Source: Promethearchaeota archaeon
Lineage (GTDB): Archaea > Asgardarchaeota > Lokiarchaeia > Sigyniarchaeales > SOKP01
NCBI GenBank assembly: GCA_011364925.1
Contig: RDOA01000002.1
Location: forward strand, 129,044-193,043
Direction: 5' to 3'
Length of the DNA stretch: 64,000 nt
Shown here: positions 1-64,000 of the stretch, one piece after another
Layout: every line of letters starts with the position of its first letter
Position numbering within the stretch: the first letter of the stretch is position 1
The notes under the pieces: generated by a model
Database searches by the model: none
Told to the model about the DNA's origin: nothing
What the model saw: the letters and a program-made list of their open reading frames with translations, nothing else
Position numbers and translations under genes: made by a program

Positions 1-363
1 GATTTCTTCTTTTTTTCTAAAATAGTAATATAATTTCAAACACGAATATCCAAAAATGAAGATCCCTAAGATTAGTTCTATCCATTCTAATCCAATTTCA
101 ATGAGTAAGTAAGTACCAAAAACTGTTGCTGGAATACCTAACGACAAGAATCGTATAAAGTAGCCTTTATCTAAAAATTTCCGGTATTTTATGAAATTAA
201 GTAAAGCGGTTAGAATTCCCCATAGATTTACTAAAATTACCGCGTTTTTAATTCCAATAATTGGAGTAATTATAGGAATCAAGATAAGAGCGTCGCCAAA
301 TCCAATTATCCCATAAACCGTGCTTGAGAAAAAGATCGCAATAAGTGATAGGTATTCAATCAT
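1..363 (-). CDS. Sulfite exporter TauE/SafE family membrane protein, 5' part (runs off window)
   Basis: Not in ORF track. Manual translation from ATG at 363: MIEYLSLIAIFFSSTVYGIIGFGDALILIPIITPIIGIKNAV...; hydrophobic with GxxGFG motif, open to position 1. Confidence 0.75.
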   Translation of the reverse strand, partial: MIEYLSLIAIFFSSTVYGIIGFGDALILIPIITPIIGIKNAVILVNLWGILTALLNFIKYRKFLDKGYFIRFLSLGIPATVFGTYLLIEIGLEWIELILGIFIFGYSCLKLYYYFRKKEEI

Positions 364-435
364 TGGAATAAATAATTCCTAATTTAGATACATTAGAGAA
401 AGAAGTCTTCTTTTTACTTTTTTCTATACCAATTC

Positions 436-1179
436 TCAAATCTCATCTATCTTTTTCTGAATCGGTCCCTTTGGTTTGGTCTTACCAAACAACATTTCTT
501 TGTTTTTTTCCACGAATTTCCAACTAATACCAGGGATTTCTTTTAAAGGACCATCGATTCCTTTTGGATTACCCGTTTTTGTAAATGTAATTTCTGTGTG
601 CTTAATAGCTTTGAACACTTGGTAAGGAGTTTCGTACTTTTCGATTAACGATTTAGCCTTTTTTGGACCAATATCTATAAATCCTTCTACTATGAAACTT
701 CTTCTTTCTTCAACACTCATGCTTTTAGGTGCCTTTCTGGAAAGAACAGTTGCGCCATCTTTTACCTGTTCACGATAGGCTATTCTTTCAATCACGATAG
801 CAGTATCTTCTAAATTCCTCGTTGGTATTATCGCAAATCCGAGTTTATAAGCAATTTTAGCTAGTGCTCCATATATAGATGCGATTTTCATTCCTGTATT
901 TTCGAACACATCGTCATTCAATCCTTCTAAAATCAAGATAGGGGTAGTGTAGGTTTCTTTCAGACGAAGGCATTGCTCAAATAAGCGATTATCGATTATA
1001 GAGGACACAAAATCAAAGCCTTCTTTTCTTTCAATCGCTATATCCTCAGTGATAACAATATCAGCAATATCCAATTGCTTTACTTCAATTTCTATGTTCG
1101 GGAACTTTTTTTCTATTAAATTTATTAATTTACCTTCTCGATTATCAATAATAACTTTTAAGGACTTTGATTGACTCAT
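436..1179 (-). CDS. Short XPF/ERCC4-family structure-specific endonuclease with HhH domain
   Basis: IIDNRE, IERKxxxDFVSSIIDNRLFEQ nuclease motif, DIGPKKAKSL HhH; no helicase domain. Confidence 0.88.
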   Translation of the reverse strand: MSQSKSLKVIIDNREGKLINLIEKKFPNIEIEVKQLDIADIVITEDIAIERKEGFDFVSSIIDNRLFEQCLRLKETYTTPILILEGLNDDVFENTGMKIASIYGALAKIAYKLGFAIIPTRNLEDTAIVIERIAYREQVKDGATVLSRKAPKSMSVEERRSFIVEGFIDIGPKKAKSLIEKYETPYQVFKAIKHTEITFTKTGNPKGIDGPLKEIPGISWKFVEKNKEMLFGKTKPKGPIQKKIDEI

Positions 1180-1290
1180 TTCCTTTTCAAACTGATAAAA
1201 TAATATTATTAGTTGTCAGATGTTATGTTAGTAAAATATGTAAAATATAAAAACAAAAAATTATAGTATCTTTATTTAATATAAATAGAG

Positions 1291-1557
1291 TTACTCCTTC
1301 GATTTAATTTTTTTACGGATCAGAAGAATTAAATAGGTTATCCCCATTACAGCCAATACTCCGATAAGGGGTAAAGTTAAAATACCAAACCAAGCCGTAA
1401 TCGGATCTGTACCCGATTCAATAGCATCTGTTGAAATAGCGTTTTCTAGGATAAACTGAATTAAATCTTGAAAAAATATGAACCAAATTGCGTAAACGGC
1501 AACCACCACAATTATTAAGTAAATTAGAAAGGGAGAGACTCTTCTTTTTTTTGACAT
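1291..1557 (-). CDS. Small hypothetical membrane protein (2 TM)
   Basis: 88 aa, two hydrophobic segments flanked by basic residues. Confidence 0.65.
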   Translation of the reverse strand: MSKKRRVSPFLIYLIIVVVAVYAIWFIFFQDLIQFILENAISTDAIESGTDPITAWFGILTLPLIGVLAVMGITYLILLIRKKIKSKE

Positions 1558-1596
1558 AATATACCCTTTTGTTAATTGTTTTGTGTGTAATTATGC

Positions 1597-1699
1597 TTTA
1601 TCTTCATAGATAATTAATTCTTGTGATTGAATCCTCGAAAAGCTATATATTTTATCTTCATAGATAATTAACACCAGTTTCTGAATACTCGAAAAGCTA
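1597..1699. repeat. Two 49-bp direct repeats (period 54 bp), each with palindrome TTATCT-N4-AGATAA
   Basis: 1597-1645 and 1651-1699: TTTATCTTCATAGATAATTAA-N10-TGAAT(C/A)CTCGAAAAGCTA. Confidence 0.9.
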
Positions 1700-1858
1700 G
1701 TTTAATATCCATACAAATCAAGAAAAATCTTAATTATGTCTGGTAAAAGAAATAGAATTATTATAATAATTAAAAATTCTATTGTAATCTTAATAGCTCG
1801 CTTGATCAGATAAGGATACGATATTAAATTGTTTTCAGACATTTTCTTGAATTAACTC

Positions 1859-2653
1859 TCAGTATTCTCTTAATACTTCCTCAACGGTGTAATTGTCATG
1901 AACGATTTTAGCGAGTCCCTGAACGACTTTGGTTGGATCCTCTGCTTGGAAGACATTTCTACCAATGGCTGCTCCTGCGCCTCCAGCTTGAATAGAGTCA
2001 TAAACCAACTGGAATAATTCTGGAATTGTATCCATTTTAGGTCCACCAGCTATTATTACTGGAATATTCACTCCTTTTACAATATATTTAAAAGAATCAA
2101 TATCGCCAGTATAATTAGTTTTGACGATATCTGCTCCTAATTCAGCACCAACTCTTACAGCAATGTTAACTACATCAGGAGCGTTTTCATCTGTAATTTT
2201 CTCTCCACGTGGGTACATCATAGCCAATACAGGTACACCCCATTCTCTTGATGCTTCAATTACAGTATGAGCATCTTGAAGCATCTCTGGTTCTTCATTG
2301 GCTCCTATATTAATATGAATTGATACACCGTCCGCACCCATCTTTAAAGCTCGTTCTACAGAACAGACTAAAACTTTTTTATCAGGATCTGGCGCTAGAT
2401 TAGTTGCTCCTGAAAGATGAACGATTAATCCTACGTCTCTCCCATATTGTCTATGCCCCGCTCCGACCATGCCAGAATGCTCTAATACCGCATTAGCTCC
2501 GCCTTTCGCAACTTTATCAACCATTTCAACCAAATTTTCGAGACCTTTGATTGTGCCAAGCGTTAATCCATGATCCATAGGGATAATTATTGTTCTTTTA
2601 CTTTTCCGATCGAACAGTCGTTCAAGTCTTATATTCTTTCCAAGATTCGTCAT
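1859..2653 (-). CDS. DhnA-type class I aldolase, probably 2-amino-3,7-dideoxy-D-threo-hept-6-ulosonate synthase (AroA')
   Basis: PMDHG, AMMYPRG, ELGADIVKT (Schiff-base Lys), AGGPK, GRNVFQ. Confidence 0.8.
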   Translation of the reverse strand: MTNLGKNIRLERLFDRKSKRTIIIPMDHGLTLGTIKGLENLVEMVDKVAKGGANAVLEHSGMVGAGHRQYGRDVGLIVHLSGATNLAPDPDKKVLVCSVERALKMGADGVSIHINIGANEEPEMLQDAHTVIEASREWGVPVLAMMYPRGEKITDENAPDVVNIAVRVGAELGADIVKTNYTGDIDSFKYIVKGVNIPVIIAGGPKMDTIPELFQLVYDSIQAGGAGAAIGRNVFQAEDPTKVVQGLAKIVHDNYTVEEVLREY

Positions 2654-2737
2654 AATTTTTTGAAAAACTGGTTTGACTTAAATTATTCTAAATAAATGAC
2701 AGTACAAATTTAAAATTATACCCTTAAAAAAAGTAAA

Positions 2738-4309
2738 TTACCAAGGTCTTCGCAATGTGGTTGGTCGACTCATAGTTGATTTCTCAGGATAGTCAATATT
2801 ATAATGAATACCGCGACTTTCCTTTCGAGAAATAGCGCTAACTATAATAAGTTTTGCTACTGTCGCTAAATTTCTTAATTCAATTAAATTTTTTTCTATC
2901 TGGAAATCCCAGTAATATTGATCGATTTCATCTAACAATAAATTAATACGCTTCTTAGCTCTTTGAAGGCGTAAATCTGTTCTTACAATTCCGACATAAT
3001 TCCACATAAATCTACGAATCTCATCCCAATTCTGCGTTATAATTACCGCTTCAGTAGAGGGTACTGCATTCCCGTGCTCCCATTCTTCAAACTGAATTAC
3101 TTTCAATGTATTTAGTCTATCATTTATAACGTTAGCGCATTCATGTGCGCAAACAAGACCTTCTAATAGTGAATTACTTGCTAATCGATTCGCTCCATGT
3201 AAACCTGTACAAGAGGATTCTCCAATAACATAAAGGCTTTTTACTTTAGTTGAGCCATCAATTTTAGTAAGTACTCCTCCAGTGCAATAATGGGCTGCTG
3301 GGACTACAGGAATAGGTTCTTTGGTTATATCGATATTAAATTTTAAGCATGTATCATATACTCCAGGAAAGTGATGTTTAATAAAATCAGCCTTACGATA
3401 TGAGGCGATATCGAGATATACATGATCATCACCTGTTCTTTTAAGTTCAGCATCAATTGCTCGAGATGCGATATCACGAGGTGCTAAATCCTTTAAAGGG
3501 TGATACTTTTGCATGAACTCATTTCCCCGGATGTCTTTAAGAACGGCACCTTCACCACGCATTGCTTCCGTGATTAAGAGTGATTTAGCATAAGGATGAT
3601 AAAGACAAGTGGGATGGAATTGATAGAATTCCATATTAGCAATAATTGCTCCTGCGCGATATGCCATAGCGATGCCATCTCCAGATGCAACATCTGGATT
3701 AGTAGTATAGAGATATATTTTCCCTGCTCCGCCTGTAGCTAATATAGTTGATTTAGCTGCGACATTATGAATCTCTCCTGATTTCTGATCTAAAATATAC
3801 GCACCATAACATTCAAAATTCTTGGAATATAGATTAATTGCACACCAATATTCTTTTATCTCAATGTTATTTAGCTTTTTGACCATTGTAATTAATTTCT
3901 GCTGAACACTCTGCCCTGTTAAATCATTTACATGTAGAATCCTCCTGTGAGAATGCCCTCCTTCTTTTCCAAGATCGTATTCTCCACTACTATTTCTCGT
4001 AAATTCTACGCCCCAGTCTATTAACTCTTTTACGCGTTCTGGAGCTTTACTAATGATTTTGCGTACAATAGATTCATCACATAAGCCATCGCCAGCTATC
4101 AATGTATCTTGTATATGTTTTTCTAGAGTGTCATCTTCATTCCAAACACAGGCGATCCCTCCTTGCGCATAATAGGTGTTACATTCTGTTAAATTTTCCT
4201 TGGTGACTAAGAGGATTTGTGTATTAGGAGCAAGTTTGGTTAGCTTAAGGGCTAATGATAATCCGGAGACTCCTCCTCCAATGATTAAAATGTCGGTTTT
4301 GATTTTCAA
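2738..4309 (-). CDS. nadB: L-aspartate oxidase
   Basis: FAD GxG motif, AQGGIA, EGGHSHRRILH, QFHPT, AHYCTGG, GLHGANRLASNSLLE, ESRGIH; TTG start. Confidence 0.93.
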   Translation of the reverse strand: MKIKTDILIIGGGVSGLSLALKLTKLAPNTQILLVTKENLTECNTYYAQGGIACVWNEDDTLEKHIQDTLIAGDGLCDESIVRKIISKAPERVKELIDWGVEFTRNSSGEYDLGKEGGHSHRRILHVNDLTGQSVQQKLITMVKKLNNIEIKEYWCAINLYSKNFECYGAYILDQKSGEIHNVAAKSTILATGGAGKIYLYTTNPDVASGDGIAMAYRAGAIIANMEFYQFHPTCLYHPYAKSLLITEAMRGEGAVLKDIRGNEFMQKYHPLKDLAPRDIASRAIDAELKRTGDDHVYLDIASYRKADFIKHHFPGVYDTCLKFNIDITKEPIPVVPAAHYCTGGVLTKIDGSTKVKSLYVIGESSCTGLHGANRLASNSLLEGLVCAHECANVINDRLNTLKVIQFEEWEHGNAVPSTEAVIITQNWDEIRRFMWNYVGIVRTDLRLQRAKKRINLLLDEIDQYYWDFQIEKNLIELRNLATVAKLIIVSAISRKESRGIHYNIDYPEKSTMSRPTTLRRPW

Positions 4310-4503
4310 TTATAAGATCATTAAAAACCAATGATTAAAGTACATTTCTAAATTTATTTGGAATATTTTTTAAAAACAAATTTAATTTACTATTATATAG
4401 TTCTAAATCCTAATTTTTTTTAAGAATTAACATTTTTACACCCATATAAGCTTGTTTAGGATGTAAATTGTAAATAAAATAAAGACTGATTTCTCTCTAT
4501 TTT

Positions 4504-5001
4504 ATGTCAAAAATAAAGAATGTACTCTACATCTGTAGTGGAAATACTTGTAGATCCCCTTTCGCCGAAGCTTTTTCGAAATGGCTTCAGAAAACAATAT
4601 ATGTTAATGAGATTCAGGAACTAAATTTTGATTCTGCTGGAATTTACCATTATTATGAACAACCTCAGGAAGGTACGTTAAAATATCTTAAAGCTAAAGG
4701 AATTGAGATGGATGACTTTGTAGCTAAAGATGTTGATGAAGAATTGCTAAACAATCAAGATTTAATTTTAGTATTCGAAGAGAAATACCATATTCGTAAA
4801 CTAAAAAGAAAATTCAGAAATCTTAAGAATTTAAACGAAAAGCTGTTTTTGTTATTAGATTTTGCTGGAGAAACAGAGGATTTAGAAATAATGGATCCTT
4901 TCTATTTAGATGAAATTGAGTATAATAAAACGCTCAAAAGAATTGAATCGGGGATCGTTAAATCAATAGAAAAGATTATCGAAATAAATAAATCTGCATA
5001 A
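4504..5001 (+). CDS. Low-molecular-weight phosphatase family protein (copy 1)
   Basis: P-loop CSGNTCRS, DSAG, DPF. Confidence 0.88.
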   Translation: MSKIKNVLYICSGNTCRSPFAEAFSKWLQKTIYVNEIQELNFDSAGIYHYYEQPQEGTLKYLKAKGIEMDDFVAKDVDEELLNNQDLILVFEEKYHIRKLKRKFRNLKNLNEKLFLLLDFAGETEDLEIMDPFYLDEIEYNKTLKRIESGIVKSIEKIIEINKSA

Positions 5002-5011
5002 GTGATAAACT

Positions 5012-5497
5012 TTGAATAAGATATCTAATGTTCTAATAATTTGTTTAGGAAATACAGCAAGATCTCCAGTAGCTGAATACTTAGCACGATTTTATGCTAA
5101 GGAAAATGGCCTTGATATGACCATAGAAAGCGCAGGGTTTATGAACGCTTTTACTTATATGCAACCAGAATCTCAAGAATATTTGAATGAAAAGGGGATA
5201 GACCACTCTGACTTTCGACCTCAGTTAGTCAGCTATAGATTACTTGAAAAGCAAGATTTAATCATTACTATGGAAGAGTCCCATGCATTAGAAATCAAAA
5301 AGAATTATTCTGAGATTGTCGATATCGATAAAAAAACATTCACTTTAAAGGAATATAACGGAAATACAAGCGATTTAGATATAATCGATCCATATTACAC
5401 AAGTTCTCATACTTATAGGAAGGTTCTCAACCTTATTGACGAAAATATAAAAAAAATGATAAGTAAAATAACACAAATTAATACATTAAATACTTAA
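5012..5497 (+). CDS. Low-molecular-weight phosphatase family protein (copy 2)
   Basis: P-loop CLGNTARS, ESAG, DPYY; TTG start. Confidence 0.88.
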   Translation: MNKISNVLIICLGNTARSPVAEYLARFYAKENGLDMTIESAGFMNAFTYMQPESQEYLNEKGIDHSDFRPQLVSYRLLEKQDLIITMEESHALEIKKNYSEIVDIDKKTFTLKEYNGNTSDLDIIDPYYTSSHTYRKVLNLIDENIKKMISKITQINTLNT

Positions 5498-5521
5498 TTA
5501 CATAAAAAGCGTATTTATTCT

Positions 5522-6007
5522 ATGATAAAAAGAGTTTTGTTCATTTGTTACGCTAATACCTGCCGAACTCCAGCAGCATTTGAACTTGCGAAACTTTATG
5601 CTGAAAAAATTGACTTAAAGGGTGTTATGTTCGATTCTGCTGGTTTTCACATTGCGTTCGATCACGCGCAACCTGAAACTATCGAATACCTTAAAGTAAA
5701 AGGAATTGAGATGAACGATTTTAAACCAAAACCTATAACTAAAGAGTTAATTAAAGAACAAGATCTCATTATAGGAATGGAAAGATACCAATTGACAAAA
5801 TTAAAAAATAAATTCAAAGATCTAAAGGAGGATCTGAAAGGTAGGTTATTTACGTTGAAACAATTCAACGGAGCAGACAAAAAGAACTTAAATATTCCTG
5901 ATCCATATAAAAAAGAGAAAATGAAATACTTTGAAATACTAGAAATCGTTGAAAAGAATGTTGAAATGCTAGTTAATAGAATCAAACAAATAAACAAACC
6001 AAGCTAA
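5522..6007 (+). CDS. Low-molecular-weight phosphatase family protein (copy 3)
   Basis: P-loop CYANTCRT, DSAG, PDPY. Confidence 0.88.
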   Translation: MIKRVLFICYANTCRTPAAFELAKLYAEKIDLKGVMFDSAGFHIAFDHAQPETIEYLKVKGIEMNDFKPKPITKELIKEQDLIIGMERYQLTKLKNKFKDLKEDLKGRLFTLKQFNGADKKNLNIPDPYKKEKMKYFEILEIVEKNVEMLVNRIKQINKPS

Positions 6008-6039
6008 AAATAAGTGATCACTCCTATAATATTATTGAT

Positions 6040-7041
6040 TTAATTAAATCCTTTTTTTATTGTCGTTTTATGGAGTTTATCATAGCTTAATGTACTAAAA
6101 GGACATACTTTTACACAAATAGTACAACCATAGTTCTGAACAAAATATGGAAAGCATATCTCACCATCAATATGTGTGATTAAACCATTTTTCTGTTGAA
6201 TTGCCTGCTCTTTTATAGCTAAAGGTGGGCATTTTTTAATGCAAATTCCGCACGTTGCGCAATAATCCTTAATCCAACTATGGGAGTTTTTAGAATGATA
6301 AGGTAGATTTGCTATATTAGTAAATACAGCAGCTAATCTTACTCTTGGTCCAAATTCAGGTGTAATCAATAATCCGTGCCTGCCAAACCAACCTAACCCA
6401 GCATCTTTCGCTAATGGAGGGTATAATACAATTCCCCCTAAAGGATGGGAGGCTTGAGCGGCGTATCCATTTTTTCGCAAATATGCAGCAATTTTATTTG
6501 CTGCTATTCCAAGTTTGTTGTAGGTTTGCATTATCATTTTCACTGTCTTTCTATGAGGTGCTAAAGCAATTCTATCTTTATCCATCTCCATAACCAATAC
6601 GATAGCATTTTCAAAAAGGACTGCTTTATTCTTGAATATCAGATGTCGAGGTAATTTAGAAAATCCAATAGAAGCTAAACCTTGGTCCATACAAAATTCT
6701 TTCAGGTTCTCCAGAAAAACATCATCAATCTCAACTTTTTTTCTATTTTCGTTTTTTTTTAAACTATCAATTGATTTATTTATATTCCTAACATTGGAAA
6801 GCATAGGGAGTATAGTTGAACGATTCATTAGATTGTTTTTATTACCCCTCTCTGCAAAATCGATAATATGCAAGGGAATGTCAAATCGAACTGGAGATAA
6901 ATTATTTGCTGTGATTACCCCAGCTTTTTCAGTTAATGCTTCCTCTTTTCGATAGATTTTCTCTATAGAGGGCTTCATGAATCTTCTATAGAATATCTTT
7001 TTAATTCTTACTCCTAGCTTCATAGAACATAACCCTATCAA
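6040..7041 (-). CDS. Reductive dehalogenase/QueG-like cobalamin and 2x[4Fe-4S] protein
   Basis: AGLGWFGRHGLLITPEFGPRVRL, CxxCxxCxxxCP and CxxCxxVCP; start uncertain. Confidence 0.75.
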   Translation of the reverse strand: MIGLCSMKLGVRIKKIFYRRFMKPSIEKIYRKEEALTEKAGVITANNLSPVRFDIPLHIIDFAERGNKNNLMNRSTILPMLSNVRNINKSIDSLKKNENRKKVEIDDVFLENLKEFCMDQGLASIGFSKLPRHLIFKNKAVLFENAIVLVMEMDKDRIALAPHRKTVKMIMQTYNKLGIAANKIAAYLRKNGYAAQASHPLGGIVLYPPLAKDAGLGWFGRHGLLITPEFGPRVRLAAVFTNIANLPYHSKNSHSWIKDYCATCGICIKKCPPLAIKEQAIQQKNGLITHIDGEICFPYFVQNYGCTICVKVCPFSTLSYDKLHKTTIKKGFN

Positions 7042-7342
7042 GATATTAATTGTAAAAGGTAAATTACTTTTATTTATCTTGTGATATCTTAAAATTTATT
7101 TAACAAATTATAAGATTAATTATACTCTCATATTTAGGGAAAAGGGAGAGAAAATAAAAAGTACTCCCTTCCTTCATAATCTTCTTAATATTGGCACAAT
7201 TTTCGAAATCTGTAACTTTAAAAAACCATACTCTATTTTATATGTAAGATTTTTAGTTCTTACACATTCACTACGAATTTTGACACGATTGTCGAAATTA
7301 AATTACTAATATAACAAACTATTAGGATAAGGGGATTCCTTT

Positions 7343-7903
7343 TTGGAGAATGATGATATAGATGAGAAATTTTTAAATGATTTAAATCGAAGTATTCAGA
7401 ACGATCTTTCTAATGTTAACTCGTTAAGGGGATTTGAGATAATCTCTGAATCCTTAGTCTATAAAATCTTAGATCTTTTTGGAAGGAACACTCTGCTTTC
7501 TATGTTGTATCAAACCGGCTCTGCACCTGGAGAAAAGATTACAGAAATTATTCGTCGAAAATATGACAAAAACGATTTTACTATTTTTGAGGCAATAAGT
7601 TTTCTAATGAATGAATTAAAAGAATTTTATTCAATACAAATAAGGGAAGTCGAGGAATATCAGGATCACCTTAGAATCATTATAGAAAACTTTTGCTTTT
7701 TAAGAAATCCCTATAGTCACCGAGAAAAATTACAGCCGGGTAAAGCTTTTTGTCGGATCAATAAAGGGTATTTCGAAACAGCTTTCAGAAAATTATTAGG
7801 AGACAAGTTGAAAAAAGTAGAAATCAATTTTCTCTACGATGATCGAGAAAAAAATGTGTGCGTAGAGGAGATTGTTTTTTATCCTAATCATGAAACACTG
7901 TAA
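7343..7903 (+). CDS. V4R-like (NO-signalling/Golgi-transport ligand-binding fold) protein
   Basis: LYQTG helix, spaced Cys pattern NFCFLR...FCRINKGYFETAF...VCVEEI. Confidence 0.5.
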   Translation: MENDDIDEKFLNDLNRSIQNDLSNVNSLRGFEIISESLVYKILDLFGRNTLLSMLYQTGSAPGEKITEIIRRKYDKNDFTIFEAISFLMNELKEFYSIQIREVEEYQDHLRIIIENFCFLRNPYSHREKLQPGKAFCRINKGYFETAFRKLLGDKLKKVEINFLYDDREKNVCVEEIVFYPNHETL

Positions 7904-7909
7904 ATTGCG

Positions 7910-8242
7910 TTAGAGAATATCTTTAAATTGAATGTGTAACAATTTCGCTAATTTTTGTTTCTTTTTCTCCATTAAGGGACCCGCAGCAGCTGTAGCGGGA
8001 CCAATAGAGCCCATACCAAGGTTGTTATGGATTTCCCAGTAGTATTTTCTATAAATTCTTACCTTATTCGTTTGATCCTTTCTCACTTCTTCTAAAGCAG
8101 ATTCAATAATTTTATCTGCAACAGCATCGAGCTCTTTCAATCTTTGATTAATATATTCCCCGGTTATGTCCTTCCCTGTAGAAGGATCTATAACATGTTG
8201 AGTTAAATTTTCATCTCGAGTTTGTCTATTTTTCTCATTCAT
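7910..8242 (-). CDS. Hypothetical protein
   Basis: 110-aa ORF with ATG start filling an intergenic gap; no motif recognised. Confidence 0.6.
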   Translation of the reverse strand: MNEKNRQTRDENLTQHVIDPSTGKDITGEYINQRLKELDAVADKIIESALEEVRKDQTNKVRIYRKYYWEIHNNLGMGSIGPATAAAGPLMEKKKQKLAKLLHIQFKDIL

Positions 8243-8500
8243 AAGATAGATAAAAAGTACTTGAATTAAACCTTAGCTACCTTTTTAAAAAGGTACTTCT
8301 CCAATAGAACCAAAAACGGAGTCAATATTGGTTTCTTTTACTACAACAAAATGAGAAATTAATTATAATCAAATAGATCATTCATTTTTACTTTTTTAGA
8401 AACGAAATGTCAAAGATTAAAAAAAAATTTGAATTAGATTACATACAACAATCTGATTTTAAAAAACTTAAAAAGAAAATGTTAAAGTTGGTAGACAAAA

Positions 8501-9676
8501 ATGGTTGAAATTAAAAACATCGTATTGATTGGTGCTGGGTTAATGGGACACAATGCAGCCCAGATCTGTTTAATGGCGGGTTATAACGTCACTTTAGTCG
8601 ATATTAGTGATGAATTTGTTAATGCTGGCGCTGCGAAGATTGATGAGGGTCTAAAAAAGCTTGAAGCAAAAGGATCTTTAGGTGAAGGTATTTCAGCTGC
8701 CAGCCTAATGGGAAATCTGAAAAAAACAACTGATCTGGCAAGTGCGGTAAAAGACGCTGATTTCGTTATTGAAGCCGTGGTCGAAAAAATGGATGTTAAA
8801 AAACAAGTATTTAAAACGTGTGACGAGAACGCTCCGCCTCATTGCATCTTAGCCACAAATACTTCAACGATGAGTATAACAGAAATAGGTAGCGTAACAA
8901 ATAGGCAAGATAAAGTAATAGGGATGCACTTTTTTAATCCACCTATTTTAATGCGATTAATAGAAATTATCGCTGGTGAAAAGAGTTCGGAAGAATCTAT
9001 GAATACTGGTGTTGAATTAGGAGAGAAGCTGCCTTGCTTAAAAGGAAAGAGATTTGTTCCAAAAGTCTTAAAAGATCGTCCAGGATTTATTGTGAACCGC
9101 ATGAATGCTCCAGTTCAAATTTATCTTAATTGGGTGTTTGATCAAGCGGCTGAAAAAGGAATCCCTTGGAATCAAATTGACGCTGACGCAGCTGGTTTAA
9201 TGCCAATGGGACCTTGCGAGCTTGCAGATTATGTTGGTATTGATACAATGTTTCATGTCGGGAACTATTACACACAAACATTATCCCCAGATTTTAAACC
9301 AGGGAAAGTGATTACGAAAATGGTTGAAGAGAACAAACTTGGACGAAAATCTCCCCAAGGCTTTTTTGATTGGTCCGCAGGTAGACCTAAAATAGATAAA
9401 TCTGTAAAAGCTGGATTGTTTAACGTTGAAAGTTCCATGGCAATCATGCTGAACGAAGGTTGCCGTCTATTAGAAGAGGGAGTCGTCACAGGATTTAAAG
9501 TAATCGATGAAGCGAACATGGCTGGGATGAACACGCCCGGACCTTTTGGAGCGGGAAAGAAAAATTTCGAAAAATGGTCACAACTTTTAGAAGATTTAGC
9601 AGATAAAACTGGTAAAGATTATCTCAGACCTTGTGAGCTTATGAAAACTGGTGGATTTGTGGACATGAGAAAATAA
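8501..9676 (+). CDS. 3-hydroxyacyl-CoA dehydrogenase
   Basis: GAGLMG, IEAVVE, ATNTST, GMHFFNPP, PGFIVNR, PMGP; duplicated C-terminal domain. Confidence 0.92.
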   Translation: MVEIKNIVLIGAGLMGHNAAQICLMAGYNVTLVDISDEFVNAGAAKIDEGLKKLEAKGSLGEGISAASLMGNLKKTTDLASAVKDADFVIEAVVEKMDVKKQVFKTCDENAPPHCILATNTSTMSITEIGSVTNRQDKVIGMHFFNPPILMRLIEIIAGEKSSEESMNTGVELGEKLPCLKGKRFVPKVLKDRPGFIVNRMNAPVQIYLNWVFDQAAEKGIPWNQIDADAAGLMPMGPCELADYVGIDTMFHVGNYYTQTLSPDFKPGKVITKMVEENKLGRKSPQGFFDWSAGRPKIDKSVKAGLFNVESSMAIMLNEGCRLLEEGVVTGFKVIDEANMAGMNTPGPFGAGKKNFEKWSQLLEDLADKTGKDYLRPCELMKTGGFVDMRK

Positions 9677-9879
9677 GCAAAATTATTAACTTTATTTCAC
9701 CTTATATTTCTCTTTTTTTTTCTATTCTGGTTTCACTACTTAACTAAACGAAATGGTTATAGTTTGCCCAAATCAAGTAATTGAAAAATTTGAAAGTTTT
9801 TAATTACTAAAGGATTACTACTTAATATTCACGAATCAAATTTTTTATAAATTAAAGAAACAAAAAGAGGTTAAAGAAA

Positions 9880-10824
9880 ATGACAGAATTTGAACATATT
9901 TTTATTGAATGGCCAACCAAAGTTGATGATCAAGGGAATATCATAAGAGAGGGAACAATTGATGGCAATTACGCTGTAATTTCGATTAATCGACCCGATC
10001 GATTGAATGCGTTAACAGAGCAAACTGTTTCTGAAATTTCTAGAGCGTTAAGAATGATGGAAATTGATAGTAGCGTTCGAGCAGTTGTTCTTCGAGGCAC
10101 TAAGGAGTTTACAAAGAAACCAGCATTTTCCGCGGGAGCAGATTTAGCCGCTGCTTTTAGTCCTGGTCTAAGACCAAATATAACGTGGCACATGGCATTA
10201 GCGATGAGAATTAGGCATCGCGATTACGATGAGATCGAACAATTCTCGAAACCATTAATTGCTGCTGTTGATGGATTTGCATACGGTGGTGGATGTGAAC
10301 TAGTATTATGTTGTGATCTCGTAATTGTATCTGATAGAGCGAGTTTAGGACTCCCTGAGATCAATCGAGGTATTTTTCCTGCAAATGGAGGAGTGACTCG
10401 TATGGCAGAGAGAGTGGGAACTAATAGAGCTTTACAAATGGCGATGACGGGAGAACCAATCAGCGGTCAAATTGCACTTGAATGGGGTTTGGCTAATTGG
10501 ATCGCTCCAGCGGGAGAAGAGTTTGAAAAACTCGTTCACGAGAAAGCTAAATGGTTTGGGAACGCTCCTACTACTGCGTTATTTGTGATAAAGAAGTGTG
10601 TGAAGTTTGGAACAAGGAACGTCCAGTTAGGATTAATAATGGAACAGATGGGTTTTGGAATCAATCAAGTCTCATTTGACGCGAAAGAGGGAATAATGGC
10701 TTTTAATAGGAAAATAAAGTGTCCTAAATGTGGTGGCAAAGGCAAATTTGAAGATGGTACTACTTGCGATGTCTGTAAAGGAAATAGAAAAGTAAAGGAT
10801 ACCCCTCATTTTAAAGGGGAATAA
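9880..10824 (+). CDS. Enoyl-CoA hydratase/isomerase with inserted C-terminal Zn finger
   Basis: NRPDRLNAL, AFSAGAD, GGGCEL, GLPEI; CPKCGGKG...CDVCKG before PHFKGE. Confidence 0.88.
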   Translation: MTEFEHIFIEWPTKVDDQGNIIREGTIDGNYAVISINRPDRLNALTEQTVSEISRALRMMEIDSSVRAVVLRGTKEFTKKPAFSAGADLAAAFSPGLRPNITWHMALAMRIRHRDYDEIEQFSKPLIAAVDGFAYGGGCELVLCCDLVIVSDRASLGLPEINRGIFPANGGVTRMAERVGTNRALQMAMTGEPISGQIALEWGLANWIAPAGEEFEKLVHEKAKWFGNAPTTALFVIKKCVKFGTRNVQLGLIMEQMGFGINQVSFDAKEGIMAFNRKIKCPKCGGKGKFEDGTTCDVCKGNRKVKDTPHFKGE

Positions 10825-10895
10825 TCCATACCCATATTTTTTTTATACAATTTTTTCTTAAATTTTATTTCTTAGTATAAATTATTAATAAAATA

Positions 10896-11444
10896 ATGGA
10901 AAATATTGAATTAATCGAAGAAATCAGTGATGGAAACCTTTTCCTACGAAAAATTACTCGAAACGACGCTTCTTTTTTTTATCTGAGTCTCAAAGAAAAG
11001 GAAATGACTAATTATCTCTCGTTAGGACCGTTAAATTCTTTCGAACATTCAAAAAGATTGATAAAGAGCTATTTAAGATCTTGGGATAAGTATCTCCAAT
11101 TTAATTATGTGATTGAATTAAGAGAATATGGTTCCATCAAACCAATTGGTTCAGTAAGTTTATGGGCAATAAACTGGTTCCATTCACGTTCCGAAATAGG
11201 GATTTGGATTGTTCCTAAATATTGGGAACAAGGCTTAGGCACAAAATCTATTATATTAATAAAAAACATCGCGTTTAACCACTTAAATTTGAATAGACTT
11301 GAGGCTCATATTGCCGTTCAAAATGAGAGATCTATTAGAATGTTTAAAAAATGTAGCTTTTTAGAAGAAGGCAAATTACATATGTATTTAAAGTTAAACG
11401 GAGAATTTCAGGATGCAATTATTTTATCCTGTCTAAACTCTTAA
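10896..11444 (+). CDS. GNAT acetyltransferase, RimJ/RimL family
   Basis: EIGIWIVPKYWEQGLGT, NERSIRMFKKCSFLEEG. Confidence 0.85.
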   Translation: MENIELIEEISDGNLFLRKITRNDASFFYLSLKEKEMTNYLSLGPLNSFEHSKRLIKSYLRSWDKYLQFNYVIELREYGSIKPIGSVSLWAINWFHSRSEIGIWIVPKYWEQGLGTKSIILIKNIAFNHLNLNRLEAHIAVQNERSIRMFKKCSFLEEGKLHMYLKLNGEFQDAIILSCLNS

Positions 11445-11887
11445 ATTAGATCCGGACTTAGTTCGTAACTTTTTAAGACATTTTTAGCTTTCACAATATC
11501 ATCTATTTCCGAAGAAAATGTCTTAAATTGAGAAAAATTCCCATTAAAATCGACCAATTCTTTTTTATACTTAGTTAAAAACTTTTCAAAAACTTCCATA
11601 GCAATAGTGTCAATTATTTTTCTCTTCTGCTTCTTATTATCCACTTTACTATCGCATTTAAAGATGAGGTGAAGATGAGAGTTCGGCTCAGTATAAAAAT
11701 AAAAAACGCTTTTATTCATTTTTAAAGTATTTAAACTCTCGTTAAAACCGTATTTCGTAAAGCGACAAATTTGATCGAAATAGCTCGCAATCACCTGATA
11801 GTTCCGTTCAGTTATGGAATTACCTCGGAAATTGTGAAAGAATATTGGTACACCCTTGTTATTAAGAATAATAATCTCTTGGATCAA
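11441..11887 (-). CDS. Longin-domain protein (Asgard eukaryotic-signature type)
   Basis: IQEIIILNNKGVPIFFHNF N-terminal beta pair, FxxKY...F..F...ID C-terminal helices; 148 aa. Confidence 0.65.
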   Translation of the reverse strand: MIQEIIILNNKGVPIFFHNFRGNSITERNYQVIASYFDQICRFTKYGFNESLNTLKMNKSVFYFYTEPNSHLHLIFKCDSKVDNKKQKRKIIDTIAMEVFEKFLTKYKKELVDFNGNFSQFKTFSSEIDDIVKAKNVLKSYELSPDLI

Positions 11888-12033
11888 TTTGTATCCAAAA
11901 ATTATATTTACTTGTGGCTATATAAATCTTCGCTATAACAATATTGAAGAGTTTGAATTAATTAACATACCTATTAATAGGGTAATAATTGACGAATTTA
12001 CTAATGAATAAGTATAGTGTATGAATACATTCA

Positions 12034-13080
12034 CTAATTTTGATTTAAAGTTTTAATTATACCCACAATTTTTTTAAATATTTTTAGAGATTCATCAAAG
12101 TTTTCTTTTTTTAAGGCTTCTATACCTTGAATGTTATAGTTCCGAATTAAGTTGCTCGTTTCGGCGATTTCAGAAATCTTATTTATTTTTTTCTCCAGAA
12201 TTTCTATGTAACCCGAGTACTCGTCCAATTGATCTGCTTTTCCTATGAACCTTGAGATTTTAATGATTTGATTAATGTTATTAATAGCTTCTCTAAATTG
12301 GTTTTGGGAAATATTTAAATTAATTCTTCCTTCTAATTCTTTTATATCCTCCACTAACTTAAGATATTTACTCTCAGCATCAACAACATGCTTTAATTTA
12401 GCTTTCAATTTTTGGATGTAATCCGAAAAATCAGATTTTTGTAGCAGTTCTATTTTGGACTCTAAAATATTTCTTGCTTCATCAAATTCGTAATTATCAG
12501 TTAATTTTGAAACTCTTTTGATATTCAATTCTATATCTTCATTAAGATCGTATTTCTTCTTTAATTCTAAATATGTTGCTTCATATGTTTCCCATTTTTT
12601 AAGATTTTTTGAATCATTGAGCACATTTAACAAGTTTCTAGCTTTCTTCAATGCTTCTCCAGCTAAAAGAAGGTTATTTGTATTGATATAGCTATTGAAT
12701 TGAATTTCTAGAGGATCAAGTTGCTTAATTAAATTTTTTTGGTTTTTTTGAAATGTAATCCAGCGCTTTTCATCTTCAATAAATAAATCTCTTACTCGTT
12801 CAAAAGAATTAAGTTTCAAATCTCTTTCGTAGTATTGTTTAAAGTTTTGTATTAGGTCATGAGCTTCCACAACCTTTCCTTGAGTTACCAACTTTTCGTA
12901 ATCTTCAATTAACTTTTCGAAGTCGCCTCTTACAGCAATGAAATCTTGATCACTCTTAGCTTGCGTGTAAAGCGTGGCGATAAGTTCATTTTCTTCTTCC
13001 ACAACAGAATATAACTTAGCTTGTTTTGCAATATCCACAATTATTTTAGCAGTTTTTATTGCCTCATCGTAATTTCCCAT
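12034..13080 (-). CDS. Alpha-helical (TPR-like/coiled) repeat protein; frame open upstream to 13203
   Basis: Repeated YDEAI/FDEAR/FREAI/FDESL helical motifs; probably the C-terminal part of the upstream gene. Confidence 0.7.
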   Translation of the reverse strand: MGNYDEAIKTAKIIVDIAKQAKLYSVVEEENELIATLYTQAKSDQDFIAVRGDFEKLIEDYEKLVTQGKVVEAHDLIQNFKQYYERDLKLNSFERVRDLFIEDEKRWITFQKNQKNLIKQLDPLEIQFNSYINTNNLLLAGEALKKARNLLNVLNDSKNLKKWETYEATYLELKKKYDLNEDIELNIKRVSKLTDNYEFDEARNILESKIELLQKSDFSDYIQKLKAKLKHVVDAESKYLKLVEDIKELEGRINLNISQNQFREAINNINQIIKISRFIGKADQLDEYSGYIEILEKKINKISEIAETSNLIRNYNIQGIEALKKENFDESLKIFKKIVGIIKTLNQN

Positions 13081-13184
13081 TAAGTAGTGGTTATTTGCGA
13101 TAACCTTTAATTCATCGATTTTCGAGAGGACTTCAATCTTATTCTTGCTATCAATATGTTCTTTTATTTTTTCCTCCTCTCCAT

Positions 13185-14243
13185 TTATACTTTTTTCCTT
13201 GTTTCAGTAAACTCTAACTTTCGCACTATTGTTTCAAATATATCTATTGCTCGCGATAGCTCCCCGCGTTCCATATTTTTAATTGCTACACCACTTAATT
13301 GTGAAACCTCACTAAGTAAATCACTTTTTATCTCATTATATCGGTTTTTTATTTGCTCTAATTTAATTGGTATTTTTCTGTCTACGAATCTTTGATGCAT
13401 ATTTTCTATACGAGCTAGGAACTCTTTTATTTCCCGCAAATTGTACTTGTTAGCACTTGGTTCAGATAATTTGGAAAAGATCTCAATTTCCTTTAAAAGT
13501 GAATCTTGCTCGATTTTTAATCGGTATACCAAATTTTCATCTTTTAATATGAGTTGCTGAGCTATTGGAAGTTTAAGTAGGTTGTATTTACTTTCGTATT
13601 TCTGCCTTAAATCTTCAACAAGTTTGTGAGCGTCGCGAAATTGTTCTTTATTTACCAATTCTTCAAATTCTTTTATGGCTTGTTTGTATTGGAACTTAAT
13701 CTCCTGAACCACTTCACTTGCGATTGCTCTTGATTTAGCTTCATCAATAAAGTTATTTTGATCTTGTTCAAGAGAATCGTCATTGATGCTTTTAGCTAAT
13801 TTCATTATATCCTGAGCAACACTAATAGCACCAACATAGTCGTCTGAGATAAATAACTTATCTGCTTTGCTTTTTAGTTTGCTTATCTCGGAGAGAATTG
13901 GTAAAAGTTTCGTTTCAAGAGCTTTAATACTAAAGCTCAATACATTCTCTTCAATACCAACAACCTCTAGGAACTCTGGTGGTTCTAATCCCGATTCAAC
14001 AGTAATATTCCTGATAATTTGCAATTCTGGATACTCTTGTGTAATATTCGTTCGGATTTGGGGAATTTGGCTTTTTAAACTCTGGGATACTTTTTTTCCT
14101 ATCCAGATATATAATCTTTTCAGATTCGGAACGTAAAAAGTTAAAATATTAAACAGTGTTAAGTTTCTTAGCAATTCCTCTGGAAGGATTTCATCAATGC
14201 CACCAGAGTAATTTAGCTTAAAAATTCTAATCTCAGAACTCAT
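13185..14243 (-). CDS. Gelsolin-like domain plus helical-repeat protein
   Basis: N-terminal ~95 aa with LYIWIGKKVS...VESGLEPPEF gelsolin-repeat signature, then helical repeats. Confidence 0.72.
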   Translation of the reverse strand: MSSEIRIFKLNYSGGIDEILPEELLRNLTLFNILTFYVPNLKRLYIWIGKKVSQSLKSQIPQIRTNITQEYPELQIIRNITVESGLEPPEFLEVVGIEENVLSFSIKALETKLLPILSEISKLKSKADKLFISDDYVGAISVAQDIMKLAKSINDDSLEQDQNNFIDEAKSRAIASEVVQEIKFQYKQAIKEFEELVNKEQFRDAHKLVEDLRQKYESKYNLLKLPIAQQLILKDENLVYRLKIEQDSLLKEIEIFSKLSEPSANKYNLREIKEFLARIENMHQRFVDRKIPIKLEQIKNRYNEIKSDLLSEVSQLSGVAIKNMERGELSRAIDIFETIVRKLEFTETRKKV

Positions 14244-14366
14244 CTATGCAATTATTTAAGATTCAATACTATTTCAATTTTCTTCAGTAAGAATCTTAAT
14301 TATAAACAAAATACAGAGAATAAAAAAAATAAAGATTAAAAAAAATATTTTGATATATTTTGCCAG

Positions 14367-17300
14367 CTATTTCTTAATTTCTCCCATAAAATCTTTCGTT
14401 ATTTGTGGCGGTTTAGAAATTTCCTCAGCAGGTTTCCCTTTCAATAATTTGGATGTTCTAGTAATTTCATTTTGGTATTCAACACTAAAAGCTTTTTTCC
14501 TCTCAGTTACATCAATTTTTGGACTCTTGGTTTTCTTCAGTGTTTTAGAGAATTTTCTAACCTTTCTAACAGATTTAGGATACTTGAATATTTTATGGTA
14601 AAGATACAAGTAAGTAACCAAGGCAACTGCTACTAATCCCCCGATTGCAGATAATAATTGGAATAATAGTAATTCTCCTGACGGGATAATAACATTTACA
14701 TGGATTTCATAAGGCGTAAAATCGTATTCATTACCTTTATATGCATTTATTGTGATAGTGACTGACTGTTGAATTCCCGTTATTGTCGCGGTATATACTC
14801 CATTATTGTCAGTTAAGAATCCAATGCCACCAGCCCATCTATATGTCACTTCAGCACCTTTCACGAGACCACTAAAGTTTAAATTATGGATTTCAATTTC
14901 AAGATAAACTTCTTCGCCAGGTCTTATAGTTATAGTTGATTCTCCGGAAGTCGTTGTAATATTTGTCTGTATTCTTTCTACATTTACGTACAATTGTTGT
15001 ATGAAAAACGACTCGAAATTTGCTTTCTCAGCAATTATTGTGAAGAGTTTTAATCCTACTCCCAAAACAGATGTATTAATTGTTAATGAATACTGTTCTA
15101 AAGTTATATTTTCAATTAACAAATCTGCTAAATCTCCATTTAACTGAATAGTAGCACCTGAGATATGATTTCCAGTTCTTACATCGCGATATTTGATTGT
15201 AAAAGTGAGAAGCGAACTTACAGTAAGTTCCATATAAGGATCTGTGGTCTTGGATAATCCATTAATAAATAGCTCTCCAGTGGTCCCTCTTTCAATGATT
15301 TGGATGAAAAATTCGAATAGGGCAGTTTGGTAATTCTCAACTTGAGCGCGGATGACAATTCTGTTCAAAGTGCTATTCAAATCGATTATTTCTAGCGTCA
15401 AATTGTAATATTCTAAAACTGCATTTTCTGTAAAGTATTCTTTATTAATTATATCAACAGCAGCACCACCGAGAAACTCTTTCGTAATGTTATCCAGATA
15501 TTTAACAGTTATATTTAATGTATCAGTAACTTCCAATTGGATGGTATCTCCATAATAATATTGAGTTCCATTTAGAAAAAGGAGTACTTGAGTTTTCTTT
15601 TCATTTACAATAAGAGTTATAACTTCTGAGCTCAATGTGTAATTATCTGTTTTTGCGCTTATGGTTAAAAATTTAACTCCTACTCCTAAATCATCAGAAA
15701 TTATTGTGATGTTATATTGATTAAATGTTAAATTCTCAGTGAAATTTTGTGGAATCCCAGATTCAATCAATCGTACATTCGCATTACTGATAAAAGAGTC
15801 TGTGCTTAAATCTTTATAAAACACAGTGATATTTAGACTCTCTCCAATTGAAATGTTATAAAATTCAAAATTAGTTGACAGAAAACCATTTAAATAAACA
15901 TCAACTTTACTGCCTCTCTCGGTAACTGAAACGGAAATGATTCTTGAAGAGAGAGTATAATTCTCTTTATTGGCTGAAATCGTAAGGAAATTAATACCCA
16001 GAGCTAATATCGCTGTGTTAATATTCAGATTATAATCTAATGGCGAATTTTCTGTGAAATTCTCTGAAACACCTGTACCTGATAGTTGTACTGATGCTCC
16101 GCTTATAAAAGAATCAGTAAAACTGTCGTTAAAAGACACTGAAATGCTTAAAATTTCACTCCAAGGAACTACGATAGATGTTGTCTCAATCCCGTTTAAT
16201 ATTATATTGTCTAAATATGAATTTCTCTCTTTTACTTCAATCTTGAAACGAATTGATTGAGTAGTATAATTTTCTTTATACGCATTAACAGTAAGGAAAC
16301 TGTTCCCTAAACCGAGATCTGTTGTGTCAATATTTATGAAATATTGATGATAAGAAGGAATTTCAGTGAAATTTTGTGGATTTCCTATTCCAACTAATTC
16401 AACAGTTGCTCCATCGATGTGTGTGTACGGAACTTGCTCAGTATCTCTGTACATTATTGTAATATTACCACTATTTCCATATATCATTTCTACAGCCTTA
16501 TCGAGAGTTTTATCAACACCATCAAGAAAAAGTAATAATTCTGTGTTTCTTTCAATTACTTTTATATTTATTAACTCCGATATTGACTCATAGTATTTCT
16601 TACTTGCTTCAATCGAAAAGAAATTATTTCCAATAGATAATTCAGTTGAACTGAATATTAAACTGTATTGATTAAAAATCAAACTTTCATTGAGAATCCT
16701 AGGTCCACCATCTCCTAATAGCCTTACTGTCGCATTAGGAATAAATGCATCTAAGCTATCTTTATAGATTCCAGTGACATTTACATCATCGCCCATCGTA
16801 ACTTCTATTGACTTTTCTAAAGTTTTATCCTGTGAATTTAAAAAAATCCCCAAACTGGTTGTGTCTTCTATGGTGTTCTTTGTATAATGAATCAAAAGCG
16901 ATGCATTATCGATAGAGATAACATATTTCTGATCTAAAGAAAATTTATCTGCAAGATAGACTTTAATTGAGAGCGTGATATTCACATCTTTTAAGATTAA
17001 GTTTGTGACATCAAAACCTCCAACTTTAGCCTCTTGAAATGTTGAAGTTGCCATACTTAATTTAATAGTTTCTGCATACTGGTTATTATTAATATATACT
17101 CTTAATTCTGAGTTTGGAGAATCTTCAGTCCAAGTTTTATCAATTTTATATTTAAAGTTTAGCGTAGCGTTGTTAATATCAATATTAGAACCACTAATCT
17201 TATTTCCAATTTGATTCCAGGAAAGCGAAGTAAATTGGTCAATATTTTTTTCATATGCAAAGGTTAAATTTACTGACTTTATGAGTAATAATCTCCAATT

Positions 17301-18227
17301 ATCAGCATCTTGACCAAAATTGTCCTCGCACCAAATTCTCATTCCTATAGAGATTCTAAAATTCTTAAAGTTATAGTTTAAAACTGTTGTTAAATAAAAT
17401 ATAAAGATATTTTCGGGTATAGTGACCATTACAGAATCGTCTATGTGATCGATTAAAGGATTATCCTGACCAAGTTTTGATGTTTGATTATATGCGACCT
17501 CAAAAATACTATTATTTGCAGGATCAGATATCCACACATAAAATCGGACGTAATCTCCTGTAGACCCTTGGAAATAGCCACCTGTTGGGTTAGTATCTAC
17601 TCCTGAATCACTCATTACATCAATAGCACCAGTAAACTCATTTGGTGCATTATCATCAATAGAAGGAGTTGCCTGAACTGTAGCATTAAAAATCGCTGTA
17701 AGATTTGCTGAAGTTATAACGTAATCAGACATATTCACTGGCATGCTAAGCATATGATCCCAATTTACGGCAACAGACTGATCAGCACCTTCATCCCAAT
17801 AATGGCTAACAGCAGCACCACTAGCATTAATTATCGCAGCATCTGGGTACGCCGGAAAGTTTGGGTTCTTAGTCTTATTCCAATTTGAATCTTGCGTTAA
17901 ATCCGAATAAAATTCAAAAGTATTTTTTTCACCTAATATTTCATAATTCGCTTGGTTATTATCGCTATTAGCATTAATATCAGAAAGATCACCTTCACTT
18001 ACATTATACCATGGAGTGATCGGAGTTTCAAAGGTTGGATTATCAAGCCACTCGATAACGTAATCATCTTGGACGATTCCTTGAGATTCGGGGGTTATAT
18101 CTCGTGTTGGTGTAATAAATTGATTGTCGCCAAAGTTAAATAACAAAATCGTTGAAGGATTTCCAATAATTATTAGAATCAAAATTGCCATAGAAATTTT
18201 TACTTTTCGCTTTGTATTATTAGACAT
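14367..18227 (-). CDS. Large cell-surface glycoprotein with ~7 Ig-like repeats and Loki-CTERM-type C-terminal anchor
   Basis: N-terminal hydrophobic segment, many NxS/T sequons, ~105-aa repeats (LNG..NITVxYxD..GATVxL..QY..LGxG..TIxAxKxNY..VxER), TM then KYPKSVRKVRKFSKTL. Confidence 0.82.
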   Translation of the reverse strand: MSNNTKRKVKISMAILILIIIGNPSTILLFNFGDNQFITPTRDITPESQGIVQDDYVIEWLDNPTFETPITPWYNVSEGDLSDINANSDNNQANYEILGEKNTFEFYSDLTQDSNWNKTKNPNFPAYPDAAIINASGAAVSHYWDEGADQSVAVNWDHMLSMPVNMSDYVITSANLTAIFNATVQATPSIDDNAPNEFTGAIDVMSDSGVDTNPTGGYFQGSTGDYVRFYVWISDPANNSIFEVAYNQTSKLGQDNPLIDHIDDSVMVTIPENIFIFYLTTVLNYNFKNFRISIGMRIWCEDNFGQDADNWRLLLIKSVNLTFAYEKNIDQFTSLSWNQIGNKISGSNIDINNATLNFKYKIDKTWTEDSPNSELRVYINNNQYAETIKLSMATSTFQEAKVGGFDVTNLILKDVNITLSIKVYLADKFSLDQKYVISIDNASLLIHYTKNTIEDTTSLGIFLNSQDKTLEKSIEVTMGDDVNVTGIYKDSLDAFIPNATVRLLGDGGPRILNESLIFNQYSLIFSSTELSIGNNFFSIEASKKYYESISELINIKVIERNTELLLFLDGVDKTLDKAVEMIYGNSGNITIMYRDTEQVPYTHIDGATVELVGIGNPQNFTEIPSYHQYFINIDTTDLGLGNSFLTVNAYKENYTTQSIRFKIEVKERNSYLDNIILNGIETTSIVVPWSEILSISVSFNDSFTDSFISGASVQLSGTGVSENFTENSPLDYNLNINTAILALGINFLTISANKENYTLSSRIISVSVTERGSKVDVYLNGFLSTNFEFYNISIGESLNITVFYKDLSTDSFISNANVRLIESGIPQNFTENLTFNQYNITIISDDLGVGVKFLTISAKTDNYTLSSEVITLIVNEKKTQVLLFLNGTQYYYGDTIQLEVTDTLNITVKYLDNITKEFLGGAAVDIINKEYFTENAVLEYYNLTLEIIDLNSTLNRIVIRAQVENYQTALFEFFIQIIERGTTGELFINGLSKTTDPYMELTVSSLLTFTIKYRDVRTGNHISGATIQLNGDLADLLIENITLEQYSLTINTSVLGVGLKLFTIIAEKANFESFFIQQLYVNVERIQTNITTTSGESTITIRPGEEVYLEIEIHNLNFSGLVKGAEVTYRWAGGIGFLTDNNGVYTATITGIQQSVTITINAYKGNEYDFTPYEIHVNVIIPSGELLLFQLLSAIGGLVAVALVTYLYLYHKIFKYPKSVRKVRKFSKTLKKTKSPKIDVTERKKAFSVEYQNEITRTSKLLKGKPAEEISKPPQITKDFMGEIKK

Positions 18228-18443
18228 AATAGTCTCCTCATATATAATCTAAATAATTTTTAGATATTTTTATTTTAGATATTATAATTTCTATATGATA
18301 TTGCTTATTTATAATCTAGTTCAAAATTTCATCTAGAATCTAGATATTATAAGCAATAAGAGTTTTGTTTTTCTATATAAGAAAAAGATTTGTTGCTCGA
18401 TAAATTTCTTCTATTTTTTTATTTAAAAAAATTAAATAAAGTA

Positions 18444-20093
18444 TTATTTTGGTAGTTCTCCTTCCTTTTTATCCAGTATTTTGCCTTTCATTACTGGCTC
18501 TTTTGTCGGAGAACCTTTTAAAAACTTGTCCGTTTTCTTTAATTCTGTGTTGTAATTCTTGTCGAACGAAGCTCTCTGACCAACGATACCAACACTAGGA
18601 GTCTTAGCACTAGATAGCGTTTTTCTATACTTCCTCACCTTTCTTACAGGGACAGGATATTTCAGATAGGCTTGATACGCGATGAGATAAGCGCCTAAAA
18701 CTGTAGCCCCAATTACTGCAATGATGAATAAACCCACAAATAACCAGTTTTCTTCTACAGGCACCGGGATAATTTCAGTCCAAGAAATGAATAGATTCAC
18801 ATTGGTTATCGAGATCGTTATATTGTTGCTTAATCCAAAATCTTCTGCTAAATATACCTGAATTGAAAGTGTAAAGTTCTCATAAGGTATCATTATTTCT
18901 GTAATGTCAAACCCTCCAGATCTCGCTTCTGTAAAATCGGTATCATAGACATAGTTTATGAGGTATAAAGCAGGATCAAAAACTCTATCGTTAATTTTTA
19001 TTAAAAATCTAGAATTCTGGGACGCATCTGTCCAACTCTGATCCATTTTATACTCAAAAGTAAGGTTAGCTTTGGTGATTTGAACATTAGAACCTTTTAC
19101 TTCCTCTAAATCCTGAGCCCATGAACCAGAAGTGAATTGATTTATCTTTTTCTCGTAAGTAAATGTTAGATTAAGAGATTTAAATCGTAAATCATTCCAG
19201 TAATCGCGGTCTGTACTAGATAAATTATCTTCACAATAAATATATATTCCTAAGATAATCGTAAAATTGTTATGACCGGGATCTAGGGCTAACACATTGT
19301 TTATAGCGTCAATTATTGCTTGGTTTCCAAAGGTTCCAATGTTTCCTTCGATATCGTAAAGAGGTAGAGTATCGCTTCCTAAATATACCGTTTTATTTTT
19401 AGCAATTGGGTAGAGGCTTAATTCATTAACATCTAAATCAGAAATATAAACATAAAATGTAACAGAATCAAATTCTTGATATTGATCTATACTTGCTTGA
19501 CTGGGGCTCCATCTCGCATAAGTATCACCTTCCACATCGATGTTTCTGTCTACACTGGCGTTAATTACTGCGTTAAAAGAAACGGAAGTAATGTTATAAT
19601 CGCTCATGTCTACCGGCATACTAACATTTGTTCTCCAATGCATCTCGGGTGTGTTTTTTGGTTGTCCACCAGATTCTCCTTCCCACCACCAGTGACTACA
19701 CCACGCTCCATTATCATCGATTCCATAATATGGAACAGAAGCGCGTTGAGGCACAACCTCCGACGGATCCAATATGTATTCGTTCCAATTTGATTGAGTT
19801 GCGCTATTAAGAAGAACTTCTTTTGTTCGTGTGTCTCCAATTATTTTTATATTTGCTTGATTCAAGCTTGTAGACGCTTCTACATCTGATTGATCTCCTG
19901 CTAAAATCGTATATGGATCTGATTTTGGGTGGTTCTCAATCCAAGGTTCATTTGTGTGTGTTTGAACTTTCGTTGCAGACGGCTTAATTGTTACTGCTTT
20001 TTCGCTAACGGCATTTTTTGGTGTTACTATGAATGGCAACATTAGCAAGGCGACAAGCGTTATTATCAAATAAATGGTATGCGTTTTCTTCAT
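18444..20093 (-). CDS. Cell-surface protein with Loki-CTERM-type anchor
   Basis: Probable start MKKTHT at 20093 (track starts 20144); signal-like segment, shared CED domain, TM then YLKYPVPVRKVRKYRKTL. Confidence 0.82.
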   Translation of the reverse strand: MKKTHTIYLIITLVALLMLPFIVTPKNAVSEKAVTIKPSATKVQTHTNEPWIENHPKSDPYTILAGDQSDVEASTSLNQANIKIIGDTRTKEVLLNSATQSNWNEYILDPSEVVPQRASVPYYGIDDNGAWCSHWWWEGESGGQPKNTPEMHWRTNVSMPVDMSDYNITSVSFNAVINASVDRNIDVEGDTYARWSPSQASIDQYQEFDSVTFYVYISDLDVNELSLYPIAKNKTVYLGSDTLPLYDIEGNIGTFGNQAIIDAINNVLALDPGHNNFTIILGIYIYCEDNLSSTDRDYWNDLRFKSLNLTFTYEKKINQFTSGSWAQDLEEVKGSNVQITKANLTFEYKMDQSWTDASQNSRFLIKINDRVFDPALYLINYVYDTDFTEARSGGFDITEIMIPYENFTLSIQVYLAEDFGLSNNITISITNVNLFISWTEIIPVPVEENWLFVGLFIIAVIGATVLGAYLIAYQAYLKYPVPVRKVRKYRKTLSSAKTPSVGIVGQRASFDKNYNTELKKTDKFLKGSPTKEPVMKGKILDKKEGELPK

Positions 20094-20281
20094 TTTAGAT
20101 CGATTTACTAAATTATAATTATAGGTATAAATATGAAATATCATACTTATATTTCTTAATAGTTTAAAAATTTAATTTCATCATTTATCTATTTTTCTCT
20201 TCTAAAAAAATTGATTTTGAATACGATAGAAAATAAAAAAAAGCCTTTCTAATTATATGGTATTTCTTTTAGTGATGGTAG

Positions 20282-23200
20282 TCACAATTTAGGTTTTATG
20301 ATCTTGTCGCTTGAAGGAGCACCTTTTAATATTTTCGATGTTCTATTTTTCTCCTCTTGATATCTCTGATTAAAAGCTAATTTTCGGTCTGTAATTTTAA
20401 CATCAGGATTCTTTGTATGTGATAATGTTTTTCTATATTTCCTAACTTTTCTTATGGGAACAGGGTATTTCAAGATTAATTGATATAAAATAACATAAGT
20501 GGCTAATGTAGCAGCTCCAATTGTAGCTATGATAAAAAATACCATGAATATAAAATTTGGCTCTACGGGGATTATTACATCGTAAGTTATCCAAAGATTT
20601 ACATTGTCCATAGAAATCATTATATCATTACCTAAAATGAACTCATCAGCAATATATACTTGAATTGAAACATTGATCTCATCGTTATTTGGTATTAAAT
20701 TAGTAACAGTGAATCCACTTTCTCTGGCTTCTTTAAATTTCGTTTCTAATTCGCTTATTCTAATGGTTTCGTTGTATTCAATATTGTTAATAAAGAGTTT
20801 AAACCTAGAGTTAGGAGACGAAGAACTTAATCTTGTGTCGTTGATTTTATAGTCAAAAAATAATTTTGCGTTCTTAACTTCAACGGTGTAATTATTTTCT
20901 TCTATCTTTTTTCCATAATATTCCCAGGTTAAAGTTGAGAACTGGTCAATTTTTTTCTCATATGTAATAGATAAATTAAAATTCTTTATCAGTAACATCT
21001 GCCAATTATCGCTATCTCCGGGATGTCCGCTGTCTTCACACCAGATATATGTGCCTAATGTAATAGCAAAATTTTGATGATCATAGTTTAAAGCTTGTTC
21101 GAGGTAGAATTTTAGAGTGTCTTCGTTTACAGGTTTTATTAAAGTATCATTTAATTGAGTAATTGGAATTGGATCGTCTCTTCCTAAATCATCTGTTTGA
21201 TACTGCACTGCAGGGAATTCTCGATTTTTCCACACATCGGATATGATTAAAAAGAATCGAGCAAAATCTCCTGTTGCGATCTGAACCGTTGTTCCACCAC
21301 TGATGGTATCTCCAGGGCGATCAATACCACCTCCATTTACTGGAGTTGCTTGCACAGTACCGTTTATTAAACAATCTAAGGATGCTCCAGTTATAATATA
21401 ATCAGACATGTTTATATCCATGGTAAAATTTTTCTGCCATTGGATTCTTAGAGCTTGTGGGGCGTTATCTGGCCAGAAGTGACTTACGTACCACCCTCTT
21501 TCGTCCATTCCGTAAGTATCCGGAGCAGGTAACCCCTCTTGATCTGCTATTTCACTCCAACCACTACTGGTTCCATTTTCAAAGAAAAATTGCGTTCCAG
21601 TGTCACCACTTATCAAATAATTCGCAGTACCGTTACTAATCTCTGTTTGAATATCTGATAAGTCTCCCTCCAATAAAGAGGTCCAATTTTCAACTGTATT
21701 AAAATTAGTGTTATCTATCCATTGCTGAGTCTCAGATCTTCTTGTATAAGTAGTAGTTGAACTTTCTTGAGAAAGCTTTAATAAATTTTGATCGTAACCA
21801 GAACTTTTAGGAATATTAGCAACTTTAATTGGTATAAAATTTAATCCGAATAACAAGAATATTATAAAGAATAGCATTGTGGTAGATTTAAGTTGACCAA
21901 CTTTCTTTTTTAAGTTGCTTTTTGTTTTTTTAGGGGTGCTTTTTGTAATTTTGCCATACTTATTGTTAAATAAATCTTTTTGTGTCTTGATGGAAACGTT
22001 TGGAGGGGTCTCCTTTTTCAATGTCTTACGGTATTTTCTTACTTTTCTGACTTGTTTTGGAAATCTCAAAACTCTTCTGTAGTAGAAAAAATAAACCAAT
22101 AGTGAGGCAGAAGCGATTAACGCACATATTAAAAGAATGAGAAAAGTAATATTTCGCTGAGCAGGGAAAAATATATTGTAAGAAACTCTCAAATATACAT
22201 TATCGATCGTGATCGTATAATTTTCAGCTAAATTAAAATTATCTCCAATGAATATTTGGATCGTAAGGTTTATATCGTAATTTCCAGGCGTAATACTCGT
22301 AAAATCGTACCCATCTTCTTTAGCAGGTTTAAAGCTTATATCTGCTTGACCTAGATTTATATTCTCACTATATTCTTGATTGTTAATTAAAATCCTAAAC
22401 TCAGAGTTAGAAGACAAAGAAGTAGGCCACAATTTATCAATTTTATAATCAAAGAATAGTTTTGACTTTGTTATATCTATAATTCCACCTTTATTATCAA
22501 TGCGCTCAGTAGGATATTTCCACGCGACCGTAGTAAGTCTATTGATGTTTTTTACATAAGAAATTGTTAAATTGCATGCCCTTATGTAAACTTTAGGATA
22601 TTCATCTAAATCCGTGGCACAATTGTCTTCGCAATTGAATTCCATTCCTAGAATAATAATAAAATTCTGATAATCGCTATTTTCCAGAACCTGATTAAGG
22701 AAAAATATTAAATCTTCCATATTATCCGCCACAAAAATAGTATCATTTAAATAGTCGTAACTGTCAATAACTTGAGCCCCATCCTGACCTAACGTGGTGC
22801 TTTGATATTGCGTAACTGTATAATTTACATCCTTTTTGATGTTCGCCAGTCTTACAAAAAACCTTACATAATCACCGGTATTAAAATTAACCATATCAGC
22901 ATCTCCTTCTACTTCAACACCTTCCCAATGCCAAACATCTCCAGATCCACAGCCAACATATGCTTTTGCTGTAGCGTTTACCATTACACTTAACGAAGCA
23001 GAAGTTATAGTATAATCCGACATATTAAGTGGGGTAGTAACAACTTTTTCCCATTGGATACTCGTCTTTTGATAAGCGTTTACTGTTGTGCCTAATTGTT
23101 CAGCCCATAGATGAGACGCGAACACTCCTGATTCATCGCTTCCATGTCCTTGAGTTGGATAAACGGGGATATCTGGATTAGTTGAATTATACCAACCTTG

Positions 23201-23560
23201 AGATGTGGAAGAATTAATGATGCCTGAGATTAGAGTAGTGGTATGCGATTCTCCAATAATCTTAAAATCTCCTCCTCCATTAACGATTTGCGTACTTACA
23301 TCACTTACATCACCACTGTATTCACTAATCCAACCGGCATCACTATTAAATTCACTATTACCAATCAGTTGTGCTTCATGTGATTCCTTGAACCACTCGT
23401 CTGCGACGCCTTCTTGACTTACATTTATCTTAAGATCTTGATTTGATTTAGCTAATACCTTATCGCTTTGATTAAAGAAAAAGAATGATGTTGCAGTCGA
23501 AATCGTCATTATAATAATAATGTAAAGAATTTTTTTCTTCCGAGATAATTTTTTTTTCAT
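20282..23560 (-). CDS. Tandem two-unit cell-surface protein with internal and terminal Loki-CTERM-type motifs
   Basis: Two copies of the shared ectodomain, each followed by TM plus (RFPKQV/KYPVPI)RKVRKYRKTL. Confidence 0.82.
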   Translation of the reverse strand: MKKKLSRKKKILYIIIIMTISTATSFFFFNQSDKVLAKSNQDLKINVSQEGVADEWFKESHEAQLIGNSEFNSDAGWISEYSGDVSDVSTQIVNGGGDFKIIGESHTTTLISGIINSSTSQGWYNSTNPDIPVYPTQGHGSDESGVFASHLWAEQLGTTVNAYQKTSIQWEKVVTTPLNMSDYTITSASLSVMVNATAKAYVGCGSGDVWHWEGVEVEGDADMVNFNTGDYVRFFVRLANIKKDVNYTVTQYQSTTLGQDGAQVIDSYDYLNDTIFVADNMEDLIFFLNQVLENSDYQNFIIILGMEFNCEDNCATDLDEYPKVYIRACNLTISYVKNINRLTTVAWKYPTERIDNKGGIIDITKSKLFFDYKIDKLWPTSLSSNSEFRILINNQEYSENINLGQADISFKPAKEDGYDFTSITPGNYDINLTIQIFIGDNFNLAENYTITIDNVYLRVSYNIFFPAQRNITFLILLICALIASASLLVYFFYYRRVLRFPKQVRKVRKYRKTLKKETPPNVSIKTQKDLFNNKYGKITKSTPKKTKSNLKKKVGQLKSTTMLFFIIFLLFGLNFIPIKVANIPKSSGYDQNLLKLSQESSTTTYTRRSETQQWIDNTNFNTVENWTSLLEGDLSDIQTEISNGTANYLISGDTGTQFFFENGTSSGWSEIADQEGLPAPDTYGMDERGWYVSHFWPDNAPQALRIQWQKNFTMDINMSDYIITGASLDCLINGTVQATPVNGGGIDRPGDTISGGTTVQIATGDFARFFLIISDVWKNREFPAVQYQTDDLGRDDPIPITQLNDTLIKPVNEDTLKFYLEQALNYDHQNFAITLGTYIWCEDSGHPGDSDNWQMLLIKNFNLSITYEKKIDQFSTLTWEYYGKKIEENNYTVEVKNAKLFFDYKINDTRLSSSSPNSRFKLFINNIEYNETIRISELETKFKEARESGFTVTNLIPNNDEINVSIQVYIADEFILGNDIMISMDNVNLWITYDVIIPVEPNFIFMVFFIIATIGAATLATYVILYQLILKYPVPIRKVRKYRKTLSHTKNPDVKITDRKLAFNQRYQEEKNRTSKILKGAPSSDKIIKPKL

Positions 23561-23755
23561 ATTCCTAAATCCAAGATTCCGTTAATTGATTTCTAGTAAA
23601 AAAATTAAACATAAAAAATTTACAGTTTTAAAATTAGAGCATCTCGATTTCATTTTTAAATGATTGATTAAATTTATTTAAATAAATTACTTAAGACTTA
23701 ATTATATATATTTCAAATTTATTCAGAAGATATAAAAATTTAGAGAGAAACCAAT

Positions 23756-25030
23756 ATGATTCAAGGAATATTAACATTTCAGTTTAAACTGAATCAGAAC
23801 GAGACAACTGGAGAGATTAATCCTGAATTTAGCCCTATTCAATTAGTATTTTCAAGCAGTAAATTCGATGAAAACGAATTTTCTGGGTTGATAAAGGAAA
23901 ATGATATATTCGGAAGCTTTTATCAACACACCGTTGGTGTTTTTGGAGTAAAATATGGTTTTAGTAATTTCTACGCAGGTCGTTTAAAAGAGACTCCATA
24001 CCAAGTGTTTTCTTATTTCAAACAGTTGACTGATGGTACTCAGTATCTTACCCTCTGTTTATTTGAATTAGACGATGAAATCGAATTATTTGAGGACTTA
24101 ATTAAAGAAATGGCAAGTCGTTTGGACACGATTTTTGAAAAGTTAACCAAAGCTTCAAACACACGACAATTAGATTTAATCTCCAACGTTAACGTTCGCT
24201 TAAAGAATGAACTCAAGTATACTATATTTCAAGTTGAAAGACTCAGTAAACTGGATAAGCTTCAAAAGGTGTCTTTAATTTACAATAGCAATGAAAGATT
24301 AAAGATCTTAGAGATTTTAAGAGAACGTCCCGCTTCTAAAAAGGATATCAAAGCAATGGTTGAACAAATGAAACCCACTGCCAACATTGACATATTACTA
24401 AGACCGTTTTTAGAGTTAAATTTAATTAGGCGTGATTGGATCAAAGGCGAGAAGGATAAAAAGACTGGCGTAGTAACCAACCAAGGAGAATATATATTTT
24501 TAGTAAAGGACATAATATTTGCTCGTGTTCCTAACCAGAACTTATTAAAGCATTTTAAGGACACAAATAACGATCTGTTACCACTGTTTAAGCAAAAATC
24601 AATAGATTATTTTAATGATTACGATCCTTACGAAGAGCCTATTGAGAATACGCAAAGGCTAGCTTCAATTCTCTTGAACCCCGATGTGTACGATTTTTTC
24701 GTGTTAATGCGATCAAATCATTACCCACTTGATAAGATTCCAAAGATCTTCTCTGAATTCGCTGTAACGGAGATTTTACTTGATAATTTAAAAAAGTTAA
24801 ATGTTATTACCGAAATTAAAGATGAGAATAAGAGAAGCTGGATATGTTTGTTAACCGACATCAAGCCTTTAACAATCTTTCCGGAATATTTATTACCAAA
24901 AATAAGGGAAGCTTATAGAAAAGGAGAAGAGGTTGAAGAAGGAGAAGCAGAAGGTAAGATCACGTTTGAAATCGCTAAAAAAGCACTTAATTTATTGGAA
25001 GTATCCTATCCAGAGAAAATTACTTTTTAA
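23756..25030 (+). CDS. Hypothetical protein, possible longin-like N-terminus and winged-helix segment
   Basis: 424-aa ORF; ERLKILEILRERP...LRPFLELNLIRRDW resembles a wHTH. Confidence 0.55.
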   Translation: MIQGILTFQFKLNQNETTGEINPEFSPIQLVFSSSKFDENEFSGLIKENDIFGSFYQHTVGVFGVKYGFSNFYAGRLKETPYQVFSYFKQLTDGTQYLTLCLFELDDEIELFEDLIKEMASRLDTIFEKLTKASNTRQLDLISNVNVRLKNELKYTIFQVERLSKLDKLQKVSLIYNSNERLKILEILRERPASKKDIKAMVEQMKPTANIDILLRPFLELNLIRRDWIKGEKDKKTGVVTNQGEYIFLVKDIIFARVPNQNLLKHFKDTNNDLLPLFKQKSIDYFNDYDPYEEPIENTQRLASILLNPDVYDFFVLMRSNHYPLDKIPKIFSEFAVTEILLDNLKKLNVITEIKDENKRSWICLLTDIKPLTIFPEYLLPKIREAYRKGEEVEEGEAEGKITFEIAKKALNLLEVSYPEKITF

Positions 25031-25064
25031 ATCATTAAATATAAATTAGGAGATGAAGAGATAA

Positions 25065-27245
25065 ATGTATTTATTTAAAGATAAGGATGAGGTAGAAATT
25101 ACTTACACCTGTAAGTTATGTCTACGAGAAGTTCCATTCAAGGTAACCAAAGAAGAATATCAAGCAGTAAATAAGTTTCCTATTACTAAACAATTAACCC
25201 ACGGAGATCCTCCCCACAAACTTATAGTCCATTTTAATCAATACTTAGAAGTTGAGAATTTCGAAGTAGAAGAAATACTCAAAAAAGAAGAAATATCTTA
25301 TTCTAAAGAGCTTACCAGGCAAGTGCTAAGTGAAATAGACCTTACTGATCAAGAAATTGAATTATATTTTAGGGTAACTGGTCGCGAAGCTGTTAGTATT
25401 GGTGAAATGGCTATTTTAACCGGAAATTCTAAAGCTCAATGTCAAGAAATTGCAGATAAATTCGTTGAAAAGGGGTTATTCAAAGAGATTGTTGGAGCTC
25501 GACCTCATTACACTGCCTTACCTCCGTATGCGGCGCTTGTTAGTCAATTACAAAAATTTCATAAGTATATTTCCGATATTAAATCTCATATCCCAGTTCA
25601 ATTAAGTAAAACGTTTGCGAAACTAGAATCCGAATCGGGAAAAGTCGAAGTCCAACCGCAACCTGTTCCTACAGAATTAATGAAAGAATTGAAAGACAAT
25701 ATGCTTACACAAATTCGTTCTCAAAAGAAAGAATTTGATGAAACACTTGCAGTGATGGATCAAATAAGGGGGATTACGGATGATATTTCTAATCTGGAAG
25801 GGTATACTGATTCAATTATGGGCACCCAAATGGGAGATCTCAAAAAACAATTCGAAGATATTAACGATAAAACTTCTCAGATTATCAAAGGGCAAATTAC
25901 CGATTTAAAAAGCGAATTTGACAATATTAAATCGACTGTGTCTCAGAACTTACAAAAATTGCGCCTTGGAGTAATTCAGCAATCAGTAGATCAAGTAATC
26001 GATAAAGTAATAAATGCCAAGTTGAAGGAAATATCCGATAATATAAATGTCCAATTAAGCGTGAGCCAGGTTGCATTTTCTGACGAGTTGAAAAAAGTAA
26101 CTCAAGGTGTTGACCAAGAACTCATTTCAAAACTAAAAGAATCTCTGAAGAGTACAATTAAAAATATTGATGGTTTAAGTACGAAAGCACAAGAAGATAA
26201 AGAACAGATTTATTCAGAGATAACAGAAAACTTTAATAGAGCCGTACAAATGGCTGAAGAAAAAATTGAAGGTATCTCTGGCACAACTTTTGAATCCTTA
26301 GGCACTCTAAAAAATGTCTTTTCTAACCAAATAGTTGCGACATTAGACAACACGCTCGATGACATCTTAAAGAAACTCGAAACATCAGAACAAGTCACGA
26401 GTGAATTCTGGGAACAGGCTAAAACCGGTAGATCAATTACTATGAAAGATATTTGGTTCATCAGGTCCCCTGAAGCTGCTAAAGCTCATATTAACGACGA
26501 GATCTCAAAAGCGAAAATGAGAGTTTTACTGGTAGCACCTCAAATAAGTGATATTGATATCGATGCATTAATGGATCGCCCCTCAAGAATTAATTTTAGA
26601 ATAGCAGCTAGTATAGATTTTTCAAATCCCCGACACGCGGAAATTGTTGACCAATTAGATAAAATGGATAATGTAGATTATAGACATCGCTCCTTACAAA
26701 ATTTATGGGGCGTTAATAGAGATTACGAGGAAGTGATTGTGTGTGTTTTGTCAAAAGCTGAAGTACGCGGTGAAAGTATTACTGAAATTGCGGGTATAGG
26801 TAGTATTATAGAAGAACACATCAAAATTTTCGTCCCAATTCTTGAAGAAGCGTGGATGGGTTCGAGAAAAGAAGTTGTTCACACGGTTAAATCGTCAATT
26901 GCAAAAGAAACTCCAGAAGAACCTGTTAAGTTAAAACCCGTAGTGGAAATACCAAAAACAGCTCCTCCCACCGAACAAGTAACCCCTGCTGAAGAAGAAA
27001 CATTGCTTACTAAACAATTTAATCTAATCCTTGATAATGTAGACTCACTTATGGGAGTAGAACTCTCTTCTGCTCTAGAAAAATTCCAGAGTGAATACAT
27101 AAAAGAACAAGGCTATAACAGTGTTTTAAAAAACATGCATAATACGAGCACAATGTTAAAAAGCAAAACCTACGTTCTCAGTCAGTCAGAGAAAGAAGAC
27201 CTTAAAATGAAAATGAATTTCTGGAAACAAAAACTTAATCTTTAA
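25065..27245 (+). CDS. TrmB-like HTH protein with N-terminal CxxC/His domain and long helical insert
   Basis: CKLC...HG..H; LTDQEIELY...EKGLFKEIVGARPHYTALPP TrmB-type HTH; ~300-aa amphipathic helical region; IWFIRS...ISKAKMRVLLVAP PLD-like/TrmB C-terminal domain. Confidence 0.62.
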   Translation: MYLFKDKDEVEITYTCKLCLREVPFKVTKEEYQAVNKFPITKQLTHGDPPHKLIVHFNQYLEVENFEVEEILKKEEISYSKELTRQVLSEIDLTDQEIELYFRVTGREAVSIGEMAILTGNSKAQCQEIADKFVEKGLFKEIVGARPHYTALPPYAALVSQLQKFHKYISDIKSHIPVQLSKTFAKLESESGKVEVQPQPVPTELMKELKDNMLTQIRSQKKEFDETLAVMDQIRGITDDISNLEGYTDSIMGTQMGDLKKQFEDINDKTSQIIKGQITDLKSEFDNIKSTVSQNLQKLRLGVIQQSVDQVIDKVINAKLKEISDNINVQLSVSQVAFSDELKKVTQGVDQELISKLKESLKSTIKNIDGLSTKAQEDKEQIYSEITENFNRAVQMAEEKIEGISGTTFESLGTLKNVFSNQIVATLDNTLDDILKKLETSEQVTSEFWEQAKTGRSITMKDIWFIRSPEAAKAHINDEISKAKMRVLLVAPQISDIDIDALMDRPSRINFRIAASIDFSNPRHAEIVDQLDKMDNVDYRHRSLQNLWGVNRDYEEVIVCVLSKAEVRGESITEIAGIGSIIEEHIKIFVPILEEAWMGSRKEVVHTVKSSIAKETPEEPVKLKPVVEIPKTAPPTEQVTPAEEETLLTKQFNLILDNVDSLMGVELSSALEKFQSEYIKEQGYNSVLKNMHNTSTMLKSKTYVLSQSEKEDLKMKMNFWKQKLNL

Positions 27246-27350
27246 TTAATTTTTTTAAATTTCTTTAGGATTTTCTATTTCTTTCCCCATTATTTTACAA
27301 CTTTTTCTCTAAGTAACATACTTATTATTCGATTTTTTATTCTCTTAATC

Positions 27351-28346
27351 ATGGTAGAAGACTTCATTACTATTGAAACTAAACAACTCAACGATTATTT
27401 ATATCACATAGATGTTCGAGCCTATGGGGCACCTCGAATGCTCTCTATTTTCGTTGCTAAGTTTGATAAATCTTCGGTATTAATCGATTGTGGTACTTCA
27501 TTAGATACTAAGAAGCTGTTGAGATTCTTGAAGAAATTAAACATCAAGTTAACCTCGTTCAAGTACCTTACTACCACACACCATCATTTTGACCATAACG
27601 GAGGACTTTGGCAGCTTTACGAGCTGATAAAGAAACATAATCCTCAAGTTAAAATTTTAACAAATGAAAAGACTAAAGAGTTGCTTAATAATTACGAGGA
27701 ACATTTAGCTCGTGGGAAGCGTACGTATGGAAATTTAACTGGGATCATGAAACCTATTGAAGAGAATGCTTTTAAAATTATCTCTCCAAGTACCAACTTC
27801 AGTAATACTCCCTCCCAACTAGATTATGTTGATACATTTTCAATCAACGGTTCAGAAATCAAGCTTGGAATCTTAAAGACTCCGGGACACACTCCAGATC
27901 ATCAATGTCCTATATTCTTCAAAGACGATAACCTCGACTTTATCCAACTTGGAGAAAGCGTCGGAACCATATATCATTCTTCAGAATTAGTAACTATGCC
28001 TACATCAATGCCCACTTATTATAATCACGAGCAATACATGGCCACGTTACAAAACCTTAAAAAACTTTTTCCTTCTAAATCTGGTTTTGGTCACTTTGGA
28101 GTTGTTAACGGTAAGCAAAATTTCCAAACTCTGCTTTTAGAACACGAATCTTTCATGAAAGAGTTTAGAGAAGCAGTTATCAAGTTTTATAGTGAAAAAC
28201 CAGAAACTAGATATGTGTTCGAGCACATCATGCCAATGTTAATTCCCAGAACCGATTTATCATTTGGGAATGATTCAATTTTCAACGGAATTGCTTTAGC
28301 GATCGTATATGGTATGATGATGGACTTAGGTTATCGCAAAGATTGA
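27351..28346 (+). CDS. MBL-fold metallo-hydrolase
   Basis: LIDCG, THHHFDHNGG, TPGHTPDH, GHFG. Confidence 0.88.
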   Translation: MVEDFITIETKQLNDYLYHIDVRAYGAPRMLSIFVAKFDKSSVLIDCGTSLDTKKLLRFLKKLNIKLTSFKYLTTTHHHFDHNGGLWQLYELIKKHNPQVKILTNEKTKELLNNYEEHLARGKRTYGNLTGIMKPIEENAFKIISPSTNFSNTPSQLDYVDTFSINGSEIKLGILKTPGHTPDHQCPIFFKDDNLDFIQLGESVGTIYHSSELVTMPTSMPTYYNHEQYMATLQNLKKLFPSKSGFGHFGVVNGKQNFQTLLLEHESFMKEFREAVIKFYSEKPETRYVFEHIMPMLIPRTDLSFGNDSIFNGIALAIVYGMMMDLGYRKD

Positions 28347-28351
28347 TCTTA

Positions 28352-29281
28352 CTAGTTCATTACTTTAATGGCGAAAGTCTCAATCGGATCCTTTATTAAT
28401 TTAGCTCGCACTGGTTTATTTATATCCCAGAGTATCATCTTATCTATGCCCAATTCTTCAAGATTGTCCATCTCTTCCTTCACATCATCTGGAAACCCTA
28501 TGTATTGACTTCCAAAGACATTATATTTTACCATTAATTTATCCATTTCTTGTGGGTTGTCTAATAGAGTTATAGTACTACAATAGGAAATTTCAAACTC
28601 AGATATGTCTCTATTGTATTTTTTTAAATTTGATTTAACTTTATTGATATATTCAGGGAGTTGATCAGGTTTTACATCGTTAAAATTAATCCCATCAGCT
28701 TCTCGACATGCTATATCCATCATTCTTTTTCCTGATGTTCCAAGCACTAATTGCGGATAAGGCTTTTGAACAGACTTAGGAAAATTACGATTTTTTTCTA
28801 ATTTCCAAAATTTACCGTCAAAATCCGATTTTCTTTCTGTAAAAAGTTTCTTGTATATTGTTAAAGATTCTTCGAGTTCATCAACCCTCTGTTTGGCAGG
28901 AGGGAATGGATACCCAAATCCTTTATACTCCGCTTCATGCCATCCTGCTCCAAGCCAAAATAGGGCTCTTCCATTTGAAATATTATCTAAAGTACACATC
29001 ATTTTAGCTAAATAAGCGGGATTTCTCAAGGAGTTACATAATACTAAATGCCCTAATTTTATTTTCGAAGTTTCTGCTGCTAATGCTGAAGTTAACATCA
29101 TTGATTCTAAGTAATTATCAAGAAGATGATCATTTACATGGGCAGACTCAAAACCTAATCGTTCTACTTTTAATGTCAGATCTCTTATTTCTGGGTAACT
29201 TGAAACTGACCTAACATGATAACCATATTTCATATTCCTAATTAGATCATTTTCTTTATTAATCCTTTCTGAAATATCCAA
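28352..29281 (-). CDS. LLM-class (luciferase-like, probably F420-dependent) oxidoreductase
   Basis: GFESAHVNDH, RNPAYLAK, LDNISNGR, GAGW..EY..FG; true start probably MKYG at 29233. Confidence 0.85.
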   Translation of the reverse strand: MDISERINKENDLIRNMKYGYHVRSVSSYPEIRDLTLKVERLGFESAHVNDHLLDNYLESMMLTSALAAETSKIKLGHLVLCNSLRNPAYLAKMMCTLDNISNGRALFWLGAGWHEAEYKGFGYPFPPAKQRVDELEESLTIYKKLFTERKSDFDGKFWKLEKNRNFPKSVQKPYPQLVLGTSGKRMMDIACREADGINFNDVKPDQLPEYINKVKSNLKKYNRDISEFEISYCSTITLLDNPQEMDKLMVKYNVFGSQYIGFPDDVKEEMDNLEELGIDKMILWDINKPVRAKLIKDPIETFAIKVMN

Positions 29282-29315
29282 ACTTCTAAATATTTATTCA
29301 ATTTATTCTTTACTA

Positions 29316-30518
29316 ATGAGCCTTGGTTCTGAATATTTTGATGTGTGCATTGTTGGTGCTAGTATTGCGGGCAATTATTTAGCGTTTTTATTATCTAACT
29401 CAAATCTAAAAATTGCGGTTCTCGAAGACCATTCAGAAATTGGTTTACCCTTTCAATGTGCTGGAATCATTTCCCAAAAATTAACCCAATTAATTGAAGT
29501 ACCAAAAGATATTATACTTAATCAGGTCAAAACCGCGAAAATCGTTAGCTCAGCTGGTAAATCTATCAAACTTTCAGGGGACGAACACCCTTATATCATC
29601 GATAGAATTGCTCTCGATCGTCTATACTACCATAAGGTCAAAAATAATAGAAATATCACTTATTATCTCGGTGAAAAGTACAAATCGTTTGAATATCGCA
29701 GCGATAACGATAAAAAATATGTTTTTGTTGAAACATCCAAGCGAAACATCCAAACTAAGATGCTCATTGGCTGTGACGGTCCCCTATCCTCAGTAGGTAA
29801 GCAATTGAATGTGAAAAACAAAGTAATCTACGCTTCCCAAATTAGAATTAAGGCAGATTTTGACGAAAGTGAAGCAGCTATGTACTTTGATCAACGATGG
29901 AAGCAGTTGTTTGGATGGATCGTGCCAGAAGGTAATCACATCTTTCGAATTGGTATCGCTGCTGCTAAAAATGTGAATTATTGTTTCAAGCGCTACTTAG
30001 AAAAATTAGATATTGATTTCGGTAACAAAATAGACCAACAAGGTGGGATAATTCCTTATGGAATTATGAATAAAATCTCGTTTGATAATATTATGTTATT
30101 AGGAGACTCAGCTGGGCAAGTAAAAGCTACAACAGGAGGAGGTATTGTTATGTTGTTAACTGCAGCGAAGTATGCTTCCAAATGTGTGAGACTCTGCTTT
30201 GCGAATAGGAATTTTTCAAAGAAATTTATTCGAAGACATTACGAAAAACCTTGTTCGCAAACAATTGGTCGAGAATTAAAGCTTCATTTCATCATAAGGC
30301 TCATATTAGAAAACTTTAGTGCCAAAGATTTTGATTCATTCTTTAAAATAATCAAAGAGAATAAAATAGAGCATTTAATCTATTTCTATGGAGATATGGA
30401 TTTTCCAAGGGCATTGGTTGTTAAATTACTGCGTAACCAGACTGTTATAAGATTCATTTTCAACTTTCTTGTTAAAAATCCAGTAATAATCTTTAAAATC
30501 TTAAAATTACTTTTCTAA
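29316..30518 (+). CDS. Geranylgeranyl reductase family FAD-dependent oxidoreductase
   Basis: VGASIAG, PFQCAG, IGCDG, FGWIVP, GDSAGQVKATTGGGI. Confidence 0.85.
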   Translation: MSLGSEYFDVCIVGASIAGNYLAFLLSNSNLKIAVLEDHSEIGLPFQCAGIISQKLTQLIEVPKDIILNQVKTAKIVSSAGKSIKLSGDEHPYIIDRIALDRLYYHKVKNNRNITYYLGEKYKSFEYRSDNDKKYVFVETSKRNIQTKMLIGCDGPLSSVGKQLNVKNKVIYASQIRIKADFDESEAAMYFDQRWKQLFGWIVPEGNHIFRIGIAAAKNVNYCFKRYLEKLDIDFGNKIDQQGGIIPYGIMNKISFDNIMLLGDSAGQVKATTGGGIVMLLTAAKYASKCVRLCFANRNFSKKFIRRHYEKPCSQTIGRELKLHFIIRLILENFSAKDFDSFFKIIKENKIEHLIYFYGDMDFPRALVVKLLRNQTVIRFIFNFLVKNPVIIFKILKLLF

Positions 30519-30566
30519 ACCTAATAATTAAACTTCATATAATTTAGTAAAGAGTGTGAGATTGAA

Positions 30567-31745
30567 TTGGAGTGTAGAGAGCGAGTTTTAACTGCATTAA
30601 ATTTAGAAACACCAGATAGAGTTCCTTGTCACACGATTTTTATCGATGCTAACAATGTCGATATAATATTAGGAAAACCTCAAATTTCTGATTTTGACAC
30701 CGTCGAACAATTGCAAAAAGACAATCCAGAAGGGTGGAGAGACGATTTAAGTAACCTAATTGAGGCTGTTGAGACCTCAGTCTTTTCACGATGTGTCGAA
30801 GCTGCTATTGCTATTGGATTGGATACTATGCAAGTTGGATTTATCCCACTACAGGTTGTAGATATTCCTGGTGAAGAAAGACTATTAGCAAAAGATATCT
30901 TTGGTCGGGTCTGGGAGTTCAAGAATAACGAAGGGAATTTTAATCCTTATTATTTATATGGCACAATGAATAGCCCTGAGAAATGGGAAGAAACAAAAGA
31001 GCATATCCAAGGTCCTGCAACCGAGAAATATACAGCACTAGCCAAGAAATTTTTTCGAAGGATAAATAAAAAACATAAAGACAAAATTTTCGTCATTGTA
31101 ACAAATGATTTAGCCGGTGTATTTGAAAGCGCCTCCCAAGGTATGGGAATGGCGTATTTTTCCAAAATGCTTCATAAAAGTCCAAGATTTATTAAAGAAG
31201 TTCATGAAGTTATCGCAGAGTTTACTGTAGCATGTTACAATGCCTATATGGATGTGGGAGCTGAAGTTTTTGTCGAATCTGGAGATTTAGCATACCATAC
31301 AGGTCCTATGATGAGCCCGAAAAAGTTTAGAGAAGTATTGTTACCCGCTTATCAGATGATAACCGATGCAGTCCATGAGCGTGAAGGGAAAATTGTATTG
31401 CATACTGACGGTCAAGTAACCCCTTTACTTGATTTTGTAGTTGATTGCGGTTTCGACGGACTACATAGTTTAGAACCTACTGCTGGTGTAGATCTCGCTT
31501 TCATTAAGAAAAAAGTTGGAAGTAAACTCTGTCTTCTTGGAAACATTGACGTAGCTCACGATTTAGTTTATGGTACAAAGGAGGAAGTATATAATTCCGT
31601 GAAACATGCGATTAAAACTGCTGGTCCAGGTGGAGGTTATATAGTTAGCGCAGCTAATATGCACCCAGGCGTAAAAGCAGATAATCTTCGTTGGATGGTC
31701 GAAGCGACAAAGAAGTTTGGAAAATATCCAATTGCCTTGCAATAA
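30567..31745 (+). CDS. Uroporphyrinogen decarboxylase family protein (MtaA/CmuA-like)
   Basis: RERVLTAL..PDRVP, GDLA...MMSP, LHTDG, LLGNID, GGGYI. Confidence 0.82.
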   Translation: MECRERVLTALNLETPDRVPCHTIFIDANNVDIILGKPQISDFDTVEQLQKDNPEGWRDDLSNLIEAVETSVFSRCVEAAIAIGLDTMQVGFIPLQVVDIPGEERLLAKDIFGRVWEFKNNEGNFNPYYLYGTMNSPEKWEETKEHIQGPATEKYTALAKKFFRRINKKHKDKIFVIVTNDLAGVFESASQGMGMAYFSKMLHKSPRFIKEVHEVIAEFTVACYNAYMDVGAEVFVESGDLAYHTGPMMSPKKFREVLLPAYQMITDAVHEREGKIVLHTDGQVTPLLDFVVDCGFDGLHSLEPTAGVDLAFIKKKVGSKLCLLGNIDVAHDLVYGTKEEVYNSVKHAIKTAGPGGGYIVSAANMHPGVKADNLRWMVEATKKFGKYPIALQ

Positions 31746-31754
31746 TTTTTATTT

Positions 31755-32138
31755 TTATAAAGGGGGTGGCAGCATAGAGAAAAATGCGATCTCTTGAAAA
31801 AGAATAAACCAAACGATCATAAAGGCAACTACTAGAATTGTTGACACCATCCCATAGCGATAAATTCCTTTAGAGATACCCGAATCCTCGTTCTTCCTCT
31901 GAACTATTGCGCGAATTCCAGCTACAATATAAATTAGCGTGATAAGTAAAGCCACGATCCAGCAAAACAATATAAATAATAATAAAGTGTAAACTGGTTC
32001 ACCAGATATGTCTCTTAGCGTACCCAACCAAGCCCAATAATTAACTATTAAGTGGGTTGGGATTGAACCGTAAATAGCAGCTGTTAGAAAAAATACAAAC
32101 GACCATGCGAATCCTTTAGTAGACGACATCTTCCTCAA
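31755..32138 (-). CDS. Hypothetical membrane protein (3 TM)
   Basis: Three hydrophobic segments. Confidence 0.6.
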   Translation of the reverse strand: MRKMSSTKGFAWSFVFFLTAAIYGSIPTHLIVNYWAWLGTLRDISGEPVYTLLLFILFCWIVALLITLIYIVAGIRAIVQRKNEDSGISKGIYRYGMVSTILVVAFMIVWFILFQEIAFFSMLPPPL

Positions 32139-32243
32139 TACGGAATTGCTTATTTAATACAAATATATTTACAATAATTTATAAGATTTGTATGTGTCGA
32201 ATGTCAAAAAAAAAATAAGAAGACCAAAAAAAAAAAGATTTTT

Positions 32244-33956
32244 TTAATGAAGGAAAGAGGATAATAGTCCCAGAAAGCCTTGGTATGGTGCAAATGTACA
32301 TACTACCATTACAACTAGTATCGCAGAAATTAATGTACCCGCAATAATATTCCCCGTTTTCTTATATGTATAGACTGAAATTCCTGCAACAAGTAAATTA
32401 AGAGGTATCGCAATCGGCATCATTACTCCAAAATAGAAAAAGTTGCCCACAAATACCCCGATTAAAAAGAGATAAAATGCTATATAGGCTAAAAGAACCC
32501 CGAAGTGGATAAGAATTGCTTTTAATGTGCTGTTTTTTGTTCCTAGAATTTTAGAATAAATAACAAATTGGAAGAGAATACCAAAAACTAAGAACATAAG
32601 AAAGGTTATTACAAAATAGATTGCAACAACCCACGCTTTCGAAATAGATGGGATCATTCCTACATAATTTAATCCTAGTGAGGAATATAAAATCAGATAT
32701 AGTAGTGTAATTATTATAAAACCATATATAATTGATTTTCCGATGTTCAATTTTGAACTTTTGAAGGGGGTTTTTAGTATACTTAATAGAGATTTGTCAT
32801 TCTTTTTGCCTAGCCTCCAAAGTTGAATTAATATTCCAAACACTTGACCGAAAAGCAGACTGAGAACAAATCCAGTTATAGCCAATGGAATAGGAAGAAA
32901 TATCCAAATAATTATAAATACTCCTAATAATCCTAATGGAATTGAATATAATAATGATTCAATGGCTATTTTATTAGCAGACATCTCTCTGATTTCAACT
33001 TGTAATTTTTCTTCGGTTTCTCTACTATTAAATTTCATAAGTTTTGAAATGGGGTTAAGTAACATAATAAACAATCCTATTCCTCCAAACACTTGGATTA
33101 CTAAAATGAATAACCTAAGGTTTCCATAAAAATTCTCATCTGGAGTATTTGTGTCTGGAAATGTGTTTATTATCCAATCGCGTGCTTGTCTGGTAAAATC
33201 AACGTCCCATGCAACTGCTAAATGATTACTATTATCGTCTAAATATATTTTTGTCGCGTTTCCTGTCTCGAATGATCCATACATTTGATTAGAATCTATT
33301 AAAGAGGTACTTAATCCCGTTCTTTCTGCTACTGAAGCTTTTAAATGATCTAAATCTTGGACTTCATCAAAATTTGCTTTAATCATAAGTACATTCAAGG
33401 GATTGGTGGAAGTACCCCTACGAATATTACCTAAACTGGTCCCAACCCCAATAAACGCTTTAAAAGCAGTACTTTGGTTAACAATCATGTTCCCAGGACC
33501 TCCTCCCATACTATAGCCAATGTATGCAAGATTATTAGTATCGATGTCTGGGCGATCATTTAAATAATCAAGTATCGCTTCTACATCCTCAATTAGGTTT
33601 CCTCTTTCTAAACTCCCAGTACTCTGCCCATGTCCTCTAAAATCAAAAGGAATAGCTACAAAACCTGCAGCAGCTAATTCTACAGCATACCCCTTCATCA
33701 TTTCCTTATTTGCCATAAATCCATGTCCGATTATAACAGCTTTTTTATTTGATTCTTCGCTGGTTACTGGTTCAAAAACATTGAACGCAATTCTAATCCC
33801 ATCATCTGTTATAGTTGTAAGACCATATGTACTTTTCACCGAAAATGGTACAGTAAATATCAAGACTGTCCCAGTTATATAAATTGCCAGAAAACTGATG
33901 ATTAAAATTGATTGTTTTTTTGATAGATTTATTCTATTCATGAATATTATCTTCAT
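32244..33956 (-). CDS. Membrane-bound alpha/beta hydrolase
   Basis: HGF, DFRGHGQS, GYSMGG nucleophile elbow; multi-TM C-terminal half. Confidence 0.82.
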   Translation of the reverse strand: MKIIFMNRINLSKKQSILIISFLAIYITGTVLIFTVPFSVKSTYGLTTITDDGIRIAFNVFEPVTSEESNKKAVIIGHGFMANKEMMKGYAVELAAAGFVAIPFDFRGHGQSTGSLERGNLIEDVEAILDYLNDRPDIDTNNLAYIGYSMGGGPGNMIVNQSTAFKAFIGVGTSLGNIRRGTSTNPLNVLMIKANFDEVQDLDHLKASVAERTGLSTSLIDSNQMYGSFETGNATKIYLDDNSNHLAVAWDVDFTRQARDWIINTFPDTNTPDENFYGNLRLFILVIQVFGGIGLFIMLLNPISKLMKFNSRETEEKLQVEIREMSANKIAIESLLYSIPLGLLGVFIIIWIFLPIPLAITGFVLSLLFGQVFGILIQLWRLGKKNDKSLLSILKTPFKSSKLNIGKSIIYGFIIITLLYLILYSSLGLNYVGMIPSISKAWVVAIYFVITFLMFLVFGILFQFVIYSKILGTKNSTLKAILIHFGVLLAYIAFYLFLIGVFVGNFFYFGVMMPIAIPLNLLVAGISVYTYKKTGNIIAGTLISAILVVMVVCTFAPYQGFLGLLSSFLH

Positions 33957-34106
33957 TGTTAAAATATATAAAACTAACTTCTATAGCTTTTTTACTAATC
34001 TCAACCTTTTTTTATATTCAATTATTACAAGCTTTTTAACTTCTAAAAAATTTTGACATGTAACTAAAATCATTACTAATGGGAGTGACTTAAAATAAGC
34101 AATCAA

Positions 34107-34658
34107 TTGGCGAATCCCGCACCTCTCGGTCTTATGGGATTTGGTGTGACGACCGTTTTACTTAATCTCCATAATGCAGGTTTTTACCTATTAGGTCCAA
34201 TGATACTTAGTATGGGCATTTTTTATGGAGGTCTCGCACAAATTATCGCAGGGCTCATGGAATATAAAAAAGGGAACAGTTTTGGAACACTTGCTTTTAC
34301 ATCGTATGGTTTATTTTGGTTATCGCTTGTGTTCATAAATCTCCTCCCTAATACTAGTCTTTGGGCTCTACCATCTGAATCTTCAGAAATAGGGACGTAT
34401 CTTTTAATGTGGGGCATCTTCACCCTACTGATGTTTTTTGGAACTCTGAAACTCAATAGAGCTTTACAAGTCGTCTTTCTTACGTTAACCATATTATTCT
34501 TTTTATTGGCAATCGGTGATTTTACAGGTATAACAATAATTGGAATAGTAGCAGGTTATGAAGGAATTTTATGTGGTGCGAGTGCGATATATTTATCAAT
34601 CGCTGAGATCTTAAACGAGATCTATGGGAGAACAATTCTCCCAATCGGTAGCAAATAA
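34107..34658 (+). CDS. satP: Acetate uptake channel, GPR1/FUN34/YaaH (SatP) family
   Basis: [11 protein letters not shown] and AFTSYGLFW signatures. Confidence 0.88.
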
Positions 34659-34777
34659 TAAGAAATCTAATTTTTAACTTTTTTTTTCTGTTTTTCCTTA
34701 AAAGGATAAATATAGTTATTAACCAGTCTAACTTCAATCTTCATTCTTATTGTTCCTAATTGAATATTATAACTTTG

Positions 34778-35845
34778 CTATACTTTAGCTGAATTAACAA
34801 TAAATGCTTTCACTAACATTACAGTTTTTAAAATATCGTCAAGATTTAATAATGAAGTAGGAGAGTGTATATACCTACATGGTACTGAAACTACGGAGCT
34901 TGGCACGCCTTCGCGTGAGATATGAATCTTACCCGCATCTGTCCCGCCATATATAGGTTTTTTAAACTGGTATGGTATCTTATTAAGTTCAGCGTTTTTG
35001 ACAAGTCGTTCATTAACTTTTGGACTAGTAATAATTGATTTATCCGCAATAGTAATCGCTGGACCTCTTCCAATATAAACTGGAATTTCTGCTTCGTTTA
35101 TACCAGGAACATCGGCAGCTGTCGTATTTTCTATAGCAAGAGCTAAGGTTGGTTTCAAATTATATGCTCCTGTAATCGCACCCCTTCCGCCGATTTCTTC
35201 TTGGACAGCAAAATTAAACAAGACTGTATCATTAAACGAAGAAACTTCTTTTAACAATCTTAGCGTGTGAATTAGGACATTTACCCCTGTTCTGTCGTCA
35301 AAAGCTTTTCCTCTTATCATGTTATTTGGAAAATCAACGAACGGAGAAAAGAGCGTACCTACTACTCCTATACTAATATTATTATTTGAGACTTCTTCAA
35401 CAGAACTCATTCCAACATCAATATACATTTCGGGGATTTCAATTAATTTTTGGCGTTCCTCTATTGTAGTAAGATGTGGTGGTTTTGAACCTATTATTCC
35501 ATGATATATTTTTCCTGTTTTAGAACGAATCACTACAGCTTGACCTGGTAAAATTCTTGTGTCCCACCCTCCAACTGGAACAAATCGTAAGAATCCATTA
35601 TTTTCAATATGAGAAATCATAAACCCAATTTCGTCAGTATGTGCATCTAACAGAATTCTGTCTTTTTCGTTAGACCCCTTTTTTATCGCAAGCACATTTC
35701 CTAGAGAATCAATCCAAGCTTTGTCAGCTAAGGCTTCTTTCTCTATAATTTCCATAATTAAACTGCTAACGTCTCCCTCATAACCAGACACTCCTATCAA
35801 ATTCGACAACTCTTCTTGTAGAGACCTAATACTTTTTAAATCCAT
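34778..35845 (-). CDS. M42 family metallopeptidase (TET-like aminopeptidase)
   Basis: AHTDEIG, KAFDDR, VQEEIG, GGTDAG, RYIHSP. Confidence 0.92.
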   Translation of the reverse strand: MDLKSIRSLQEELSNLIGVSGYEGDVSSLIMEIIEKEALADKAWIDSLGNVLAIKKGSNEKDRILLDAHTDEIGFMISHIENNGFLRFVPVGGWDTRILPGQAVVIRSKTGKIYHGIIGSKPPHLTTIEERQKLIEIPEMYIDVGMSSVEEVSNNNISIGVVGTLFSPFVDFPNNMIRGKAFDDRTGVNVLIHTLRLLKEVSSFNDTVLFNFAVQEEIGGRGAITGAYNLKPTLALAIENTTAADVPGINEAEIPVYIGRGPAITIADKSIITSPKVNERLVKNAELNKIPYQFKKPIYGGTDAGKIHISREGVPSSVVSVPCRYIHSPTSLLNLDDILKTVMLVKAFIVNSAKV

Positions 35846-35987
35846 GGTTATACCAATACTCCATTTCGTAAAATATTATTAAGTAATAGGGTGAGATATT
35901 GAAAATAAAATTATTGAATTTAAATTATCAATCTAACTACTAAAAAGGAATTGGAAAATAATATTTATTTGTAGTATAAAATAATCC

Positions 35988-37685
35988 TTATCTCTGACGC
36001 TTTTTTAATTCGTTAATAGCTTTTTCTGCTAATAAAATGGCATCAGTGTACTTGGATTTATAGTTTTGGACCTGAGCATCTAATTCTATCGATTTGTTTT
36101 GAAGTTCGAGTATTAATTCGCTATTACCTTCACCTAAAGATAACGCAGATTCGGGATTTTCCATATTTTCTTTGAGATAATTATACTTTTCCTTCCATAC
36201 TTTTAATTCCGTTTGTAGGTCCTCTATCGCATCGTCACCAGTTATTTGTTCTACTGATAAGGGACCTTCTCCACCTTCTTCTACATCTACAATTCGTGCT
36301 TTAAGCATATCAATTTGCTCCTCCAATTCTTTAATTCTAACTTTTAAGGAAGCAATTTCGTCTAAATATTCCGCAGATGTTTTTGGAGCAGTAATTTCTT
36401 CAAATATGGTTTTACCCGTTTCTAATTCATTTGCAGTTTTTGCTCCCAAGATTTTTTGTTTACGCTTTTGTAATTCCTCTACAGTATTTTTTGATAAGTA
36501 ATCGAGTGGATTAAACCCAACTCCACCATGAGCAGTTGTTCTTTTCCGAATTTTTACGAATAAAGGTATACCTGCAATAGCTTCACCGCATAAGATCGAT
36601 TGACCTTTATCTAATCCTTGGATATCGGTTTTATTACTACGAGTTAAGTCTTCTGCACTGGAAATAGTTACATCAATATCTCGAACATCAGTTAAATTAT
36701 GCACGATCCAGCTACCTGCTTGTGCTCGAATCGTGGTGTCTAATAATTGAGGGCGCTGCGTACCAATTATTAAATTCGCACCAAACTTTCTTCCTTCTTG
36801 TGAGAATAATCTTACAGTATCACACGTTTCTGTTTGCTTTTTTCCAGCAAATAAATGAGCTTCATCAAGTAATAAATAAAACGGAGGTATTCTTCTAGCA
36901 GTACTAGCTTGATATAATTTTTTTAAAAGCTTTCCAGCTATCATTTCCTGAACGGCTAAATCCATCCCTCTCATATTTACAATTGAGCATAAATTAGGTG
37001 CAACAATATCCGTAGCATCCAGTGAAAATAAGTATTCCACATCGATGTCGCCACCTTTATTAACACTTAAATCTGAGTACTCTATTATACTATTCACAAA
37101 TTCGCTTTCTTCTTTAACCCCTTCAGCTGATTCACTTTCTCCTGCCTTTACTTTTAAACTCCCATACTCTCCATGTCTGTCTAGGATTACGAGCGGAATC
37201 CCCTTCTTCATAAATTCTTCACAAAGCACACCCATCGTGTAGCTCTTCCCAGATCCAGACTTTCCAGTAATAAAAATTCTCCCAAAATTCTTAACTAGTA
37301 AATTTACATCGAAATTATAACCCATTAATTTTCCAATAGAAATTGATTCTTCAGGTGGATTGTATATCCCTAGCAATCTTGTTATCTGTTCTTCGCTTGC
37401 ACGATAAACTTCTGCCCCTATTTCAAACGGTCGTTTTGGTCTATCTCCACAAACTTTTAAGTCTGCAAGCATTCCCTTCGCTTCGCTCCACATCGACTTT
37501 ATATTTAACATATAATGAATTCTATTCCCTTCTTTGTCTTTTTCTCCATAAATAACAAAATAAGAGTTCCTTTCTATTGAAGGGTCAGAAAATTGAACTT
37601 GAACTGTATGTGTAGTTGTTTTACCGATTAAATTACCAACTTTGTCCTTTTTAATTTGCTTATCGAAATTATCTTCATCTGACAT
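35988..37685 (-). CDS. HerA/FtsK-like (DUF87) ATPase with C-terminal coiled coil
   Basis: ITGKSGSGKS, ILDRHGEY, LLDEAH, EGRKFG, GTQRP; heptad-rich tail. Confidence 0.82.
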   Translation of the reverse strand: MSDEDNFDKQIKKDKVGNLIGKTTTHTVQVQFSDPSIERNSYFVIYGEKDKEGNRIHYMLNIKSMWSEAKGMLADLKVCGDRPKRPFEIGAEVYRASEEQITRLLGIYNPPEESISIGKLMGYNFDVNLLVKNFGRIFITGKSGSGKSYTMGVLCEEFMKKGIPLVILDRHGEYGSLKVKAGESESAEGVKEESEFVNSIIEYSDLSVNKGGDIDVEYLFSLDATDIVAPNLCSIVNMRGMDLAVQEMIAGKLLKKLYQASTARRIPPFYLLLDEAHLFAGKKQTETCDTVRLFSQEGRKFGANLIIGTQRPQLLDTTIRAQAGSWIVHNLTDVRDIDVTISSAEDLTRSNKTDIQGLDKGQSILCGEAIAGIPLFVKIRKRTTAHGGVGFNPLDYLSKNTVEELQKRKQKILGAKTANELETGKTIFEEITAPKTSAEYLDEIASLKVRIKELEEQIDMLKARIVDVEEGGEGPLSVEQITGDDAIEDLQTELKVWKEKYNYLKENMENPESALSLGEGNSELILELQNKSIELDAQVQNYKSKYTDAILLAEKAINELKKRQR

Positions 37686-37811
37686 TTTTACTCACATCTA
37701 TTTCGATTCTTTTTTAGTATTATATGTAAATCCTCATATATTAATACTATTAAACTATGTATTTCAATTAAATTAGCATATATAAATATTCATAAATCCA
37801 ATAATTGTTTG

Positions 37812-38738
37812 TTATACTTTTCGATATAAAATACTTTTTTTTACCATGCGAATTGGTTTATACGATTCTTTTGCCCTGCGTAATCCTTCCACGCCTAAGT
37901 CTTGTTCCCTATTAACAAATGTTACATCACTATACACATTTTTCAAAAATAGATTTCCTATCGCTTGGTATCCCCCTTCGTACTGCACATGTGCTTTTTC
38001 AACATGAATTACAAGAGTATCTGAATTTAACATCTCTCCAAAAGTATATCCTGCACATTTATTGTCAACGCATATTAATGCTCCTTTAAAACCTAATTCA
38101 GAAAAATTGTCCAAAGCTTCATAGATAGCTTCTTGTTCCTGCTCTAATCCTTGATCTTCTTCACATTGACGCATTACACACCATTCTAGCTGCAATTTCT
38201 TGCATTTATTGATTAAATCTTCAGTAAGAATCTCAAATTCATAATTATAGGTCTGTAGAAATTTATTTAACCACCTTCGATTTTGACGATAGCGGTTTCC
38301 TGGTAATGTTTTTAAGGTCTCAGCTTCATATACATAATCCCAATTATCTCGATCATCAACAATTTCAAAGTTCATAACAACAAATCTTTCATCTTTAATG
38401 ATAGAGTTTACTAAATCTTCTGGTACTCGATTAAATTCTGCTTTTTCATAAAGTTCTGCGATATTGAAAATTATTTCTCCGGGATTTGGACCAATTGGAG
38501 GAAAAAAATAAACTGCCTCATCTTGTCCGGATAAGGGAGCCCGACTCTTCTTAAAATATTCTTTTGAAAAAAGGATTAGATGGTTCTTCCACTCGATGTA
38601 TGACCACTCGTAAAACTTCCTCCACATAAAAAGATTCGTGAATGTAAATTCGGAATTCTGAGGAGGATATTTTTGAAAGAATGAATCAAAAATTGGTTTA
38701 TCTTTAAGGCTAATCTTCTTAGCTTTGGCTAATTCCAT
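37812..38738 (-). CDS. DUF2156 / phosphatidylglycerol lysyltransferase C-terminal-like protein
   Basis: SEFTFTNLFMW, DRDNWDYVY, VIHVEKA, VNREQDLGVEGLRRAKESYKP. Confidence 0.85.
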   Translation of the reverse strand: MELAKAKKISLKDKPIFDSFFQKYPPQNSEFTFTNLFMWRKFYEWSYIEWKNHLILFSKEYFKKSRAPLSGQDEAVYFFPPIGPNPGEIIFNIAELYEKAEFNRVPEDLVNSIIKDERFVVMNFEIVDDRDNWDYVYEAETLKTLPGNRYRQNRRWLNKFLQTYNYEFEILTEDLINKCKKLQLEWCVMRQCEEDQGLEQEQEAIYEALDNFSELGFKGALICVDNKCAGYTFGEMLNSDTLVIHVEKAHVQYEGGYQAIGNLFLKNVYSDVTFVNREQDLGVEGLRRAKESYKPIRMVKKSILYRKV

Positions 38739-38818
38739 GAATTAATAAAAATTTTAGAAGACATAAATTTATTACTTTTTTAAATTATAGAGCAAACCAT
38801 TTATATATTTCTGGTAAC

Positions 38819-39010
38819 AGCTTTCCAGTAATCGTTCAAAATATAGCTAAATTCATCCCAATGTATTATGGTAACCATATATTTGAAGGAATCATGTTAA
38901 AAGGTTGGAGTATTATACAATTATGGCCAGATATACTTATAATTTCCATAATGACGTTGACATTCTTTATGTTAGCTATGCTTACGGTAAAAGATAAAAT
39001 AAAAGCATAA
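38819..39010 (+). pseudogene. 3' remnant of an ABC-2 type transporter permease
   Basis: Manual translation SFPVIVQNIAKFIPMYYGNHIFEGIMLKGWSIIQLWPDILIISIMTLTFFMLAMLTVKDKIKA*; no room for the 5' part. Confidence 0.6.
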
Positions 39011-39043
39011 TACTGATTAAAATCTTAAAATTATAATTCACTA

Positions 39044-39202
39044 CTAACTTTTTGGAGTATCATCATCTACATCATCAAATTCATCTAACTCTTCTTGGTC
39101 ATGAAAATAACAGCACCCGTTTGAAAAAATATAATCATCCTTCTCAGCAATTTCCTGAGGTTCCTCTCCTTTCATAATTAAAATCTTTTTCCATCGTTTC
39201 AT
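39044..39202 (-). CDS. 52-aa small acidic protein (below ORF-track cutoff)
   Basis: AGGTGA SD-like motif 6 nt before ATG; MKRWKKILIMKGEEPQEIAEKDDYIFSNGCCYFHDQEELDEFDDVDDDTPKS, then TAG TAG. Confidence 0.6.
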   Translation of the reverse strand: MKRWKKILIMKGEEPQEIAEKDDYIFSNGCCYFHDQEELDEFDDVDDDTPKS

Positions 39203-39352
39203 ACTTAATCACCTAATAAAATTTGCAAAGTTACCTTTTTAAAGGTTAGGCTTCAGTTTTATTAAGATTTTAACTGTTAAACCCTCTCTAATATATGATA
39301 AAAAAGTCCAAAAACCTCATATTTAACTAAAATTATTCACAGAAAAAAGAAA

Positions 39353-39808
39353 TTATATGAATTTCTCCAAGTTAATTTTATTATTTTTCAACTTATTCAA
39401 TGTATCTTCTAAAATTTTGATTACTCGCTCTTTGTAACCCTCCTGTTCTGGATACTGATAACTAAAACTCCTCCAATTTGGTCGTTTATGACCAATTTTA
39501 AATTTTAATCCCTTCATATTAGTTATATATGAATTGGAATCGAGTTTCGAAGCAATTTGATCTGCTATGATATACCAATGATATTTTGTGTTTAGTTTTG
39601 CTCCAGTATTAATTGGTGCTGAATGAAATCGAGTTTTTATACTATGAAAATTGAAAGTCCATTGATCTGGAGCAATTTTTGTTTCAAACCATCTCCCCTC
39701 ATTGTAGTGCCACTTATGTGATCCTCCAATTTTCATCCCTGTATAAAATTTTCCGTTATGTTCTTTTAATTCATCATAAAAATTATGCTTTAATTCATCC
39801 ATTTCCAA
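39353..39808 (-). CDS. Hypothetical protein, aromatic/basic rich
   Basis: 151-aa ORF with YTGMKIGGSHKWHY; function not recognised. Confidence 0.65.
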   Translation of the reverse strand: MEMDELKHNFYDELKEHNGKFYTGMKIGGSHKWHYNEGRWFETKIAPDQWTFNFHSIKTRFHSAPINTGAKLNTKYHWYIIADQIASKLDSNSYITNMKGLKFKIGHKRPNWRSFSYQYPEQEGYKERVIKILEDTLNKLKNNKINLEKFI

Positions 39809-40291
39809 TTAAACTCAACCCTTAACCCTTCAGATGTTCAAATTTAAAAATTCGTAGCGATTTAAATAACTTTAAAGTCTTCTGATTTTCTATAAAAGAA
39901 TAATTATAAAACATGACTCACTGAAAGTGTCTCATACTCTTTTTATATGGACGGAGCTGAGGATATAAAAACCTTATAAAAAATCCTAAGAGAATTAACA
40001 AAATTTTTTCAATGATTATGTGTTTTATTATAAAATAGTTTCTTAATTTCTTAGGAATTATAAAAGTAAACATTTATAAATGAGATTACTTTTATGTTTT
40101 TTCAGAAAGATTAAAAAATAAAATCGTTATAAATATAACACTAATGAATACAAAGAATTGTTTGGGATATTTGCTTAACGATATTAGCTTTAGTTTCAAT
40201 TTCTTTACTTTTCCAACTTTTTGTCAAAATTTAATTACAAACCTTTTTAAAAATTTTACTCCAGCAAAATGAAGATTCAATTCAAACTAAG

Positions 40292-41503
40292 ATGTACTCA
40301 GCAGATGTAGAACGAAGAAGGAAAGAAGAGGATAACGAATACGGAAAATCCGATCCATATATTAGTCATCTAGAAAATCGCATTAAAGAGGTTCAGGATC
40401 AAATATTATCTTTGAAATCTCAGAACTCTGAGAGAATCGCTGAATTAAATTCACTTCAAAGAGAGTTAGAATCTTTCAGAGAAGATTCGGCAATTACAGG
40501 TGAAATCGAAGACTTCCTTGACGATTTTGACAGACGAGTTATAGTTCGATCCTCTTCTGGTGGGAGTTATGTGGTCAACTCTAGTAATAAGTTGATAAAG
40601 GAAAAGCTCTACCTTGGTCAACAAGTTGCACTTAATCAAAGGAATTTTAATGTTGTAGAAATATTGCCTCAAGCCATCGAACCATTCATAAAAAATATGG
40701 AATTAGAAAATAGAGATACAGGAATTTCATACAGCGATATTGGAGGTTTAGAAAGTCAAATTCAAGAAGTTAGGGAATCTGTTGAATTACCGTTACTCAA
40801 GCCAGAAGTTTTTGTGAGAATTGGCATAGAAGCTCCTAAAGGTGTTTTATTTCATGGACCTCCCGGAACAGGGAAAACTCTATTAGCAAGAGCAGTCGCT
40901 AATGAAACAAAAGCGGTATTTATTAGGGTAGTTGCTACTGAGCTCGTTCAAAAATTTATAGGAGAAGGAGCTCGAGCTGTAAGAGAGATTTTTGATTTAG
41001 CAAATGCTAAAAGTCCTAGTATTATATTCATAGATGAAATTGATGCTATAGGGGCTACTCGAATGGATGATGCTACATCTGGGGATCGTGAGGTAAATCG
41101 AACATTAATGCAATTACTAAGTGAACTAGATGGTTTTGATCGACGTGGTAACGTAAAATTCATAGCTGCTACAAATAGAGTTGACATACTTGATCCTGCT
41201 TTATTAAGAGCGGGAAGATTTGATAGATCTATTGAATTTCCGTTACCCAATAAAACTGCAAGAAAACAAATTTTTAAAATTCATATGAGAAATATTAACG
41301 CAGAAAATGTCGATGTTAACGCATTAGTAGAATTAACAGAAGGCAAAAATGGAGCTGAAATAAAGGCAATCTGTACCGAAGCGGGTATGTTCGCCATACG
41401 TAGAGATTCAGAAATAGTATCACATGAAGATTTTATGAAAGCCTTGTTCAAATTAAATTATAAAGACCAAGATAGGATTAATACACCCGATATTTTTATG
41501 TGA
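40292..41503 (+). CDS. pan: Proteasome-activating nucleotidase (AAA+ ATPase)
   Basis: N-terminal coiled coil and OB fold, YSDIGGL, GPPGTGKT, KFIGEG, FIDEID, DPALLRAGRFDR. Confidence 0.9.
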   Translation: MYSADVERRRKEEDNEYGKSDPYISHLENRIKEVQDQILSLKSQNSERIAELNSLQRELESFREDSAITGEIEDFLDDFDRRVIVRSSSGGSYVVNSSNKLIKEKLYLGQQVALNQRNFNVVEILPQAIEPFIKNMELENRDTGISYSDIGGLESQIQEVRESVELPLLKPEVFVRIGIEAPKGVLFHGPPGTGKTLLARAVANETKAVFIRVVATELVQKFIGEGARAVREIFDLANAKSPSIIFIDEIDAIGATRMDDATSGDREVNRTLMQLLSELDGFDRRGNVKFIAATNRVDILDPALLRAGRFDRSIEFPLPNKTARKQIFKIHMRNINAENVDVNALVELTEGKNGAEIKAICTEAGMFAIRRDSEIVSHEDFMKALFKLNYKDQDRINTPDIFM

Positions 41504-41718
41504 TTGCTTTTAGGTTATTTTTTCTAATAAATTCACATGTTTTAGTAAGAATTTTACAATTTATAACTTAATGAACTACTTTTCTGAATCCATTTGTACA
41601 CTCTGCTGTATTAATTTAATAGAATATGTATAAAATTATGATTAATTTAAATATTAATCGAATTTGAGCATACTGGGGTTGAGAATAAAAAAATAAAAAA
41701 AGGATATAAATTAAGTAT

Positions 41719-42735
41719 TTATAAACGTTTGATAATTAATTCAGCCATACGATTTGAGAAACCCCACTCGTTATCATACCAGCTTAAAACGAACACTTCG
41801 TCTTCAACTACTTTTGTCCAAAGTCCGTTGAATACTGAGCTATGAGAATTTCCTACTATATCACTACTTACAATAGGATCTTCTGTATAATCTAAAATCC
41901 CTTTCAAACTATTATTAGAGGCTTCTTTCATTTTAGCATTTATATCTGCTGCTGTGCATCTATTTTCTACAATAACTTTTAGATCAACTACGCTTCCATC
42001 AAGAGTAGGGACTCTAACTGCGATGCCGTCTAGTTTTCCCTTGAGTTCTGGGAAAACAAGTCCTATTGCTTTGGCAGCACCAGTAGAAGTTGGGATCATA
42101 TTCTGAGCCGCAGCTCTTCCACGAATCATCTTCTCGGGAGATCCAGTTCTTGCAATATCTGCTGTTGTTTGGTCATTAGTATAAGAGTGAATCGTAGTCA
42201 TTAACCCATATTTGATTTTAAAATTTTCGTGTAATACTTTGACTACAGGCGCAAGACAATTAGTTGTGCACGAGGCATTTGAAATAATTTTGTGTTCATT
42301 AGTCAATTTATCATCATTACATCCTAATACAACTGTAAAATCTGGATCTGTTGCTGGAGCGCTTATTAAAACTCTTTTAGCACCTGCGGTTAAATGCTTG
42401 CTAGCACCTGCTCTATCAACAAATCTTCCCGTACTCTCTACTGCAACATCGATATTATTAGCGGCATGGGGTAAATTCGCAGGATCTCTTTCTGCTGTAA
42501 TTGGAATTACTTTTCCGTCAATTATTAGAGAATTTTCAGTTGATTCGACCTTTCCCTTAAATCTTCCGAAGACAGAATCGTATTTTAACGCATAGGCTAA
42601 ATATTTTGGTTCAAAAAGATCGTTGATAGAAATGATATCAATGTCATTCCAATAATTATCGTAGACTGCTCTGAAGAATAATCTACCAATTCTTCCAAAT
42701 CCGTTAATTGCAACTCGTTTTGCCATTTTCATCAT
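41719..42735 (-). CDS. gap: Type I glyceraldehyde-3-phosphate dehydrogenase
   Basis: INGFGRIGR, NASCTTNCLAP, PTSTGAAKA, WYDNEWGFSNR. Confidence 0.95.
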   Translation of the reverse strand: MMKMAKRVAINGFGRIGRLFFRAVYDNYWNDIDIISINDLFEPKYLAYALKYDSVFGRFKGKVESTENSLIIDGKVIPITAERDPANLPHAANNIDVAVESTGRFVDRAGASKHLTAGAKRVLISAPATDPDFTVVLGCNDDKLTNEHKIISNASCTTNCLAPVVKVLHENFKIKYGLMTTIHSYTNDQTTADIARTGSPEKMIRGRAAAQNMIPTSTGAAKAIGLVFPELKGKLDGIAVRVPTLDGSVVDLKVIVENRCTAADINAKMKEASNNSLKGILDYTEDPIVSSDIVGNSHSSVFNGLWTKVVEDEVFVLSWYDNEWGFSNRMAELIIKRL

Positions 42736-42855
42736 TTTAATTACTAATTTAAGTTCTTTTTAATTAAAAAGTTATGTAAATATGTGGTTGTTAGTTTTTT
42801 AACTTTTTAGTTTTATTTTCTAGATAGCAAACAATTATAATAATGCAGATTTTGA

Positions 42856-44085
42856 GTGATTATTATGGAAAGTAAAGAAAAAATTGTACTCCAAAAGATT
42901 GACGAGATGCAGAAAGAGATTACCAGTTTTTTACAACAAATCGTCGAAATTCCGTCAGAAATTCCTCCCGGAAAATATCGATTAATCTCGAAATTCGTAG
43001 CCGAAAAAATGAAGGAGTTTGGAATAGAAAATAAAATCAAAAGAAACAATGTCATCGGTGAACTGGGTAAAGATGGGGGTAAAACATTAATTTTTAATGC
43101 TCACATGGATACGGTAGAAGTTTTCGACGGATGGACAAAAGATCCTTATTCCAATGAAATTATAAAAGGCAAAATTTATGGTAGAGGAGCATGTGACGAT
43201 AAATCCTCTGTTGTTGCTGAAGTATTTGCTGCCAAAGCCTTATTAGATGCTGGCGTAGAACTAAATGGAAAATTGATCGTAACAGCAGTTGTAAACGAAG
43301 AAATAGCTGGATTTGGGGGCGCTGAGTATATAGCTAATGATGGAATAGTAAAAGGTGATGCTTGTATCGTTGGAGACGGTCCTCCTGATTATCCAATGGG
43401 GTACATAGGGGGTACACTTCAATTAAGCTTTACTACAAAGGGAATTCGACGGCACACAATGGCTTATCCTGATTTAGACCCTCCAAACAGGAACGAATAT
43501 TCTGGAATTAACGCCGTCCACAGAATGTTTCCAATCATCGACTTTCTTAGAGACTTACAAGTGGAATTAGAACAACACGAGACACAATACCCTCTAGCTC
43601 CTGGTATGCCTTCTAAAGTTGGTTCCGTTACAATTACAAAGATTGATGGAGGTGTATCACATACTACTGTCCCAGATAACTGCAATTTGCATTGTATCAT
43701 TAGTGTTATACCTGAAATGGATTTGAAAGCCATTAAAACAAAAGTGTTGAAGTTTGCAAATGATTACAAAGAAAAAAACCCAGAGATAGAATTAAGCGTT
43801 CAAGCACCTGTTTTTGTAGAACCTTTAATTGCAGATCCTAATACGGAATTTGCTAAGAGCGTGAAAAAAGCGTATAAAACCCTCTATAACGAAGAAAGGG
43901 AATTTAAACTGTTTATCGCCTCAACCGATGCCCATCATTTTAAACGAAATGGAATAGACACTATTGTGATCGGAACTCTGCGAGGAGATAATAATTACCA
44001 CGCACAAGACGAGTTTGTATATATCGAAGACGTAATTAACGCAACTAAAATATATGCCCTTGCAGCTTTAGATTATCTGAAATAA
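42856..44085 (+). CDS. M20 family metallopeptidase (ArgE/DapE-like)
   Basis: NAHMDTV, GRGACDDK, NEE, STDA, HAQDE. Confidence 0.88.
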   Translation: MIIMESKEKIVLQKIDEMQKEITSFLQQIVEIPSEIPPGKYRLISKFVAEKMKEFGIENKIKRNNVIGELGKDGGKTLIFNAHMDTVEVFDGWTKDPYSNEIIKGKIYGRGACDDKSSVVAEVFAAKALLDAGVELNGKLIVTAVVNEEIAGFGGAEYIANDGIVKGDACIVGDGPPDYPMGYIGGTLQLSFTTKGIRRHTMAYPDLDPPNRNEYSGINAVHRMFPIIDFLRDLQVELEQHETQYPLAPGMPSKVGSVTITKIDGGVSHTTVPDNCNLHCIISVIPEMDLKAIKTKVLKFANDYKEKNPEIELSVQAPVFVEPLIADPNTEFAKSVKKAYKTLYNEEREFKLFIASTDAHHFKRNGIDTIVIGTLRGDNNYHAQDEFVYIEDVINATKIYALAALDYLK

Positions 44086-44775
44086 TTCATCTTCTATTTC
44101 TTTTTCTAACTTTTGCATGATACAAAAGACTGATTGGAAACTTTTTGGACTTGCCTTGACGATATCTACCTCATTTTGATGTATTTCTAATGCTTTAAGA
44201 GCAGCTTTATCGTTCGCGTATTTTTTTAACAGTTCTTGTAGTTTAATCTCCAGTGGTTTGTAGTATTCTTCCCACCAGGCGTTCTCTGGTAAAGAAAAGT
44301 GTTCAATAAAGTCATAACCCCATCGATTAACTTTGTCGCGATGCTTAAAGAAATGTTTAGTTTCGTCGTGTATCACCATAAAGCCTCTGGATTTAAGGAG
44401 TCTTTTCCATGTCCTCAAACTTTTCTCAACCCCCAATGTTGTCAAGGTACCCTCAGCCCATATAATGTCAAAACTGTTGTCTGGAAATTGAATATCTAAA
44501 AGATTACAATTAATAGCTTTCACTCTATTGGTTAAGCCAGCTTTTTCAATTTTTTTCTTTAATCTGTCTAAACTATCTTGATCAATGTCTATTCCTATTA
44601 TTTCACCATCGCTTAATTTTGCCAATTCCATAGTGGGAACACCCGAACCACAACCAATGTCTAAAATGCGTGGTTTATCCAAATTTGGCAACTTCTTAAA
44701 TGCTTGTATCGTATATTTGCTGAAGGCACTTCTAAACTGGTCTATATCTAACTCATTCAATATTGCTTCAGACAT
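44068..44775 (-). CDS. Class I SAM-dependent methyltransferase
   Basis: ILDIGCGSG, GIDID, SFDIIWAEG. Confidence 0.88.
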   Translation of the reverse strand: MSEAILNELDIDQFRSAFSKYTIQAFKKLPNLDKPRILDIGCGSGVPTMELAKLSDGEIIGIDIDQDSLDRLKKKIEKAGLTNRVKAINCNLLDIQFPDNSFDIIWAEGTLTTLGVEKSLRTWKRLLKSRGFMVIHDETKHFFKHRDKVNRWGYDFIEHFSLPENAWWEEYYKPLEIKLQELLKKYANDKAALKALEIHQNEVDIVKASPKSFQSVFCIMQKLEKEIEDELFQII

Positions 44776-44878
44776 TAATCTTCAACCTATTGCTATTATA
44801 AGTAAGCTACTCATTTAAATGTCGAGGATAGAAGAGAAAAGAAAATTAAAACATCCTCACTAAGATTATTCAAGAAGG

Positions 44879-45340
44879 TTAAGAACTAAGTTTTTCTTTT
44901 AAACCGGTGAGAGCATTCAACCACGCCTTTTCAAAATAGTTGCGAGCTTCATGCCAATCACGATCTTCTCTCCAACCAGTATGGAACAAATAAAGTAGTG
45001 TTTTTTTCGGATCCTTAGCGCTTGGAGTAAAAACGATAACTACATGCGTCAAGGGATCACAGAAATTCATAAAAGACTGATACATCTCTGGTCCTTTCCA
45101 TTCAAAGGATAGAAATTTATCTTTTTCAATGCTGGTAATCTTACAACCTAATGTACTATTAATTTCTGGATTCTGAGGTGACCAAAATAGTTCGTATTTT
45201 CCCCCAACTTTAGGTTCAACGTCAGCTTTCTCAGGTAGCCATGATTCTAATTTCTCGTTCACAGTAAATAAATCATAAGCCTGACTAACTGTACAATTTA
45301 ATTCGATCTCAATTTGTATTATGTTTTGCATTACAGACAC
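44879..45340 (-). CDS. SRPBCC/AHSA1-like domain protein
   Basis: LESW..., PKVGGKY, LSFEW, HTGW, terminal AWxxAL helix. Confidence 0.82.
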   Translation of the reverse strand: MSVMQNIIQIEIELNCTVSQAYDLFTVNEKLESWLPEKADVEPKVGGKYELFWSPQNPEINSTLGCKITSIEKDKFLSFEWKGPEMYQSFMNFCDPLTHVVIVFTPSAKDPKKTLLYLFHTGWREDRDWHEARNYFEKAWLNALTGLKEKLSS

Positions 45341-45400
45341 TTTAAAATATTGTTAATAGATGTTTTAATATAAAATAAGATAAAAATAATTATAAAATTT

Positions 45401-46168
45401 TTAAATCTCCTCGCCAGACTCCTTACCGAGTAAGCGTATAACGGAATCTGCAAGTTTGTTTTGACTTCGGCTCATTATTCCCTTGATTTTCCCTTCTCTT
45501 CCAAGAACTCGGAGCATGATACCGTTCCAAACTGAAGATGGATTTCCCTTTTCTCTTTTAAATCGGTCTCTATGAATATCTACGCTAATATTCTTGTAAT
45601 TCTTAGACGCATCTGAACACTTAAAACATAAGATACATTTATCAATGTCTACAGCTATGTCATTGCCGTCTCGTGACATAGCATCTACGGCGCATTCTTT
45701 AGTAAACGCGTCAATTACTTTAGTGTCTTTCTCAGTACAATTGAACTTAATCGAACCATCTACTACTTTCCGAACTTTCTGACCGTTTTCTAATGTGCGA
45801 ACTTCTTCTTCGAATTCTGCGAGTGAACCATTCTCTACTAATAAAATCTTGGGCTCGCCATTAATTAATAATTCAAGCGTATATCCTGGACATATCCACG
45901 AACAACTTCCACACCAAATGCATTTATCGGTATCGACAACAATTTTTTTATCCGATTCAATCCCCATTTCTTCTGGTTTTCCAATAGCCGTCTTTTTTAA
46001 TGGCTCATCGTAAATAGATACAGTTACAGGGCAAACTCTATGGCAAAAGCCGCATTCTACGCATTTACTTTCATCGTATTTCAGGATGCTCTCATGAGAT
46101 AGCATTTTGTAAACATAATGAGTAATATTCTCATCAATTTCAATTGCTTTTTTAGCCGGTAATGACAT
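45401..46168 (-). CDS. Multi-[4Fe-4S] ferredoxin-like protein
   Basis: CVECGFCHRVCP, CIWCGSCSWICP and a degenerate CILCFKC. Confidence 0.8.
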   Translation of the reverse strand: MSLPAKKAIEIDENITHYVYKMLSHESILKYDESKCVECGFCHRVCPVTVSIYDEPLKKTAIGKPEEMGIESDKKIVVDTDKCIWCGSCSWICPGYTLELLINGEPKILLVENGSLAEFEEEVRTLENGQKVRKVVDGSIKFNCTEKDTKVIDAFTKECAVDAMSRDGNDIAVDIDKCILCFKCSDASKNYKNISVDIHRDRFKREKGNPSSVWNGIMLRVLGREGKIKGIMSRSQNKLADSVIRLLGKESGEEI

Positions 46169-46256
46169 AATCCCTCACTTATATATTATTTCTTTAATTA
46201 AAATTATATTTTTGTATTTTTAAGAATTTATAAAAAATCTTTTTTCCGTAATCGAA

Positions 46257-47396
46257 TTATGTTTTTTCTAATTCCATTTGGCTAATCGCTTTACCAGACC
46301 TAAATGGTATATCATCAATACTTTCCCCAGAACTATATCCAAATTTTTCCTTGAAGGCGTCATTTAATGATTGAAAGTATAACGATAGAGGAAGATGTTG
46401 TGGGCAGTTGTTATCACAATTTCCGCATTCCACGCAACGATCGGCAACGTGAGCGATTCTTGTTAATTGATAAGATTCTTTGTTGATGATCTTTTCCTTT
46501 CTCTTCTTCATTAGGATACAGTCAACACAATAACATACAGGACAGCCACGAATGCACATGTTGCACATCGTACATTTCTGAAATTTATCGAGCTTTTCTT
46601 CTTGCGAAAGTTTGTCCCACTCTTCTAAATCTTTTGCTCTTTTTGCCAAAGCTGTATCTTTTATACCCTTAAGGACTTCTTGATATTTTACTTTCAGATC
46701 ATCAGGTAATGGTTTTTTATTGATTTTAGACTTCTCTACAAGCTCGGCGCCTTTATTCGAATAAATCTTTAGAACTATTTCGTCAGAATCAATAGGTAGA
46801 ACGAGATCACTTACAGCGATATCTGCTACAGCCGGAACCTTCCTATAGCATCGTGAACAGTTTTCTGCTATGTTCAATCCAACTTCTTTAGTGCTACCAT
46901 CTTCAAATTGAAGGATTAATCCATTATCACCGACTTTTTCCTTAACAATTTTAGTTAAATCGATGCCTTCTACTTTCTTTATCTCACGGGAAACATCTAC
47001 TACCATCCCTCTATCCTCAAATCCTACGATGAAGAGATTATCCATGTTAATCTGCCTAATCTTTGCTAGCTCAATTATCCCTCGAGCATCACAAGGACGA
47101 GCGATTATACCTACTTTCTCGTTTTTTGCCCCATCGACGGATTTATGTAAAAATTTTGCAGCAGTATCCGTTCGAGCGTATCCATATGCTATCAAATTAG
47201 TTAAAGGAAATGTAGCAAAATCTTCTGGCTTCTCAACAAGTACAGGAGAAACTGTAAACCGATCAACAGCCCCAGATTTCTTGTCTACCTTCAAGTTTGC
47301 TCCGATTACTTTATCAACGAATTTTTCTTGCAAAAGTGTAGCTAATAGTTTAGGAAAATCTTCAATTTTGATTAAATATTCATCTAATGCATCCAT
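46257..47396 (-). CDS. FdhB/FrhB-like (F420-interacting beta subunit family) Fe-S protein
   Basis: RPCDARGIIELAKIRQIN, CSRC...ADI, CTMCNMCIRGCPVCYC, CVECGNCDNNCP. Confidence 0.75.
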   Translation of the reverse strand: MDALDEYLIKIEDFPKLLATLLQEKFVDKVIGANLKVDKKSGAVDRFTVSPVLVEKPEDFATFPLTNLIAYGYARTDTAAKFLHKSVDGAKNEKVGIIARPCDARGIIELAKIRQINMDNLFIVGFEDRGMVVDVSREIKKVEGIDLTKIVKEKVGDNGLILQFEDGSTKEVGLNIAENCSRCYRKVPAVADIAVSDLVLPIDSDEIVLKIYSNKGAELVEKSKINKKPLPDDLKVKYQEVLKGIKDTALAKRAKDLEEWDKLSQEEKLDKFQKCTMCNMCIRGCPVCYCVDCILMKKRKEKIINKESYQLTRIAHVADRCVECGNCDNNCPQHLPLSLYFQSLNDAFKEKFGYSSGESIDDIPFRSGKAISQMELEKT

Positions 47397-47493
47397 GTTA
47401 TTCCAACTCTAATTTGTATTAATTTCTCTAAAATTTATTTTTAATTTTTTTACTTTCTTTCTCACATTACACTTATTTACTAAAATTTTATTT

Positions 47494-47566
47494 ATGTGTT
47501 CTATGGTGCTCCCATCTCTTCTGCTGAGTTCTCGTTTTTTTAACTCAGCGTCATCAGCAAACACAT
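47494..47566 (-). promoter_or_regulatory. Eukaryote-type SECIS element 3' of hdrA-mvhD
   Basis: Minus strand ATGTGTT-TGCTG-ATGAC-GCTGAGTT-AAAAAAACGAG-AACTCAGC-AGAA-...-AACACAT: outer helix, AUGA/GA core, perfect 8-bp upper stem, A-rich loop. Confidence 0.88.
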
Positions 47567-47574
47567 TTATTAAT

Positions 47575-48021
47575 TCAAGCTTTCGCTTTTTCTTTTTGTG
47601 TGCCACTTTTAGATTTTAATGGACTTGGTCCTAGTTCTCGTATGACTTTATCGAATTTTATGGCTTCTTGTTGAAACTTTTGGCCTTCTGCTGCTGTACA
47701 ATATCCAAACATTATCCGTTCTTCACTGAGTCCCATTGATTTTAGAACTTCTTTCATATACTCAACTTGTCTATACGCGGCGTAATTTCCCGTCTCGTAA
47801 TCGCATTCTTTTGGATATCATCCAATAATCATCACACCGTCAGCTCCTCTCCCAAACGATCGCATAACCGTATCCGGATCGACTCTACCCGTGCAAGGAA
47901 CTAAAACTACTCTAATTGATAGTGGGTATTGGGCTCTTATTGTTCCCGCCATATCAGCAGAGCCATATCCTCATTTCCAGCACAGAAACGCTATAATTTT
48001 AATTTCTTGTTCTTCTGTCAT
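47575..48021 (-). CDS. mvhD: Selenocysteine-containing hydrogenase delta subunit MvhD/VhuD (148 aa, Sec17 and Sec68)
   Basis: MTEEQEIKIIAFLCWKUGYGSADMAG...VPCTGRVD...GADGVMIIGUYPKECDY...; TGA at 47973-47971 and 47820-47818, in frame with the 60-aa track ORF. Confidence 0.93.
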
Positions 48022-48034
48022 GTTAATTACCTCT

Positions 48035-50011
48035 CTATTCCTCCATTGGAAGTAATGCATCGATTTGTGCTATATACTGATCGTCTCTAAAATATGTTAG
48101 TTCAATTGCTTTGGAGGGACACGTTGCTGTACAGGATCCACAACCGCGACATTTGATTATATCAACTTCTAAGTGGCCTTCGTTGTTTACAGAAATGGCA
48201 GAATACGGACATATTTCAATGCATTTATAACACTTTGCACATCTCTCGTCTATTGGAGTAGCTCGTATTAGTTCCATCGTATGTTCACCTCTACCCATCG
48301 GTATACTAGCAGCTGACGCAGCTCCTCTTGCTTGACTTACGGCTTTATCGATCTCTTTTTGTCCTTGAGCTGAACCCGCAATGTAAATTCCCATTGTTTT
48401 TGTACTGATCGGATCTAACCTAGCATGATATTCCTTTAAAAACCCATCGGGACTTTTCTCCATGTTAATAACCCTTGCAATTTCTACTGTTCCTTTAGAT
48501 GGAAGCGATGCCGGCGATAAAACTACCATCTCAAATTCCATTGTAACTACGGTATCGGTTCCAACAGGCTCAAATTGTACTGTTAAATTCTTTGTTAGTG
48601 GATCTTCTTGGATATCTCCAACTATTCCCTTAACAAAAATTATCCCCGCATTTCTTGAACGCCTATAGTATTCTTCGTAATCTTTTCCTGCGCATCTCAT
48701 ATCTATATAAGAACATAATATATCTGAATCAGGATACTCCGATTTTATTAATTTCGAGTTCTTTAGAGACAAATTGCAGCATATTACTGAACAGTGCGCG
48801 TTTTTCGTGACATCTCTACTCCCTACGCAATTGATAAATAATATTTTTTTTGGGCGTTTTCCATCAGATGGTCGTTTTAAGTGGCCATATGTAGGTCCGT
48901 TAGGAGCTAATATTCGTTCAAGCTGAATTTGATTGATTACATTATCGTAGGTTCCAAATCCATAATCTGGTCCTTCATAGATGTCCCACCCCGTTGCAAC
49001 TATTATTGTCCCAACTTCGAGATCTACATATTCATCTTGAATGCTAAAATCGATCGCGTCTTCTTCACACGAATCAACGCAAGCAAAACATTCTACACAG
49101 GTTTCTCGATTTATATCGTAAATAGCAGGAACTGCTTGGGCAAAGGCAATATCAATACATTTTCTCGCAGATAATCCTTCATCGAAGTAATTTGGAATGT
49201 AAATTGGACATACTTCAGTACAGGCTCCGCATCCCGTACATTTAGTTTCACTAACGAATCGGGATTTCCTTTTAACCTTAACCCTGAAATTACCAATATA
49301 CCCATCAACTTGGATGACTTCGGAGTAAGATAATATTTCAATATTTTTATGGCGGTTTGCTTCTAACATCTTCGGTCCGAGAATTCATATCGAACAGTCA
49401 TCTGTAGGAAAAGTTCTATCTAATTGACTCATTCTTCCACCGATCGTAGTGTTTTTCTCAACTAAATATACTTTAAATCCTTTGTCTCCTAAGTCAATTG
49501 CGGCTGATAATCCAGCAATTCCTCCACCAATTACGAGAGCTTCCTTTTTAACGGGAACTGTTTTCGTGGGTACATCTTCTAATAATCGCGCTCGTGCTAT
49601 TCCCGCGGTTATGAGCTCAATTGCTTTCTGAACGGCTTTTTCTCTGTCTTCTGGAGCTTGGTGGACAAAGCTACAATGTTCTCTGATGTTTACAAATTCT
49701 AAATATCTTGGAGGAATATTAGCTTCGCTAAGTATTGCGTGAAAGACGGGTTGATGCGTCTTTGGAGTGCACGCAGCTACAACGATTCTTTCGAGTTTAA
49801 ATTCTTCGATCTGTTCCTTTATGTATTCTGAACCTCCCTCGGTTCACATAGAAAGATATTCGTATGCTTTAACTCTATCTAATTTGTTTAATTCTTCAAC
49901 AATTCTAGGTACGTCTAGTATTCCAGCGATATTTATACCTCAGCGACACACAAATACACCAACAACTGATTTCTCAGTGTTTTCATCATCCTTGGTCTGA
50001 TTTCCAGACAA
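48035..50011 (-). CDS. hdrA: Selenocysteine-containing heterodisulfide reductase subunit A (658 aa, Sec24, Sec56, Sec209)
   Basis: TTG start after in-frame TAA; GVFVCRUGINI, YLSMUTEGG, VVAACTP, NIREHCSFVH, IGGGIAG, TFPTDDCSIUILGPKM; TGA at 49942-40, 49846-44, 49387-85, in frame with track ORF 48035..49369. Confidence 0.93.
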
Positions 50012-50294
50012 CCTTTACACCTTTGTATATATATCCTCCTAATAATTCAAGAGTCTATACTTCACTAATAGCTTCTTTATTATTTCTAATACATAATAAT
50101 TATGTTATGTAAAATAGTTCTTATTATTAAAATTCAATTATTATTAGTCTTAAATAGGAAAGTTTTGAGTTTGGAACTTTCTTCATTTAGGATTTATGTC
50201 GAAAATCCGATTTAGTATTAGATTAGATAAAAATTATAACTAATGATCGTATTTTTTACTCTTAAGTATAATATTTATTAATTGAGGATTATCT

Positions 50295-51098
50295 ATGCTA
50301 GAATCTCAACCTCAAACTGAAAAAAAAAAGAAATATAGAATCGACGAACTCCAAAGAAAAACATTAATTGGGAAGATTTATCCAATACTTTTAATTGGAT
50401 CGTTAATTTGGTTAGCAGGAGAACTCTTATTTAGCTATTTATTCTCAGATCTGGAATTAACAGGAATAAATTTAATTTATTATATTATTGTGGTAATAGT
50501 AGAAGTGAATTTATTTGTCACATTTTTCTTTACTTCCCGATATAATAAAACACTATTGAGCTTCTTAATTTTTATAGTACTGTCCTTTCTTTTGGGAATT
50601 TTAAGTTTACCCATAGTAATTTTCACACAATTTATTCCCCAACTTCACATGTTCGTAAGTCTCTCTGTGGGTGCAAATCTTATAGTTAACTTCATGACGC
50701 TCTTTTTAAGAGATAAATACTTCTCTAAAGGGTATATTTGGACGCATCTGTTATTGTTCTTGGTTGGTTGTGCAATAGTAGAACTTGTATTTATTTTTGT
50801 TTTTAATATCCATAACTTCTTGTTAACTATACCAATCTCCTTAGCGTATATTTTGATCGTTTCCATGATTTTGATCTTTTTTGGCGTTCGAATGGTTCAG
50901 CAAATTAAAGAAAATAATTGGATGTACGCCTTATTTAAAATTCTTGGGGTCATATTATTATCCCTTGCAGTAGCTGTTGTAATTGTTGTAATCGTACTTA
51001 TTGCGATCGCATGTATAATTGCCGGTGATAGTGCTGTAGATTTATCAGGTTTCGCTGGCGGTGGAGGACCCAGAAGAAAAAAGAAGAAACTACAGTAA
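50295..51098 (+). CDS. Hypothetical polytopic membrane protein (~7 TM)
   Basis: Highly hydrophobic with a basic C-terminus; weak resemblance to Bax-inhibitor-1/YccA topology. Confidence 0.6.
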   Translation: MLESQPQTEKKKKYRIDELQRKTLIGKIYPILLIGSLIWLAGELLFSYLFSDLELTGINLIYYIIVVIVEVNLFVTFFFTSRYNKTLLSFLIFIVLSFLLGILSLPIVIFTQFIPQLHMFVSLSVGANLIVNFMTLFLRDKYFSKGYIWTHLLLFLVGCAIVELVFIFVFNIHNFLLTIPISLAYILIVSMILIFFGVRMVQQIKENNWMYALFKILGVILLSLAVAVVIVVIVLIAIACIIAGDSAVDLSGFAGGGGPRRKKKKLQ

Positions 51099-51175
51099 AG
51101 TTAAAACTTTTTTTTCCTATTTATTAAACTATCAGTTTTAACAAAATTAAAGAGAAATAATTAGGTATCATAACT

Positions 51176-52351
51176 ATGGATAAGTTTACTATAGATCAAA
51201 TAAACAATCTTCTTCTAAGCAAGCATCATCTCTCAAACGATTCTAAATGTGATGAAATAGTAAAAATTGCTGAAGATCTATGTGGTTTACACGGGACCGG
51301 CACGATCGAACCATATTTAAGTCTCTTTGTAAGAATGAACAATTTTAAAATAGAAGATCTGGATACCGAATTATACGATAAAAAGTCATTAGGGAAGATT
51401 CGCGGCATGAGGAAAACTCTATTTATCGAACCAAAAGAGCTCATTCCCATTGTACATAATGTTATTAAATCTCAGACAGCAAAAAGAGATAAAATGTATT
51501 TAGAAATCCGTGAAATTTCTAAAAACGAATACAAAACGCTATCAAACAAAATCATTAACTTAGTAAACGAAAAAGAAATGTCAACAACAGAACTCAAGCA
51601 ATCTTTAGAATCTCAAAAAGACATTGTTGCTGTTATTTCAGTGATGTGTGACGAGATGCTCATAATAAGAGGAAAACCCCTGAAAAGTTGGAGAGATAGG
51701 AGACTGTATTATGCCCCCTTTGATAAATATTTTCCAGAAGTTAACGTTGATAAGTACTCTGAATCTGAAGCAACAAAATTATTAATTGAGCGATATATCA
51801 AAAGCTACGGTCCCGTAACAGAAAACGATATAATCTGGTGGTTAGGAGTTACTAAAGGAAAGGTGCGATCAGCTTTAGATCAATTACATAGTACGCTTGA
51901 GTCTATAAAAATTGAAAATATTAGGCATGATTACTTGATTCATCCACAAGATATTAAAACACTCACTGCTATGAAGGATAGCAGCGAACCAGTAATTAAT
52001 GTTCTCCCAAATTTAGACCCATATTTAATGGGATATAAGGATCGCGAACGATACGTTGATCAAAATCGTTATGAACATATTTTTGACCGTTCAGGGAATG
52101 GTACTACAACCATTTTATTGGATGGAAAAGTTGTTGGAATCTGGGATGTTTACGAAAAACCAGAACCTCAGGCTAAGGTTCACTTGTTTAAAAAAATTGA
52201 TTCAAATTTAAACGAATTAAAAAGAGAAGTAGAGAAAATGGGTAAATTCATTACGGGTAAGGGTGTTTCCATACAATTTTGCGATAAGATGATGCCACTT
52301 ACTAAAAGAACAATGGGTGGTTTTATGAGCCCGCTTAAGGAATGTAATTAA
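51176..52351 (+). CDS. AlkZ/YcaQ-like (HTH_42) winged-helix DNA glycosylase family protein
   Basis: PYLSLFVR, MRKTLF, RYIKSYGPVTENDIIWWLG, LPNLDPYLMGYKDR, DGKVVGIW. Confidence 0.82.
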   Translation: MDKFTIDQINNLLLSKHHLSNDSKCDEIVKIAEDLCGLHGTGTIEPYLSLFVRMNNFKIEDLDTELYDKKSLGKIRGMRKTLFIEPKELIPIVHNVIKSQTAKRDKMYLEIREISKNEYKTLSNKIINLVNEKEMSTTELKQSLESQKDIVAVISVMCDEMLIIRGKPLKSWRDRRLYYAPFDKYFPEVNVDKYSESEATKLLIERYIKSYGPVTENDIIWWLGVTKGKVRSALDQLHSTLESIKIENIRHDYLIHPQDIKTLTAMKDSSEPVINVLPNLDPYLMGYKDRERYVDQNRYEHIFDRSGNGTTTILLDGKVVGIWDVYEKPEPQAKVHLFKKIDSNLNELKREVEKMGKFITGKGVSIQFCDKMMPLTKRTMGGFMSPLKECN

Positions 52352-52413
52352 ACTGTTTCTAATTAACAATTGAAAAGAATTGAATAAAAATAAAAATAAG
52401 TATAGAAAAAAAT

Positions 52414-52971
52414 TTATTTACTTCCAAATTCAGAAACGTCTCCAAATAGACGTTTAACAGCCTCAATTCGGGTTTCTTCTCCGATCTGTTCGACATTTTT
52501 CAAACTGATTGCTTCCTTTGGACAAACAGCGATACATTGAGGTTCTTTTCTACCAACTTCGGGATCGATATAATCTTCTTTCATGTTATCGCATAGATCA
52601 CATATGAGCGCTTTCTGGGACACAATATGTAAATTAATAACACCAAAATCACAAGCTCTAATGCAAAATGCACATCCATTGCACTTATCGTCGTCAACAA
52701 TTATGGAACCTGTCTCTTCGTCCTTTTCCAAAGCTTTTTCTGGACAAGCACGAATACATGGTGCGTCCTCACACTTTTGACACGCCAAGGCAATGTTGAA
52801 AACGGGTTCAATTCGAACTCTGTGGATTCGAGTATTTATAGGATTGAATTCTCCATCGTGAACAAAAGAGCATACTGACTCGCATGTTTCGCAGCCTGTA
52901 CATAGATCAGGATCGACTATTATGAACTGGTGCATCTTTCCTCCACGCTTCTTTGTAGCAGATCTGGACAT
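52414..52971 (-). CDS. 4Fe-4S dicluster electron-transfer subunit associated with AOR
   Basis: CTGCETCESVC, CQKCEDAPCIRACP, CNGCAFCIRAC, CDLC...CIAVCP. Confidence 0.88.
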   Translation of the reverse strand: MSRSATKKRGGKMHQFIIVDPDLCTGCETCESVCSFVHDGEFNPINTRIHRVRIEPVFNIALACQKCEDAPCIRACPEKALEKDEETGSIIVDDDKCNGCAFCIRACDFGVINLHIVSQKALICDLCDNMKEDYIDPEVGRKEPQCIAVCPKEAISLKNVEQIGEETRIEAVKRLFGDVSEFGSK

Positions 52972-52972
52972 T

Positions 52973-54907
52973 CTACTTCTTACCTCCCGCTGGTTTCAGT
53001 TTTCCAATAACAAAATCTAAACCTAAGCTTTTAAGAGTTTCATCCGTAGGAATCCCTGTCTTTGGATCCCAACCGCGAGCCTCGTAATATCCACTTAAAA
53101 GCTTCTGAAATCCCTCTTCTTGCAGGACAACACCCTTAGCAGGACCTTTGGTGTGTGCTTCTTTGAAGAACTTCTCAGGAGGATGATCATCAGCTCTGGT
53201 CCAACCTTCTCTAATATTGAAGCACTTTGAAAGGTTTAAGATAGCAGCTCCTCGTTCATTAATCGATTCTTCGGTGTGTGGAATACCGGTAACTAATTCG
53301 TAAACTTTAGCCATCTCTGCGTCATTTTCGTAAATACCACGGGTGAATTTACAGATTATATACGAATCAATTATTGCATAGATATCTTCAAGTCCAATTA
53401 TTGCTTTACCACGCTCAAGTGGTTTATCGTATCCGAATCGATCAAAATTCCCTTTAGCATCAAGACCATATGAACCGTTTCTCAAATGACACGCTCCTCT
53501 TATAGATACGCTTTCTCCAACGGCAAAACTCGTCATTCCGTGAAGATCGAACGCGGGCATTTCTAAGCCCTTGATATGCATTCCATAATAACTTGCGTTT
53601 TTTCTTCCCTTTTCTTCTAGCCTGATACCCGCTTGTCTGCAGCCATCCCCAAAGATTTCTCCCGCAAAGCCTTTTCCAAGAATCATTTCTTCCGTGAACC
53701 GGGCTAGGTTAGTAGTAGAGCCAAAAGGTAATTCGTAGCCAAGATCTTTTTTGGTGATTAATCCAACTTCAAAAAGCTCGCAAGCCATACTAGCTGTTAC
53801 CCCGCCACTAATAGCGTCTATCCCCAAATCATCACATAAGGACACGCATTTGAATACTGTTGGCCAATCGGAGCAACCAGTATTCGTACCGAAGGAGTAG
53901 CACATTTCAACATCAATTGAGGCTACTAAATTTGGATATTCAGGGTGAGTTTTAGGCACTCTCGCAATATGATCGCAAGCAATTGAGCATTGGGAGCACG
54001 CAACCTTTTTGACAACCCAATCTTGGTTAAGAGTGTCTCCTGAAAATGCTCCATTATCGATCTCTTCCCACGTGCCTTCACGATAATTCCTGGTAGGCAT
54101 CATTCCGAGCTTATTGTAGCTAGTTAACCCAGCAGGAGTTCCTAAATCACGATACTTAGCCGTTGCGGGACCGTTAGCTACTTTAATTAGTTTTTTCGCT
54201 ATTTTATAAAATTCAACGGGATGAGCAACTTTTATTCCTTTTGTACCTCGAAACGCTATTGCTTTCAGATTTTTGCTCCCCATAACTGCCCCCATTCCTG
54301 TACGACCTGCTTGTCGATTTCTATCGTTTGTGATACACGCAAGTCTGCTCAATCGTTCTCCTGCCGGTCCAATTGACATCACAGCGAGTCTATGATCTTG
54401 AAATTCTTCTCTTAGAAGTTCTTCTGTTTCAAAAGCTCCTTTACCCCATACGGTTTTTTCACACGGTTCAAGGTAGTAATCATCGTCGTCTACAACCAGG
54501 TATACTGGTTCAGGGGCTTTTCCTTTAATTACAATTGTATTAATCCCAGCTCTTCGCGCTTGAGCTCCGACTGAACCAGAAGAAATAGCCATGCCAAACA
54601 TGTTTGTTAACGGAGATTTGGCAAAGACACCGTATTTCGAACTTGTTGGCAAAATAGTTGTTGGAAAAGGACCATGAGCGTATACAAAAACATTTTCAGG
54701 ACCTAATGGGTCCACACCTGGTTTAAGCTCGTCCCAAAGGATTTTAGCACCAAATCCATACCCACCGATCCAGTCTCGACAAAACTCGCTAGATAACGTG
54801 GACTTTGAGATTTTTCCGTCCGTTAAGTCGACGTCGAGCCTTACTTGGGAGTATCCTTTGACTTCGCTAGGTAAAGATATATCTTTAGCCTTACTCATGA
54901 TTTTCAC
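52973..54907 (-). CDS. Tungsten-containing aldehyde:ferredoxin oxidoreductase family protein
   Basis: KSPLT, IGPAGE, GRTGMGAVMGSKNLKAI, CxxCxxxC, DDLGIDAIS, YYEARGWD. Confidence 0.9.
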   Translation of the reverse strand: MKIMSKAKDISLPSEVKGYSQVRLDVDLTDGKISKSTLSSEFCRDWIGGYGFGAKILWDELKPGVDPLGPENVFVYAHGPFPTTILPTSSKYGVFAKSPLTNMFGMAISSGSVGAQARRAGINTIVIKGKAPEPVYLVVDDDDYYLEPCEKTVWGKGAFETEELLREEFQDHRLAVMSIGPAGERLSRLACITNDRNRQAGRTGMGAVMGSKNLKAIAFRGTKGIKVAHPVEFYKIAKKLIKVANGPATAKYRDLGTPAGLTSYNKLGMMPTRNYREGTWEEIDNGAFSGDTLNQDWVVKKVACSQCSIACDHIARVPKTHPEYPNLVASIDVEMCYSFGTNTGCSDWPTVFKCVSLCDDLGIDAISGGVTASMACELFEVGLITKKDLGYELPFGSTTNLARFTEEMILGKGFAGEIFGDGCRQAGIRLEEKGRKNASYYGMHIKGLEMPAFDLHGMTSFAVGESVSIRGACHLRNGSYGLDAKGNFDRFGYDKPLERGKAIIGLEDIYAIIDSYIICKFTRGIYENDAEMAKVYELVTGIPHTEESINERGAAILNLSKCFNIREGWTRADDHPPEKFFKEAHTKGPAKGVVLQEEGFQKLLSGYYEARGWDPKTGIPTDETLKSLGLDFVIGKLKPAGGKK

Positions 54908-55123
54908 TAAATTTTATTTTTGATTTTTTTTAGTTTAGAGAGTTAATATTTATAATAGATTATTACTATTTATTAGGTTATTTGTTAAGTTTGACAACTT
55001 CTACCTTAATTAAAATTGGAATCATGAATTAATCGTAAATTAAAAAAAAAAAATTGAGCTTGAAAATACTTGCCTTCGATCTGATGTAGTGAAATCAGAG
55101 TGAGAAAATAGATTAATCACTAA

Positions 55124-56314
55124 TTAAGTATACGATCTTTTCATAAAAGTCCAGCTATTGCTGCTATAAGAGTATATCCACGTATCTCCGAGCGTGATAT
55201 CTACAAATCGGAAACCTCCAAACAAAACCGCTTTCCTTGTGCTGGGATCGTAAACCGTTGAAGGTTCCATCCTATTGGAAGGGTGGCTTGAAGGGAAAAC
55301 TTCCGACCATATATTAGTAGAAGGATTAAAAATCCAAGTGTCATCTAACGCATCTCCTGGTGCTCCAGTGTGTCTTCCACCAAAAACTATTACGTTATGA
55401 TAATGAGAATCGTACACCATTCCATGCCAATATCGCGTGTCTGGGTTACCCGTGGTGCTTAACTCCACCCAGGTATTATTTCCGTAGTAATAAACCCACG
55501 CATCGTTCTGAGGCGTTGTTGTTCGACCCCCAAAGAGGAGTATTCTTTGGTTAATTGGGTCATAAACCATTCTTGCACCATACCTACCTGAAGGGCTAGT
55601 AGTTGGATGGAGTTCTGTCCATGAATTACTCAGATAATCAAATGCCCATGTATCGTTAAAATGAGGACCTACACTGCGATAACCTCCAAATAAGATTACT
55701 TTATGAAATATAGGATCGTAACACATCGCTTGGCTTTGTCTTAAGGCAGGTGAAAGTGTAGGTGATACATTAGTCCATTGATTGGATTGAGAATCGTATA
55801 CCCATGTATCGTTCATCAATCCCACAGCTTCGTTCCAACCTCCAAAAAGAATTGTTTTCTGATTAAAAGAGTCGTATACCATAAGAAGTCCCGATCTTGC
55901 CGTAGGTTTGGTAGTTGGAAAAATCTCAGTCCATAAATTACTCGCAGAATCATAAGTCCACATATCATTAAATACTTTGTATCCTGATTGATCCTGAGAT
56001 CCTCCTCCAAAAATTACAGTTCTTTGTAATTGGGGGTCGTAAACTGCTCCGAAGCTTAACCTAGCGACAGGAGTCTGGCTATCTTGAATGTAAATATTAA
56101 GATAGATCGCTACTAACCCAATTGTTATTGCGATTACGCCCAATCCAACTGTGAAGTATTCAAATTTCCTCATTTTAAGAAAATTTCCCATGGTTACATC
56201 AATTGGGTTCTTAATTAAACTATAATAATGATTCTTGGTAACCTTATATATATTTCTTTTAGTTCTGTTGGATAACAATAACACCCAAAACCTTTTTATT
56301 GATAATAAAAGCAT
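55124..56314 (-). CDS. Membrane-anchored kelch-repeat beta-propeller protein
   Basis: Six repeats of R..MVYD...LFGG...NDTWxY...W; TM near the N-terminus; true start probably downstream of the track start. Confidence 0.85.
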   Translation of the reverse strand: MLLLSIKRFWVLLLSNRTKRNIYKVTKNHYYSLIKNPIDVTMGNFLKMRKFEYFTVGLGVIAITIGLVAIYLNIYIQDSQTPVARLSFGAVYDPQLQRTVIFGGGSQDQSGYKVFNDMWTYDSASNLWTEIFPTTKPTARSGLLMVYDSFNQKTILFGGWNEAVGLMNDTWVYDSQSNQWTNVSPTLSPALRQSQAMCYDPIFHKVILFGGYRSVGPHFNDTWAFDYLSNSWTELHPTTSPSGRYGARMVYDPINQRILLFGGRTTTPQNDAWVYYYGNNTWVELSTTGNPDTRYWHGMVYDSHYHNVIVFGGRHTGAPGDALDDTWIFNPSTNIWSEVFPSSHPSNRMEPSTVYDPSTRKAVLFGGFRFVDITLGDTWIYSYSSNSWTFMKRSYT

Positions 56315-56371
56315 ATTTAAACTTCTCTAAATTATAATTAACAATAAAACTAAGACTATTATAGGATTCAT

Positions 56372-59131
56372 ATGACCGAAACGACAGATAAAAGCGTAAG
56401 CGAGAAGGGTGATAAAATACTCTCAAGCAATATCATAAAAAATGTTATCGCGAACGCAAATTATTGTTATAATTGTAATCGCTGCGTAAATGTATGTCCC
56501 GTTTCTTACCTAGATTTATTCTATCCGAGAAATTTGATCACGGACTTAACATTTTTAACTCCAGAAGAAGCGTTAGATAATAATAATATCTGGGATTGTC
56601 TAACATGCGGATTATGCACAGAGTATTGTCCAATGACTAAAGATAAAACGGGCGTGAATTTTACTGAGATTATTAAGGAACTTCGAACATTAACATCAGA
56701 ATACGAACCATTGCAAGAAACTCTACGTAGTTGCAATCACGATCGAGTGTATTCGAGCATTCCAAAATTAATGGCAGACGATAAGATCAAATTTACCAAT
56801 AAGCTTGGCTTCTTGCAAGGTACAAATCTTAAAACAAGAACTCAAGGGGAAATCGCTTATTTCGTGGGTTGCGTTCCAATTTTGACTGGAACTGCACCAT
56901 GTGTCGTTGGGTGTCCAGCCGAAGTTGATGTTCAAGGGTACGTTTCATTAATATCCGAAGGTAAGTTCCAAGAAGCTTTAGATTTAATAAGAGAAATGAA
57001 TCCATTACCTTACTTATGCGGTCGAATATGTACTGCACAATGTGCCTTAAATTGCAATCGACAGCATCACGATGATCCAGTTGCAATTCGAGAGTTGAAA
57101 CGTTTCGTTACTGATTACGAAGTTGCTCATCCAAACAAAAGTACAATAAAGCCAGTCAAACAAACCAAAGAAAAAGTAGCGATTATAGGAGCTGGACCTG
57201 GAGGATTATCTGCTGCTTATTACCTGGCAAGAATGGGATATAAACCAACAATCTTCGAAAAAGGTGATAAAGCAGGTGGCGTCGTAAGATATGGCGTGCC
57301 TCAATACAGACTATCAGATGAAGCACTAGATCACGATATCGATTTCATAAAAAGTATGGGAGTCGAGATAGTATTAAATAAAGAGTTTGGAGCTGATTTT
57401 ACTCTAAAAGATCTCAAAAAGCAAGGATTTGAAGCAGTATTTCTCGCAGTAGGTTTATATATCCCAAAAACTTTAAGATTAGAAGGAGAAGACTTGCCTA
57501 ATGTTCATGTCGCATTAGATTTTCTCTTAGATCGTAAATACAAATGTGCTGAAAATCCTGAAGAATTTAAAGGTAAAACCTTTGGAATAATTGGAGGCGG
57601 AGCAGTTGCCGTTGATGTTGGTGAAACTGCTGTGAGATTGGGAGCAAAAAAAGTTGATTTGGTGGATATTTTAACTAAAGAGGCTCTTAAAAATGTGTTA
57701 AAAGACTTGCACGAAGCTGAAAAAGAGATCATGGAGTATCATTTTGCTACATCAACTAAAAATATAACTCAAGAACCTAATGGAAAATTAGCCTTGAACT
57801 GTTATACGATTGAGTGGGGCGATCCCGACCCCGAAACTGGAAGAAGACCTCTAACCAAAGTTGAAGGTTCTGACTTCAAAATAGTTGTTGACTATATAGT
57901 CACAGCTATAGGGCAAGGACTTGATCTAGAACCATTAAATGCTGCAACTGATAATCAATTAAAATTAGAGAGAGGAAAAATAGTTGTCGACGATTTAACG
58001 CTTGAAACAAGTATACCAGGCGTTTTTGCTGGTGGGGATATAATCTTTGATTCATTAATGTGCGCTGTTGATGCAATTGGAGATGGAAGAGAAGCAGCAT
58101 ATTCAATAGATCGCTATTTGCGAGGAGTAAATTTAAAAGAAGGAAGGATTAGTAAAAAGAATTTTAAGCGTTCTACGATACCTAAGAAGTATATTCAAGT
58201 TAATGCTTGTCAAGAAATGAATTTTATGCCAAGTGAAGAAAGACTAGTCTGTTTTGACGAGATGGAGTTAGGTTATACAGAAGAACAAGCAAAGAAGGAA
58301 GCAAATAGATGCTTAAACTGCAATTGTTGTTGTAACACTGACCAAATCCCTGAAGATTATGCTGCGGGGCTAGATTCGTCAGGAATTATGGTTTGCAACT
58401 ACGGAAACCAGAGTAACATGAATTCATATAACGCACCAGATTATCTCGCAATTCCAAAAAGCATAATCGGAATTTTGAATCACAATGAAATTGTACCTGT
58501 CGTTTTACCAGAGGAAAAGTGCTGCGGACACGATCTCATATGGGAAGGGGACACAGAATCGTTTGAAAAGTTAGCAAGATATAATGTCAAATTATTTAAG
58601 GATGCTGGAGTGAAAACAATCGTTTTTAGTTGTCCTGAAGGTTACTATACTTGGAATAACGATTACAGACACCTATTTAAGAAGAGCGAAGAATTTGACT
58701 TTGAACTGTATCATATATCAGAGTATATTCTGAAAGAGAATCTCTTAGAAGAAATGTCCTTTCCGAATTTAGGAGAGATAAAAGTAACCTACCACGATCC
58801 ATGTAGGCTTGGTCGCATGAGCGATATATATGATGCGCCTCGTGAAGTCTTGAAGCAAATTCCAGGCATAAAATTGCTTGAAATGGAAAATAATAAAGTT
58901 AATGCCGATTGTTGTGGCGTATCTGCTTACATTTCTTGCAATCAAAATTCTAAGCTTTTGCAAGAATCAAGAATAAAACAGGCAATAGAAACGGGTGCTG
59001 AGTACTTAATTACAACTTGTCCAAAATGTTTAACACATCTAAATTGTTACCTAAACGAAAATAAAGAGTTAAAAAGTAAAATTAAGGTAATTGATTTGCT
59101 GACTTTTATTGGTAAAATGCTCTTTATGTAA
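56372..59131 (+). CDS. HdrC/HdrD-like (Fe-S and CCG domain) protein with nested GltD/NfnB-type flavoprotein module
   Basis: CYNCNRCVNVCP, WDCLTCGLCTEYCP, AYFVGC; insert APCVVGCP...GAGPGG...FAGGD...RCLNC; then EKCCG, SCPEG, TYHDPCRLGR, CCG, TTCPKC. Confidence 0.85.
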   Translation: MTETTDKSVSEKGDKILSSNIIKNVIANANYCYNCNRCVNVCPVSYLDLFYPRNLITDLTFLTPEEALDNNNIWDCLTCGLCTEYCPMTKDKTGVNFTEIIKELRTLTSEYEPLQETLRSCNHDRVYSSIPKLMADDKIKFTNKLGFLQGTNLKTRTQGEIAYFVGCVPILTGTAPCVVGCPAEVDVQGYVSLISEGKFQEALDLIREMNPLPYLCGRICTAQCALNCNRQHHDDPVAIRELKRFVTDYEVAHPNKSTIKPVKQTKEKVAIIGAGPGGLSAAYYLARMGYKPTIFEKGDKAGGVVRYGVPQYRLSDEALDHDIDFIKSMGVEIVLNKEFGADFTLKDLKKQGFEAVFLAVGLYIPKTLRLEGEDLPNVHVALDFLLDRKYKCAENPEEFKGKTFGIIGGGAVAVDVGETAVRLGAKKVDLVDILTKEALKNVLKDLHEAEKEIMEYHFATSTKNITQEPNGKLALNCYTIEWGDPDPETGRRPLTKVEGSDFKIVVDYIVTAIGQGLDLEPLNAATDNQLKLERGKIVVDDLTLETSIPGVFAGGDIIFDSLMCAVDAIGDGREAAYSIDRYLRGVNLKEGRISKKNFKRSTIPKKYIQVNACQEMNFMPSEERLVCFDEMELGYTEEQAKKEANRCLNCNCCCNTDQIPEDYAAGLDSSGIMVCNYGNQSNMNSYNAPDYLAIPKSIIGILNHNEIVPVVLPEEKCCGHDLIWEGDTESFEKLARYNVKLFKDAGVKTIVFSCPEGYYTWNNDYRHLFKKSEEFDFELYHISEYILKENLLEEMSFPNLGEIKVTYHDPCRLGRMSDIYDAPREVLKQIPGIKLLEMENNKVNADCCGVSAYISCNQNSKLLQESRIKQAIETGAEYLITTCPKCLTHLNCYLNENKELKSKIKVIDLLTFIGKMLFM

Positions 59132-59270
59132 TAAATTTAGTTTAATTACCAATCTTTATTAATTTTTAAAACCCATTCTTTTCCATCTAATCATAACAAC
59201 TTAAATAATTTTAAACTTTAATTCACATAGAAATAGGGTATTAATATATAAGTAGGAGTATCGATTAAAT

Positions 59271-60155
59271 TTGCCTTTCGAAATTCTCGAAAAGACGGAG
59301 CTTGGAACGAGTGGAACAATTTTTGAAATGGTGGTGAAAACACCATTAATCGCTAAAAAAGCATATGCAGGTAACTTTGTCCTTATTAGGGTAAACGAAA
59401 CTGGTGAAAGAATTCCACTTACAATAGCCGATTACGATAGAGAAAAAGGAACGATAACGCTAGTAATTCAAGTGGTTGGTAAAAGCACGAAATTACTATG
59501 CAACCAAAAAGTTGGGGATAAGATCCTTGATGTTGTAGGACCGTTAGGGAATAGAATCCATGTTGAGAAATATGAACATCCCATCGTAATTATCGGTGGT
59601 GGAATAGGGATTGCTCCTTGTTATCCTCAAGCAAAAGAGTTAAAAGAAGCAGGTAATAAAATAATCACGATTTTGGGTGCTCGAAGTAGAGGATTACTGA
59701 TTTGGAAAGATAGAATAAACTCTGTTAGCGACGAATTAATCATTACAACCGACGATGGAAGCGAAGGGATTAAAGGAGTTGTCACTGATCCCTTAAAAGA
59801 AATTCTTAAGAATAAAGAAATAAGCTTAGTTATTGCGATTGGACCTTTAATAATGATGAAATTCGTTGTGATGGCGACGAATGGTTCGGAGGGATTACCT
59901 AAAGTAAAGACATACGTTTCTTTGAACACCATTATGATCGATGGAACAGGTATGTGTGGATGTTGTCGATTCTCTACTCTTGAAGGTGATATTAAATTTG
60001 CGTGCGTTGATGGACCAGATGTAGACGGTCACATCATAGATTTTGATAACCTTTTGAAGCGTGCCAATAGGTTTCTTGATAAAGAAAAGTATTCATTAGA
60101 ATGTTACGATGATGAATGTAGAGCTTTAGAAAAATATAAAAAGGAGGCGTTTTAA
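59271..60155 (+). CDS. nfnA: NfnA/SudB-like FAD and [2Fe-2S] subunit
   Basis: GERIPLTIAD, VVGPLG, GGGIGIAP, TDDGS, IDGTGMCGCCR...FACVDGP. Confidence 0.88.
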   Translation: MPFEILEKTELGTSGTIFEMVVKTPLIAKKAYAGNFVLIRVNETGERIPLTIADYDREKGTITLVIQVVGKSTKLLCNQKVGDKILDVVGPLGNRIHVEKYEHPIVIIGGGIGIAPCYPQAKELKEAGNKIITILGARSRGLLIWKDRINSVSDELIITTDDGSEGIKGVVTDPLKEILKNKEISLVIAIGPLIMMKFVVMATNGSEGLPKVKTYVSLNTIMIDGTGMCGCCRFSTLEGDIKFACVDGPDVDGHIIDFDNLLKRANRFLDKEKYSLECYDDECRALEKYKKEAF

Positions 60156-60159
60156 ACTG

Positions 60160-62889
60160 GTGGAGCAGAGATCGTTGACAAACATATTAACTAGTAATAT
60201 TTCCAAAATCTTAAGCGTAGGGAAATACACTAAAGATGAGCTAGACACTCTAATCGAGGATGTTACTAGCGCAGAAAGAACGAGAACTACTATTTTAGAA
60301 AAAATAAGAGCATATAAAAGCATAGATATTCCTAAATTAAGCACAGAACTTTCACTATCAACAAAAAGATTAACATGTGATCTTAAATTCTTAAAAGAAC
60401 TTGGCTATTTAAACGCTATAGGGGAATATCCAAGGTTTTTTGAAGCAGAAATTGAAGAATTCAAGAATATTGGATTATTCCCTAATGTTAAATTAATTAG
60501 AGACAATAATTTATGTTGTGGTTGCGGTGCTTGCGAATCAATTTGTCCTGTTAACGCAATCTCCTATTCGAAAGGATCTTTTGAATTGGATGAAGAAATA
60601 TGCATGCACTGCGGACTTTGTTTTACTAGTTGTCCAAGATCCTTTTTTCCAAAAGTCTTAGATGAACCCGAAGATGAACCTACTGAGAATCTTGAGTATT
60701 TAAAGGAATTTAATTACTATCGCGAGATACTTACCGCCCAAACGACTGACAAGAAAATTGCGAAAGTCGCTCAAGACGGAGGTATTGTCACATCGCTGTT
60801 AAAACTCGCGTTCAAGGAGAAGCTTATTGACGGTGCGTTAGTTGTAACTGAAAGTAATGAACCATTAAATCCAATTCCTATCTTGGTTAACAGCCATGAA
60901 GATCTATTAAAAACTGCGGGAACAAAATACACCAACTCACCAATATTAAAAAAACTTTGTCAATTTAAAGAATACAAAAAAATTGCAGTTGTTGGAACAC
61001 CATGCATTATGAAAGCTCTAAGAAAGCTCTCGTTTTTTCCCTTAAGTAAACCACTTTATGAAAATATCGCCCTCAAGATTGGATTGCTGTGTTTCGAATC
61101 CTTCGATTATGAAAAAATTACAGAACTTTTGAAGGGCGAGTTTCAAAGTACTCCTGCTGAAATTAAAAAAATGGATATAAACAAAGGGCGCTTTATCATC
61201 TACAATCACGACGGTGCTGTTCACGACATTCCTATTAAAAAAATCAAGAAGTATGGTAGGCTTGGTTGCTTTTTCTGTGAAGATTTGACGGCTATACACA
61301 CTGATATTTCTGTAGGATCAATTGGATCAGATGCAGGTTGGTCTACTGTGTTTATAAGGACTAAAAAAGGTGCTGAATTCTTCCAAAAAGCTCTAGACCT
61401 CAATATGATTGCAACGAAGAAAATTGAGGATGATAGTAGAAGCTTTAGCTCACTAAGCAGAATAGCAGAAAACAAACTGAAATACTACGAAGAATTTACG
61501 CGACCGAAAACGATAGAACAAGAACCAAATATTAGAATTACAAATTTCGCGGAAGTATCCTTTGGCTTAACTGATAATATGGTTGATCGAGAAACGAAAC
61601 GATGCTTACAATGCGGGAATCCTCTCTGTGTGTCGGGTTGCCCAGTTAACATAAAAATTCCTCAATTTATTAAGCTTTTAGGCGAAAGAAAGTATAAGGA
61701 CACTCTTTATAAGATAAAAACAGATAATTTATTACCAGCAATTTGTGGAAGAGTGTGTCCGCAAGAGACACAATGCGAACAAGCTTGTCTCCTAAGCGGT
61801 CTTGGGGAGCCTATAGCGATCGGACAGATGGAAAGATTTATCGCGGATTGGGAACGAAGGAATAATATTAAGGAATGTCCTGAATGCGCTAGTCCAAATG
61901 GAATAAAAGTTGCTGTTATAGGAGCTGGTCCTTCAGGACTGACATGTGCTGGGGAACTCGCGATGAACGGCTATGACGTAACTATTTTTGAGGCGTTTCA
62001 CACTGCGGGCGGCGTTCTGAATTATGGAATACCCCAATTCAGGCTCCCAAAAGAAATTATTATAAGAGAAATTGAGACATTAGAAATGCTTAATGTTAAA
62101 CTCAAATATAACTCCATAATAGGAAAAACCCTTACGATTGACGACTTAAAAGATATGGGTTTTAAGGCGTTTTTTATAGGTGTTGGAGCTGGATTACCTA
62201 TGCTATTGAAAATTCCCGGAATTAGTTTGATTGGGGTTCTCTCAGCTAACGAATTCCTCACTAGGACTAACTTAATGAAAGCATTTCGATTTCCAGAATA
62301 TGATACCCCTATTAAAGTGGGTAAAATCGTAACAGTCATTGGGGGGGGAAATACAGCACTAGATTCTGCTAGAACCGCTTTACGGTTAGGAGCCGAAAAA
62401 GTTATCGTGGTTTATCGTAGATCTGAGGTGGAAATGCCGGCAAGAAAAGAAGAGTATCACCACGCTCTTGAAGAAGGCATTGAATTTCGATTTTTAACTA
62501 ATCCAGTGAGATTTATTGGAGACGAAAACGATAATGTATGCAAAATGGAAGTCGTTAAAATGAAATTAGGGGAACCAGACGATTCTGGCAGGAGAAGGCC
62601 TGTAAAAATTGAGGGTTCCGAATACACTATTGATACCGATACAGTTATTATTGGGATCGGTACTAGTGCAAATCCAATCTTAATCAGAACGATACCAGGA
62701 TTAAAACTTACTAAATGGGGCTATATTGAGGCGGATGAGAAAGGTCAAACTAGCGTGGAAGGTATTTTTGCTGGGGGCGATATCGTTTCCGGAAGCGCAA
62801 CTGTTATATCAGCAATGGGATTTGGAAAAAGGGCTGCTCATGCAATAGATAAATATCTTCAAGAGAAAAATTCGAATAAAAATAATTAA
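60160..62889 (+). CDS. Fusion protein: wHTH-like segment, FrhB (F420-binding) domain, NfnB/SudA-like NADP(H) oxidoreductase
   Basis: CCGCGAC..CP, AQDGGIVT, AGTKY, VGTPC, GLLCFESF, GCFFCED..DISVG; then RCLQC..CVSGCPV, CGRVCPQETQCE, GAGPSG, GGGNTALD, YRRS, FAGGDIV. Confidence 0.88.
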   Translation: MEQRSLTNILTSNISKILSVGKYTKDELDTLIEDVTSAERTRTTILEKIRAYKSIDIPKLSTELSLSTKRLTCDLKFLKELGYLNAIGEYPRFFEAEIEEFKNIGLFPNVKLIRDNNLCCGCGACESICPVNAISYSKGSFELDEEICMHCGLCFTSCPRSFFPKVLDEPEDEPTENLEYLKEFNYYREILTAQTTDKKIAKVAQDGGIVTSLLKLAFKEKLIDGALVVTESNEPLNPIPILVNSHEDLLKTAGTKYTNSPILKKLCQFKEYKKIAVVGTPCIMKALRKLSFFPLSKPLYENIALKIGLLCFESFDYEKITELLKGEFQSTPAEIKKMDINKGRFIIYNHDGAVHDIPIKKIKKYGRLGCFFCEDLTAIHTDISVGSIGSDAGWSTVFIRTKKGAEFFQKALDLNMIATKKIEDDSRSFSSLSRIAENKLKYYEEFTRPKTIEQEPNIRITNFAEVSFGLTDNMVDRETKRCLQCGNPLCVSGCPVNIKIPQFIKLLGERKYKDTLYKIKTDNLLPAICGRVCPQETQCEQACLLSGLGEPIAIGQMERFIADWERRNNIKECPECASPNGIKVAVIGAGPSGLTCAGELAMNGYDVTIFEAFHTAGGVLNYGIPQFRLPKEIIIREIETLEMLNVKLKYNSIIGKTLTIDDLKDMGFKAFFIGVGAGLPMLLKIPGISLIGVLSANEFLTRTNLMKAFRFPEYDTPIKVGKIVTVIGGGNTALDSARTALRLGAEKVIVVYRRSEVEMPARKEEYHHALEEGIEFRFLTNPVRFIGDENDNVCKMEVVKMKLGEPDDSGRRRPVKIEGSEYTIDTDTVIIGIGTSANPILIRTIPGLKLTKWGYIEADEKGQTSVEGIFAGGDIVSGSATVISAMGFGKRAAHAIDKYLQEKNSNKNN

Positions 62890-62896
62890 TATTTTT

Positions 62897-63757
62897 TTAA
62901 TGTTGACCTTGAGGGCAGACCTTCAAGCAATTTGAGCAATAATTATTGTCTAATAAGCTCTCCATACATTTTTCCCGATCTATGTGTGTAATTACACCAG
63001 ATCCTTTAACTTTTTCAATAGGTTCTTCGTATGTTGCTTTACCAAGGCAATTTATGATACAAACACCACAAGTTTCACAAAATTCTTCCATTTCAGTAAA
63101 ATCTACTTTTAATGTTTCAGGAATTTCTGCATCTGTGGTAATAATGCTCCAACGTTGCCTTGGACCGAATTCAGGAGTTACTATAAGTCCATTCCTCCCT
63201 TTAATTCCTAATCCTGCCGCTACAGCGTGAGCTGTATATAAGAGTTTTCCTCCAAAAGGATGATGAGCTTCCGATCTGTATCCTTCTTCTTGTAGAAACT
63301 GTGATAACTCGATCGTTTTTTCACCTAATTCATAATACACTCTAAACGCTTCAATACTAACCTGAATACTTGGTGCTGTTTTGATTTTATTCCACTCCAT
63401 TTCCATACCTAAAATTATCGCGTTCTTTCCAACTATAGGAAGATTTTTAAAAACATAGTTTTTTAACACGGGAGTATAACCAATAAGCGCAATACCCTTT
63501 TCTCTAGCTAAGCTCTCAAACTTTGTCCAAAACTCCGGTGTCGTTTCGGTCTTATTATTATCGCCATTTTGATATTTTGTTTTGTTCGCCTTTTTAAAAC
63601 CTTTAAATGTGCCTGTTAAATACTTACTATACTCTTTTGCTGTTTCTCGATCTAAATTTTCACCCTCTAATTTCATCGTGAAAAGTTTAGTCGGGACAAT
63701 AAAAACTAAATCCTTGTTTTCTCCAATAAAAGTAGGCTCTACTTTTTCTTTTTCCAT
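62897..63757 (-). CDS. Reductive dehalogenase/QueG-like cobalamin and 2x[4Fe-4S] protein (paralog of 6040..7041)
   Basis: HPFGG, AGLGIKGRNGLIVTPEFGPRQR, CETCGVCIINC, CSNCLKVCP. Confidence 0.75.
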   Translation of the reverse strand: MEKEKVEPTFIGENKDLVFIVPTKLFTMKLEGENLDRETAKEYSKYLTGTFKGFKKANKTKYQNGDNNKTETTPEFWTKFESLAREKGIALIGYTPVLKNYVFKNLPIVGKNAIILGMEMEWNKIKTAPSIQVSIEAFRVYYELGEKTIELSQFLQEEGYRSEAHHPFGGKLLYTAHAVAAGLGIKGRNGLIVTPEFGPRQRWSIITTDAEIPETLKVDFTEMEEFCETCGVCIINCLGKATYEEPIEKVKGSGVITHIDREKCMESLLDNNYCSNCLKVCPQGQH

Positions 63758-63839
63758 AATAAATCCTCAATAATTTATAATACCAAAATTATTACTTTAC
63801 CTTGTAATATTAAGAATAAATCAAGAGAATAATAATTGT

Positions 63840-64000
63840 ATGATTATTAATATTAAGGATTTTAAATATAAATGCAGATTTTGCGATAATCCTTTAGAAT
63901 CAAGATTTTCAAAGTGTTTTAATGTATATTGTCAAGGGCAAAAATTCAATTTAGACAACCTAGTTACCTATAGATTAATTCCTAACTTAGGAATTGGGAG
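63840..64000 (+). CDS. 5' fragment of a protein with an N-terminal Zn ribbon, possibly a RapA/SNF2-like helicase (runs off window)
   Basis: MIINIKDFKYKCRFCDNPLESRFSKCFNVYCQGQKFNLDNLVTYRLIPNLGIG...; CxxC...CxxxxC followed by LGIG. Confidence 0.45.
   Translation, partial: MIINIKDFKYKCRFCDNPLESRFSKCFNVYCQGQKFNLDNLVTYRLIPNLGIG

Follow-up and report, generated by a model that had tools for sequence, protein, structure and literature searches.

Tandems of HdrA and VhuD genes have been described in Lokiarchaeota, in the same order and on the same strand as in our locus and with a very short gap, and with one lokiSECIS for each tandem (Mariotti et al. 2016, Mol Biol Evol, PMC4989117). In these pairs there are several selenocysteine (Sec) residues in HdrA, including the canonical site, and two in VhuD, with a single element after VhuD made up of AUGA, a stem, an 11-nt A-rich loop ending in AG, and GA. 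HdrA never ends in UGA whereas VhuD sometimes does, and as many as six UGAs are spread over about 2 kb. All of this is also true of the locus discussed here, and nothing essential differs, the particulars of our case being three plus two Sec codons and a ninth stem "pair" that is a C/A mismatch. In Asgard archaea generally hdrA and frhD/mvhD were found to be always adjacent, and almost all of the clusters have one common eSECIS-like structure, which is of type I and lacks an apical mini-stem (Huang et al. 2024, ISME J, PMC11227280); again we found no difference. Both papers drew the inference that we draw below, and the arrangement is thus already known.

The HdrA(u) and VhuD proteins of Methanococcales are orthologous to those of the locus, with HdrA 209 and VhuD 17 and 68 aligned to residue X in the solved structure 9sfi. 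The 3'-UTR SECIS of Methanococcales acts at a distance (520-679 nt in vivo, PMC9622424), as ours probably does, but methanococcal HdrA differs from ours in having one Sec and a GAA/A-type SECIS. Eukaryotic SECIS elements (RF00031) and multi-Sec mRNAs resemble the locus in the AUGA...GA kink-turn core, the unpaired A's of the apical loop, the 3' position, the probable kilobase range and an apparent minimal distance from UGA to SECIS. In contrast to the eukaryotic element, that of the locus has a shorter helix II (8-9 bp) and no Rfam match, is probably on a polycistronic mRNA and has no known SBP2, a protein that was not found in Asgard archaea (PMC11227280). Selenoprotein P has two SECIS elements within one ORF, unlike the locus.

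The hdrA and mvhD genes of the present locus are selenoprotein genes of a Promethearchaeota (Lokiarchaeota) genome. They lie in a window of 64,000 nucleotides (64 kb), which is the whole stretch of DNA analysed and the source of all positions given below without a contig. The genes and their surroundings are:

50012-50294, minus strand: hdrA 5' leader and promoter region, in which the only conserved blocks are an AT-rich box, GGAGG and AAGGTG upstream of the TTG
50011-48035, minus strand: hdrA, 658 codons (658 aa), start TTG, stop TAG (48037-48035)
48022-48034, minus strand: hdrA-mvhD spacer, 13 nt, with the Shine-Dalgarno motif AGAGGT directly 3' of the TAG
48021-47575, minus strand: mvhD/vhuD (FlpD family), 148 codons (148 aa), terminal codon TGA (47577-47575)
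47396-46257, minus strand: gene for a FrhB/FdhB-like FeS protein (Pfam PF04432 and 4Fe-4S domains)
46168-45401, minus strand: polyferredoxin gene with 4Fe-4S domains (Pfam), downstream of mvhD

The hdrA frame is open only when TGA is read through; under table 11 both hdrA and mvhD fall into short ORFs, and the neighbouring genes are intact. The initial annotation had proposed that reading TGA as an amino acid restores a full HdrA with three TGAs and a full MvhD with two, and its coordinates and counts are correct, as is, to the nucleotide, its spacing of 13 nt. The alignment that it suggested as a check bears this out, since each read-through protein can be aligned from one end to the other with its solved homologues, HdrA or MvhD, which have Cys or X opposite the five UGAs. 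HdrA residues 17-654 match the solved chain 9sfi_A with E 7e-207, and 5odc_A, 8rvu_a and 7bkb_A were also matched; Pfam finds FAD and 4Fe-4S domains, and the predicted product is the flavin/FeS subunit A of heterodisulfide-reductase-type bifurcating complexes. MvhD matches Pfam PF02662 (FlpD) with E 5e-43. The nearest relative of the locus is in isolate bin41 (HdrA identity 91%), the MAG of which has the largest archaeal selenoproteome according to a 2026 review.

For comparison we used 77 loci with a complete hdrA-mvhD pair and a codon alignment of 72 orthologues. The start-codon column of hdrA is TTG, ATG or GTG in 70 of the 72, with TTG at our locus. The spacer is 10-17 nt long in 75 of the 77 pairs, the exceptions being L118 (25 nt) and L143 (933 nt), and the junctions that were examined repeatedly show an (A/G)GAGGT motif after the hdrA stop. 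The two same-strand genes downstream of mvhD (45401-47396) are without UGA, and the sequence from the SECIS to the next ATG has no stretch of at least five consecutive T; from the sequence these genes may also be on the hdrA-mvhD transcript.

The SECIS itself was located with our covariance model R1, and its parts are:

47513-47560, minus strand: Loki-type SECIS (eukaryote-like, type I)
47554-47551, minus strand: AUGA
47550, minus strand: unpaired C
47549-47542 with 47530-47523, minus strand: helix II
47541-47531, minus strand: 11-nt loop AAAAAAACGAG
47522, minus strand: unpaired A
47521-47520, minus strand: GA

It is 20 nt 3' of the mvhD stop, and homologous elements are 12-21 nt after mvhD in the orthologues. 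The stem has eight Watson-Crick pairs and one non-canonical C/A position, giving the nine-position stem, with AUGA immediately 5' and GA 3' of it, and the 11-nt loop by which a lokiSECIS is recognised; the loop starts with at least five A and ends in AG. Across 32 aligned elements AUGA and GA are invariant and there are compensatory changes in all eight helix pairs, with a covariation score of 1.145 compared with 0.25 in shuffles. The figure of 98% paired is partly circular because the training sequences of R1 were selected by a pattern requiring pairing, but the compensatory changes at homologous positions are free of that circularity. Although it resembles the eukaryotic element, this SECIS is not a member of the RF00031 model.

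With regard to whether the element is shared, the claim was of a sole convincing SECIS, after mvhD and about 2.4 kb from the first UGA. The covariance scan that had been called for picked out a single element in the whole 64 kb (50.9 bits, E 3e-10; the second-best match has 14.2 bits), with no additional one for hdrA, and the distance from the HdrA codon 24 UGA to the AUGA at 47554 is 2386 nt. R1 gave no match in either coding sequence, in the 13 nt between them or in the 5' leader, and when 45000-51000 was searched against Rfam with E up to 10 there were chance miRNA and scaRNA matches and no SECIS family. We reject a SECIS in the 5' leader on the R1 result and on the nature of the blocks conserved there. 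In the locus vhuD follows directly on hdrA in the same orientation, a single SECIS comes after vhuD and the hdrA stop is other than UGA, which is the form expected of a shared-SECIS unit, and in 75 of the 77 loci there is likewise one strong SECIS match, after mvhD.

The alternative that survives best, though we think it very unlikely, is that hdrA has a separate signal, which could be a coding-sequence hairpin, an element within the mvhD ORF or a SECIS of the euryarchaeal GAA/A type, and that the SECIS after mvhD is for mvhD only. R1 sees Loki-type elements only, and occasional GAA_A-like structures are reported in Asgard 3' regions (Huang et al. 2024, PMC11227280). There is also the distant homologue L143, where the long gap goes with a SECIS for each gene, so that hdrA has its own. 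However our gap is only 13 nt and Rfam offers nothing, and the RNAz scan of coding sequences by Mariotti et al. (2016, PMC4989117) found nothing else. Further, synonymous diversity over the 72 orthologues is flat along hdrA and mvhD at about 0.48, with no dip, and hence no block under constraint, following any of the UGAs or where hdrA ends; synonymous variation thus gives no indication of a hidden RNA element in either gene. L143 is itself a natural control for sharing.

The five internal UGAs on which the preferred reading, a single SECIS serving both genes, depends are:

49942-49940, minus strand: UGA, HdrA codon 24, context VCR-U-G, peptide VCR-U-GINIAGILDVPR
49846-49844, minus strand: UGA, HdrA codon 56, context SM-U-TEGG
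49387-49385, minus strand: UGA, HdrA codon 209, context DDCSI-U-ILGPK, the canonical HdrA Sec site next to FAD
47973-47971, minus strand: UGA, MvhD codon 17, X in 9sfi_K and Cys in 9sw2_D
47820-47818, minus strand: UGA, MvhD codon 68, X in 9sfi_K and Cys in 9sw2_D

The earlier statement that every TGA is at a conserved Cys position holds, as all five are on Cys/Sec columns both in the solved homologues and in the 72 orthologues. HdrA codon 24 is TGA in 71 of 71 orthologues and Cys (VCYCG) in PDB 9sfi, and codon 209, TGA in 72 of 72, is aligned to an unknown residue X of 9sfi_A; the Hdr-Vhu-Fwd complex of M. maripaludis has Sec197 of HdrA in a Cys-Sec pair near FAD (PMC13518236). The MvhD columns 17 and 68 have TGA in all orthologues (three rows are offset by one alignment column), and these Sec codons are about 50 codons apart, at the VhuD positions. 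In-frame TGA is confined to columns that are otherwise TGT or TGC, so the TGAs are not there by chance. Codons 56 and 81 alternate between TGA and TGT/TGC among the 72 orthologues, and at HdrA codon 56, which is Cys in 9sfi, the alternation is the classic Sec/Cys exchange.

It could be argued that some of the UGAs, such as codon 56, are read without any SECIS as Cys or Trp by near-cognate tRNAs, or that termination is frequent and the five-Sec product rare, a possibility that we rank next, as highly improbable. Codon 56 is TGT or TGC in 63 of the 72 orthologues, which means that the protein can function with Cys at this position. However TGA is retained at this codon in a clade of nine orthologues, and UGA is an ordinary stop elsewhere in the genome, where it ends 13.5% of the ORFs of at least 300 aa (207 long ORFs). 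Also against such a reading, the hdrA stop is TAA or TAG in all 77 loci, which indicates that UGA on this mRNA is efficiently recoded. That the genes are pseudogenes, that the TGAs are assembly errors or that UGA is reassigned genome-wide has virtually no probability left, the short ORFs under table 11 notwithstanding, as these ideas are refuted by the same TGAs in the same columns of more than 70 independent assemblies, by the 207 long ORFs ending in TGA and by the neighbouring genes, which are intact under table 11. In the case of mvhD the stop is TGA in nine of the 77 loci, and at our locus it is a sixth UGA of the unit, 20 nt upstream of the SECIS core, that the initial annotation did not include.

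The genome has a complete machinery for decoding Sec, and all of the components that had been listed for checking are present. SepSecS (TIGR03531, 473 bits), EFSec (top family selB, 230 bits) and a full-length PSTK (TIGR03574, 169 bits, which is under the curated cut-off) were found, and there are two copies of the SelD gene, each Sec-containing with one TGA. The tRNA-Sec gene is at C64:6532-6681, next to that for SepSecS, and has two introns; it was located with a same-genus tRNA-Sec as DNA query and is called tRNA-SeC(tca) once spliced, having been missed by ARAGORN with and without introns, by a genome-wide search with Rfam tRNA-Sec and by a scan for D-arm and anticodon arm. A second candidate, at C64:17347-17446, is actually an intron-bearing tRNA-Ser(GGA). 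R1 found no Loki-type element beside either SelD gene, in agreement with the published remark that SPS has a different form of SECIS.

On another contig there is a member of a gene family that has a SECIS to itself and a pair of consecutive UGA codons, present in 36 of 40 sampled genomes of the taxonomic family and missing from the archaeal selenoprotein families of a 2026 review. The site is WW in database proteins, every full-length genome match has two or three TGA, and we suggest the family as a candidate for a selenoprotein with a Sec-Sec dipeptide. An AlphaFold model of the protein has low confidence (pLDDT 60), and its weak Foldseek matches to ubiquitin-like (beta-grasp) folds (E about 4e-3) are a lead only.

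The core SECIS at our locus is part of a larger conserved structure:

47494-47566, minus strand: extended conserved SECIS context of about 73 nt, with an outer helix I and a side hairpin
47566-47560 with 47500-47494, minus strand: helix I, AUGUGUU with AACACAU
47515-47503, minus strand: side hairpin AUGG-GAGCA-CCAU, in the 3' half of the internal loop

The MFE fold includes both helix I and the side hairpin (z -2.4). Sequence conservation of the extended context is over 90% in 64 orthologues, and the individual pairs of helix I are present in 88-98% of these sequences; compensatory changes there are few. A mini-ORF that can be read in the side hairpin (ATG-GGA-GCA-CCA-TAG) is not preserved as an ORF in the orthologues. 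These strongly conserved additions are absent from the main text of PMC4989117. We suggest, as an idea that is itself unlikely, that in this orthologue group they are a functional add-on to the core SECIS, perhaps as a second protein-binding site, as a three-way junction that would improve processivity or extend the reach of the element over the five UGAs of the two cistrons, or as a means of coupling Sec decoding to 3'-end formation. The three other hdrA-mvhD pairs of the genome are without these flanks, and so the add-on is not a requisite for SECIS sharing as such.

We consider it likely, with good confidence, that a single mRNA has its five UGAs decoded as Sec by way of the one SECIS after mvhD. 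In this explanation hdrA and mvhD would most likely be translated from one polycistronic mRNA, with Sec-tRNASec delivered by archaeal EFSec to all five internal UGAs. The kink-turn, eukaryote-like SECIS past mvhD would bring EFSec to the mRNA, and we infer a SECIS-binding factor as part of this. If the cis action of the SECIS is on the RNA molecule as such and not on a reading frame, it can serve both hdrA, up to 2.4 kb upstream, and mvhD, with UGAs 264 and 417 nt upstream; the action would then extend across the hdrA stop codon. Translation of hdrA would end at the UAG, which is not recodable, after which the Shine-Dalgarno motif would initiate mvhD. The UGA that ends mvhD is separated from helix I by only about 9 nt and from AUGA by 20 nt, and is presumably read as stop because a ribosome there covers or melts the SECIS. 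Five recoding events in succession could be inefficient if there is no processivity mechanism. A Loki SECIS placed in Methanococcus maripaludis was non-functional (PMC11881835).

The locus is confirmation and not discovery, but we add the 77-pair comparison, the synonymous-site test, the L143 control, the conserved extension of the SECIS and the candidate Sec-Sec family. It is a clean case of the most extreme use known of a single SECIS, probably serving five or six UGAs over about 2.4 kb in two cistrons. It bears on whether a SECIS works per mRNA molecule rather than per ORF and, as a eukaryote-like element in the archaeal lineage nearest to eukaryotes, on the origin of the eukaryotic Sec system, both of which were raised in 2016 and broadened in 2024.

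Under the standard code this region splits into a string of short ORFs, and with TGA read through it resolves into two minus-strand genes, hdrA and mvhD (also known as vhuD, FlpD family):

50011-48035 (-): hdrA, 658 codons, TTG start, TAG stop, in-frame TGA at codons 24, 56 and 209
48021-47575 (-): mvhD/vhuD, 148 codons, ATG start, 13 nt past hdrA, in-frame TGA at codons 17 and 68
47577-47575 (-): terminal codon of mvhD, also TGA

The initial annotation had given 47494-50011 as coordinates, the three TGAs of hdrA and two of mvhD and the 13-nt gap, and all were found to be correct on re-reading of the frames. The layout of stop, SD and ATG at the hdrA-mvhD junction is seen repeatedly in the junction sequences examined. 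Within 45401-50011 (-) the pair is followed by genes for a FrhB/FdhB-like FeS protein and a polyferredoxin. The immediate cluster lacks hdrBC and a gene for either hydrogenase subunit, large or small, pointing to a non-methanogenic bifurcating module.

Residues 17-654 of the read-through HdrA align to solved HdrA chains (E 7e-207). Read-through MvhD forms a complete FlpD domain and matches solved MvhD/VhuD chains at E 1e-36. All five TGAs, which had been proposed to lie at conserved Cys positions, fall on Cys or X positions of 9sfi, the best solved homologue, with X opposite HdrA 209 and MvhD 17 and 68, and Cys opposite HdrA 24 and 56. In the Hdr-Vhu-Fwd assembly of M. maripaludis, HdrA Sec197 and a Cys form a Cys-Sec pair beside FAD (2026, PMC13518236). 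Codon columns were scored in 72 orthologous pairs of the two genes, taken from Promethearchaeota MAGs, with the following counts for hdrA:

column 24: TGA 71/71, TGT/TGC 0
column 56: TGA 9, TGT/TGC 63 (72 pairs)
column 81: TGA 5, TGT/TGC 67 (72 pairs)
column 209: TGA 72/72, TGT/TGC 0

In mvhD both Sec columns are TGA without exception, and no TGA was found outside these hdrA and mvhD columns in the 72 pairs. Of the genome's 1529 ORFs with 300 aa or more, 207 end in TGA, so UGA is an ordinary stop elsewhere. This, together with the conservation of the columns and the confinement of TGA to them, rules out that the TGAs reflect pseudogenes, errors of assembly or a reassigned code.

The element 20 nt past the mvhD stop, AUGA-C-GCUGAGUU-AAAAAAACGAG-AACUCAGC-A-GA, shows all the listed features of the eukaryote-like SECIS of Lokiarchaeota (lokiSECIS). 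The stem has AUGA on its 5' side and GA on its 3' side, and comprises nine positions, the first of which is non-canonical, as in every one of the genome's seven elements; the apical loop is 11 nt, with A's at the start and AG at the end. Between the SECIS and the next ATG, T never occurs five or more times in a row. We built a covariance model, R1, from an alignment of 29 homologous elements, each 3' of mvhD in a related locus, and the elements of three other selenoprotein genes of the genome. Compensatory changes are present at 8/8 helix pairs; the figure of 98% paired is partly circular because sequences were chosen by pairing pattern, but covariation at homologous positions is not. The initial annotation recognised one convincing SECIS, after mvhD, and this was upheld: with filters off R1 gave a single match in the 64-kb window, at 47513-47560 (50.9 bits). 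The runner-up, at 14 bits, is elsewhere; hdrA with its 5' leader, the mvhD ORF and the 13-nt gap between the genes are all free of matches. Rfam SECIS models did not match the element. The first UGA is 2386 nt from the SECIS core.

That the pair has this one SECIS and no other is supported by four independent lines of comparative sequence evidence. Protein similarity brought up 80 hdrA loci; the pair is complete in 77, and 75 of these have exactly one strong R1 match, always directly 3' of mvhD; a Helarchaeota locus, L142, has two matches, both weak. hdrA ends in TAA or TAG in 77/77 loci and mvhD in TGA in 9/77, the latter near the genome-wide 13.5%. If every distant UGA on the mRNA is recoded, this pattern is expected, although as the loci are related it is no formal test. 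In a 72-sequence codon alignment synonymous diversity is flat through hdrA and mvhD (mean 0.48), low windows being confined to the first codons of each gene. Neither the stretches that follow the UGAs nor the 3' end of hdrA show a drop, and a conserved RNA structure inside the coding sequence is thus unlikely. Finally, there is a natural control and counter-example to the shared layout in L143:1429-4832 (CAZYEE010000045.1, uncultured archaeon; HdrA 58% identical), where the hdrA-mvhD gap is 933 nt and a lokiSECIS lies directly after each stop, at 3452-3501 (hdrA) and 4785-4832 (mvhD).

The arrangement is the same as that described for Lokiarchaeota in 2016, with tandem HdrA-VhuD pairs, multi-Sec HdrA, one lokiSECIS 3' of VhuD, up to six UGAs across ~2 kb and UGA never the HdrA stop (PMC4989117), and extended in 2024 to 227 Sec-using Asgard genomes (PMC11227280). 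The genome has four hdrA-mvhD pairs (on contigs C38 and C5, and two on C112), each with two Sec in MvhD, at least three in HdrA, TAG as hdrA stop and one SECIS. Given this match to the published layout and the four pairs, the single-SECIS arrangement is genuine, has good support and was known before; its mechanism is a proposal. The closest relative of the locus is in isolate bin41 (HdrA identity 91%), a MAG named as the richest archaeal selenoproteome (2026 review).

What may be new in detail is a conserved extension of ~73 nt, 47494-47566 (-), in which the SECIS core is embedded. It is >90% conserved in 64 orthologues with synonymous sites saturated. Pairs of an outer helix, AUGUGUU/AACACAU, are formed in 88-98% of the 64 sequences, with few compensatory changes, and a side hairpin, AUGG-N5-CCAU, with invariant stem and variable loop, sits in the 3' half of the internal loop. 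The other three pairs of the genome have different flanks (GAC-N-AACCA) without outer helix or side hairpin, so both are group-specific and not needed for SECIS sharing.

In the mechanism that we propose, hdrA, the 13-nt spacer, mvhD and the SECIS, perhaps with the two downstream FeS-protein genes, would be on a single transcript, to which the SECIS would bring EFSec with Sec-tRNASec. Sec would be inserted at any UGA far enough upstream, regardless of cistron, and hdrA would therefore need UAG or UAA as terminator. The terminal UGA of mvhD is ~9 nt before helix I, and a ribosome there would cover or melt the SECIS, so that release factor would prevail. This minimal-distance rule was proposed by Mariotti et al. 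(PMC4989117). In Methanococcus a 3' SECIS is active both right behind the stop and at 520-679 nt (PMC9622424); we infer a range of 2.4 kb and action across a stop codon. No SBP2 has been found in Asgard archaea (PMC4989117, PMC11227280), and an L7Ae-type kink-turn binder is purely a guess as SECIS-binding partner. A Loki SECIS placed in M. maripaludis was non-functional (PMC11881835).

The Sec machinery is all present in the genome (3.9 Mb, 112 contigs, 33% G+C), with a full-length match for PSTK, two SelD genes, each with one UGA of its own, and on contig C64:

C64: SepSecS (TIGR03531, 473 bits)
C64, 3 kb from SepSecS: EFSec (best family selB, 230 bits)
C64:6532-6681 (+) (= L146:6532-6681): tRNA-Sec, ~220 nt upstream of SepSecS

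The tRNA-Sec was missed by standard tRNA finders and located by a DNA query with a same-genus tRNA-Sec. Its gene has two introns, one of 28 nt that splits the anticodon loop and one of ~31 nt in the T loop, whereas the published Loki tRNA-Sec has the T-loop intron only. With both introns removed, the gene is identified by ARAGORN as tRNA-SeC(tca) and has a 9-bp acceptor stem. In several same-genus genomes the gene is intron-less. tRNA-Ser(GGA) at C64:17347-17446 likewise has intron(s), and ARAGORN counts only 11-12 tRNA genes in the 3.9-Mb assembly, rated 100% complete. Probably many tRNA genes of this genome carry non-canonical or multiple introns, as these two do.

Two candidate selenoproteins lie on other contigs:

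C41:11754-11936 (-) (= L162:355-537): 61-aa predicted membrane protein
C32:33102-33566 (+) (= L161:503-967): 154-codon ORF from a genome-wide SECIS pattern scan
C39:19298-19768 (-): second copy of the C32 protein

The C41 gene, for a candidate small selenoprotein ending ..DTGGG-U-PNIC.., has one in-frame UGA and a lokiSECIS immediately 3'; it has no Pfam match, and the TGA is kept in relatives from two genomes of the same genus (49% and 42% identity).

The C32 ORF has two adjacent in-frame TGAs (..LIVHAD-U-U-ADNMRERLDFG..) and a TGA stop with a lokiSECIS 5 nt on. The protein has no Pfam match, and a low-confidence model of its structure gave weak, ubiquitin-like matches. Homologues are present in 36/40 sampled genomes of the same taxonomic family, and the same query found none in a sample of 160 other Asgard genomes. 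All of the ~50 full-length matches have 2 or 3 TGAs, with no Cys-Cys form among them, and R1 matches directly 3' of the gene in 20/20 fetched loci. Database entries end at HAD or read WW at the UU site, the latter probably from gene callers using code 4. The family is absent from the archaeal selenoprotein families listed in 2024 (PMC11227280) and 2026. We suggest it as a candidate new Sec-Sec selenoprotein family, one that searches built on Sec/Cys pairs would overlook.

Follow-up and report, generated by a model that had tools for sequence, protein, structure and literature searches.

The window, i.e. the whole stretch of 64,000 nucleotides analysed here, contains three consecutive genes on its minus strand, hdrA, vhuD and an fdhB/frhB-like gene, and a short RNA element located between the last two (Table 1). 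Three in-frame UGA codons of the selenocysteine (Sec) type are found in hdrA (49940-49942, 49844-49846 and 49385-49387) and two in vhuD (47971-47973 and 47818-47820). According to the translation, both in-frame codons of vhuD fall at conserved cysteine positions; the reading frame is closed by a third UGA (47575-47577). The element begins 8 nt past this stop codon, and the start of the fdhB-like gene lies 97 nt farther downstream, across an A/U-rich spacer. The AUGA motif of the element is separated by 266 to 2388 nt from the five Sec-type UGA codons and by 23 nt from the terminal UGA of vhuD. Within the window, the covariance model described below has one match only, at positions 47475-47575; a single element follows the hdrA-vhuD pair.

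Table 1. Genes and RNA features of the hdrA-vhuD locus (window coordinates) and elements of the same kind in the genome (contigs).
Feature	Position	Strand	Basis or remark
hdrA, predicted selenoprotein gene	48035..50011	-	658 codons; stop UAG; ends 13 nt upstream of vhuD
vhuD/mvhD (FlpD family), predicted selenoprotein gene	47575..48021	-	Pfam PF02662, E = 5e-43; 148 codons
fdhB/frhB-like gene	46257..47396	-	Pfam PF04432; context only
Whole element, very probable SECIS (lokiSECIS / Asgard eSECIS-like type I), three-way junction	47494..47566	-	MFE fold, RNAalifold, covariance model
P1, outer helix, 5' strand AUGUGUU	47560..47566	-	pairs with 47494-47500
P1, outer helix, 3' strand AACACAU	47494..47500	-	pairs with 47560-47566; basis as for the 5' strand
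Kink-turn C-stem, 5' strand	47556..47557	-	C47557 (-2b) with G47518; U47556 (-1b) with A47519
3-nt bulge G-A-U (L1-L3)	47553..47555	-	A-U shared with the start of AUGA; read from sequence
AUGA	47551..47554	-	sequence
Second half of AUGA (GA), 5' side of the tandem sheared G.A/A.G	47551..47552	-	presumed pairing geometry
GA behind P2, 3' side of the SECIS core	47520..47521	-	sequence
P2, upper stem, 5' strand	47542..47550	-	C47550 (3b) and GCUGAGUU (47549-47542); 8 perfect pairs
P2, upper stem, 3' strand	47522..47530	-	AACUCAGC (47530-47523) and A47522 (3n)
Apical loop AAAAAAACGAG	47531..47541	-	11 nt, A-run, AG end; sequence
P3, side hairpin	47503..47515	-	AUGG 47515-47512, loop GAGCA 47511-47507, CCAU 47506-47503
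Elements behind vhuD, four copies	contigs C38, C5, C112 (twice)
Element behind vhuU	contig C67
Element behind prx-like gene (prxL)	contig C39
Elements behind adjacent-UU proteins, two genes	contigs C32, C39
Element behind small GGGU ORF	contig C41
Element behind hdrA-like 3' end	contig C98
Element behind tiny CxxC ORF	contig C24

Read on the minus strand from 47566 to 47494, the element has the sequence AUGUGUU-UG-CU-G-AUGA-C-GCUGAGUU-AAAAAAACGAG-AACUCAGC-A-GA-AG-AG-AUGG-GAGCA-CCAU-AG-AACACAU. The unconstrained minimum free energy (MFE) fold consists exactly of an outer helix (P1), an upper stem (P2) and a side hairpin (P3), with an energy of -20.3 kcal/mol (z = -3.8). Of 200 dinucleotide shuffles of the element, not one folded equally well. 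The upper stem is A/U-rich toward its top, and at its base C47550 faces A47522 without pairing. P1, P2 and P3 are also what RNAalifold predicts from the 16 closest orthologues after plain alignment with MAFFT. The earlier note on this DNA, made from the sequence alone, had described an outer helix, an AUGA/GA core, a perfect stem with its loop and an AUGG-GAGCA-CCAU hairpin; all of these are located on the minus strand where it had placed them, and both folding methods return the same three helices.

Homologues of vhuD were detected in 40 of 41 related genomes, the present genome (G000) being counted in. The 30 vhuD loci taken from relatives contain for the majority two in-frame TGA codons, and for a few of them only one. 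A simple scan recovered the AUGA-stem-loop-GA core downstream of 24 of these 30 loci, with stem sequences that differ and a complementarity that is kept, and a covariance model picks up several of the remaining loci. Among the 16 orthologues aligned for RNAalifold, both partners have changed in six pairs of P2, a number that was reached by none of 500 shuffles. The 5' strand of P1 is near-invariant among these orthologues, and conservation falls off directly past its 3' strand. The loss of AUGA/GA and of stem pairing at orthologous loci that keep their UGA codons had been named as the observation that would speak against a SECIS; both are kept, with compensatory changes.

A wider sample was assembled from 60 short stretches located downstream of the vhuD paralogues of relatives and of the other selenoprotein genes of this genome. 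Those with a recognisable core represent 53 distinct elements, which cover vhuD paralogues, vhuU, prxL and other selenoprotein genes. AUGA is invariant (53/53), while the core dinucleotide on the 3' side is GA in 50 elements and AA in three. The first base of the bulge (L1) is A in 32 elements, G in 19 and U in two, and L2-L3 are always AU. Position -1b.-1n is occupied by a standard pair in all 53 elements (GC 37, UA 12, AU 3, UG 1), and position 3b.3n by a standard pair in just 24. The apical loop measures 11 nt in 43 of the 53 elements, starts with AAAAA or GAAAA in 41 and ends with AG in 44.

The covariance model was built on an alignment of 57 rows. In this alignment, 95.4% of cells are paired, compared with 53.5% after shuffling of columns and 35-40% in slid controls, values to be read with the knowledge that the alignment was fitted to the model's own structure, which favours pairing, and that the relatives are not mutually independent. 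By helix, the percentages are 94.6% for P1, 84.6% for the two-pair C-stem, 97.9% for P2 and 97.3% for P3. Changes on both sides were observed for all 21 pairs of the structure (P1 7/7, P2 8/8 and P3 4/4 among them). Alignment A3, with several false rows, was left out of all counts, and alignment A4 includes two or three doubtful rows (L044 +, L093 + and perhaps L055). Model R1, derived from the 16 closest orthologues, was too sequence-specific: with default filters its only matches were its training group and a single genomic site, and it was usable with filters off only.

The side hairpin P3 is present in all 53 parsed elements, with a stem of 4-8 bp that starts 0-6 nt past the core GA; the outer helix and a C-stem of 1-2 bp after the GA are likewise found in 53/53. 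The P3 stem of the window, AUGG/CCAU, is replaced elsewhere by AACCAU/AUGGUU, CCUU/AAGG, AUCCU/AGGAU, CCCC/GGGG or AACUCA/UGAGUU. The region of the P3 loop contains the motif GC[A/G/U] in 44 of 53 elements where 22 are expected, the highest count among 200 shuffles being 29. The 28 nt on the 3' side of the GA fold at -5.16 kcal/mol, compared with -2.41 for shuffled sequences and -0.90 for stretches located farther downstream. Without any alignment, MFE folding gave a three-way junction for 42 of the 53 real elements and, once the flanks had been shuffled, for 19 of 53 on average, a high background; these alignment-free tests have moderate discriminating power only, since flanks rich in A/U fold readily. 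A pairing of the GCA of the P3 loop with UGC in the 5' part of the junction was considered and rejected, being confined to the subtype of the window and absent from the others.

With its strands CU-GAU-GA and GA-AG, the core corresponds to a kink-turn at the level of sequence and covariation, and the whole element thus reads as a canonical kink-turn inside a three-way junction. Because the element follows the canonical kink-turn pattern, the "9-bp stem" of the literature is made up of 8 pairs and the 3b.3n position.

These features are those of an already published type of element. Mariotti 2016 described in Lokiarchaeota a structure located just after selenoprotein genes, with AUGA ahead of a 9-bp stem and GA behind it, and with an apical loop of 11 nt of which the first five are mostly A and the last is an ultraconserved G, usually after A (PMC4989117). 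In that work, a single element after vhuD serves the hdrA-vhuD tandem with a reach of about 2 kb, the stop codon of hdrA is always UAA or UAG whereas a UGA stop is allowed in vhuD, and eukaryotic models yield no matches in Loki (PMC4989117). Huang 2024 extended the description to more than 400 Asgard genomes under the names "eSECIS-like type I/II", with an upper stem of 7-15 bp, at most two mismatches and a loop of 8-20 nt (PMC11227280). The present element has AUGA immediately 5' and GA immediately 3' of its upper stem, nine stem positions (8 pairs and the basal C.A) and a loop of 11 nt, AAAAAAACGAG, with an A-rich start and an AG end, and it is the single element just past the vhuD of an hdrA-vhuD tandem. 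Covariance search of Rfam over positions 44000-51000, with E values up to 10, gave no SECIS family and only chance matches to mir-1991 and SCARNA18. We consider it very probable that the element is the SECIS (lokiSECIS / Asgard eSECIS-like type I) of a bicistronic hdrA-vhuD unit in a Lokiarchaeon.

The first interpretation, a eukaryote-type SECIS with AUGA...GA and an A-rich loop behind a selenoprotein gene, is consequently right in substance and fits the published lokiSECIS; it is not new, since this type was published in 2016 and extended in 2024. The short upper stem, which the earlier note had taken as possibly specific to the lineage, is a general trait of the published lokiSECIS. The papers of 2016, 2022, 2024, 2025 and 2026 make no mention of a side hairpin or a three-way junction in their main text, as distinct from figures and supplementary tables. 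The new point is accordingly modest and its novelty is rated with caution: the "extra" side hairpin is a conserved and covarying part of these SECIS.

Elements of the same architecture are found behind several other genes of this genome (Table 1). Over the 3.9 Mb of the genome, 17 sites fit the strict core pattern; in shuffled genomes the number is two or three. The covariance model of 57 rows gave 10 strong matches, two of them outside the training set, and all of the eight matches whose upstream ORFs were read lie behind genes with in-frame UGA. The pattern scan adds one or two elements missed by the model, one behind the second of the proteins with adjacent Sec codons (UU) and the other behind a vhuD copy. 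These UU proteins are two homologues of about 180 amino acids, encoded on contigs C32 (~33400-33570) and C39 (~19290-19800), and are candidates for non-classical selenoproteins, as is a hydrophobic ORF of 66 codons with GGGU on contig C41 (~11750-11950), which is followed by the same type of SECIS. One of the matches outside the training set (56 bits; contig C24, 22088-22185, plus strand) sits about 45 nt past an ORF of 39 codons with two CxxC pairs that ends on UGA immediately followed by UAA, and represents either the SECIS of a C-terminal Sec or an orphan SECIS. A match of 72 bits on contig C98 (482-582, plus strand) lies right after an apparent hdrA-type C-terminal ferredoxin domain with no vhuD between; it lies at a contig start and its context is incomplete. 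The UGA contained in AUGA is itself in frame as the stop codon of vhuD on C5 (~1120) and C112 (~75619) and of vhuU on C67 (~20460), so that coding sequence and SECIS overlap at the 3' end of the gene. Such an overlap has been published for VhuU.1, and in this genome it is seen for vhuD too.

Concerning the distribution outside this genome, all 25 genomes examined within the same family gave model matches, 2 to 12 each. Weaker matches were detected in two other Asgard families, where P1, the C-stem, P2 and P3 with GCA/GCG loops are alike. The phylum-wide model search with strict filters retrieved neither of the two genomes of family f2 (0/2), though the vhuD loci of f2 show the architecture by eye, and the distribution beyond family f1 is thus under-estimated. 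The earlier note had also suggested that the side hairpin might be lineage-specific. Since P3 is found across all 53 elements with compensatory changes, behind selenoprotein genes of other families in this genome, and in matches from two further Asgard families, this suggestion is not supported. As a tentative proposal, in which our confidence is somewhat less than even, the Asgard SECIS would be a three-way junction composed of a canonical kink-turn with a minimal, covarying C-stem, an outer helix and an obligatory 3' side hairpin with a loop enriched in GCA/GCR, common to all selenoprotein families of this genome and to several Asgard families, the hairpin being a functional module that was lost toward the eukaryotic SECIS. 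In such a structure the very short C-stem may be extended by stacking of P3, which would give the kink-turn a full-length arm and stabilise the kink, or P3 could be a recognition site at which an archaeal SECIS-binding factor or the ribosome would dock.

The position of the element between two genes allows another reading, in which it would be a kink-turn element in the leader of the fdhB-like gene and would regulate this gene, for instance through translational control by L7Ae, instead of or besides acting as a SECIS. The element is on the same strand as the fdhB-like ATG and 97 nt upstream of it, the order vhuD-element-fdhB-like is kept in all 16 loci that have the SECIS subtype of the window, and regulation by L7Ae through kink-turns in archaeal leaders is cited in PMC11881835. 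In these 16 loci the sequence from the element to the ATG drifts freely except for one conserved block, GAGUUGGA, which in the window is located at 47403-47410 (minus strand), 6 nt ahead of the fdhB-like ATG. This block is probably the ribosome-binding site of the fdhB-like gene, and its conservation at this place suggests that translation begins at a leadered start or an internal one. Synteny and this motif are compatible with a transcript that would run from vhuD through the element into the fdhB-like gene, as the earlier note had suggested. A leader element is nevertheless very unlikely: the same architecture stands behind vhuU, prxL, the UU proteins and other vhuD copies with an unrelated downstream gene or no co-oriented one, in 13 of the 14 more distant vhuD loci the hdrA-vhuD pair is kept and the fdhB-like gene is missing (it is present in one), and the spacer from element to ATG is not conserved. 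Still less credible is a generic hairpin at the 3' end of the mRNA, a stabiliser or terminator without recoding role whose likeness to AUGA/GA would be coincidental, for although a stop codon comes right before the element and a stretch rich in A/U, with UUUU, behind it, AUGA is invariant in 53/53 elements while the stems vary freely, the length and A-run of the apical loop are fixed, the matches of the model go together with genes that contain in-frame UGA, and the strict core pattern is found 17 times vs about three in shuffled genomes.

At four of the loci (L013-L016, in relatives G002, G009, G020 and G016), the vhuD protein shares only about 60% identity with that of the window, whereas the SECIS differs very little and the FdhB-like protein encoded downstream reaches 75-90% identity. 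This contrast suggests mosaic evolution or recombination inside the operon.

Under the SECIS reading, the hdrA-vhuD mRNA would bear the element in a 3' untranslated stretch directly after vhuD, and the element would mark the five upstream in-frame UGA codons for Sec-tRNA(Sec) brought by an archaeal SelB. The terminal UGA of vhuD, at 23 nt, would be too close to be recoded and would serve as stop. Sec insertion at these codons is a prediction, consistent with the retention of UGA at cysteine positions and with the presence of the Sec machinery. The genome encodes SepSecS (473 bits, above the cut-off), a SelB-type factor (230 bits; contig C64) and two selD genes with one in-frame TGA each. A candidate tRNA-Sec adjoins the SepSecS gene; read by eye, it shows a peak of G+C, a UCA anticodon in the anticodon loop CUUCAAA and an acceptor stem of 9 bp (GGCCCCCGG). 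This candidate (contig C64, ~6531-6680, plus strand) seems to hold two insertions, one after the anticodon at the canonical 37/38 place and the other in the T-loop; the literature reports for the tRNA-Sec of Lokiarchaeota a single intron of 31 nt in the T-arm. No tRNA-Sec was called by ARAGORN with or without introns, by the Rfam tRNA-Sec model or by regular expressions for the anticodon arm.

The AUGA/GA core would kink and be bound by a protein, which may be L7Ae, L30e or another factor, and the A-rich loop may contact SelB or the ribosome, or help to recruit SelB with Sec-tRNA(Sec). Two genes only of the L7Ae fold (PF01248) are present in the genome, with the NCBIfam names L7Ae (contig C54) and L30e (contig C28); the PF01248 search of this genome returned no additional SBP2-like paralogue. 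SBP2 is absent from archaea according to the literature (PMC4989117, PMC11881835), and Mariotti 2016, who expected a kink-turn and whose search for SBP2 failed, considered L30 or another protein as candidate binder (PMC4989117). An archaeal SelB failed to bind its cognate SECIS, and a Loki SECIS alone was inactive with a bla reporter in Methanococcus maripaludis (PMC11881835), the latter result counting against the SECIS reading; a Loki-specific partner is therefore expected. The element itself confirms the published work, in which Lokiarchaeia decode UGA as Sec with a eukaryote-like signal common to hdrA and vhuD. If true, the refinement proposed here could bear on the question of which factor recognises the archaeal SECIS: a textbook kink-turn and, next to it, a conserved side hairpin with its favoured loop motif would be two separable targets for binding, each of which can be mutated. 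The picture of a three-way junction would also clarify the changes that separate Asgard and eukaryotic SECIS.

Compared with the lokiSECIS / eSECIS-like type I, the core of the element is identical, and the multi-Sec hdrA and the pattern of stop codons are alike. Below the core, the published type has an internal loop and a lower stem without conserved nucleotides, or is left undescribed, whereas here the C-stem, the side hairpin and the outer helix covary. The SECIS of Methanococcales and Methanopyrus (GAA_A) is associated with the same gene, vhuD, at the same 3' UTR position as the Loki element. The GAA_A bulge with consecutive G-C pairs that characterizes it (eaSECIS) is absent from the fold of the element, in agreement with the initial distinction between this element and the methanococcal GAA/A type. 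One methanococcal vhuD subtype displays AUGA...GAC and a short extra stem; AUGA with GAC/AAC recurs in most Loki elements as AUGA...GA-C. With the canonical kink-turn (Kt-7, box C/D type), the element shares a Watson-Crick C-stem with a covarying -1b.-1n pair, a 3-nt bulge, GA on both strands and a variable 3b.3n position ahead of a regular helix; its C-stem differs in that it is only 1-3 bp long and opens into the three-way junction. Eukaryotic SECIS of type I are bound by SBP2 and eEFSec. They share with the element AUGA...GA, for which a kink-turn is expected, the unpaired A of the apical loop, the location in the 3' UTR and a reach of kilobases. The upper stem of the Loki elements is shorter than theirs (PMC4989117), and in place of two helices flanking an internal loop the present elements form a three-way junction with a 3' side hairpin.

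Follow-up and report, generated by a model that had tools for sequence, protein, structure and literature searches.

NfnAB (NfnSL) is the textbook case of a minimal flavin-based electron-bifurcating enzyme and, to our knowledge, all characterised representatives use ferredoxin on the low-potential arm. The enzymes of T. maritima and P. furiosus are encoded by two-gene units and combine a small subunit carrying FAD and a [2Fe-2S] cluster (NfnA) with a large subunit (NfnB) that holds two [4Fe-4S] clusters, including the one ligated by Glu, together with the bifurcating FAD and a site of the NADP type. Fno, which links the F420 and NADP pools by hydride transfer, is a small enzyme not related to Nfn and contains neither flavin nor Fe-S clusters. 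In Fsr of Methanococcales (7NP8, 7NPA), a single polypeptide, the N-terminal half oxidises F420H2 and delivers the electrons via a [4Fe-4S] relay to the catalytic half. Biochemical and structural work on Ca. Ethanoperedens thermophilum demonstrated that CODH and Fwd reduce F420 and not ferredoxin by means of the zeta subunit (CODH/ACDS) and FwdI, which dock through an N-terminal ferredoxin-type (Fd) domain (Lemaire et al., 2024, PMC11493965). Fusions of HdrA with NfnB (GltD insert) have been described for ANME-1 and Bathyarchaeia (Chadwick et al., 2022, PMC9012536; type III HdrA, PMC12054007).

The locus considered here lies in a stretch of 64,000 nucleotides from a Promethearchaeota archaeon (contig RDOA01000002.1), referred to as the window. 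It shares with the NfnAB of T. maritima and P. furiosus the two-gene layout and the cofactor sites named above, but in its large subunit NfnB is preceded by about 445 additional residues with an HTH-like, an Fd and an FrhB domain, and F420 probably takes the role of third substrate that free ferredoxin has in those enzymes. As in zeta and FwdI, a 2x[4Fe-4S] Fd domain is joined to an FrhB-type FAD/[4Fe-4S] domain and a ferredoxin enzyme would be hard-wired to F420; those proteins, however, are separate subunits on CODH or Fwd and lack an HTH-like domain, whereas the partner in the window is Nfn. Fsr (139-155 bits) resembles the fusion in that an N-terminal Fd-FrhB half feeds a fused C-terminal half, but the latter is a sirohaem sulfite reductase without a second subunit or a second nicotinamide site. 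The HdrA-NfnB proteins likewise join an NfnB/GltD-type NAD(P)H module to a bifurcation/Fe-S module in uncultured archaea, with the difference that NfnB is inserted in HdrA and both the FrhB domain and an NfnA partner are missing. The role of Fno may overlap with that of the locus, although Fno is absent from the host genome (best match 23.5 bits). A literature search yielded no paper describing NfnA together with an HTH-Fd-FrhB-NfnB fusion. Based on the sequence and on these analogies, we consider it moderately probable that the two genes encode an NfnSL-type NfnAB with F420 in the place of ferredoxin, which would catalyse 2 NADPH + NAD+ + F420 <-> 2 NADP+ + NADH + F420H2.

Gene Pair and Nfn Core

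The features of the locus, in coordinates of the window, are the following.

59271-60155, + strand: nfnA (NfnS), TTG start, 294 aa; small subunit with FAD, NAD(H) site and [2Fe-2S] as predicted
60143-60159, + strand: GGAGG ribosome-binding site to spacer, at the nfnA end, read from the sequence
60160-62889, + strand: whole fusion gene, GTG start, 909 aa; HTH-like, 2x[4Fe-4S], FrhB and NfnB domains
60160-60489, + strand: N-terminal HTH-like domain, residues 1-110, no cofactor ligands
60493-60654, + strand: ferredoxin-type domain with two predicted [4Fe-4S], residues 112-165 (Pfam Fer4_9, Fer4, Fer4_7)
60706-61491, + strand: FrhB-type F420-reductase domain, residues 183-444, predicted FAD and one [4Fe-4S] (FrhB_N, FrhB_C)
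61513-61866, + strand: NfnB N-terminal domain with distal and proximal [4Fe-4S], residues 452-569 (Fer4_20)
61906-62868, + strand: NfnB FAD (bifurcating flavin) and NADP(H) domains, residues 583-903 (Pyr_redox_2)

A preliminary description of the locus had placed nfnA 4 nt ahead of one fused ORF, and both frames lie exactly where it had put them. The TAA stop of nfnA (60153-60155) is followed by the gap ACTG and the GTG start at 60160, ahead of which GGAGG (60143-60147) is situated inside the nfnA end. The tight junction recurs in relatives and homologues of the fusion also start with M-E-x-Q at the same position. The two genes form a translationally close unit.

NfnA reached 362.7 bits against NCBIfam PRK06222 (cut-off 220), 285.7 bits against the small subunit of P. 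furiosus NfnI (5JCA_S) and 266.6 bits against T. maritima NfnA (4YLF_A). Its cluster motif DGTGMCGxCR...C aligns with 5JCA_S and keeps the Asp, so that a small subunit with FAD and NAD domains and a [2Fe-2S] with Asp ligand stands beside the large one, as in known NfnAB. A genome-wide profile search returned this single NfnA above the cut-off, and no second NfnAB was found in the genome.

The claim that an intact NfnB with an NADP-type YRRS motif forms the C-terminal part was borne out. When compared with T. maritima NfnB (4YLF_B) and P. furiosus NfnI-L (5JCA_L), residues 452-901 reached 546 and 524 bits, respectively, with Pfam matches to Fer4_20 (residues 459-569, 129.5 bits) and Pyr_redox_2 (residues 583-886, 131.6 bits). 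Among 30 homologues, C482, C485, C490, C494, C533, C539 and C543 are invariant and C529 is nearly so. E558, likewise invariant, aligns with E126 of P. furiosus NfnL, the Glu ligand of the proximal cluster, which couples the two branches of Nfn. YRRS (residues 752-755, nt 62413-62424) belongs to the stretch GGGNxAxD...YRRS, which is invariant or nearly so in the same set. Accordingly, the large-subunit clusters with their Glu ligand and the FAD/NADP(H) domains agree with NfnAB, and the deviation concerns the length: where NfnAB otherwise has a free-standing large subunit of some 470 aa, the window encodes a 909-aa protein with fused HTH-Fd-FrhB.

NCBIfam TIGR01316, 'NADPH-dependent glutamate synthase', matched with 574 bits (cut-off 471.75) and in two relatives a glutamate dehydrogenase is located upstream, both of which would suit the database names, i.e., an F420- or NADPH-dependent glutamate synthase small subunit. 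Against this, nfnA is the adjacent partner both in the window and in five relatives, the unit contains no GltB-like gene, and among proteins of solved structure the best matches are to NfnB from T. maritima and P. furiosus, whose activity has been assayed. Together with the notion, taken up below, that the HTH-like domain is a redox-sensing DNA-binding regulator, this explanation deserves hardly any credence.

Ferredoxin-Type and FrhB Domains

The preliminary description had reported a complete 2x[4Fe-4S] plus FrhB domain fused ahead of NfnB, which Pfam confirmed by a Fer4 dicluster at residues 112-161 of the 909-aa product and by FrhB_FdhB_N (residues 191-264, 79.9 bits; cut-off 22) and FrhB_FdhB_C (residues 273-424, 143.5 bits; cut-off 23.3). 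The eight dicluster cysteines (C119, C122, C125, C129, C148, C151, C154, C158) are invariant in the 30 homologues. The domain, which is the likely electron connector, can be aligned with its N-terminal counterpart in the F420-reductase subunits zeta (8RIU_B) and FwdI (8RJA_E). The FrhB domain scored 189.9 bits against M. barkeri FrhB (6QGR_B) and 172.6 bits against M. marburgensis FrhB (3ZFS_C), and the motifs QDGGIVT, GTKY..SP, GTPC, GLxCxE, GCxxCxD and DISVGSIGS..GWSTV align with both. QDGGIVT, GTKY, DISVGSIGS and GWSTV we take to be the FAD-binding motifs. The four cluster cysteines (C282, C311, C370, C373; invariant in the 30 homologues) and the motifs of solved FAD-containing FrhB are kept, and a domain lacking FAD, which had been named as fatal to the proposal, is thus not indicated. 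The Fd-FrhB part shows, at residues 113-440, the arrangement of the connector modules in the Fsr N-half, FpoF, zeta and FwdI; it aligns over its own full length with 8RIU_B and 8RJA_E (182 bits) and matches Fsr 7NPA_A with 155 bits.

An identification as FrhB proper, the beta subunit of F420-reducing hydrogenase, was rejected, as the domain remains below the NCBIfam cut-offs (TIGR03289, 231.6 vs 331.5 bits; NF006807, 262.5 vs 269 bits) and the genome holds no FrhA above the cut-off (best 151.5 vs 392.5).

F420 specificity is not readable from the sequence of an FrhB domain and some members of the family do not use F420. The domain could hence be an FAD/Fe-S relay to a partner or act on another substrate, leaving the enzyme linked to ferredoxin or to a different acceptor. 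Such a role would be in line with the scores below the equivalog cut-offs, with the F420-independent chlorophyll-a reductase 5DQR and with the expanded FrhB repertoire of the genus, in which 12 matches to the FrhB_C family were obtained for the genome of the window and 24-51 matches to the 445-aa module for five same-genus genomes, in many contexts; not all of these copies need to use F420. Nevertheless, 5DQR matches with a mere 28 bits as compared to 190 for M. barkeri FrhB and 182 for the F420-reducing zeta/FwdI. Moreover, the check for the cof genes of F420 biosynthesis was positive, with CofG, CofH, CofD and CofE above the curated cut-offs in a profile search of the genome, and the F420-dependent Mtd is present as well, wherefore an F420-independent domain seems rather improbable.

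N-Terminal Domain

For residues 1-110, Pfam gave no match above threshold and only sub-threshold hits to HTH_11, CggR_N and HVO_A0114 (E about 0.07-0.09). An AlphaFold2 model of the domain (28 sequences; pLDDT 87.8, pTM 0.79) had no significant match in Foldseek. With VIA-align, all top matches were HTH domains (Lrp/AsnC and others; Z about 7), onto which 51 residues (37-88 of the model) superpose with an rmsd of 1.6-2.1 A. Of the winged HTH-like segment of about 100 aa formerly proposed, the HTH-like fold is therefore supported, while the wing is not, as no beta wing is predicted in the model. Asgard archaea also have separate proteins of about 500 aa in which this domain stands ahead of an Fd-FrhB part, and one of them (P0115) is 39% identical to the fusion over residues 16-441. 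That the fold matches are DNA-binding proteins would speak for the regulator mentioned above, but the occurrence of the domain in stand-alone FrhB enzymes, the missing wing and the low Z argue against it. We regard the domain as an HTH-like component that belongs to a subfamily of Asgard FrhB proteins and not as an indication of a regulator.

Proposed Wiring and Energetics

The FrhB domain ends at about residue 444 and NfnB starts at about 450, with conserved junction residues, so that the module sits directly on the domain with the two low-potential clusters. A model of the full-length fusion is of no more than moderate quality (pLDDT 79, pTM 0.72; pLDDT 62-71 at the junction). The predicted domain order, with Fd and F420-reductase domains directly ahead of the NfnB domain that bears the two clusters, is the layout which the following wiring would need.

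A ready-made Asgard module (HTH-like, Fd and FrhB) has been gained at the N-terminus of NfnB. NADP(H) would meet the NfnB part at its bifurcating FAD, from where one electron would pass to the [2Fe-2S] and FAD of NfnA and on to NAD(H), while the FrhB FAD would gather two electrons and exchange hydride with F420. The pools would thus be tied by 2E(NADP) = E(NAD) + E(F420), and a reduced NADPH pool facing an oxidised NAD pool would set the direction toward F420H2 and NADH. NADPH from amino-acid oxidation might in this manner supply F420-dependent reactions, e.g., Mtd of the H4MPT pathway. Contact of the module with the distal NfnB cluster, the reaction direction, the exclusion of ferredoxin and F420 as the substrate are what we infer.

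The NADP, NAD and F420 couples all lie near -320 to -340 mV, with F420 at about -340 mV. F420 is hence no low-potential acceptor, and the overall reaction would run near equilibrium without energy-storing bifurcation. In the earlier assertion that the low-potential branch is wired to F420 and the three pools are linked, the layout fits, whereas the acceptor is not a low-potential one. Bifurcation toward an acceptor of -340 mV would store no energy and so offers no evident selective advantage, which counts against the proposal. From 2E(NADP) = E(NAD) + E(F420) it follows that reduced NADPH and oxidised NAD could pull F420 far below its midpoint. Tentatively, and with somewhat less than even confidence, the enzyme could be a true F420-dependent bifurcating/confurcating Nfn, the first to couple NADPH, NADH and F420 without ferredoxin, by which the F420 pool could be driven to an effective -450 mV or lower. 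If so, F420 would replace ferredoxin as a soluble low-potential two-electron carrier for the many FrhB-linked Hdr, Mvh and other modules of these particular Asgard archaea.

The nearly equal potentials of F420 and NADP and the absence of Fno would also be compatible with a non-bifurcating F420H2:NADP+ oxidoreductase standing in for Fno, in which the FrhB FAD and the NfnB FAD communicate by wire and NfnA is structural or regulatory. This is very unlikely, given that NfnA with its ligands and the branch-coupling Glu are strictly conserved. In addition, according to published work on NfnSL, the low-potential branch by itself cannot readily deliver two electrons in succession to the bifurcating flavin, which counts against this option, too.

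Distribution, Gain and Loss of the Module

The fusion occurs in about 95 protein clusters from about 60 genomes, all of one GTDB family of Lokiarchaeia-type Asgard archaea, with nfnA directly upstream at every locus examined. Full-length homologues share 56-82% identity, and relatives in which the flanks differ retain the pair of nfnA and fusion (57-65% identity), by which the concern of an assembly chimera is settled. One same-genus genome carries a plain nfnB at the orthologous locus, and the start of this gene still preserves a remnant of the end of FrhB; the orthologous module was not found elsewhere in that genome. This points to a working Nfn as the base enzyme and to the module as an add-on. 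To account for the tree, the module must have been gained once and lost no fewer than two times, the losses falling within one genus. It is therefore dispensable, which counts against the preferred reading, and an optional plug-in on a working Nfn. The gain and the losses as well as the relic locus are new here.

The fused NfnB part is as conserved as the plain ferredoxin-using NfnB of sister species (74-83% identity), and plain and fused forms swap at one locus. Both would agree with a four-substrate enzyme, in which F420 is an extra entry or exit and free ferredoxin still docks on the Fd domain, a clostridial-type 2x[4Fe-4S] ferredoxin fold that is possibly surface-exposed, or on NfnB. Depending on the pools, NADPH, NADH, ferredoxin and F420 would be interconverted, including Fd(red) + F420 or F420H2 + Fd. 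Yet the equivalent Fd domain of Fsr, Ethanoperedens zeta and FwdI is an internal connector without docking of free ferredoxin, and a free ferredoxin site is supported by none of the present tests. This option is accordingly regarded as unlikely, and F420 in the place of ferredoxin remains the preferred reading.

Implications for F420-Dependent Electron Transfer

If the preferred reading is true, the locus would represent a new substrate combination for electron bifurcation and offer an experimental handle on how the low-potential branch copes with a two-electron acceptor of far more positive potential. Furthermore, it would help to explain the balance of NADPH, NADH and F420 in Lokiarchaeia; the genome of the window possesses neither Fno nor an FrhA above the cut-off. 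Of all relatives of the lineage that provided the eukaryotic host, Lokiarchaeia have been studied best. For biochemistry, the plain enzyme of the sister species, a deletion derivative at the same locus, makes up a natural control pair with the fused form. A systematic misannotation is corrected as well, as these proteins are named 'NADPH-dependent glutamate synthase' or 'F420 hydrogenase beta subunit C-terminal domain' in databases. Besides, the host genome encodes a 605-aa FrhB-NfnA/PyrK-like fusion, which is another candidate F420:NAD(P) link and as such counts against the preferred reading.

Organization and family membership of the gene pair

The candidate F420-coupled transhydrogenase is encoded by two tightly linked genes on the plus strand, nfnA and a fusion gene, which are listed here with their neighbours in the window and with the Pfam domains of the fusion protein.

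56372-59131, plus strand: Fer4-GltD-CCG gene, 919 aa (Fer4 dicluster, partial Fer4_20, Pyr_redox_2, two CCG domains)
59271-60155, plus strand: nfnA, TTG start, 294 aa
60143-60147, plus strand: GGAGG before the fusion start
60153-60155, plus strand: nfnA stop codon
60160-62889, plus strand: fusion gene, GTG start 4 bases after the nfnA stop, 909 aa
62897-63757, minus strand: convergent gene, 286 aa, two C-terminal Cys motifs (CxxCxxCxxxC ... CxxCxxxCP), weak Fer4_7 match only
Fusion residues 112-161: 2x[4Fe-4S] ferredoxin domain
Fusion residues 191-264: FrhB_FdhB_N
Fusion residues 273-424: FrhB_FdhB_C
Fusion residues 459-569: Fer4_20
Fusion residues 583-886: Pyr_redox_2

The limits of the reading frames and the order of the Pfam domains thus bear out the preliminary description at its coordinates (59271-62889), which had reported nfnA followed by a single frame joining a ferredoxin-FrhB part to NfnB. 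Residues 1-110 of the fusion contained no Pfam family above threshold. The full-length model of the fusion protein was of moderate confidence, with a pLDDT of 79, a pTM of 0.72 and a junction pLDDT of 62-71.

On sequence comparison, each part of the fusion is a full member of its own family. With 362.7 bits, the window NfnA clears the cut-off of 220 set for NCBIfam PRK06222. It matched Pyrococcus furiosus NfnI (5JCA_S, small subunit) with 285.7 bits and Thermotoga maritima NfnA with 266.6 bits, and its [2Fe-2S] motif aligned, including the Asp. For the C-terminal 460 residues of the fusion, the scores were 546 bits with T. maritima NfnB (4YLF_B), 524 bits with P. furiosus NfnI-L (5JCA_L) and, below both, 496 bits with the non-Nfn paralogue 5VJ7. 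Across 30 aligned full-length homologues, the cluster cysteines of the NfnB part were invariant (C529 almost so), the YRRS motif for NADP was kept, and E558 was invariant. E558 corresponds in the alignment to NfnL E126, an unusual Glu that ligates the proximal cluster and that, according to published mutagenesis, keeps the branches coupled. Invariance in this alignment also extended to all eight ferredoxin-domain cysteines and to the four cysteines of the FrhB cluster. Residues 183-444 matched Methanosarcina barkeri FrhB (6QGR_B) with 190 bits and all conserved FrhB motifs aligned, and residues 113-440 aligned over their full length, at 182 bits, with the CODH zeta subunit and FwdI of Ca. Ethanoperedens thermophilum (8RIU_B, 8RJA_E). 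The window pair is classed as NfnAB with a built-in, predicted F420-reductase connector of the type found in zeta, FwdI and Fsr, a sulfite reductase that depends on F420 (7NP8, 7NPA).

The 919-aa protein upstream combines an NfnB/GltD-type module with an HdrD/HdrB-like module. As a partner of Nfn it was rejected: its gene is also upstream in a same-genus genome, but more distant relatives carry in its place either a glutamate dehydrogenase gene (two relatives) or Mpt_N (two others), a gene resembling NAD(P)-type methylene-H4MPT dehydrogenase, so that it is probably a separate enzyme. The glutamate dehydrogenase and Mpt_N neighbours fit a role of the pair as an NADPH hub, which is only suggestive. 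The 286-aa gene is the convergent neighbour of nfnB in fused as well as plain genomes (plain meaning that NfnB lacks the fused N-terminal module), including a 58%-identity relative (282 aa).

The N-terminal domain

An AlphaFold model of the N-terminal domain, based on 28 sequences, was confident (pLDDT 87.8). A Foldseek comparison with PDB structures yielded no hit at E <= 0.001, and the VIA-align matches were uniformly of the helix-turn-helix type (Lrp/AsnC, MarR, ArsR, Z-alpha; Z ~7, a range possibly reflecting a common arrangement, rmsd 1.6-2.1 Å over 51 residues). No beta wing was predicted in the model; the segment had initially been called winged helix-turn-helix-like, of which the helix-turn-helix likeness is supported and the wing is not. 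The same domain precedes ferredoxin-FrhB in stand-alone Asgard proteins of ~500 aa (39% identity over residues 16-441), and it is read as an element of an Asgard FrhB subfamily with a structural or docking function, and not as evidence of a regulator.

Distribution and history of the fused module

A word-indexed search retrieved ~95 clusters of 902-935 aa with 56-82% identity to the fusion, whose source names were Promethearchaeota, Lokiarchaeota or Hermodarchaeota. In four relatives (57-65% identity; five contigs) nfnA is located directly upstream of the fusion, with differing flanks. The fusion, for which an assembly chimera had been named as a possible explanation, is thus a genuine gene present in relatives. 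In 400 genomes of the phylum, only the window's own GTDB family contained full-length matches, and all other families featured plain NfnB only. An exhaustive search of residues 110-600 against 1.84 billion representatives revealed one single 50%-identity cluster spanning both FrhB and Fer4_20, the remaining matches being FrhB-only or NfnB-only. An apparent bacterial fusion in a Candidatus Acetothermia MAG (locus L117, matching residues 115-905) was rejected as plain nfnA and nfnB, since the match was extended by the Fer4 domain of an adjoining HdrA-like gene. Two tandem full-length fusion genes (913 and 906 aa) follow nfnA in another genome (G175:C211, L062:2361-8742, minus strand), and in several further genomes of this family two fusion copies lie on different contigs.

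In databases, the fusion proteins are named either glutamate synthase or beta subunit of F420 hydrogenase. In full texts available without subscription, no account of an FrhB-NfnB fusion was found; the nearest published cases are the HdrA-NfnB fusions of ANME-1 (Chadwick et al., 2022, PMC9012536) and the GltD-insert HdrA (type III HdrA, PMC12054007).

The same-genus genome G255 shares the neighbourhood of the window, comprising an aldehyde oxidoreductase, a 920-aa Fer4-GltD-CCG gene, nfnA and a convergent gene encoding 288 aa, and has a plain 491-aa nfnB at the place of the fusion. The first 36 residues of this plain NfnB are homologous to fusion residues 416-452, the tail of the FrhB domain, which marks this NfnB as descended by deletion from a fused ancestor. 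A split gene instead of module loss was rejected, as the plain-NfnB genomes lack an orthologous module at other loci, with 38-41% identity for the best match. In a maximum-likelihood tree of 52 NfnB domains, plain sequences were basal and the fused ones formed a large group inside the family, with two plain clades nested within the genus's fused sequences. At least three changes are required by the well-supported branches, and a single change was compatible with none of the bootstrap trees; one gain and at least two losses is the simplest history of the module, whose repeated loss shows it to be dispensable.

F420 metabolism and proposed mechanism

The genome containing the window (3.9 Mb, 100% complete by markers) encodes CofG, CofH, CofD and CofE above curated cut-offs, so that F420 biosynthesis, which the preliminary description had asked for, is present. 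In addition, the F420-dependent methylene-H4MPT dehydrogenase Mtd was detected above its cut-off (354 bits). Fno was absent from the genome (best 23.5 bits), and no large subunit of an F420-reducing hydrogenase (FrhA) exceeded the cut-off (151.5 versus 392.5 bits). The window NfnA is the only one above cut-off in the genome, and the pair is therefore the only Nfn of this organism.

In Fsr and the Ethanoperedens subunits, the N-terminal ferredoxin domain connects the FrhB flavin and cluster to the partner enzyme (PMC11493965 for Ethanoperedens), and the Ethanoperedens connector subunits were shown to make ferredoxin-type enzymes reduce F420 (Lemaire et al., 2024, PMC11493965). In the fusion, the FrhB domain extends to about residue 444, and at about 450 the NfnB cluster domain begins. 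The likeliest electron path of one branch would lead from F420 via the FrhB FAD, the FrhB cluster and the two ferredoxin-domain clusters onward to NfnB, there passing the distal and proximal clusters to the bifurcating FAD (NADP(H)), while the other branch would reach NAD(H) by way of NfnA. The net reaction would be 2 NADPH + NAD+ + F420 <-> 2 NADP+ + NADH + F420H2. Because of the standard potentials (F420 ~-340 mV), this reaction lies near equilibrium, unlike that of ferredoxin-linked Nfn. Such an enzyme would tie the NADPH, NADH and F420 pools together, and a reduced NADPH pool would drive the reaction toward F420H2 and NADH. We infer this wiring, and likewise that F420 is used and ferredoxin excluded; no F420 was bound in the Fsr and Frh structures examined.

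Further FrhB-type proteins

The FrhB_C family is represented by 12 matches in the window's genome (G000). Across the genus (G235, G244, G247, G255, G268), the FrhB-type repertoire is expanded, with 24-51 matches of the 445-aa module per genome, including several ~500-aa paralogues of HTH-like-ferredoxin-FrhB layout. A 605-aa protein of the window's genome (G000 C112, L010:949-2766) combines FrhB_N and FrhB_C with an NfnA/PyrK-like half at its C-terminus; this half reached 162.7 bits with the NfnA model and contains DHODB_Fe-S_bind. The gene adjoins a POR-gamma gene and has copies of 608-611 aa in same-genus genomes. This protein is a candidate for another, direct F420:NAD(P) oxidoreductase. 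A second, different FrhB/NfnB-type chimera of 820 aa is encoded in a co-oriented gene cluster on another contig (G000 C48, L064:185-7268), together with an HdrB-like CCG protein (304 aa), HdrA (679 aa), MvhD (154 aa) and an MvhG-like protein (411 aa). Here, a GltD/NfnB-type module (Fer4_20 190-284, Pyr_redox_2 297-596) is inserted within FrhB, with FrhB_N (75-146) before and the end of FrhB_C (666-733) after it. Within the window itself, a 379-aa reading frame (46257-47396, minus strand) inside the hdrA-mvhD cluster shows a weak FrhB_C match (45 bits).
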